DNA of 24,750 nucleotides from a virus: IMG/VR virus record IMGVR_UViG_3300037420_000928, positions 1 to 24,750 of that record; one strand, 5' to 3'. Below the pieces are notes generated by a model. That model did no database searches. It saw only the letters and a program-made list of their open reading frames with translations, and was not told the DNA's origin. Below are positions 1 to 24,750 of this stretch, one piece after another. Every line of letters begins with the position of its first letter. Position 1 is the first letter of the stretch. Both the position numbers and the translations under genes were made by a program.

Positions 1-67
1 CAGAAACCAGACCAACTTCAAGGAAATGAATTCCCGGATTATCGGACGAATTCAAATCATCGAATGA
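1..67 (+). CDS. 3' end of an upstream gene (partial)
   Basis: Frame 2 is open from the window start (RNQTNFKEMNSRIIGRIQIIE) to TGA at 65-67, followed by a GGGGGAG/CTCCCCC hairpin. Confidence 0.35.
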   Translation, partial: RNQTNFKEMNSRIIGRIQIIE

Positions 68-390
68 CCGACATCGACCGGGGGAGACTAACCACCTCCC
101 CCCCCCCCCCAAATATTCTAAGACACCCCTCTTGACGGACCGCGTGCTGCAATGGCGCAATTACAGCCAGAATGTGGGAATACTGTCTCTAGGCTCTTAC
201 GCGGTGAAATATGTTGCACTGAAAAAGCCTTTTTGCTGTTACGCTAAATTTTCCAGGATTTGTCAGGATATTGTCCTATGCATCTACCACGCTGTCTCTC
301 ATCGTCTCTACATGGGGATTATAAAAAATCGCGGGGGCTTCGCCCTTAATAGAACAGGTAGAGCATCTTTTGCCCGAGCTATTCTTACTC

Positions 391-420
391 CTTGTTTCCA
401 CAGGCCCGATATGGGATACT
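391..420 (+). promoter_or_regulatory. sigma70-type promoter
   Basis: cTTGTTT-N17-GATACT with extended TG, upstream of RBS GGAG and ATG 453. A near copy lies at 3802-3831. Confidence 0.55.
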
Positions 421-452
421 CAACCAATCAACAGGAAATAGGAGTTTTCCGA

Positions 453-989
453 ATGACGACGTATATCAGCCTTGACCGTAACGCGCTCAAGTCCCTCATT
501 GCCGATGACGAGCAATTCGCGCTCGATCTGAAGGCGGCGGTGATCAGCGAAATCGCTCGCCGGTTCTTCGACAAGGACGCCAAGAAGATCATAGCGGCGG
601 CCGAACCGGAATTGTTCCACAAGGCGCTGGACGCCTATCAGGATAACGTCGATATCCAGGCCAAGGTGGAGCAGGTGCTGAACACGGCCGTCGTCCGGCG
701 TGAGACGGCCTACTATAACAGGATCAAGCTGACGCCGGAGATGGAACGGGCATTAGAGCAACAAGCCCAGGAAATTCGCCTCACCATCGCGGCCAAGGCC
801 GCCAATGATTTTGAGGCTGCTTACTCCCAGGCGATCAAGACGGCGGTCGACAAGAAGCTGGAGGCGGAGCAGCTTGAGCAGCGGATCGAGAACCGCATCC
901 GAATGCTCGTCACTCAGGAGATCGCCCGGCTGGCAGAGGCGAAATTCCAGGCTCGTCTCGCGGACCTCAAGGCGATGATCGGGGGCTGA
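453..989 (+). CDS. hypothetical coiled-coil protein
   Basis: ORF 132-989 trimmed to ATG 453 (RBS GGAG at 441). GC3-biased codons begin here; Ala/Glu/Lys-rich helical sequence. Confidence 0.8.
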   Translation: MTTYISLDRNALKSLIADDEQFALDLKAAVISEIARRFFDKDAKKIIAAAEPELFHKALDAYQDNVDIQAKVEQVLNTAVVRRETAYYNRIKLTPEMERALEQQAQEIRLTIAAKAANDFEAAYSQAIKTAVDKKLEAEQLEQRIENRIRMLVTQEIARLAEAKFQARLADLKAMIGG

Positions 990-990
990 G

Positions 991-1188
991 ATGACAGATC
1001 AGCAGGCGGAGATGCAAAAGGCTTTCGAAATTTTGCGCACGATCCGCAACAACACGACCAGTGAACAGTTTCAGTGGATGGTGCTCGCGCTATGCTTTGA
1101 CGAGCCCAACTACATGGACGGGCTAATGCTGGCTGGGGTCGCCGCGTACAACGTGTTCAAGAGCAAGAAGAAGGAGCCCCAGAGATGA
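991..1188 (+). CDS. hypothetical protein
   Basis: Starts 1 nt after the previous stop; part of a tightly packed operon. Confidence 0.7.
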   Translation: MTDQQAEMQKAFEILRTIRNNTTSEQFQWMVLALCFDEPNYMDGLMLAGVAAYNVFKSKKKEPQR

Positions 1189-1370
1189 AATACGCTCTCA
1201 TACTGTTTGTGCTTCACAATGGACCGGCCATCACCAAGATCGAGGGGTACGCCTCGCGGGAGGAATGCCGGGCGGCTGGCGTCGAAGCTATAAACGAGGC
1301 GGGTCGGGTGAACCCATACATGAAAGGCAGCTTCCTGCCCATGTGTATCCAGATGCCGAAGGGAAAGTGA
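1185..1370 (+). CDS. small hypothetical protein with hydrophobic N-terminus and two Cys
   Basis: ATGA overlap, RBS AAGGAG, MKYALILFVL N-terminus. Confidence 0.7.
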   Translation: MKYALILFVLHNGPAITKIEGYASREECRAAGVEAINEAGRVNPYMKGSFLPMCIQMPKGK

Positions 1371-1371
1371 G

Positions 1372-1584
1372 ATGCCGAAATTCCTTTTCGACGTGAAGCT
1401 TTTTGCCTCAATTTACGTTGATGCTGACAGCGAAGAACAAGCCCGCCAGATGATGCTCGATCGCATTCACGGCAAAACTGCCAATCTTGGATCGTGGGAC
1501 AATGGCGATCCCATTTTAGCCGACGTTTCGTTTGACGATGTGGAAAACGACGAACTGATCGAGATTGACGGAGAGGCGGTATGA
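1372..1584 (+). CDS. hypothetical acidic phage protein
   Basis: Tight packing with neighbours. Confidence 0.7.
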   Translation: MPKFLFDVKLFASIYVDADSEEQARQMMLDRIHGKTANLGSWDNGDPILADVSFDDVENDELIEIDGEAV

Positions 1585-1814
1585 CGACGACTAGCATGTA
1601 CTATATTGAGGCCAAGGACATCAGCGCAGAAGACCTCTCCGGGTTCGTGGAGGCGGAGACGCTGGAGCAAGCCATAGAACTGTGGAAGGAATGGCTGACC
1701 TCCTTCACCGACAACGAGCCATTGGAACCCAGGTACTTCAGGCTGCCTACGTTGACCGGGCAGTCCCGGGCGCTGATGTGGCATGTGGAAGACGGCGGAA
1801 TAGTGGAGCTATGA
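1581..1814 (+). CDS. hypothetical protein
   Basis: ATGA overlap, RBS GAGG. Confidence 0.7.
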   Translation: MTTTSMYYIEAKDISAEDLSGFVEAETLEQAIELWKEWLTSFTDNEPLEPRYFRLPTLTGQSRALMWHVEDGGIVEL

Positions 1815-1815
1815 G

Positions 1816-2019
1816 ATGAATTGTCAAACGATATTCGCTCACCACACGCATATCGCCCCCGCCTATGTGAGCGTGGTGGAAGAGAACGGCCGACGATATT
1901 TTGCCTTTCTCAGCAAGCATCGATCAACCACGATGGCGAGCGAAGCCGTAGCTATCTTAGAAGGGCGTAAGGTGCTATATCGCGTCCACATTGGCCCGCC
2001 CCCGGAGAAGGTAAAATGA
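1816..2019 (+). CDS. hypothetical protein
   Basis: RBS GGAG, tight packing. Confidence 0.6.
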   Translation: MNCQTIFAHHTHIAPAYVSVVEENGRRYFAFLSKHRSTTMASEAVAILEGRKVLYRVHIGPPPEKVK

Positions 2020-2225
2020 GCTTTGAATTCACAGGCAGACCGGCACTCGGAGATCAAAAGCAGGTCTGGGAGTACGGGACTGAGCCCTCCAGCGCCGACG
2101 GGTTGCGGGACGACCTGAACCAACTGGTAAAGGAGGGGTGGGAGATTTTCTCTATTCTCTCCAACCCCGATCCGCATTCTTATTACTCGTTTGTGATCGT
2201 CGCTCGCCGGCTGGTGGAGGTCTGA
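2016..2225 (+). CDS. hypothetical protein (LNQLVKEGWEI motif, DUF4177/DUF1737-like small fold)
   Basis: ATGA overlap, RBS AAGGT. The family resemblance rests on the short motif only. Confidence 0.65.
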   Translation: MSFEFTGRPALGDQKQVWEYGTEPSSADGLRDDLNQLVKEGWEIFSILSNPDPHSYYSFVIVARRLVEV

Positions 2226-2226
2226 T

Positions 2227-2412
2227 ATGGAAAAAGGACCCATTATCACCGACGTCGAAAAGGCAGAACTGATCGAGCTTCTTGAAGGCAAGCGGATCGT
2301 TAGTGTCAGCATCTGGGGGGCGATCCTTGAATTCCGCTTGGACGACGGCACCAATGTCGAGATCATGAGCAGCGACCACCCGGACGAATTCCCGGCAGTG
2401 AGGGTAAAATGA
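2227..2412 (+). CDS. hypothetical protein
   Basis: RBS GGAGG, tight packing. Confidence 0.7.
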   Translation: MEKGPIITDVEKAELIELLEGKRIVSVSIWGAILEFRLDDGTNVEIMSSDHPDEFPAVRVK

Positions 2413-2630
2413 GACCACAGATCAAAGAGGCTTTCGAGGCCGTCAACTATCAGCCTCCCAAGAACCCGTTCGAAAGCGAAAAGACCCGCGCCCGGCGAGA
2501 GAAATTCTCCTTGGCTATGCGGATCAAGGAGGTCGAGATGGTGCTCATGGCCTTGCTGGAGCGCGATCTGGAGGATATGACTGTGCAGGAACTCTACAAC
2601 GAGATTGTCGGGGAGGCGTCTGACACATGA
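2409..2630 (+). CDS. hypothetical protein
   Basis: ATGA overlap, RBS GAGG. Confidence 0.7.
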   Translation: MRPQIKEAFEAVNYQPPKNPFESEKTRARREKFSLAMRIKEVEMVLMALLERDLEDMTVQELYNEIVGEASDT

Positions 2631-2863
2631 ACGAGTATGCGGACGAACTGCTGCCTCTCATTCTTGACGCGCCGGAGGCGGTGCAGTACGAAGTCAAGAC
2701 CGCCAAATCCGGCAAGTGCGAATGGCACGACGACGGGTATCTGTGGACGGTGGCGTGGAGCGCCAATGGCTCCTTCACTATCACCGGCACGTTGCTACCT
2801 CCACCCAAGCCAAGGCCCAAGCGCAGGAGACGTGCACGAAGTACAAGCCAGGGGTCGTGTTGA
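2627..2863 (+). CDS. hypothetical protein
   Basis: ATGA overlap; typical codon usage; Pro/Arg-rich tail. Confidence 0.6.
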   Translation: MNEYADELLPLILDAPEAVQYEVKTAKSGKCEWHDDGYLWTVAWSANGSFTITGTLLPPPKPRPKRRRRARSTSQGSC

Positions 2864-3039
2864 AGAACTGCTACATTCCGTGGCTGGATCGACACGATGT
2901 CAAGCTCATCGAGAAGCGTTGCCCAAAGGACGGTGAATATTTCATCAACAACGGCAGCATCGTTGTTGGGTCGGGCCGGGAGTATGTATCAGAGGCCGAG
3001 AAGAAGCGAGAATATTGGATCGTGGAGGTCCTGGATTAA
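2860..3039 (+). CDS. hypothetical protein
   Basis: 3' part of ORF 2716-3039 with typical codon bias. Likely TTG start in a TTGA overlap (GTG 2857 is an alternative). Confidence 0.55.
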   Translation: MKNCYIPWLDRHDVKLIEKRCPKDGEYFINNGSIVVGSGREYVSEAEKKREYWIVEVLD

Positions 3040-3114
3040 GGCGTGGAACCTTTTCCTTTGTGGGGATTTTACCCCATACCCCGAGAACTGTCGGGGATCA
3101 AAAGGAGATAAGCC

Positions 3115-3696
3115 ATGTCTAAGATCAATATCGGTTCCACCGAAGAGAAGACTGTGACGGCTCCGGTCGGCTCCAAGCTGGGGAAGGAACTTGCCCCGGA
3201 GACGTCGCCCAATACGGACGGCCTGCAGGACCCCGATCCTGTGAAGGCTGCCGAGGTGCAGACCCCTGACAACGCCAACGTCAAGCCGGTGAACGAATTC
3301 GGGGACCATGAAGCGGCCGACGATGCAGCAGCGGCAGCGCAGGACAGCAATCTCAGCGAGCGTGACATCGCCTACCTGAAGTCGGAGAACCCGACGCTCA
3401 GCCAGTATGCCAACCAGATCACCGACAGCGCCCGCCCAGGCTCCCCGAACGACGTCACCTTCTCCAGGGAACTGCAGTCGCTGGTCAACAAGTATCAGCA
3501 GCATGCGTCCTACAAGGACGACGGTCTGGTGTCTGACATGCAGTCGATGATCGCTGCCCTCAAGCGCGACAACAGGGGCGGTGAGCGCCACGAGCGGATC
3601 ATCCGCACCAATGACGGCATGACGATCCTGCAGCGTCAGCACGGCTCGGACAGCACCAACACCGACAACTCCATCAACCGCCCGGTCCAACTCTGA
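3115..3696 (+). CDS. hypothetical acidic, low-complexity protein
   Basis: Strong RBS AAAGGAG, strongly biased codons, followed by a terminator. Confidence 0.8.
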   Translation: MSKINIGSTEEKTVTAPVGSKLGKELAPETSPNTDGLQDPDPVKAAEVQTPDNANVKPVNEFGDHEAADDAAAAAQDSNLSERDIAYLKSENPTLSQYANQITDSARPGSPNDVTFSRELQSLVNKYQQHASYKDDGLVSDMQSMIAALKRDNRGGERHERIIRTNDGMTILQRQHGSDSTNTDNSINRPVQL

Positions 3697-3750
3697 TCCA
3701 CGGGGCGTTGCTTTACATTCAATTTTGATCTTATTCAGGCGTGCCATTGC

Positions 3751-3782
3751 AGACCACCTCTTGACCAGGGGTGGTCTTTTTT
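3751..3782 (+). terminator. rho-independent terminator
   Basis: AGACCACCTC-loop-GGGGTGGTCT stem followed by a T-run. Confidence 0.8.
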
Positions 3783-3801
3783 ATTAAGAGCACATCCAAC
3801 A

Positions 3802-3831
3802 CTTGTTCTTTCCAGCCCCATATGGAATACT
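3802..3831 (+). promoter_or_regulatory. sigma70-type promoter
   Basis: cTTGTTC-N17-AATACT with extended TG, directly after the terminator and before RBS AAAGGAG. Confidence 0.6.
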
Positions 3832-3867
3832 GACTAAATCGAAACACGATCTCAAAGGAGTGACGAC

Positions 3868-4041
3868 GTGGCGACTACAGACTACACGGTGACGGTGTTT
3901 ACGGCCTTGCCGTTGACCAAGGATCAAGCGGTCGACCTCGATCATGTGATTACCATGCTGTTTAAAAGCCTGGAGCACAGCGACAAGCTCTCTCCGAAAG
4001 GCAATCTCGTGCAGCAAACCGTGGTTCGAAGGGCAACATAA
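3868..4041 (+). CDS. hypothetical protein (57 aa, not in the ORF track)
   Basis: GTG start 7 nt after AAAGGAG; MATTDYTVTVFTALPLTKDQ...RRAT. Confidence 0.65.
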   Translation: MATTDYTVTVFTALPLTKDQAVDLDHVITMLFKSLEHSDKLSPKGNLVQQTVVRRAT

Positions 4042-4052
4042 CAGGGGGCTAC

Positions 4053-4214
4053 ATGCCAAAGACTTTATGGGAAGTGCTGGTCATAGCGGTGGAGCTAATG
4101 ATGCTCTATGCCCTGGTCACCGTCGTCGGGCTGCTGCATCTGGGAGGTTTCGACAATTTCGCGGTGATCTCCACCGTCATCATTGCCTACAACAAGCTAT
4201 TGAGGAAACACTGA
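4053..4214 (+). CDS. small membrane protein (53 aa, about 2 TM segments, not in the ORF track)
   Basis: MPKTLWEVLVIAVELMMLYALVTVVGLLHLGGFDNFAVISTVIIAYNKLLRKH; fills the gap between neighbours. Confidence 0.65.
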   Translation: MPKTLWEVLVIAVELMMLYALVTVVGLLHLGGFDNFAVISTVIIAYNKLLRKH

Positions 4215-4215
4215 C

Positions 4216-4455
4216 ATGGCCAGGACTGCATTCGAAACGCTGATCGAGCGCTATGCCGACGGCAGGAGCATCTGCAACTGCGGCGAGGCGTACTACTCCA
4301 ACACCGGGGACGGTTATAAAAAAGTCAACGGCCGGCTGGAGCACCGCACCGATCTGCCCATCTGCGACGGCGGCTGCTCAGCCAACCAGATAGACGCCAA
4401 GGAATATGTTGCCGAGCGCGCCCTGAAAGAACTCGGCATAACGTGGGAGGTTTGA
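4216..4455 (+). CDS. hypothetical Cys-containing protein
   Basis: RBS GAGG; CNC...CDGGC. Confidence 0.7.
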   Translation: MARTAFETLIERYADGRSICNCGEAYYSNTGDGYKKVNGRLEHRTDLPICDGGCSANQIDAKEYVAERALKELGITWEV

Positions 4456-4456
4456 A

Positions 4457-4699
4457 ATGGTCGTGACAGGGAAATACAGCGTCAAGCCTTATCGCTGCCG
4501 GTGCGGCGCCGAGAAGGAGTTTGGCACCAACCATTGGGGAGAGCACTACTCCGAGTGCAACGTCTGTCGGATAGAGACGGGGCACCCCAACGGCATCTGG
4601 ACGTGCCTGGAAGAGCCTCCTGAGGGCGTCGGACTGCCTGAGAAATGGCGGGAGGTCAAGCTGGGGGACATTGTCGAGATCAAGGAGGGCGGTAAATGA
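4457..4699 (+). CDS. putative zinc-ribbon protein
   Basis: RBS GGAGG; CRC and CNVC motifs. Confidence 0.7.
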   Translation: MVVTGKYSVKPYRCRCGAEKEFGTNHWGEHYSECNVCRIETGHPNGIWTCLEEPPEGVGLPEKWREVKLGDIVEIKEGGK

Positions 4700-5043
4700 A
4701 GGTCGAAGTAGAATGCAATATCCTGTCGATCGACGGCAAGGACGTGGTCTTTCTGCAGCGGATGCGGGGAGTTGACGCGGATTACATGAAAGCGGTCGTG
4801 AACGGGATCGTCGCGGCTATGAACGAGAAGTTCGGCGTCAAAGACCTCGATATCCGCACGCGAGAGCAGCAGGAGGCCGATTTTATCGAGGAACTGAAGG
4901 ACATGGTGTTCAACGGCAGGGCTCGGCTCGACACCCTGCACCGCGAGATCGAGGCCAAGGAACTGCTGTGTCGCATGAAGCTGGGGGAAATCCAGCACGC
5001 CAAACGGCTTCTGCTGCAACTCGGATTTGAGGGCATGATATGA
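4696..5043 (+). CDS. hypothetical protein
   Basis: ATGA overlap, RBS AGGAGG. Confidence 0.75.
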   Translation: MKVEVECNILSIDGKDVVFLQRMRGVDADYMKAVVNGIVAAMNEKFGVKDLDIRTREQQEADFIEELKDMVFNGRARLDTLHREIEAKELLCRMKLGEIQHAKRLLLQLGFEGMI

Positions 5044-5348
5044 GCAGCTATTATGCAGGGATAGCCAAGGCTTGCCAGTTGATCGCGCTCGATAACGGGG
5101 GCATAAATCGGTATCGGACAACGTGGCAACAGGCCAACGACTTTGAAAAGTGGCTTGTGACCTACGTCCAGGCCAACGACATCACCCCGGAGCAACTGCA
5201 GGAAGCTGATGACTGGCTGATCAAGCTGGAGCCGACGGTCATGGACATCGTCTGCTGCGGTGAAGACACCGATCGAGAGGCTGCGATGGTAAATGCCCCG
5301 TGGTTTCTCAACGATTTGCTGGACGCTTACTTCGAGGGGCCATGCTGA
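5040..5348 (+). CDS. hypothetical protein
   Basis: ATGA overlap, RBS GAGG. Confidence 0.7.
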   Translation: MSSYYAGIAKACQLIALDNGGINRYRTTWQQANDFEKWLVTYVQANDITPEQLQEADDWLIKLEPTVMDIVCCGEDTDREAAMVNAPWFLNDLLDAYFEGPC

Positions 5349-5767
5349 TGGCTGAAGAGCTTCATGGGGTCCTGAAGGCACCATGCAAGTCCTGTCCTTA
5401 CCGCAAGGACGTTCCCTCCGGCATCTGGGCTGAAGAGGAGTATAGAAAGCTCCCCTCCTACGACGGTGACATCCCGGAGCAGTTGGTGAAAGGCGCTTTT
5501 TCGCTGTTTTTCTGCCATCAACAGAACGATGCGCTCTGCTCGGGTTGGTTGGGGTGCCATGAACCGCGCAACTTGCTTGCCATGCGGCTTCATTACAGGC
5601 AGGTCAAGCCGGAAACCTTTGATTATACGACCAAAATACCGCTTTTTGCCTCCGGTGCAGAAGCGGCCGAACATGGCATAAAAGACATTGATGCGCCGTC
5701 GGAAGGCGCTAAAAAAGCCGTAATCAAGCTTTTGAGGCAGAAAATGAGGAAAATAAGAGCAGAATAG
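5348..5767 (+). CDS. DUF6283-like Cys/His-rich protein
   Basis: PCKSCPYRKDVPSGIW..EY.KLP.YD, FFCHQ and CSGWLGCH motifs. Start is 5342 or 5348. Confidence 0.65.
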   Translation: MAEELHGVLKAPCKSCPYRKDVPSGIWAEEEYRKLPSYDGDIPEQLVKGAFSLFFCHQQNDALCSGWLGCHEPRNLLAMRLHYRQVKPETFDYTTKIPLFASGAEAAEHGIKDIDAPSEGAKKAVIKLLRQKMRKIRAE

Positions 5768-5775
5768 CGCCGAAT

Positions 5776-5831
5776 TGCAATAAATTGCACTGGAAATTTA
5801 CCTTGAAACGGGGTGGTTAGGATCATACCCT
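5776..5831 (+). promoter_or_regulatory. palindromic operator TGCAA-TAAA-TTGCA plus sigma70-type promoter
   Basis: Palindrome at 5776-5789, then TTGAAA-N17-TACCCT at 5803-5831. Confidence 0.6.
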
Positions 5832-5872
5832 CTGATAATCCAATGATGGATACAGCCAACAGGAGACATAAG

Positions 5873-6901
5873 ATGTCATTATTCGTAGGTGGGTCCGGGC
5901 AATCCGGGGCCGTGGGCGGGATCGGCATGTCCGGTGGGGATATGACCCTCAATACCCACGTTCATGTGTGGACCGACGCCGGGTGGGCAGTTGCCGACCC
6001 CAGCAAACCGCCCTTCAATCAAGACTACATCACGAAGGGCGTACCGCCCTACAACAACAGCCTCTGGCAAGCCTGCAAGCAGTTGCAGCAACACACTGGT
6101 CAGGAGGTCTACTTCGTGCTGTCCGGCAAGGGAGCCACCCCGATCTCGGAATGGGCGCCGGGGCATGAGCAGTGGACCAATCTCGACAGCCGCATGCATG
6201 CCGCAATGGCCACGCCGGAACTGGCCGGCAAGACCGCCCCGGACTACTTCTTCTGGTATCACGGCGGCAGCGACAGCGCCAGCACCACCTATACGCACGA
6301 CTTCCTCGACCTGCGGGACAGGGCCATCCAGTCCGGCTGGCTGCACGATGACACGAAGGTCATCTACGAGCCGATGCACTTCGACCGCGAGCCGAACGAG
6401 GACATTTACAACATGATCGGCTCTGGCAATTATCCGTGGCTGCACACGGCCGACAATTCGGGCATCCCGTATTACAACAACGACCGACATCCGACCGGCG
6501 ACGGCTGCGTGACCTATGGGGAACGCATCTATGAAGCAGCTATCGAAACCGTGCAGCACCTAAACCATCTGTTCGGTGCCACCCATTTCGACTTCGGCTC
6601 CAGTCTGAGCGAGACGTTGTACGGGCAGGACAACACGCTGGTGCGGGCGCAGGAAGGCGACGACCGGATCGAGGCCCACGGGGGCGGGTCCCACCTCTTC
6701 GCCGGTCAGGGAGACGATGTGTTCGTTTTGAGTAACGTCACGGGCGAAACCTGGGTCGACGGGGCGGCAGGCTACGACAAGCTGCATGTCGTGCTCGACA
6801 CCGGGGAGACTTACACCCAGACAAGCGACACGATCACGCTCAGCAATGGCGCCCATATCCACATGACGGACGTCGATTTCCTGAAATTCTGGCCGTCATA
6901 A
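5873..6901 (+). CDS. SGNH-family O-acetylesterase (SASA/CE6-like) with C-terminal RTX-like Gly/Asp repeats
   Basis: SGNH blocks GSGQSG, GATPISEW, WYHGGSD and DRHP. C-terminal GDDRIEAHGG, GQGDDVF and DGAAGYDKL repeats. RBS AGGAG before ATG 5873. Confidence 0.75.
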   Translation: MSLFVGGSGQSGAVGGIGMSGGDMTLNTHVHVWTDAGWAVADPSKPPFNQDYITKGVPPYNNSLWQACKQLQQHTGQEVYFVLSGKGATPISEWAPGHEQWTNLDSRMHAAMATPELAGKTAPDYFFWYHGGSDSASTTYTHDFLDLRDRAIQSGWLHDDTKVIYEPMHFDREPNEDIYNMIGSGNYPWLHTADNSGIPYYNNDRHPTGDGCVTYGERIYEAAIETVQHLNHLFGATHFDFGSSLSETLYGQDNTLVRAQEGDDRIEAHGGGSHLFAGQGDDVFVLSNVTGETWVDGAAGYDKLHVVLDTGETYTQTSDTITLSNGAHIHMTDVDFLKFWPS

Positions 6902-6909
6902 GCCTGAAT

Positions 6910-6966
6910 TGCATCATATTGCACCTGAATTTATCCCTTGAACCCCTGTGGCTCGGGGGATATTCT
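6910..6966 (+). promoter_or_regulatory. near-palindromic operator TGCAT-CATA-TTGCA plus sigma70-type promoter
   Basis: Same layout as 5776-5831; TTGAAC-N17-TATTCT at 6938-6966. Confidence 0.65.
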
Positions 6967-6995
6967 ACCCAAATCATCGATAAGGAGATCGAGAT

Positions 6996-7352
6996 ATGGC
7001 ACGAAAAAATACCGATCAGGCAACCAGATTGCAGACTGCCGAAGACTGGTTACACGCAAAAGGCTCCATTTCTTTCCGGGAGTTCGCTGAAAGGCACGGG
7101 GTCAACGACAAAACTCTGTCCAACTGGGTCAGGGAGTACAAAATCCACGAGGCCAACCAAAAAATGCGGAACATTGGCGGCTCCCTGGAGGAGAAAACCC
7201 AGAGCTTGGTGTCGCGGCCCGCCCCAGGACCTTCCCGAGATGAGCTTCAGGCTGTTATTTCCGACCTGCAGAGCCGGCTTCACGATCTGGAGCTAAAGCA
7301 TCAGGCCCTGCTCAACACCGTCTACATTCTCGGCCATCAGGTCGGATCATGA
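6996..7352 (+). CDS. HTH plus coiled-coil DNA-binding protein
   Basis: ISFREFAERHGVNDKTLSNWVRE helix-turn-helix; C-terminal leucine heptads; RBS AAGGAG. Confidence 0.7.
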   Translation: MARKNTDQATRLQTAEDWLHAKGSISFREFAERHGVNDKTLSNWVREYKIHEANQKMRNIGGSLEEKTQSLVSRPAPGPSRDELQAVISDLQSRLHDLELKHQALLNTVYILGHQVGS

Positions 7353-7486
7353 GCAACTATTACATCGCGACTGCGGGGGACTTCTCGGAAATCCCCGATG
7401 GCTGGTATGGGGTGGCCAAGGACGGTAAACTGATCGCCATGTTCAACACCATAGAGCGGGCCAAGGAGTACATCAAAAATGCCTAA
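7349..7486 (+). CDS. hypothetical protein (45 aa, not in the ORF track)
   Basis: ATGA overlap; MSNYYIATAGDFSEIPDGWYGVAKDGKLIAMFNTIERAKEYIKNA. Confidence 0.6.
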   Translation: MSNYYIATAGDFSEIPDGWYGVAKDGKLIAMFNTIERAKEYIKNA

Positions 7487-7724
7487 GAAAATCCAATGGT
7501 CGAAGGACAGACCACAACGTCCTGATCACGATCCAATGCTGCTCGAATTGCGCCAGCTTTTGATGACCGACCGGCGCACCTTCCATGCGATGGCCGACGT
7601 CTCCGGCCTTGCCCCCTCCACTCTCAGGAACATTGTCGACGGTAAGACGCGCCGACCGCTGGGGACGACCATTCAGATGGCCTATGCCATGCTGGGGTAC
7701 AAGATCAGGGCCGTCAAGGATTGA
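7479..7724 (+). CDS. XRE-family HTH transcriptional regulator
   Basis: MADVSGLAPSTLRNIVDGKTRRP..TI....LG pattern; RBS AAGGAG. Confidence 0.75.
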   Translation: MPKKIQWSKDRPQRPDHDPMLLELRQLLMTDRRTFHAMADVSGLAPSTLRNIVDGKTRRPLGTTIQMAYAMLGYKIRAVKD

Positions 7725-7728
7725 CTTT

Positions 7729-8049
7729 ATGGCGATAAAGCCGTTGAAGGAGCAAGGTCCGATCTTTCTGATGGCCGATGAACTGGCGTGCTTGCAGAAA
7801 GTCGCCAATTGCATGGTCGGTCCTGGACAGATCAAGGCTGACGTGCTCAAACGCCTGCAGAGGTTCGGGTTCGTCACCTTTGACGCTGGCATCCAGCGGT
7901 GGATGCTCTCCGACGGCGGCAGGCAAGCATTGAGGGAAGCACATGGCGGGGGTAACCTGCATAGCGAAGATCATGTTCGCGCTGGTATGCGAAATCCACG
8001 GGGCAGACCCGGAACCGACGGCCTTCAGGCTTCAAGAGGTGAAAAATGA
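7729..8049 (+). CDS. hypothetical protein (possible winged-helix)
   Basis: ORF 7585-8049 trimmed to ATG 7729 (RBS AAGGA); LKRLQRFGFV...WMLSDGGR. Its tail overlaps the next gene. Confidence 0.5.
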   Translation: MAIKPLKEQGPIFLMADELACLQKVANCMVGPGQIKADVLKRLQRFGFVTFDAGIQRWMLSDGGRQALREAHGGGNLHSEDHVRAGMRNPRGRPGTDGLQASRGEK

Positions 8050-8749
8050 GATATCGGACGCAGCACGAGAGAGCGAAGCATCTTCAGCAGCAGCGCTCGC
8101 AGTGGTGGACGATAAAATCGACTATGTACCGATACCGTTGCCCGCTCCGCGCGACACGCCTCGTGTCAACCGCAAAGGTGCTCCGGCAAAGACACGAACC
8201 GACGTTGAAGAGGTGGCATTCGCGGCTTCCCCAACCACCGAGCTTATATCGCCTTTTGAAATACTGGTCGATAAAGCGCGTGCTAAGATACCAGCCAACC
8301 CCAAAGCCCTCTATGTGAAAGCCGACGGCAATGAAGAAATGGGCTGCATTGAAAGAAACCGTTTCCTTATGGGGGTACTACGTGACGTCAAATCGCGATA
8401 TCGTAGTGTCCCTATTGTTGATAGCGGCTATCGGTCTCCTGCTCATAATCGGGCTGTAAGCGGGGCGAAGAATTCTCTGCATATGCGCTGCTTGGCGCTC
8501 GACATCAAGGTCCCCGGCGTCAACAAGGACGCTCTGGCTTCCTATCTTCGCTCCTACCCGAGAATGGGCGGCGTCGGGCTCTATGCTAGCAATTTCGTGC
8601 ATTTCGACGCCGGTCCAAGGCGGGATTGGGACTGGCGGAAACCCCGGCACCGGGAACATCTGAAATCGCCCGTCGTCAAGGAGAAGCATAAATGGCAACA
8701 CCACAAACACGCCCAAACAAAGTACGGGCGGCCCAGACGGCGCAGGTAA
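7943..8749 (+). CDS. peptidase M15A (YcbK/DUF882-like) Zn peptidoglycan peptidase
   Basis: SGYRSPAHNRAVSGAKNSLH..ALDI and GVGLY..NFVHFD.GPRRDW motifs; short hydrophobic N-terminus. Confidence 0.85.
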   Translation: MAGVTCIAKIMFALVCEIHGADPEPTAFRLQEVKNEISDAARESEASSAAALAVVDDKIDYVPIPLPAPRDTPRVNRKGAPAKTRTDVEEVAFAASPTTELISPFEILVDKARAKIPANPKALYVKADGNEEMGCIERNRFLMGVLRDVKSRYRSVPIVDSGYRSPAHNRAVSGAKNSLHMRCLALDIKVPGVNKDALASYLRSYPRMGGVGLYASNFVHFDAGPRRDWDWRKPRHREHLKSPVVKEKHKWQHHKHAQTKYGRPRRRR

Positions 8750-8919
8750 TGCCCGGGGATGTAGTCACTATGAAAAGCGGCGGGCCGAACATGATGTGCG
8801 CCGAAATCCAGGAGGCAGACAACAGGTTCATTTCCTGCTACTGGTTTGACACGGAAGATCATCTGCAGTTCGGGGTGTTTTACCGCGACCACCTGGTTAA
8901 GATGGTGGACCCATCATGA
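8749..8919 (+). CDS. DUF2158 (YodC-like) protein
   Basis: GDVVTMKSGGPNM...CYWFD motif; TAATG overlap (ATG 8692 is an alternative start). Confidence 0.75.
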   Translation: MPGDVVTMKSGGPNMMCAEIQEADNRFISCYWFDTEDHLQFGVFYRDHLVKMVDPS

Positions 8920-9194
8920 AGACGATCCTCGACAATGAAGGCAATCGAAAGCTTTTTAAGCGGTGTCTGAACGTAAACTCCAATAGACAGAAATTGGTCA
9001 GGTCCTTTACGGTTAACGTGTGGCTCTACGGACCCGGCTACAGTTATGATGCTGGCTTTCATTATTATGGGCAGTTGAAAAGATTGGGCAAACAGAGCCC
9101 CCCTGTAAAACGCGCTGCTTTCCAGTCTGATCATTACCGGGAGAACGTCGGCTACCGCATCAGAATATGGCCGCACGGCCCTGATTTACCTTGA
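8916..9194 (+). CDS. hypothetical basic protein
   Basis: ATGA overlap; AT-richer codons. Confidence 0.5.
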   Translation: MKTILDNEGNRKLFKRCLNVNSNRQKLVRSFTVNVWLYGPGYSYDAGFHYYGQLKRLGKQSPPVKRAAFQSDHYRENVGYRIRIWPHGPDLP

Positions 9195-9219
9195 TCCTAA
9201 GCGGCTACCCCTCTATTCT
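9191..9219 (+). promoter_or_regulatory. sigma70-type promoter
   Basis: TTGATC-N17-TATTCT upstream of RBS GGAG and ATG 9254. Confidence 0.6.
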
Positions 9220-9253
9220 ACACCCTACAAATCACTGATACGGAGATCAGGAA

Positions 9254-9598
9254 ATGGGTGAAGCCAAGCGCAAGCGCGACAAGATGACCGAGGAACAACA
9301 GCGCCTCTACGCGCTGGAGAAGGAACTGGCCAACAAGGGCCTGTACATCAAGGCTGGCTGGATGGGGCTGCAGAAAATGTGGTGGCCGAATGGAGGCGCC
9401 CCCAAGGTTCAGCTTGAAGAAATGGAGAAAGCCTTTTTCGCCGGCTGCCTGCACATGTTCACCGGCATCGTCAACACCAGTGACCCGGATCGTGAACCGA
9501 CAGCGGCTGACATGCGCCGCATGGACCTGATGTGGGCCGAACTGGAAGAGTTCCGGGACAACGTCCTGTTGAAAATGACCACCGAGGGGACTGCCTGA
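9254..9598 (+). CDS. hypothetical phage protein
   Basis: MGEAKRKR N-terminus; strong codon bias. Confidence 0.8.
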   Translation: MGEAKRKRDKMTEEQQRLYALEKELANKGLYIKAGWMGLQKMWWPNGGAPKVQLEEMEKAFFAGCLHMFTGIVNTSDPDREPTAADMRRMDLMWAELEEFRDNVLLKMTTEGTA

Positions 9599-10095
9599 TG
9601 CAACAAATTGCACAGAACCATTGCGGTGGCTGCACCTATTGCTGTAAACTTTTGGGTATCAAGGAGATCAGCAAGCCCAAGGGACAATGGTGCCCGATGT
9701 GTCAGATCGGCGTGGGCTGCAAGGCCTATGAGGTCAAACCACCCTCATGCGCCGATTATGAGTGCGTCTGGCTGATGTCCCAGCGCGGCGACCAGCCCAT
9801 GCCGCTGCACATGCGGCCTGACAAGTCCAAGGTGGTGTTATCCGAACTCGGGGATCATGGCGTGGTCACGGCTCACGTCGAACCCACCCGACCGGATGCC
9901 TGGGAAGAACCGGAGATGTACGCTGTCATCAAGATGATTGCCTTGCACACGAAGGTCGTCATCGACAACGGTAAGGGCAACACCAAAATTCTGATCCAGA
10001 ACGCGGGCAGCGGCTATTCGGTTACCAAGCGGACGATAACCATGTCGGAGCCCGATGAAAACGGCATCCAGCACTACGACCCGGAGAAGCAATAA
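9598..10095 (+). CDS. YkgJ-like CxxCxxCC cysteine-cluster protein
   Basis: CGGCTYCCK, WCPMC, GCKAYE.KP.SC..YECVWL and RPDKS motifs; TGATG overlap. Confidence 0.75.
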   Translation: MQQIAQNHCGGCTYCCKLLGIKEISKPKGQWCPMCQIGVGCKAYEVKPPSCADYECVWLMSQRGDQPMPLHMRPDKSKVVLSELGDHGVVTAHVEPTRPDAWEEPEMYAVIKMIALHTKVVIDNGKGNTKILIQNAGSGYSVTKRTITMSEPDENGIQHYDPEKQ

Positions 10096-10328
10096 TGGCT
10101 GACTTCTGCAAACAATGCAGTCTTGTGGAACTCGGGGAGGATTTTGGCGATCTGGCCAACCTCTCCCCGGGGGATACCAACTACTATGTGGTCGCGCTAT
10201 GTGAAGGCTGCGGGCCGATCGTCGTCAACGAGCACGGTGAGTGCCAATCGGAGGACTGCATCCATGAGCACGGGAAAAAAGAAAAAGCACAAGAAGAGCG
10301 TGCCGGAACTCCTGAAGCCAAAGATTGA
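10095..10328 (+). CDS. Cys-rich small phage protein
   Basis: MADFCKQCS...LCEGCG...C....C; TAATG overlap. Confidence 0.7.
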   Translation: MADFCKQCSLVELGEDFGDLANLSPGDTNYYVVALCEGCGPIVVNEHGECQSEDCIHEHGKKEKAQEERAGTPEAKD

Positions 10329-10743
10329 CGCGGTCATTGCCAGTCACGGGCGGTATCTTCAGGGCGTCTTCCCGACTGGCGACAATCCCCAAGGCGCGTC
10401 GTTCATCTATACCATTGGCAACCATCTCAAAAATCTGCCGGAGTTCCTTTGCATCGGCCGGTTTGCCCCCAACGCAATGGCCGAAGGCCTGAACGTCATC
10501 AGCGCCCTGCAGGAGCACCACGGAAAACCGTTTGCTGAAGGCGCCTTGATCGACCTCGGCGGGCAGGTTCCTGTCAAGGTGAGGAAGTGCACCGATGCTG
10601 TCAAGTCTGAATTCACCATTCAGGCCGGACAGTATTTCAAGTCTGAAGACTACGAGGTCTATCAGATGCTGATCCCCGATATCGACGGACTGTACCCCGA
10701 CGATCCACAATGCCACCCCAGCTTTAAGGTAGTCTTGCCATGA
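10264..10743 (+). CDS. DUF4262-like protein
   Basis: FIYTIGN...LPEFLCIG and YQMLIPDIDGLYPDD motifs; RBS GGAGG before ATG 10264. Confidence 0.75.
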   Translation: MSTGKKKKHKKSVPELLKPKIDAVIASHGRYLQGVFPTGDNPQGASFIYTIGNHLKNLPEFLCIGRFAPNAMAEGLNVISALQEHHGKPFAEGALIDLGGQVPVKVRKCTDAVKSEFTIQAGQYFKSEDYEVYQMLIPDIDGLYPDDPQCHPSFKVVLP

Positions 10744-11249
10744 ACAACGATGAAGAAGCCAGAAACGCCTATTGCCTCAATCGGGCGGTCGAGAAATACG
10801 GTCCCTCAGGGCTTGTTTCCCGTCAAGCACAGATCGGAGCCGCCAGACTGCTGGCCCGGCTGGACATGATTGAGCCAGAGCAGTTCAACATGGCAGACTA
10901 TCTGTCGGTCAAGGGAGGTGGTCTTGTTTTTCATAGCTGCCTGATGAGCACGGTTGATGAAAAGGTGACTGGAGATCACCTGTGCGGGACAGCCGCTTGT
11001 CTGGCGGGATGGACAGCGGTAGAGCAGCTTGCCTTCAGCCCGGATTACACCACCAATTTCGTTGAGGACGCTGCCAAAGACTTTCTGGGTCTCAACAGGG
11101 TTGAAGCACACGCCCTTTTCACCCCCTATGGGTTTGCGACGAACGAAGGTTATACGCTCAAGCGAGGGAAAGCGGTGATGATCCATTTCTGGCGCACCGG
11201 GCATATTGCGTGGCATCTTGCGTTGAAAGACGAACTGCCCTACGAGTAA
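10740..11249 (+). CDS. hypothetical phage protein (CGTAACLAGW motif)
   Basis: ATGA overlap; motif typical of uncharacterised phage proteins. Confidence 0.7.
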   Translation: MNNDEEARNAYCLNRAVEKYGPSGLVSRQAQIGAARLLARLDMIEPEQFNMADYLSVKGGGLVFHSCLMSTVDEKVTGDHLCGTAACLAGWTAVEQLAFSPDYTTNFVEDAAKDFLGLNRVEAHALFTPYGFATNEGYTLKRGKAVMIHFWRTGHIAWHLALKDELPYE

Positions 11250-11272
11250 GAGCCAAGCACGGAGGCTGGGGA

Positions 11273-11512
11273 ATGCGCGGAAGAATGCGGCGGTACGGGA
11301 TCATCCACGATAAGCGGTGGATTGACCCGAATGGGTTTCCCATCACGCTGGGGGAAATGCTCATGGACCTGGAGCATTCGACGTTCAAATACAAAGGTGA
11401 GGCGGTCACAGCCTGCCGGGACATTAACAAGTCGATACCGGCAGGACATAACCGCTGCTACGCGGCGCTGATCTGGATCGACGTTTCAGGCATGAGAGCA
11501 GGGAAAAACTGA
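11273..11512 (+). CDS. hypothetical protein
   Basis: ORF 11210-11512 trimmed to ATG 11273 after GGAGG. Confidence 0.55.
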   Translation: MRGRMRRYGIIHDKRWIDPNGFPITLGEMLMDLEHSTFKYKGEAVTACRDINKSIPAGHNRCYAALIWIDVSGMRAGKN

Positions 11513-11742
11513 TGAAACTCTTCATCCAAGTCAAGAAGGCCAAGGTCGAGGCGCCGAAGAAGAACCCGGTCCCGGCTTATGTGTCGATGGACCTCAGCCT
11601 TGTCGGGGTTACGCCCCGTGAATGTAAGGCGTGCGGGCACATCTACGTCCAGCCGTGCGACGGCAAGGATACCTGCCCCAATATGGCTGGCAAACAGCCG
11701 CCGAAGAAGAAGGCCTTCATCTTCAAGAAGTCTGGTCAATAA
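11512..11742 (+). CDS. Lys/Pro-rich zinc-finger-like protein
   Basis: CKACG...C.....C; TGATG overlap. Confidence 0.7.
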   Translation: MKLFIQVKKAKVEAPKKNPVPAYVSMDLSLVGVTPRECKACGHIYVQPCDGKDTCPNMAGKQPPKKKAFIFKKSGQ

Positions 11743-11748
11743 TAGGGA

Positions 11749-11778
11749 TTGACTTCTATAGGTTTTACAACTTAGATA
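11749..11778 (+). promoter_or_regulatory. probable promoter
   Basis: TTGACT -35 box in an AT-rich gap; the -10 box is imperfect (TTAGAT/TAGATA). Confidence 0.4.
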
Positions 11779-11818
11779 GACCATAACCGATCACTGATCT
11801 CGACGGAGTGAGATAGCG

Positions 11819-12067
11819 ATGAAAACGGTCTATGTGACCACGGACGCCATTCCAAGGACGTCCCTCCAAGCTTTGCCAGATGGGTTCGAACTGACCTACA
11901 GCAGGTTTACCGGCTGGCAGCTATGGTTCCACTCCGAGGATAGTGACAACAGCCTGAAGAGTGCCCTTCTGGCTGAGGAGAGCCCCGCCAGGGGTGACAA
12001 GGGGCTGCGCTTGGAGACGGACGATTATGTCCTGTGCGACAGCTTGAGGGCACGCAACACCAACTGA
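11819..12067 (+). CDS. hypothetical protein
   Basis: RBS GGAG; first gene after the putative promoter. Confidence 0.65.
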   Translation: MKTVYVTTDAIPRTSLQALPDGFELTYSRFTGWQLWFHSEDSDNSLKSALLAEESPARGDKGLRLETDDYVLCDSLRARNTN

Positions 12068-12080
12068 GAAAGGGTTAGCC

Positions 12081-12476
12081 ATGAAAGAAGGCTACATCAG
12101 TGAAGAAGAGCAGAAGTTGAGCAACGAGATCGGTCAGCGGGTGCGTCAGGTCCGGCTTATGCGGGGGATGTCCCAGGAAAAGCTGGGGGAGGCCGTCGGC
12201 ATCACCTTCCAGCAAATACAGAAATACGAGAACGGCAAGAACCGGATCAGCGCCGCCAAGCTGCTGCTGTTCGCCCGCGTGCTGCAGGTGACGGTGGACG
12301 ACTTCTACGGCCAGGACGGCAACGGGGTGTCGATCGAGAAGGACATCGCCTCGTTCAGCCCCAAGGCCCTGACGCTGGGGAAGCTGGTCACCGGCTTGTC
12401 CGAGCCCCACCAATCGGTTATCCTGACCATCGCCCGAACCATCGCAAGGACCCCCGGCCTTGAAATTGCTGCTTAG
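12081..12476 (+). CDS. XRE-family HTH transcriptional regulator (alphaproteobacterial type)
   Basis: IGQRVRQVRLMRGMSQEKLGEAVGITFQQIQKYENGKNRISAAKL. Confidence 0.9.
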   Translation: MKEGYISEEEQKLSNEIGQRVRQVRLMRGMSQEKLGEAVGITFQQIQKYENGKNRISAAKLLLFARVLQVTVDDFYGQDGNGVSIEKDIASFSPKALTLGKLVTGLSEPHQSVILTIARTIARTPGLEIAA

Positions 12477-12705
12477 ACGCAACGAAGCACCGAAGCCCCT
12501 TGTCTTCGCGCCTAAGACGGCGCCTGCCAGGGGGCAATGCGGAACCTGCAAGAACTGGTCACGTACCTCCCCCGTTCCTGAAAGACTTCAGGGGCGGGGA
12601 TTGGCGTGGTGCCTTAGCTGTTCCGCTTACACCCCCAAAGACGCTTCCTGCGGCCGGTACGCCAAGGAGCAGGGGGTGACCCGCTATAAACCCGATCCAG
12701 CTTGA
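12460..12705 (+). CDS. Cys-rich hypothetical protein
   Basis: TTG start; CGTCKNW...WCLSC...SC. Confidence 0.55.
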   Translation: MKLLLRRNEAPKPLVFAPKTAPARGQCGTCKNWSRTSPVPERLQGRGLAWCLSCSAYTPKDASCGRYAKEQGVTRYKPDPA

Positions 12706-12938
12706 CGGAGGCCCCCCATGAGCGCTATACCTGTCACCGTGAAGTTCCTATCTGGAGCATGGTGGACGTGGCTGACTTGGACCGCAAGAAGCAAGAGGAG
12801 GAAGGCGGTCGTCCGGCTCCGGGTTTCTACGATCCGATGGAAGCACGGAGAGCGCCTGCTTTTGACGATTTGATGTGGCCAGTGCAATATGTTGCACCGG
12901 GTCATGTCAGTGACCGGGAGAAAAACAACATTTCATAA
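12702..12938 (+). CDS. hypothetical protein
   Basis: TTGA overlap start; fills the gap. Confidence 0.4.
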   Translation: MTEAPHERYTCHREVPIWSMVDVADLDRKKQEEEGGRPAPGFYDPMEARRAPAFDDLMWPVQYVAPGHVSDREKNNIS

Positions 12939-12991
12939 GTACGGCTGATCTGGAGTACCTTCCGCCAACTGATTGGCGAAGGAAGTTTGGA

Positions 12992-13264
12992 ATGGCCGTA
13001 TTCTTTGTTAGGTTCAAAGCGCTAGACCCGGCGAGGAACAAACCGTACTTCGCCAACATGGAAATGCCCTTTGACAATGTTGCGGATGCACTGGAAGCCC
13101 TGAAATCAGATAGCCCCTTGGTGGTCAAGCGTTACTTCGCAGTGCGCAAGGCCGGGGAGCCGAATACTCTGATCGTCCAGAATGTGGAAGAGCGGACCTT
13201 GAACTTGGATGACGTTGCAGTCCTAAGTCTATCCAGGTTCAATTTCGACTTTAATGGAAAATAA
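12992..13264 (+). CDS. hypothetical protein
   Basis: RBS AAGGA; 90-aa ORF packed against the next gene. Confidence 0.65.
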   Translation: MAVFFVRFKALDPARNKPYFANMEMPFDNVADALEALKSDSPLVVKRYFAVRKAGEPNTLIVQNVEERTLNLDDVAVLSLSRFNFDFNGK

Positions 13265-13267
13265 GCG

Positions 13268-13747
13268 ATGAAGCTGTTTATTAAGAAGGCGGCTCCCACC
13301 CCCGCCCCACCGCCGACGCCAGCGCCTAAACCCACCATCCGGGGGTTGATATTCAAAAAACCGGTGCAGCAACCCATAAAAGCGGTTGCATCTGAAATAA
13401 CAAATGCTAAAAATGGGAACCTTGACGAGCTTGCCGCGTTTGATATTGGTAACTCTAGGAACTGCCTAGTGCCGTGGTATCTGATGGCCAGCTATCTGTA
13501 TTACGTGCGGGATGTTTCACTACTTTCAGACGGGTACTACGATCGTATCTGTCATGAGCTTAACGATAACTTTAAGCAGATTAAGCACTGGCATAAGCAT
13601 CTGGTGGACCAGAAGCAACTAGACGCCGGGACCGGCTTTAGACTTCGGTTTGACCAGTTTCCGTCCAGGATAATCAGCGCTGCTAACACGTTGGCACATG
13701 AGGTCCTGGGCGTCCCGTATCCGGGACAACCAAAGGAGAAGGAGTGA
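13268..13747 (+). CDS. stand-alone NAD-dependent DNA ligase subdomain Ia-like protein
   Basis: SYLYYVRDVSLLSDGYYDRICHEL matches the LigA Ia pattern YYxxDxPxxSDxEYD. There is no KxDG adenylation motif. Confidence 0.65.
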   Translation: MKLFIKKAAPTPAPPPTPAPKPTIRGLIFKKPVQQPIKAVASEITNAKNGNLDELAAFDIGNSRNCLVPWYLMASYLYYVRDVSLLSDGYYDRICHELNDNFKQIKHWHKHLVDQKQLDAGTGFRLRFDQFPSRIISAANTLAHEVLGVPYPGQPKEKE

Positions 13748-13857
13748 TGCCTCGCTCGCATAACTCTGCAGCCAAGAGTGTTCTCACCGCCGTGGAGGCT
13801 CTTGGAATAGGCCTGATCGTGTTGATCCTGATATTTCAATTCAGGCTGCTTATCTAA
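13747..13857 (+). CDS. 36-aa single-TM peptide (not in the ORF track)
   Basis: TGATG overlap after AAGGAG; ALGIGLIVLILIFQFRLLI hydrophobic stretch. Confidence 0.45.
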   Translation: MPRSHNSAAKSVLTAVEALGIGLIVLILIFQFRLLI

Positions 13858-13904
13858 CTTTTAAATTGTATCCAGGGTCAACATTCGATAAACTAACCCC
13901 TGAC

Positions 13905-14522
13905 ATGAAAACCACGGAGGGTTTCTTGACAGGGGTTATTGCTATCGACAATCCACAGTTCCTGACCTTGATCTGCGATGCTTCCTTTCAGGAGGAAACC
14001 GGTGCGGCGGGGTGGGGAGCCTGGGCTAAAATATCCACATGGCCGAGGGGTTATTTCTTCGGAGGCCCATTCCAATCTCAGATGCCGACCGTCCAGATGG
14101 CAGAACTCTGCGGGCTCGCCAATGCCGCCTACATCCTCAGCAAGGAAGGGCGACTGGAGGGGGTGACCCGGATCATGATGCAGTGCGACAACATGCATGC
14201 GCTGCAGATGGTCAAGTATTTCGTCAAGGGGACGATCACAGCCAGCGCCCGGGATGCCAACGTCCATAACCTGAAACCGAGGACGGCGCGGCTGGCCTAT
14301 ACCGGACTGGCGGTGACGGCCCTGGACAAGATCAACCACATTGCCGAGAAGCATGGGCTGGTATTCAGCCTTCGGCATGTGAAGGGCCATCATCGCAGCA
14401 AGCAAGGACCTTACTGGGTCAACGAGCAGTGCGACCATATCGCGGCGGAGGCTTTGGCTCAGCACCCGCATTACGTGGAAACAGCAGCCAGAGCCAAGAA
14501 ACTGAGAAGGATTAGACGATGA
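13905..14522 (+). CDS. ribonuclease HI-like protein
   Basis: ICDASF..GWG, AELCGL, QCDN, RHVKGH and NEQCDHIA give the DEDD residues plus His. Start is uncertain (13866-13926). Confidence 0.85.
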   Translation: MKTTEGFLTGVIAIDNPQFLTLICDASFQEETGAAGWGAWAKISTWPRGYFFGGPFQSQMPTVQMAELCGLANAAYILSKEGRLEGVTRIMMQCDNMHALQMVKYFVKGTITASARDANVHNLKPRTARLAYTGLAVTALDKINHIAEKHGLVFSLRHVKGHHRSKQGPYWVNEQCDHIAAEALAQHPHYVETAARAKKLRRIRR

Positions 14523-14866
14523 GCGAGCTACGGGGCAAAGCCCTAGCCGACCTGCTGAACGACGTGCCGGCTATGGTGGAAAACTATGTGCCGGCCGAAA
14601 ACCGGGAAAAGGTTGGCAAAGCCGCAGGACTGATGGTGACGAGTGTGCAGGCGGCTGTAATCGCCGGTAATCTCTCGGATCAAGACGTGTTGCACGGCTG
14701 CATGACGATTATCGCGGCGGCGATCGTCCTTCCCGGAAAGGGAATGATCCCCAAGGACTTGGAGGAGCAGGTTACCCACTGGACTAGCGAATATGCGGAG
14801 TGTTTCGCAGACGCGGTCAACAAGGGCAAGATGCAGACACACAACGGCAATAACGCTGTCAATTAA
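14519..14866 (+). CDS. hypothetical protein
   Basis: ATGA overlap. Confidence 0.7.
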   Translation: MSELRGKALADLLNDVPAMVENYVPAENREKVGKAAGLMVTSVQAAVIAGNLSDQDVLHGCMTIIAAAIVLPGKGMIPKDLEEQVTHWTSEYAECFADAVNKGKMQTHNGNNAVN

Positions 14867-14975
14867 AAGTTTGCTCACAAGGCAAATGATGGATTGACTT
14901 TTGCACCGCATTCGAGGATTTATCTGAACGTTATCGGATGCGGTGCAATTTATTGCATAAGACACGGAAGTCGGA

Positions 14976-15437
14976 ATGCACGGGCACAAGGTACTTCATA
15001 CAGGTAATATCGTGACCAGCGAAGCAAAGGAATTCTTCGCGGAGGCAGTTTCGAAGGGGTTGGTGGCGGCTGAAGACAGGCAGTTCCTGGTTGACGTAGG
15101 AGCCACGACTACCGCGTTTTATGCGATAACGGCGAAAGGCGAGGTGGTGGGAATTCTGGCCTACCGCCTGCAGGAACAAACGGCAAAGGTCACAGTGATC
15201 TATGTCGAGGAAACGTCGAGGCGCCTCGGCATTTCCGATTTACTGTTTGACACCCTGAAGGGTTATTTGCGACGCTATGGAGTGGCGGAACTCCTGATCG
15301 ACGTGCCCAACACGGAAGAGACGGTCCTGGCTGATTTGATCGAGAAAAAGCACAACGGGTTTATAGCCTCATACCGGTACATCATGGACTTGAGTGATGG
15401 GGTTAACGATGACGAGCTTCTGGGGCAATCTGGCTAA
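14976..15437 (+). CDS. GNAT-family acetyltransferase
   Basis: GEVVGILAY...IYVEETSRRLGISDLLF acetyl-CoA-binding motif A. Confidence 0.75.
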   Translation: MHGHKVLHTGNIVTSEAKEFFAEAVSKGLVAAEDRQFLVDVGATTTAFYAITAKGEVVGILAYRLQEQTAKVTVIYVEETSRRLGISDLLFDTLKGYLRRYGVAELLIDVPNTEETVLADLIEKKHNGFIASYRYIMDLSDGVNDDELLGQSG

Positions 15438-15702
15438 AGGTCTGCGGGAGAGCCAAAAAATCTCTCAGCGCAGGCTGGCGTCCAAGGCGGGAATAAATCG
15501 GGCGACGTTGCGCAAACTGGAGCGCGGGGAACCCGGAGTGGCGATCGAGGTGGTGGAGATCGTTTTCAACATGCTGGGTTACGAGCTAGATGCGATCGTA
15601 GCCGAGAACAGACCACAAGTGATCAGCCGGCACAATGCCATTTTCGATGATCCCGACAGCCGGTCTAAACTGGCGATGGATCGTCTGCTGAATATTCGCT
15701 GA
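15409..15702 (+). CDS. XRE-family HTH regulator (HipB-like)
   Basis: LRESQKISQRRLASKAGINRATLRKLERGEP...LGYEL. Start is 15394-15409. Confidence 0.8.
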   Translation: MTSFWGNLAKGLRESQKISQRRLASKAGINRATLRKLERGEPGVAIEVVEIVFNMLGYELDAIVAENRPQVISRHNAIFDDPDSRSKLAMDRLLNIR

Positions 15703-15716
15703 AACGGATACTTTTC

Positions 15717-15745
15717 CTTGTTTCGAAGCCCTAAACCTCTATACT
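15717..15745 (+). promoter_or_regulatory. sigma70-type promoter of the sugar-enzyme operon
   Basis: cTTGTTT-N16-TATACT upstream of RBS AAGGAGG and ATG 15783. Confidence 0.55.
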
Positions 15746-15782
15746 CGGGGGATGACAAATCACGACATCCAAGGAGGGATGC

Positions 15783-16118
15783 ATGATCAAGATCGTCTCA
15801 TTTTCCTACAAGAACAAACCCCAATTCGACCCCAAGACCACGTTGGAGATCGATTGCCGTTCGATGGCCAATCCTCATCACGTCGACATCCTCCAGCCCC
15901 TGGACGGGCGGGATTTGGCGGTGCAGGAATGGCTTCGTGAGCGCGAGGACATCGACCGCAAGATCAGAAATGCACGTCAAGCCTTGACCATGGGGTTTAC
16001 CACGGTAGCCTATGGATGCTACGGCGGGAAGCACCGAAGCGTGGCAATGGCTGAGATGCTGAGCCGGGAACTCACAGGCCTGGGCATCGAAACTGCAGTG
16101 GAGCACACAGCCCTATGA
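15783..16118 (+). CDS. stand-alone RapZ (YhbJ/YvcJ) C-terminal domain protein
   Basis: IVSFSYK, IDCRSMANPH, LDGRD.AVQEW and AYGCYGGKHRSVAMAEML match RapZ SFGFK, DVRFLPNP and GCTGGKHRSV. Confidence 0.85.
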   Translation: MIKIVSFSYKNKPQFDPKTTLEIDCRSMANPHHVDILQPLDGRDLAVQEWLREREDIDRKIRNARQALTMGFTTVAYGCYGGKHRSVAMAEMLSRELTGLGIETAVEHTAL

Positions 16119-17272
16119 AACCCGATATCATTTCGACGGACTTCGGCAGCTACCACATCAGCAGTTGGGTGGAGGAGGCCATCACGGTCGGCCGGTCCCT
16201 CAATCCTGTCGACTACACCGATTACCCCACCTTCGATCAGGAGTACCACAGGTCAGCCTTCCAGAAATGCATCCGTCGCGGGATTACCGACCTTGCTCTT
16301 TACCATGGGGCGAAGATGCAATTTCTTGACGATAAAGCGGCGTGGTTTACGCTGTCCGTGATCGCCGGGGAAGACGTCGGGATCGGAAACCCAGGGATGG
16401 TGGCACTGTCCCTCCTGACGACGCTGAAGGGCTTCCGAACCATTATCGGTCAGGACGACTACCTGTTTGCCGGGATCATCACGATCCTGTGCAAGTCTCC
16501 CAAGAACAGGCTTGGATGCCAGTTGAACGTGTTGGCTGACAGTGGTGAGATACCCAGCGCCGCTGCCCTCGGAAATCTGTCGGACGACGATCTGATCGCG
16601 TATCTAAAAAAGACCGACCCTTACGAATGGGTATTGCAATTTATTGCACTGAGGGAACTGCGGCAGCGATGCCGTCATGGCAATATCGAATTGCTGGCTA
16701 AGGTGATCAGGGTCATCCGGCAAAGCTTCCCCAATCCTATGATCGGGCTGGCTGCAGCTTTATGTTTCGAGCGGGCGACCGATACCCTTCACCATGGGAC
16801 GGCGCTGGTAATGGCGCATGTCTTCGGCGCCGGGCCGTGTGTGACATTGCTCAAGCCAGGACCGCATGCCGGCTATTGGGACGATCCGCCGACGGTAGAT
16901 GCTAACGGGTTCATTCCTTATCCAGTTCTGGATCAGCACACCAGCATTGGACGAATGGCGCTTGTGCGCTGGGCCAAAACAGACAAGATGCAAGCGCTGG
17001 CCAACAAGTACGGCGTCCTGCCGGCAAAGATGAACAAGCTGCTGGGAGCGGCGCACTTCTTCAATGAGGCAGCGCTGGTCTACCCACCGCTGATCATCCA
17101 GAATTCTGACTTGAACGCTATCACGCTGGAGCAGGAGCGGGCCTACACCAGTTCCAGGATCGAGAGCCCGCTAAGCGCAACGCAGTATATCGAGGCGGAG
17201 AAGGCCATCAAGGAGGACATGCCGTCCTTCCTAGACATCTGCAAATACCTTTGGACCAAGGAGAAGGGGTGA
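16115..17272 (+). CDS. MgsA/RarA C-terminal helical-domain-like protein (no ATPase domain)
   Basis: SAFQKCIRRG and IAGEDVGIGNP match RarA SAxxKSIRG and ASEDIGxADP. No Walker A motif is seen. Confidence 0.65.
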   Translation: MKPDIISTDFGSYHISSWVEEAITVGRSLNPVDYTDYPTFDQEYHRSAFQKCIRRGITDLALYHGAKMQFLDDKAAWFTLSVIAGEDVGIGNPGMVALSLLTTLKGFRTIIGQDDYLFAGIITILCKSPKNRLGCQLNVLADSGEIPSAAALGNLSDDDLIAYLKKTDPYEWVLQFIALRELRQRCRHGNIELLAKVIRVIRQSFPNPMIGLAAALCFERATDTLHHGTALVMAHVFGAGPCVTLLKPGPHAGYWDDPPTVDANGFIPYPVLDQHTSIGRMALVRWAKTDKMQALANKYGVLPAKMNKLLGAAHFFNEAALVYPPLIIQNSDLNAITLEQERAYTSSRIESPLSATQYIEAEKAIKEDMPSFLDICKYLWTKEKG

Positions 17273-17275
17273 ACT

Positions 17276-18217
17276 ATGAGAGTAGCAATAACGGGGGGCT
17301 CCGGCTTCATCGGGTCGAACCTGATGAACTATTTCCAGATGACGGAGCCGGGTACGGAAGTGGTCATCGTGGACATCGTCCCGCCACAGGCGAAGATGGG
17401 ACCCAACACGAGGTATATCTATGCGGATATCCGAGACGTTCGATCTATTCTTTCCGCCTTCGACGGGTGCGACGAAGTCTACCATCTGGCGGGGATACTC
17501 GGTACAAGTGAGCTTATCCCCATCTCAGCACTCGCCGCATCGGTCAATATCGTGGGAGCTAACAACGTTCTGGACGCCTGCCGAATTGCGGGTGTCCAGC
17601 GGGTGTACAACGTCGCTAAACCCCACTTCGATGGCTACTACGAGAACGCCTACACGTTGACCAAGCACGGCGGCGAACTCCTGGGTCAGATGTACCAGCA
17701 GAAATTCGGCATGTCGGTGGCCACGGTGCGCTGGTTGAATGCCGTCGGGCCGTACCAGCATCTCTATCCGGTGCGGAAATTCCTGCCGATGATGATCCTG
17801 CTGGGCATGCACGGCAAGCCGCTGGAAGTCTACGGCGACGGCTCTCAGACCATTGACCCGATCGATACCCGCGATCTGTCCAGGTTCACGGTGCATGCCT
17901 GCCGTTATCTCGGGCGGTCGGAGACGATCGTGGACCTCGGGTCCGGCATGGCCATCAGTTGCCTGGATGCTGCCAGCCTGATTGCCGACGTGCTCTATGC
18001 CGCTGGGTACGACAAGCCGGAGATCAAGCACATCCCGATGCGAACCGGGGAGAAGGAAGGTGTCAATCTGGTCGCGGACATGAGTTACTGGAACAGCGTC
18101 GACATGATGCCGGAATTCACCTTCCGCCAGAGCATACGGGCGACGGTGGCCTACATCCAGAGCCTGCCGGCCTATCACCTCCAGAACGCCCTCAAATTCT
18201 ATGGCATCAACCCATGA
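17276..18217 (+). CDS. NAD-dependent nucleotide-sugar epimerase/dehydratase (extended SDR)
   Basis: ITGGSGFIGSNL, VYHLAG, NIVGANNVLDAC, YTLTK (YxxxK), RWLNAVGP and YGDGSQT motifs. Confidence 0.92.
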   Translation: MRVAITGGSGFIGSNLMNYFQMTEPGTEVVIVDIVPPQAKMGPNTRYIYADIRDVRSILSAFDGCDEVYHLAGILGTSELIPISALAASVNIVGANNVLDACRIAGVQRVYNVAKPHFDGYYENAYTLTKHGGELLGQMYQQKFGMSVATVRWLNAVGPYQHLYPVRKFLPMMILLGMHGKPLEVYGDGSQTIDPIDTRDLSRFTVHACRYLGRSETIVDLGSGMAISCLDAASLIADVLYAAGYDKPEIKHIPMRTGEKEGVNLVADMSYWNSVDMMPEFTFRQSIRATVAYIQSLPAYHLQNALKFYGINP

Positions 18218-19296
18218 AATCGCTATTGTCGATCACCGCCGAGCATTCGGCGCTCCATGCGGACTGGCAAAAGGCTCTCGACAGCGGGGTCTTCACTGAA
18301 GGCCCCTTTGTCCGTCGGCTGGAAGAGGCCGTCGAAGAGTTCTACGGCTATCCGGCCGCAGCCCTCAATTCAGCCGGCACCGCGCTGTTCTCCGTCATGC
18401 GGGTGCTGAACATGCCACCCCGGCAGGGCGTCATGGTGCCGGTCAACACCTTCTTCGCCACAGGCGCCATGGTCCGGGAAGCGGGGCTCAACCCGATCCT
18501 CGTGGATACCTCCATGTCGACCTTCTGCATGAGCCTCGACCACATGGATGGGATGTGGAAAGACGCGGTCGTGCGGGCAATGACCTCGGCCGTGGTTTAC
18601 ACACCGGTCGGCGGTGGCATATTCACGGATCACTATTTCCATGCTGCCGGCTTCGCCCACCGCAACAAGCTGCATTTCGTCACCGACGCTGCCCACTCTC
18701 TCGGGATTGGCCGTGGGTTGCTGGGCAAGTACGGGCCAACGGTGTTCTCGCTTTACCCGACCAAGGCGGTGCCCTCGGGGGAAGGCGGGATCGTGATCGG
18801 CCGGTCTGAGGATTGGATTGGGGAGATCAAGGATTTCCGCAATTACGGCAAGTACAAGGACCCGCTCGACCTCAACCCTGATCGCGTCCAGTACAAGCAG
18901 GGCTTCAACTTCCGCATGGACGAATGGACGGCGGTGGTCGCCTATCATCAGATGCAGGCCCTGCCCCGTATCCTGGATCGCCGGGCAGCGGTGGCTGAGA
19001 AGATGCAAAGCATCGTCAAGCCCATGATCGACTGGCGTGGGGAAACCAACTGGTATCGCTACATCGTGGACTTGGATTTCAAGGCGACGAAAACCGTCGG
19101 CAAGGTCTATGCCCGCACGGACCAGCTTGATCACGCCCTGGGGATGGTACAGCAGCGCAGCGACGAAATCCGCTACCCAGGGGCCAAGCACGTCGCCAAT
19201 CACCACCAGTGCCTGCCCCTGCACGAGAAGATGGCCGATTGGTCGGTGTCGGACATCGAACGTTTCATCACCACCGATTGGGAGGGTCCACAATGA
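18214..19296 (+). CDS. DegT/DnrJ/EryC1/StrS-family PLP-dependent sugar aminotransferase
   Basis: GPFVRRLE, NSAGTAL, VPVNTFFAT, DAAHSLG, FSLYPTK (PLP Lys), GEGG and GFNFRMDE motifs. ATGA overlap gives start 18214. Confidence 0.92.
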   Translation: MKSLLSITAEHSALHADWQKALDSGVFTEGPFVRRLEEAVEEFYGYPAAALNSAGTALFSVMRVLNMPPRQGVMVPVNTFFATGAMVREAGLNPILVDTSMSTFCMSLDHMDGMWKDAVVRAMTSAVVYTPVGGGIFTDHYFHAAGFAHRNKLHFVTDAAHSLGIGRGLLGKYGPTVFSLYPTKAVPSGEGGIVIGRSEDWIGEIKDFRNYGKYKDPLDLNPDRVQYKQGFNFRMDEWTAVVAYHQMQALPRILDRRAAVAEKMQSIVKPMIDWRGETNWYRYIVDLDFKATKTVGKVYARTDQLDHALGMVQQRSDEIRYPGAKHVANHHQCLPLHEKMADWSVSDIERFITTDWEGPQ

Positions 19297-19631
19297 GGAC
19301 GACGCACACTTATGCTACGATGGAACTAAGCCAAGCAGCCTATGACGAAATTGCCAAGAAAATGACAGACGCAGGGTACACTCACGCATTCATCGGCAAT
19401 GCCATGATCGTCATGCAGGGCATTGCTGTGACGCCGCAAGAAGAGCCGCATTTCTGCTCTGCCTGCGGTGCGCCGTTCAAGGACGACGACCTCTGTGCCA
19501 CGGATATCGAGCTTGGCATCTGCCATGCCGCTTGTCTGGAAGGGTCTCCCGTAGTCGATCTGGAAACAGGCGACGAAAAGCCAGACGCCACGATCACGAC
19601 CTTCCTCTTCAAGGACGCCGACAAGCCATGA
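19293..19631 (+). CDS. hypothetical protein with a C-terminal zinc-finger-like motif
   Basis: ATGA overlaps at both ends; CSACG...CHAAC. Confidence 0.7.
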   Translation: MRTTHTYATMELSQAAYDEIAKKMTDAGYTHAFIGNAMIVMQGIAVTPQEEPHFCSACGAPFKDDDLCATDIELGICHAACLEGSPVVDLETGDEKPDATITTFLFKDADKP

Positions 19632-21091
19632 CAAAGTTCCTGCTCGATCCCGTCTACACGGCGAGGCCGTCCCGCTGTTCGACGGCCTTCCTATTCATGC
19701 AATTGATCGAAGAGATCAGCGCGGTTGACGACCGCGCTTTTTTCTACATGCTCTACCCCACGCAAGCCAAGGATAACGAGGAGGACTGGACATGGCTGAA
19801 CAGGTTCCCGGAGCGGGTGACACTGATCCCGTATCCGTATGTTACCGGCGACCGGGTGGAAGAACTATTCAAGCTAACGGACCCGCTGCTCGATATGCTG
19901 TCCCCGGGGTACTCCCCATATTGGGATTACGATTTCTTGCTTACTTCACGTATCGGCCAGATACCGAACATGCGGGCGCACCTGCACCGAGAGGTGCCGT
20001 TCTACGAAGGAACCTACAAGGGGATCATCGGCCTGGACGAAATGCCGATGTTCAGCTTCCGGGACACGGTGAGTTGGGCGATCGAGGGCAACATGGATAT
20101 CGTCAGCCTAGCGGCGTATATGTCATCGTTGGGCGTCGTTATGAACAATCTCTGGTCCTGGCCATTCTTGAACAATATCGCGAGACGCTATCTGACGCCC
20201 TCGCAGGTGATCAGGTTGAAATTCAAAGTGCGGGAAGCTACTCCCGTGAAGCTGAGCCGCCTGAAGTCCCAACCGAAGCCTATCAAAGACACGTTGAATG
20301 TGCTGTTTGCCGGCCGGACCACGAGCGTGAGAAACTTCAAAGACGTGGCCGAGCTTTTCAGGAAGCAATTCGCGGGGTCGGCCCTGTCCAAAAAGGGCGT
20401 CAAGCTCCGTTTCATCGTTTCCACCCACTCCCTCGGCACCGCTGAGAGCCAGGACTTCGACTTTGTAGAGGTGCAGCACAACAATCGTGAGCAGTTCCAC
20501 GCGCTGCTGGAGAACGAAGCGCACGTCGCCATCAACATTTCGCGGGTCGAGGACTTCTCCATGTCGACCTACGAGCCGATGATGCACGGCGTCCCCGTTA
20601 TCCTCCCCGATAAGGCCTGGGCGTCATTCGTCGGGGACGACTACCCATATATCACCAATTCCATGGTCGACAGCTATGCGATCATCAAGAGTTTCCAGGA
20701 GGACTACGAAGGTGCGTTTAAGCGATGGGCTGACTGGGAAGCGTCGTATTGGGCGGAGTTCGTTGGCGGGCCACGGAATGTCTCCACGACAGAAGCCGTC
20801 CTTGCCCTTATGTCTGAGCATAAGACGAGACTTCTGGCGTGGACGCACGGGGCAAGCCGGCAAGCTGATATGCGCGACAAGGCGAAAGCGTTGACCGAAG
20901 CGTGTCTGGAAGATGGCGTGAAAAAGATCGATGCGTTGAAAATGTGGCAGGAGTATTTCGACATGTTCCAGAGCCCCGAGAAATGGCGGGGGACGCCGAT
21001 TGGCACCCGGCCGATCATCTACCTGATGAAGTGGCACATGAACCAATGCGGCTGGAAAGATACTTTGGAGCCGGGCGTTTTTACCCGTTGA
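19628..21091 (+). CDS. GT-B fold (GT4-like) glycosyltransferase
   Basis: NVLFAGR...RNF and SRVEDFSMSTYEPMMHGVPVILP (EX7E motif). ATGA overlap gives start 19628. Confidence 0.8.
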   Translation: MTKFLLDPVYTARPSRCSTAFLFMQLIEEISAVDDRAFFYMLYPTQAKDNEEDWTWLNRFPERVTLIPYPYVTGDRVEELFKLTDPLLDMLSPGYSPYWDYDFLLTSRIGQIPNMRAHLHREVPFYEGTYKGIIGLDEMPMFSFRDTVSWAIEGNMDIVSLAAYMSSLGVVMNNLWSWPFLNNIARRYLTPSQVIRLKFKVREATPVKLSRLKSQPKPIKDTLNVLFAGRTTSVRNFKDVAELFRKQFAGSALSKKGVKLRFIVSTHSLGTAESQDFDFVEVQHNNREQFHALLENEAHVAINISRVEDFSMSTYEPMMHGVPVILPDKAWASFVGDDYPYITNSMVDSYAIIKSFQEDYEGAFKRWADWEASYWAEFVGGPRNVSTTEAVLALMSEHKTRLLAWTHGASRQADMRDKAKALTEACLEDGVKKIDALKMWQEYFDMFQSPEKWRGTPIGTRPIIYLMKWHMNQCGWKDTLEPGVFTR

Positions 21092-21116
21092 CAACGATTT
21101 GCTCCCAGCCTATACC
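21088..21116 (+). promoter_or_regulatory. strong sigma70-type promoter for the RNA genes
   Basis: TTGACA-N17-TATACC, close to the rhizobial CTTGAC-N17-CTATAT consensus. Predicted start ~21123, at the base of the RNA closing stem. Confidence 0.75.
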
Positions 21117-21123
21117 CGAAAAC

Positions 21124-21314
21124 GGAACATCGGACTGGACGGCTGTTAAACCGGGCTGAACGGATGGGAGATAGCTGCGCAGGATCACGGTCCTAATCTA
21201 CCCTCCTCCACGGCCAGAAATACGTGTTCGGCTCCACCCTCTAGGCTGCAAACCAATCGAGTGGATCAAGCTGTTCGCAAGTATGGTAATCGTGGGTTTC
21301 CGGTTCGATGTTCC
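21124..21314 (+). ncRNA. unidentified structured ncRNA (~190 nt)
   Basis: 16-bp terminal stem GGAACATCGGACTGGA / TCCGGTTCGATGTTCC (2 G-U pairs) plus internal helices. It lies between the promoter and the tRNA, with no credible ORF. Confidence 0.7.
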
Positions 21315-21320
21315 ACCCTT

Positions 21321-21396
21321 GGGGTGTTAGCCCAGTTGGGAGAGCAGTGGCCCTGCAAGCCGAAGGTCCTCGGTTCGAACCCGAGACACTCCACCA
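21321..21396 (+). tRNA. tRNA-Ala (anticodon TGC)
   Basis: 76-nt cloverleaf: acceptor GGGGTGT/ACACTCC with G3:U70 and A73, T-arm CTCGG-TTCGAAC-CCGAG, encoded CCA. Confidence 0.92.
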
Positions 21397-21463
21397 AATT
21401 CTCTGCCATATCTGAGGGCTCCATGGCGGAGATAGTCTCGCGGTCCTCCCAACGCTGAGCATG

Positions 21464-21504
21464 AAAAAGGCTTACCCAGGGGTTTCAGGGGGTGGGCCTT
21501 TTTT
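21464..21504 (+). terminator. rho-independent terminator (possibly bidirectional)
   Basis: AAAAAGGCTTACCC...GGGTGGGCCTTTTTT. Confidence 0.75.
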
Positions 21505-21572
21505 ATGACCAGTGCCCACTAAAGCGCTTTCCCTATTTTCCAGGCTGTTTTATGTCTCCAGCGACATGATCA

Positions 21573-22466
21573 ATGGGGGCGTTTGTGAACGCGATAACCA
21601 AAACTAAGGCGTTGCCTCGGCTGGACGTGCGGGCCGACCAGCTAGTCAAGAACGAAAAGAACCCGAACAAGATGAACGCCAAGCAGTTCGATCTGCTATG
21701 CGACAATCTCGAAAAGACGGGGATGACGGACGCGCTGCTGGTTCGCCCCCTGCCGGACGAGACCAAGGACGGCCTGCCCAAATACCGCATCGTCGGCGGT
21801 CACCACCGCTATGACGCTGGCCTATATCTGGGGTTCAAGGAATTCCCGGTGACGGTGATCAACCACGACGATTTCGATGAAGACGCCGAAACCTTCCAGA
21901 TCGTCAGAATGAACATGATCCGTGGTCAGATGGACCCGGCCGCCTTCTTCCAGATGTACGAGAAGGTCCAGGCCAAGTACGGCAACGACATCCTGCAGGA
22001 CGCCTTCGGTTTCTCTGATGAGAAGGAATTCGAGCGGATGGTGGGGCAAGCTGCCAAGAGCCTGCCCACCCCGCTGATGAAGGAGAAGTTCAAGGAAGCG
22101 GCCAAAGAGATCAAGACGGTCGATGGGCTGTCCAAGCTGCTGAACCACATCTTCAACAAGTATGGTGACACGCTGCCCCACGGCTTCATGGTGTTCGACT
22201 ATGCCTCCCAGAAGCAGGTCTGGCTGCACATCTCGCACAAGACCTACAAGGCCATGGATATCATCGGGGATATGTGTATCGAGCAGGATCGGACCGTTGA
22301 TGAGGTCATCGGCGCCGTATTGCAACAAATTGCACAAGGCAAGACCCCGACCATGGACACGGTGGTAGCGTCTACCGAGCCGGCCAACCTGCCCAAGAAG
22401 ACCCTGCTGAAACTGAAGCTGAAGCCGACCAAGCAGACGCTCTCTGACATGAAGGCGGTGCACTGA
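21573..22466 (+). CDS. ParB/Srx N-terminal domain protein
   Basis: NEKNPNKM...LEKTGMTDALLVRP...YRIVGGHHRYDA ParB signature. Confidence 0.85.
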   Translation: MGAFVNAITKTKALPRLDVRADQLVKNEKNPNKMNAKQFDLLCDNLEKTGMTDALLVRPLPDETKDGLPKYRIVGGHHRYDAGLYLGFKEFPVTVINHDDFDEDAETFQIVRMNMIRGQMDPAAFFQMYEKVQAKYGNDILQDAFGFSDEKEFERMVGQAAKSLPTPLMKEKFKEAAKEIKTVDGLSKLLNHIFNKYGDTLPHGFMVFDYASQKQVWLHISHKTYKAMDIIGDMCIEQDRTVDEVIGAVLQQIAQGKTPTMDTVVASTEPANLPKKTLLKLKLKPTKQTLSDMKAVH

Positions 22467-23065
22467 TGGCCAGAACCCAACGCTTTGCCGAACTGCGTAA
22501 CCTGCGGCCGGAGGTGCAACAGGAGATCGATGACCGGTTGACGGCGGGGATCAACGCCCGCGAGATCGTCAAGTACCTGCAGGATGACTGCAAGGTCCTG
22601 ACCGACAAGAACCCCGACAGCCTCAAGAAGATGCTGGAGCGTTACCGCACGTCCGATCTGGCCGAGAAGAACCGTGCCCGCGTGCTGAACGCGACCAAGG
22701 GGATGTCGGTCTCCAAACTGGCCAAGACCCTGAACGCCATGCATGAGATCAACGAGCTTTGCGTGATCCAGCGGGCGCGGGTCGACAAGATGCTGACGAT
22801 GGAGCAGAAGCAGGACAACTTCGTGCTCAAGCAGACCTCCGAAGAAATCAAGCTGCTGAAGGAAAACCTCGTAGAGCTTGGGAAATTGCAGTTGGAAACC
22901 GGAGTGCTGAAGCGGGCCTCCAGGACCGTTACGGGAACAGTGGTGGACGCCGATGGGAATACTACGGATTTCGAGTGGGATGAAGAAACCAAGTCCCTTT
23001 ACGACCGGCTTGACAATCTTGAAAAAGGCCTCGTCATCGACGCCACCGCCTTGCCAGGAAACTAA
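22466..23065 (+). CDS. terS: probable terminase small subunit
   Basis: Immediately upstream of the large terminase; helical N-terminal HTH-like region and coiled coil. Assignment is mainly positional. Confidence 0.6.
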   Translation: MARTQRFAELRNLRPEVQQEIDDRLTAGINAREIVKYLQDDCKVLTDKNPDSLKKMLERYRTSDLAEKNRARVLNATKGMSVSKLAKTLNAMHEINELCVIQRARVDKMLTMEQKQDNFVLKQTSEEIKLLKENLVELGKLQLETGVLKRASRTVTGTVVDADGNTTDFEWDEETKSLYDRLDNLEKGLVIDATALPGN

Positions 23066-24750
23066 GGTCTATTCGGTAGAGGACGTCATCCAGACCAGCT
23101 TTGCCCTGTTGCGGCGGATGGGGCAGACCGGCAAGGACATCTGGGCTTTCTCCAAGACGATCACCGATCCGACGGCGCAAGCCACGTACCTGTTGAAGGC
23201 GACCCGCTGGCTGAAGAAACAATCCGAGCGCAAGGTAAAATGGCGCTGGCTGCCGGTCGACCCCTACACCTTTGTGAACTCGCCCAAGTACCTGAACATG
23301 GGTGCCGAAATCTGGCCCAAGAACATGGTCGAGATCGAGCGCCTGCTGTGGGGGGATTACGAAGAGGCGGTGTTCACCGGGGGTATCGGCACCGGCAAGA
23401 CCACCTGTGCCCTGGTCGCCATAGCTGAGACGATCTACGAGCTATCCTGCATGGTGCAGCCACAGCACGCCTTCGACATGGCGGCGTCGTCGGAAATCAT
23501 GTTCATCTTCCAATCGATGAAGAAGGAGTTGTCGAAGACCGTCGACTATAACCGCTTCAAGTCGATGCTCAACAACAGCGCCTATTTCACGGCCAACTTC
23601 CAGTTCGACCGACAGATTTCATCCGAGCTTCGCTTCCCGCACAACATCATCGTCAAGCCGCTGGCCGGCGATGCGACGGCAGCAATTGGGCAGAACGTCT
23701 TCGGCGGTCTGATTGACGAAGTGAACTTCATGGCGGTCACCGAGAACTCCAAACAGGCTTCGGCCGAGGGTGGTGTCTTCGATCAGGCCCGAGCGATCTA
23801 CACCTCGATTGCCCGGCGCCGGGAAAGCCGCTTCATGGAAAAGGGCAAGCTGCCCGGCCTGCTGTGCCTCGTGTCGTCAAAGCGCTACCCCGGCGAGTTC
23901 ACCGACACCAAGATGGCGCAGGCCGAGAAGGAATTGAAAGAAACCGGCCGCACCAGCATTTTCATCTATGACAAGCGGTCGTGGGACGTGAAGGACCTAG
24001 ACAAGTTCTCTGGACAGTGGTTCGACTTGTTCCTTGGGGACGCCAACCGCAAGCCACGGGTGCTCAAGGATGGAGAGGCCGACACGTTTGCGGATGCTGA
24101 CAAGAAGCTGATCACCAAGATACCGCTGGAGTACCGGCAGAAGTTCGAAGACAACATCCTCGACGCGGTGCGGGATATCGCCGGTCACTCGACCCTGGCG
24201 CTGAACCCGTTCATCATGAACGTCGAAGCGGTGGCCAATTGCTTCGGCACCGTGCCGTCGATCATCTCGCGGGAGTGGTGCGATTTCGACCAGACCGGTC
24301 TACTGATCTACCCAGATCGCATAGTAAACCGCACAGCCTTGCGCTGGATACATATCGACCCGTCGGAGACCAAGGACAGCACCGGAGTGGCCTGTGCCCA
24401 CGTCGTCAGGTTCGTGCCGATCCAGCGCGGTGACGAAGTCGAGATGCTGCCTCTGATCCGGTTCGATTTCACCCTCGAATACCGGCCCCCGGCTGGCGGG
24501 GAGATCGAGCTATCGAATGTGCGCCGACTGATCTACAAGCTCAACGAAGTAGGTCTTCCGATCAAGTTCGTCACTCTCGATAGCCATCAATCCAAGGACA
24601 GCCTGCAGACCCTGCACAAGAAGGGCTACAAGTCGGGGTATCAGTCGGTGGACCTGGACATCACCCCGTATGAAGTGGCGAAGCTGGCGTTTTATGACGG
24701 CCGGGTCTTGACCCCGGAGCACGACCATGCCAAACATGAATGGTCCCGCC
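22980..24750 (+). CDS. terL: terminase large subunit (partial, runs off the window; not in the ORF track)
   Basis: Long open frame with Walker A FTGGIGTGKTT, Walker B GGLIDEVNF and nuclease motifs IHIDPSETKD and TLDSHQS. Start is uncertain (22953, 22980, 23019 or 23118). Confidence 0.88.
   Translation, partial: MKKPSPFTTGLTILKKASSSTPPPCQETKVYSVEDVIQTSFALLRRMGQTGKDIWAFSKTITDPTAQATYLLKATRWLKKQSERKVKWRWLPVDPYTFVNSPKYLNMGAEIWPKNMVEIERLLWGDYEEAVFTGGIGTGKTTCALVAIAETIYELSCMVQPQHAFDMAASSEIMFIFQSMKKELSKTVDYNRFKSMLNNSAYFTANFQFDRQISSELRFPHNIIVKPLAGDATAAIGQNVFGGLIDEVNFMAVTENSKQASAEGGVFDQARAIYTSIARRRESRFMEKGKLPGLLCLVSSKRYPGEFTDTKMAQAEKELKETGRTSIFIYDKRSWDVKDLDKFSGQWFDLFLGDANRKPRVLKDGEADTFADADKKLITKIPLEYRQKFEDNILDAVRDIAGHSTLALNPFIMNVEAVANCFGTVPSIISREWCDFDQTGLLIYPDRIVNRTALRWIHIDPSETKDSTGVACAHVVRFVPIQRGDEVEMLPLIRFDFTLEYRPPAGGEIELSNVRRLIYKLNEVGLPIKFVTLDSHQSKDSLQTLHKKGYKSGYQSVDLDITPYEVAKLAFYDGRVLTPEHDHAKHEWSR

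What the first reader, a model, noticed from the sequence alone, without database searches (positions are those of the whole stretch)
21088..21320. Unidentified ~190-nt structured RNA with its own promoter, co-transcribed with a tRNA just before the packaging genes
Seen: TTGACA-N17-TATACC places the start at the base of a 16-bp stem pairing 21124-21139 with 21299-21314. Internal helices include GGGCTGAAC/GTTCGGCTC (21153-61/21226-34), GGATGGGAGAT/ATCTACCCTCC (21162-72/21196-206) capped by AGGAT/GTCCT, CACG/CGTG, TCCAC/GTGGA and ACGGCT/AGCTGT. Frequent G-U pairs suggest selection on RNA rather than DNA. The tRNA starts 6 nt downstream, so RNase P cleavage of the tRNA could release this RNA. I cannot match it to tRNA, tmRNA, SRP or canonical RNase P. 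Inference: a new phage ncRNA (6S-like or decoy RNA, protein sponge, ribozyme, or packaging-associated RNA).
Basis: partly seen in the sequence, partly recalled or inferred. Interest (0 to 1): 0.8.

Follow-up and report, generated by a model that had tools for sequence, protein, structure and literature searches.

The report
New self-pairing structured phage RNA
Between a sugar-transfer gene and the DNA-packaging genes of this ~100-kb soil phage lies a real, apparently separately transcribed gene for a folded ~190-base RNA of no catalogued family; three related Rhizobium phages keep its shape but not its sequence, and all carry a self-complementary loop which suggests that two copies pair up, but its job is unknown.

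Summary
Window 21124-21314 (+) folds into a four-way junction. It has a 16-bp terminal stem (P1), a small hairpin (P2), a P3-P4 arm and a variable P5 arm.

A covariance model built from the window sequence alone finds the same architecture at the same locus (glycosyltransferase gene | RNA | parB) in Rhizobium phages RHph_Y1_11 and RHph_TM16 and in one IMG/VR phage. In the 4-sequence alignment, 95.7% of pair cells are canonical and 24 of 42 pairs show compensatory double changes. Flanking genes are more conserved in sequence than the RNA.

A TTGACA-N17-TATAnn promoter and an intrinsic terminator are kept in all four phages. The tRNA-Ala is present only in this phage.

Nothing matches in Rfam. 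The phage encodes no reverse transcriptase and no Ro protein, and the locus holds no conserved ORF.

New here: an 8-nt palindrome sits at identical alignment columns in all four RNAs. It reads CUGCGCAG, CCUGCAGG or CCGGCCGG, and it changes by compensation. This suggests RNA homodimerisation.

The function is unknown. My best guess is a shape-recognised, self-associating scaffold or decoy RNA. A stand-alone RapZ C-terminal (RNA-binding) domain protein lies 5 kb upstream in all four phages; this is an untested lead.

The scan has noted other orphan structured RNAs near terminase genes on other DNA, but not this family.

The parts
21088..21116 (+). Promoter: -35 TTGACA (21088-93), 17-nt spacer, -10 TATACC (21111-16). 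The -35 overlaps the TGA stop codon of the glycosyltransferase gene.
   Evidence: Read directly. All four phages keep the same hexamers and the same spacing, while the spacer sequence differs. In TM16 the -35 lies outside the coding sequence, so coding constraint does not explain its conservation. It is one of only 12 sites in the 99.7-kb genome that match the rhizobial consensus CTTGAC-N16-18-CTATAT at 10 or more of 12 positions (the consensus is from memory). The E. coli-type scan does not call it.
21124..21139 (+). P1, 5' strand of the 16-bp terminal stem. It begins about 7 nt after the -10, so roughly at the transcription start.
   Evidence: 12 of 16 pairs show compensatory double changes among the four phages.
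21299..21314 (+). P1, 3' strand.
21140..21158 (+). P2, a small hairpin (21140-44 pairs with 21154-58).
   Evidence: 5 pairs, 2 of them with double changes, 94% of cells paired. This is the weakest helix.
21162..21206 (+). P3-P4 arm. P3 pairs 21162-64 and 21166-72 with 21196-99 and 21201-06. P4 pairs 21181-85 with 21190-94. Between them is an asymmetric internal loop, 8 nt on the 5' side.
   Evidence: P3 has 10 pairs, 5 with double changes. P4 has 5 pairs, 2 with double changes.
21175..21182 (+). 8-nt palindrome CTGCGCAG, made of 6 internal-loop nucleotides plus the first 2 nt of P4. Candidate RNA-RNA homodimerisation site.
   Evidence: An 8-nt palindrome occupies the same alignment columns (64-71 of A9) in all four phages: CTGCGCAG, CCTGCAGG, and CCGGCCGG twice. 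All 16 cells are self-complementary and 3 of 4 pairs change by compensation. The sequence occurs only once in the 99.7-kb genome.
21207..21296 (+). P5 arm, a long imperfect hairpin of variable length: 90 nt here and 52-65 nt in relatives. Its base pairs 21207-12 with 21291-96.
   Evidence: for the P5 base (3 of 6 pairs with double changes). for the separate folds of the arm.
21321..21396 (+). tRNA-Ala(UGC) with encoded CCA, inserted between the RNA core and the 3' module. Present only in this phage.
   Evidence: ARAGORN. Rfam tRNA at 51.3 bits. Absent from L002, L016 and L017.
21397..21468 (+). 3' module: a hairpin at 21400-09/21423-32 containing GGCGG, then a single-stranded stretch (CCUCCCAACG... 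here; CGUACCAA in the three relatives).
   Evidence: Alignment A10 and folds.
21469..21504 (+). Intrinsic terminator: GGCTTACCC / GGGTGGGCC stem followed by T6, with an A-run before it.
   Evidence: Folds of all four phages end in a strong hairpin followed by U5-6. GGGCCTTTTT is invariant in A2 and A10. The tool's terminator scan misses it because the loop exceeds 8 nt.

Best explanation
This is a stand-alone, moron-like gene for a structured non-coding RNA.

Shown by comparison:
- Host sigma-70 RNA polymerase would start at about 21124 from a conserved TTGACA-N17-TATAnn promoter and stop at the intrinsic terminator at 21469-21504.
- The first ~190 nt fold into a four-way junction closed by a 16-bp stem that joins the 5' end to position 21314.

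Inferred:
- The core is cut free on its 3' side. In this phage RNase P would do this at the tRNA-Ala 6 nt downstream. In the relatives the cut would be at or near a hairpin that occupies the same place.
- Two copies of the RNA pair through the 8-nt palindrome in the P3/P4 internal loop to form a symmetric homodimer.
- The RNA works through its shape, as a scaffold or decoy for a protein partner or as an RNA-only assembly. Selection keeps helices and self-complementarity but almost no single-stranded sequence, which argues against antisense pairing or a small-molecule pocket.

The partner and the benefit to the phage are unknown.
For: - Structure. A model built from the window sequence alone (R1) finds the syntenic element in RHph_Y1_11 (52 bits, E 1.5e-12), RHph_TM16 (30 bits, E 2.5e-7) and IMGVR_UViG_3300046513_000134 (27 bits, E 1.5e-6), at exactly the coordinates I had defined by hand.
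- Covariation. 95.7% of pair cells are canonical, 24 of 42 pairs show double changes, no shuffle of 500 reaches this, and slid controls give 4 or fewer.
- Rate of change. The RNA core is 45-62% identical between lineages, whereas the flanking coding DNA is 66-89% identical.
- Transcription signals. Promoter and terminator are kept in all four phages.
- Coding. No ORF is conserved across the four.
- Copy number. R1 matches the element once in the own genome and once in Y1_11, with no second copy in any of the five genomes searched; with the filters used in that search it does not detect the TM16 and UViG copies.
- Palindrome. It sits at identical columns with compensatory changes, and the predicted 8-mer self-duplex is -13.5 to -17.3 kcal/mol.
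- Precedent. Palindromic pairing is an established interface of natural RNA homodimers such as HYER1/5 and ARRPOF (PMC12990946).
- Recent insertion. More distant relatives have only small ORFs at this position: Stenotrophomonas phage DLP_5, Rhodobacter phage RcZahn and the metagenome contigs with ParB at 60% identity or less that reach far enough upstream.
Against: - Only four sequences from three lineages are available, and the alignment was fitted to the model's structure.
- Folding energies are barely better than shuffles (z -1.9 and -1.4).
- No expression data are available.
- The -10 is weak by E. coli rules.
- In one homologue (UViG134) the palindrome is predicted to be paired within the monomer (unpaired probability about 0.02).
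- An 8-bp helix between two internal loops is topologically demanding, and it borrows 2 nt from P4.
- The palindrome could instead be a DNA site.
- CCTGCAGG occurs 13 times in the Y1_11 genome, so in that phage it is not unique.
- No partner protein has been identified.
Confidence: 0.5

Rival explanations
1. The RNA is the partner of the phage's stand-alone RapZ C-terminal-domain protein (window 15783-16118). A dimeric RNA-binding protein would bind a dimeric RNA, giving a GlmZ/RapZ-like ribonucleoprotein that affects RNase E or the amino-sugar supply for the adjacent sugar operon. This is compatible with the best explanation as to what the RNA is, and it adds a specific partner.
For: - The protein matches PF22740 (RapZ C-terminal domain) at E 3.3e-22, and E. 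coli RapZ residues 166-269 at E 1e-7.
- The ligand-pocket residues NPH and GGKHRS are kept.
- In E. coli the isolated C-terminal domain is a homodimer and is sufficient to bind RNA (PMC5737377).
- The protein is present in all four RNA-bearing phages and absent from DLP_5, which lacks the RNA.
Against: - The co-occurrence is just shared ancestry: four close relatives against one distant phage.
- There is no Rfam GlmY/GlmZ match even at E up to 10.
- The phage protein ends in an acidic or neutral tail (...ETAVEHTAL). From memory, E. coli RapZ has a basic C-terminal patch that is implicated in sRNA binding.
- In a sugar operon the domain may simply bind a sugar phosphate.
Confidence: 0.1
2. It is a cis-acting leader of the late (parB-terminase-structural) operon. 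The folded 5' RNA would modify the transcribing polymerase, as HK022 put RNA does, or the unit would work like the lambda pR'-6S-tR' arrangement, so that only polymerases starting at this promoter read through the terminator.
For: The order promoter, then structured RNA starting at +1, then strong terminator, then same-strand late genes fits this layout. The unit sits exactly at the boundary between the early/metabolic genes and the packaging genes.
Against: - Between 75 and 180 variable nucleotides separate the fold from the terminator, and here they include a whole tRNA. That excludes a riboswitch-type coupling between P1 and the terminator.
- The initial transcribed sequence is not conserved, so there is no Q-type pause element.
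- The palindrome is left unexplained.
- A separately conserved palindrome (ATGTC-N6-GACAT, 21552-21567) lies between the terminator and parB. It could be the late operon's own control site.
- More distant relatives express the same genes without this element.
Confidence: 0.1
3. The functional part is a trans-acting base-pairing sRNA, the 3' module with a single-stranded seed plus terminator. The 5' fold would be only a stabilising or processing element.
For: The 3' module has conserved motifs (GCGGCGG; CGUACCAA in three phages), a single-stranded A/U-rich stretch and a U-tailed terminator, which is a typical sRNA build. In the window a tRNA separates the two modules, so they can be cut apart.
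Against: - The putative seed is not kept in the window phage (CCUCCCAACG).
- The strongest selection signal (42 covarying pairs plus the palindrome) is in the 5' core, not in the 3' module.
- No target search was possible because no host genome was available.
Confidence: 0.1
4. It is a packaging-motor RNA comparable to phi29 pRNA.
For: It is a phage RNA of similar size with paired 5' and 3' ends, a multi-helix junction and a covarying intermolecular pairing site, and it lies next to the packaging genes. In the pRNA family, too, the kissing sequences differ from phage to phage (PMC4201828).
Against:
- These are ~100-kb siphovirus-type phages. Relatives annotate a large terminase plus an upstream small protein, and RcZahn packages a circularly permuted genome (PMC8601537).
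- Close relatives with the same packaging genes lack the RNA.
Confidence: 0.04
5. The signal is at DNA level. The inverted repeats and the palindrome would be a protein-binding site (a parS-like site for the adjacent ParB-like protein, a pac site or an operator), or a cruciform.
For: The palindrome lies about 400 bp upstream of a ParB-like gene and near the packaging genes. From general knowledge, ParB proteins bind palindromic sites.
Against: - The four phages show 17 G-U cells in the helices, and the model scores much higher on the + strand than on the - strand.
- Promoter and terminator frame the element.
- The palindrome's sequence differs among phages whose ParB is 74-80% identical. That would need repeated changes of protein specificity, whereas self-complementary RNA needs no second partner to change.
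- The site is unique in the genome.
Confidence: 0.05
6. It is a 6S-like decoy of RNA polymerase, a Y-RNA-like or tRNA-like RNA, a retron RNA, or another known class that the models missed.
For: The terminal stem formed by the 5' and 3' ends resembles 6S RNA, Y RNA and retron msr-msd in general outline.
Against: - No Rfam match was found even at E up to 10 in the window, or up to 5 in the three homologous loci.
- ARAGORN finds only the true tRNA.
- The phage genome holds no reverse transcriptase and no Ro/TROVE gene.
- The fold is a four-way junction, not a rod with a central bubble.
Confidence: 0.05

Closest known systems
Natural RNA homodimers held by palindromic base-pairing (HYER1/HYER5 group-IIC-derived ribozymes; ARRPOF RNA with its bulged complementary P10; from memory also the HIV-1 dimerisation initiation site)
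   Same: A self-complementary stretch in a loop or bulge of a folded RNA. In HYERs, the presence of the palindrome predicts dimers and its absence predicts monomers (PMC12990946). Here an 8-nt palindrome sits in an asymmetric internal loop and covaries.
   Different: There is no sequence or structure homology: no Rfam match, different size and different fold. Dimerisation here is inferred, not observed. No catalytic or replication role is known.
phi29-family prohead RNA (pRNA)
   Same: It is a phage-encoded RNA of about 120-174 nt with a 5'/3' paired helix, a central junction and intermolecular loop pairing. The pairing sequences differ between related phages while complementarity is kept (PMC4201828).
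   Different: pRNA uses two different loops to build rings on the portal of phi29-like podoviruses. This RNA has one palindrome, which would give dimers. It lies in ~100-kb phages whose relatives annotate terminase genes, and sister phages with the same packaging genes lack it.
Large 'ornate' RNAs of phages and bacteria (ROOL, GOLLD, OLE)
   Same: They are orphan structured RNAs, often in phages and next to tRNA genes (from memory). They form homo-oligomers through kissing loops (PMC12286853).
   Different: They are 3-4 times larger and widespread. This RNA is about 190 nt, is known in four phages, and gave no Rfam hit.
GlmZ/GlmY sRNAs and their adaptor RapZ
   Same: Similar size. The phage encodes a RapZ C-terminal domain, which is the RNA-binding part, in the same gene block, next to amino-sugar genes.
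   Different: There is no similarity to the GlmY/GlmZ models. The architecture differs: a four-way junction against three consecutive stem-loops. The phage protein lacks the N-terminal domain that RNase E-dependent cleavage needs in E. coli (PMC5737377).
Stable RNAs C and D (species 1 and 2) of the phage T4 tRNA cluster (from memory, not checked here)
   Same: They are phage-encoded stable RNAs of unknown function, co-transcribed with tRNAs and released by tRNA-processing enzymes. The window phage shows the same arrangement.
   Different: Here the link to a tRNA is specific to one phage. No homology was tested because I had no reference sequence.
Lambda pR'-6S RNA-tR' leader and HK022 put RNA (from memory)
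   Same: A promoter, a short non-coding transcript and a terminator lie directly in front of the late genes.
   Different: No pause or qut-like conserved sequence is present. The distance to the terminator is long and variable. Selection acts on a complex fold and a palindrome, which those systems do not have.

Membership tests
Any Rfam 15 family (4227 models, including 6S, Y RNA/YrlA, tmRNA, RNase P, SRP, GlmY/GlmZ, riboswitches, small ribozymes, ROOL/GOLLD, ar14) | Score at or above the family's gathering threshold | tested here: not met
   Only the tRNA passes. With permissive filters at E up to 10, the best match in the region is a snoRNA model at 18 bits against a threshold of 60. Nothing matches in the three homologous loci.
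tRNA / tmRNA | Cloverleaf, or a tRNA-like domain with a tag reading frame | tested here: not met
   ARAGORN calls only 21321-21396. The GGTTCGAT in the 3' strand of P1 is not a T-arm, since its flanks do not pair, and the relatives do not keep it.
Bacterial 6S RNA | Rod-like helix with a large central bubble that mimics an open promoter | tested here: not met
   The covariation-supported fold is a four-way junction. There is no Rfam 6S match.
Retron msr-msd RNA | An adjacent reverse transcriptase gene | tested here: not met
   PF00078 is absent from the whole 99.7-kb phage genome. The neighbouring genes encode a glycosyltransferase and a ParB-like protein.
Y RNA / YrlA | A Ro60/Rsr (TROVE) partner gene and a tRNA-like module | tested here: not met
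   PF05731 is absent from the phage genome. No Rfam match. The host genome was not available.
Riboswitch / attenuator | A sensor fold directly coupled to an expression platform, plus conserved junction nucleotides | tested here: not met
   Between 75 and 180 variable nucleotides (here a tRNA) lie between P1 and the terminator. Unpaired core positions are only 45-65% identical between lineages.
   Only one self-complementary site of 8 nt or more lies at conserved columns. I found no second conserved pair of complementary loops by eye.
phi29-type pRNA | Binding to the portal and the packaging ATPase; requirement for packaging | not testable with these tools
   This needs biochemistry or genetics.
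GlmZ/GlmY-type RapZ-bound sRNA | Homology to the GlmZ/GlmY models | tested here: not met
   No match at E up to 10.
GlmZ/GlmY-type RapZ-bound sRNA | Binding by a RapZ C-terminal domain | not testable with these tools
   A RapZ_C protein is encoded 5 kb upstream, but binding cannot be computed.
Palindrome-mediated RNA homodimers (functional class, not a homology family) | A self-complementary stretch at a conserved, exposed position, maintained by compensatory change | tested here: met
   8-nt palindromes lie at the same columns in all four phages, and 3 of 4 pairs change by compensation. Predicted exposure is good in three RNAs and poor in one.
Palindrome-mediated RNA homodimers (functional class, not a homology family) | Observed dimer formation | not testable with these tools
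   Nested-structure programs cannot represent pairing between two internal loops. This needs native gels, SEC-MALS or cryo-EM.

The most novel reading that the evidence does not exclude
The RNA forms a two-fold symmetric homodimer. The phage's stand-alone RapZ C-terminal domain, itself a homodimeric RNA-binding module, binds that dimer. The resulting viral ribonucleoprotein would hijack or blunt host RNase E or RapZ-type control, or would tie amino-sugar supply to the phage's own glycosylation operon. This would be a phage-borne, non-homologous counterpart of the GlmZ-RapZ system.
Probability: 0.08. Interest if true: 0.85.

Novelty: categorically new. Interest (0 to 1): 0.52.

Why it matters
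- It adds an RNA family, supported by comparative evidence, that no catalogue holds. It comes from phages of an agriculturally important host.
- Two of the four phages (RHph_Y1_11 and RHph_TM16) are cultured isolates, so the predictions can be tested at once.
- The covarying palindrome makes the RNA a candidate natural homodimer of under 200 nt. Which natural RNAs form quaternary structures, and why, is now studied by cryo-EM with few small natural examples.
- It offers a first concrete hypothesis for what a stand-alone RapZ RNA-binding domain does in a phage.
- If the function proves to be anti-defence or host takeover, it would be another case of phages using shape-based RNAs rather than proteins.

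Tried and rejected
**Searches for more members**
- blastn of the window, TM16 and Y1_11 elements against 50,697 phage records returned only tRNA-Ala hits or self hits.
- Exact patterns in IMG/VR gave one true relative; the other hits were chance matches.
- ParB and glycosyltransferase protein searches in IMG/VR, JGI metagenomes and GTDB genomes gave 32 + 3 + 2 loci.
  - Loci with ParB at 60% identity or less that reach far enough upstream have no intergenic gap.
  - They gave no nhmmer hit.
  - They gave no hit with model R1, even with filters off.
- R1 found nothing in 151 sampled alphaproteobacterial genomes. This is a weak negative, because it is a single-sequence model run with strict filters.

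The Logan contig of the 77%-identical ParB (P0003), a probable fifth member, could not be fetched.
- The RapZ_C protein found no IMG/VR loci and only 7 distant word-sharing relatives.

**Readings considered and rejected**
- Retron: the phage genome holds no RT gene.
- Y RNA: the phage genome holds no Ro gene.
- Small-protein gene: no ORF is conserved across the four phages.
- cos site: a relative packages a circularly permuted genome.
- An anti-Shine-Dalgarno 'CCUCCUCC' motif like those of alphaproteobacterial sRNAs: it is simply the paired 3' strand of P3, and it gave no Rfam hit.

**Unverified label**
- The 'terminase' labels for 22466-24749 rest on GenBank annotation of relatives. Pfam, PHROGs and PDB sequence searches found nothing.
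Full report
**What is there**

The window is the first 24.75 kb of a 99.7-kb IMG/VR phage genome that is 99% complete. All real genes around the finding run on the + strand.

- An amino-sugar block comes first: a RapZ_C-domain protein, an unknown protein, an SDR epimerase/dehydratase, a DegT aminotransferase and a GT4-type glycosyltransferase that ends at 21091.
- A 480-nt gene-free stretch follows.
- Then comes a ParB-like nuclease-domain gene, whose likely true start is GTG 21585.
- Two further genes follow, which GenBank annotates in relatives as a hypothetical protein and the large terminase. I could not confirm those labels.

- TTGACA at 21088-93, a 17-nt spacer and TATACC at 21111-16.
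- A perfect 16-bp stem, 21124-39 with 21299-314, of which 2 pairs are G-U.
- tRNA-Ala(UGC) at 21321-96.

**Is it more than chance?**

Folding energy alone says little. The z-score is -1.9. The decisive evidence is comparative.

The closest relatives, by ParB identity of 74-80%, are Rhizobium phages RHph_Y1_11 (MN988558) and RHph_TM16 (MN988459) and IMGVR_UViG_3300046513_000134. In all three, the gap between the glycosyltransferase gene and parB holds the same three things:
- The same promoter hexamers at the same spacing, with an unrelated spacer sequence.
- A 150-165-nt stretch closed by a 15-16-bp stem of quite different sequence.
- A terminator.

blastn cannot even detect these elements from one another.

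I built a covariance model from the window sequence alone, using five helices. It found:
- Y1_11 at 52 bits (E 1.5e-12).
- TM16 at 30 bits and the UViG at 27 bits with filters off (E 2.5e-7 and 1.5e-6).

These hits fall at exactly the coordinates I had marked by hand. The opposite strand scores much lower (4-9 bits).

On the resulting alignment A9:
- 95.7% of 162 pair cells are canonical, against 76% in shuffles and 35-54% in slid controls.
- 24 of 42 pairs carry changes on both sides, against 4 or fewer in slid controls.
- Every helix contributes.

Caveats: there are four sequences from three lineages, and the alignment was fitted to the model.

The flanking coding DNA is 66-89% identical between these phages, while the RNA core is only 45-62% identical between lineages. 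So shape is under selection, not sequence. No ORF is shared.

**Anatomy (window coordinates)**

- P1: 21124-39 with 21299-314.
- P2: 21140-44 with 21154-58.
- P3: 21162-64 and 21166-72 with 21196-99 and 21201-06.
- An asymmetric internal loop between P3 and P4.
- P4: 21181-85 with 21190-94.
- P5: base at 21207-12 with 21291-96. The arm is a long imperfect hairpin, 90 nt here and 52-65 nt in relatives.

P1 starts 7-9 nt after the -10 hexamer in all four phages, so the 5' end of the RNA lies at the base of the stem.

Two of them, GGGCTGAAC/GTTCGGCTC and ACGGCT/AGCTGT, are not conserved and clash with P2.

After P1 the relatives have a hairpin (TCTGCAGA...TCTGCAG). Then come a second hairpin with GCGGCGG, a single-stranded CGUACCAA stretch and the terminator.

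In the window phage a complete tRNA-Ala sits where the first hairpin lies in the relatives. The relatives have no tRNA there. The link to a tRNA is therefore an accident of this phage. RNase P would still give this copy a neat 3' end.

**The new observation**

Each of the four RNAs has exactly one palindrome of 8 nt or more in its core, and it lies at the same alignment columns. It covers six nucleotides of the P3/P4 internal loop plus the first two of P4. The sequences are:
- CUGCGCAG in the window (21175-82).
- CCUGCAGG in Y1_11.
- CCGGCCGG in TM16 and the UViG.

Counted as self-pairs, 16 of 16 cells pair and 3 of the 4 pairs differ by compensatory double changes. Slid controls give 25-69% paired cells, and 12 of 500 shuffles reach the observed values.

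Palindromes of 8 nt or more occur at 0.0027 per nt in this genome.

An 8-nt palindrome cannot fold on itself, so the simplest reading is pairing between two copies of the RNA. The predicted duplex is -13.5 to -17.3 kcal/mol.

Palindromic pairing is a documented interface of natural RNA homodimers. HYER1/5 dimerise through a palindrome and HYERs without one stay monomeric; ARRPOF uses a bulged complementary helix (PMC12990946).

Points against the dimer reading:
- In one homologue the site is predicted to be paired within the monomer.
- A loop-loop helix of 8 bp is sterically demanding.
- Only three lineages are available.

A DNA-level reading (operator, parS-like or pac site) is less likely:
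- The sequence changes between phages whose proteins are 74-80% identical.
- The site is unique in the genome.
- It is embedded in helices with 17 G-U cells.

**What it is not**

- No Rfam family matches, either in the window or in the homologues.
- It is not a tRNA or tmRNA.
- It is not a retron RNA, because the phage has no reverse transcriptase.
- It is not a Y RNA with a phage Ro protein.
- It is not a riboswitch: the distance to the terminator is long and variable, and the junction nucleotides are poorly conserved.
- It is not a cos site, since the related phage RcZahn packages a circularly permuted genome (PMC8601537).

The element is young and narrowly distributed. Phages with ParB at 60% identity or less have small ORFs or no gap at this position. 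These are Stenotrophomonas DLP_5, Rhodobacter RcZahn, and the metagenome and genome loci that reach upstream of parB. The model finds nothing in them. It also finds nothing in 151 sampled alphaproteobacterial genomes (a weak negative).

With its own promoter and terminator, inserted between two conserved genes, the element has the build of a moron.

**How it most likely works**

Shown: a conserved fold, conserved transcription signals, and a conserved self-complementary site.

Inferred: host sigma-70 polymerase makes a primary transcript of about 380 nt from early in infection. The promoter resembles the rhizobial CTTGAC-N17-CTATAT consensus, which I cite from memory, and it is one of 12 such sites in the genome. 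The 5' core is trimmed at the tRNA or hairpin, and two cores pair through the palindrome.

Selection preserves helices and self-complementarity but hardly any unpaired sequence. I therefore favour a shape-recognised role, either as scaffold or decoy for a protein or as an RNA-only assembly, over antisense regulation or ligand sensing. Confidence in this package is about 0.5. Confidence that it is a real structured RNA gene is about 0.9.

**Leads and rivals**

I confirmed the domain: PF22740 at E 3e-22, a match to E. coli RapZ, and the ligand pocket kept. In E. coli this domain alone is a dimer and binds RNA (PMC5737377).

The protein is present in all four RNA-bearing phages and absent from DLP_5. 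That is no more than shared ancestry, and the RNA has no likeness to GlmY/GlmZ. I keep it as the boldest open reading, at about 8-10%.

Other rivals:
- A put-like or lambda-6S-like leader of the late operon (about 10%).
- A base-pairing sRNA in the 3' module (about 10%).
- A DNA site (about 5%).
- A pRNA-like packaging RNA (about 4%).
- A missed known class (about 5%).

**Limits**

- The four-sequence model could not be calibrated.
- No host genome and no expression data were available.
- The scan's index holds several orphan structured RNAs near terminase genes in unrelated phages, but nothing that resembles this stretch.

Noticed in passing
window 15783-16118 (+): A 111-aa protein consisting only of a RapZ C-terminal domain (PF22740, E 3.3e-22). 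It keeps the NPH and GGKHRS pocket residues and lacks the N-terminal kinase-like domain. It heads the amino-sugar operon and is conserved in RHph_Y1_11, RHph_TM16 and the IMG/VR relative, but absent from Stenotrophomonas phage DLP_5.
   Followed up: partly
window 21550-21569 (+): A conserved palindrome (TT)ATGTC-N5-6-GACA(T) lies between the terminator and the parB ribosome-binding site in all four phages. Unlike the RNA palindrome, its sequence is conserved. It could be an operator, a late-promoter element or a 5'-UTR hairpin of the packaging operon.
   Followed up: partly
window 21573-21587: By comparison with the relatives (…GAACGCGAT…), the parB-like gene probably starts at GTG 21585, not at the ATG 21573 that begins the longest ORF.
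   Followed up: partly
same genome outside the window: G000:C1:~89350-89670 (+), locus L073:150-470: A second ORF-free stretch of about 320 nt has a long 5'/3' closing stem (GGTGACTGGC...GCCAGTCATCACC). A canonical tRNA T-arm (CCAGG-TTCGATC-CCTGA) sits just before the 3' strand, which gives it a tmRNA-like outline. It lies upstream of a 56-aa Lys-rich ORF and tRNA-Gln (89854-89929). ARAGORN and Rfam call nothing. There is no sequence-level match in the four phage genomes searched (Y1_11, TM16, the IMG/VR relative and the more distant DLP_5).
   Followed up: partly
window 21397-21468 (+); L016 2052-2140, L002 1037-1130, L017 2095-2230: The 3' module of the transcript carries motifs that are conserved in sequence: a GCGGCGG hairpin, and single-stranded CGUACCAA in three phages (CCUCCCAACG here). 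It could be a separate base-pairing sRNA.
   Followed up: partly
L016 record MN988558 (RHph_Y1_11), whole genome: CCTGCAGG, the palindrome of that phage's RNA, occurs 13 times in the 100-kb genome, against 3 for the reversed control word. The corresponding palindromes are rare in the other phages (1, 2 and 4 copies).
   Followed up: no
window 21140-21158 versus 21299-21306; L002 and L017 equivalents: The P2 loop region (AACCGG here, GUGGAA in TM16 and the UViG) is complementary to the inner part of the 3' strand of P1, so it resembles the inner 5' strand of P1. This may allow an alternative pairing or conformational switch. It is weak in Y1_11.
   Followed up: no
window 13268-15702 (+): Upstream of the sugar operon lie proteins with these matches: an NAD-ligase N-terminal Ia-like domain (13268-13747), RNase H (13866-14522), a GNAT acetyltransferase (14976-15437) and a Cro/C1-type HTH (15394-15702).
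   Followed up: no
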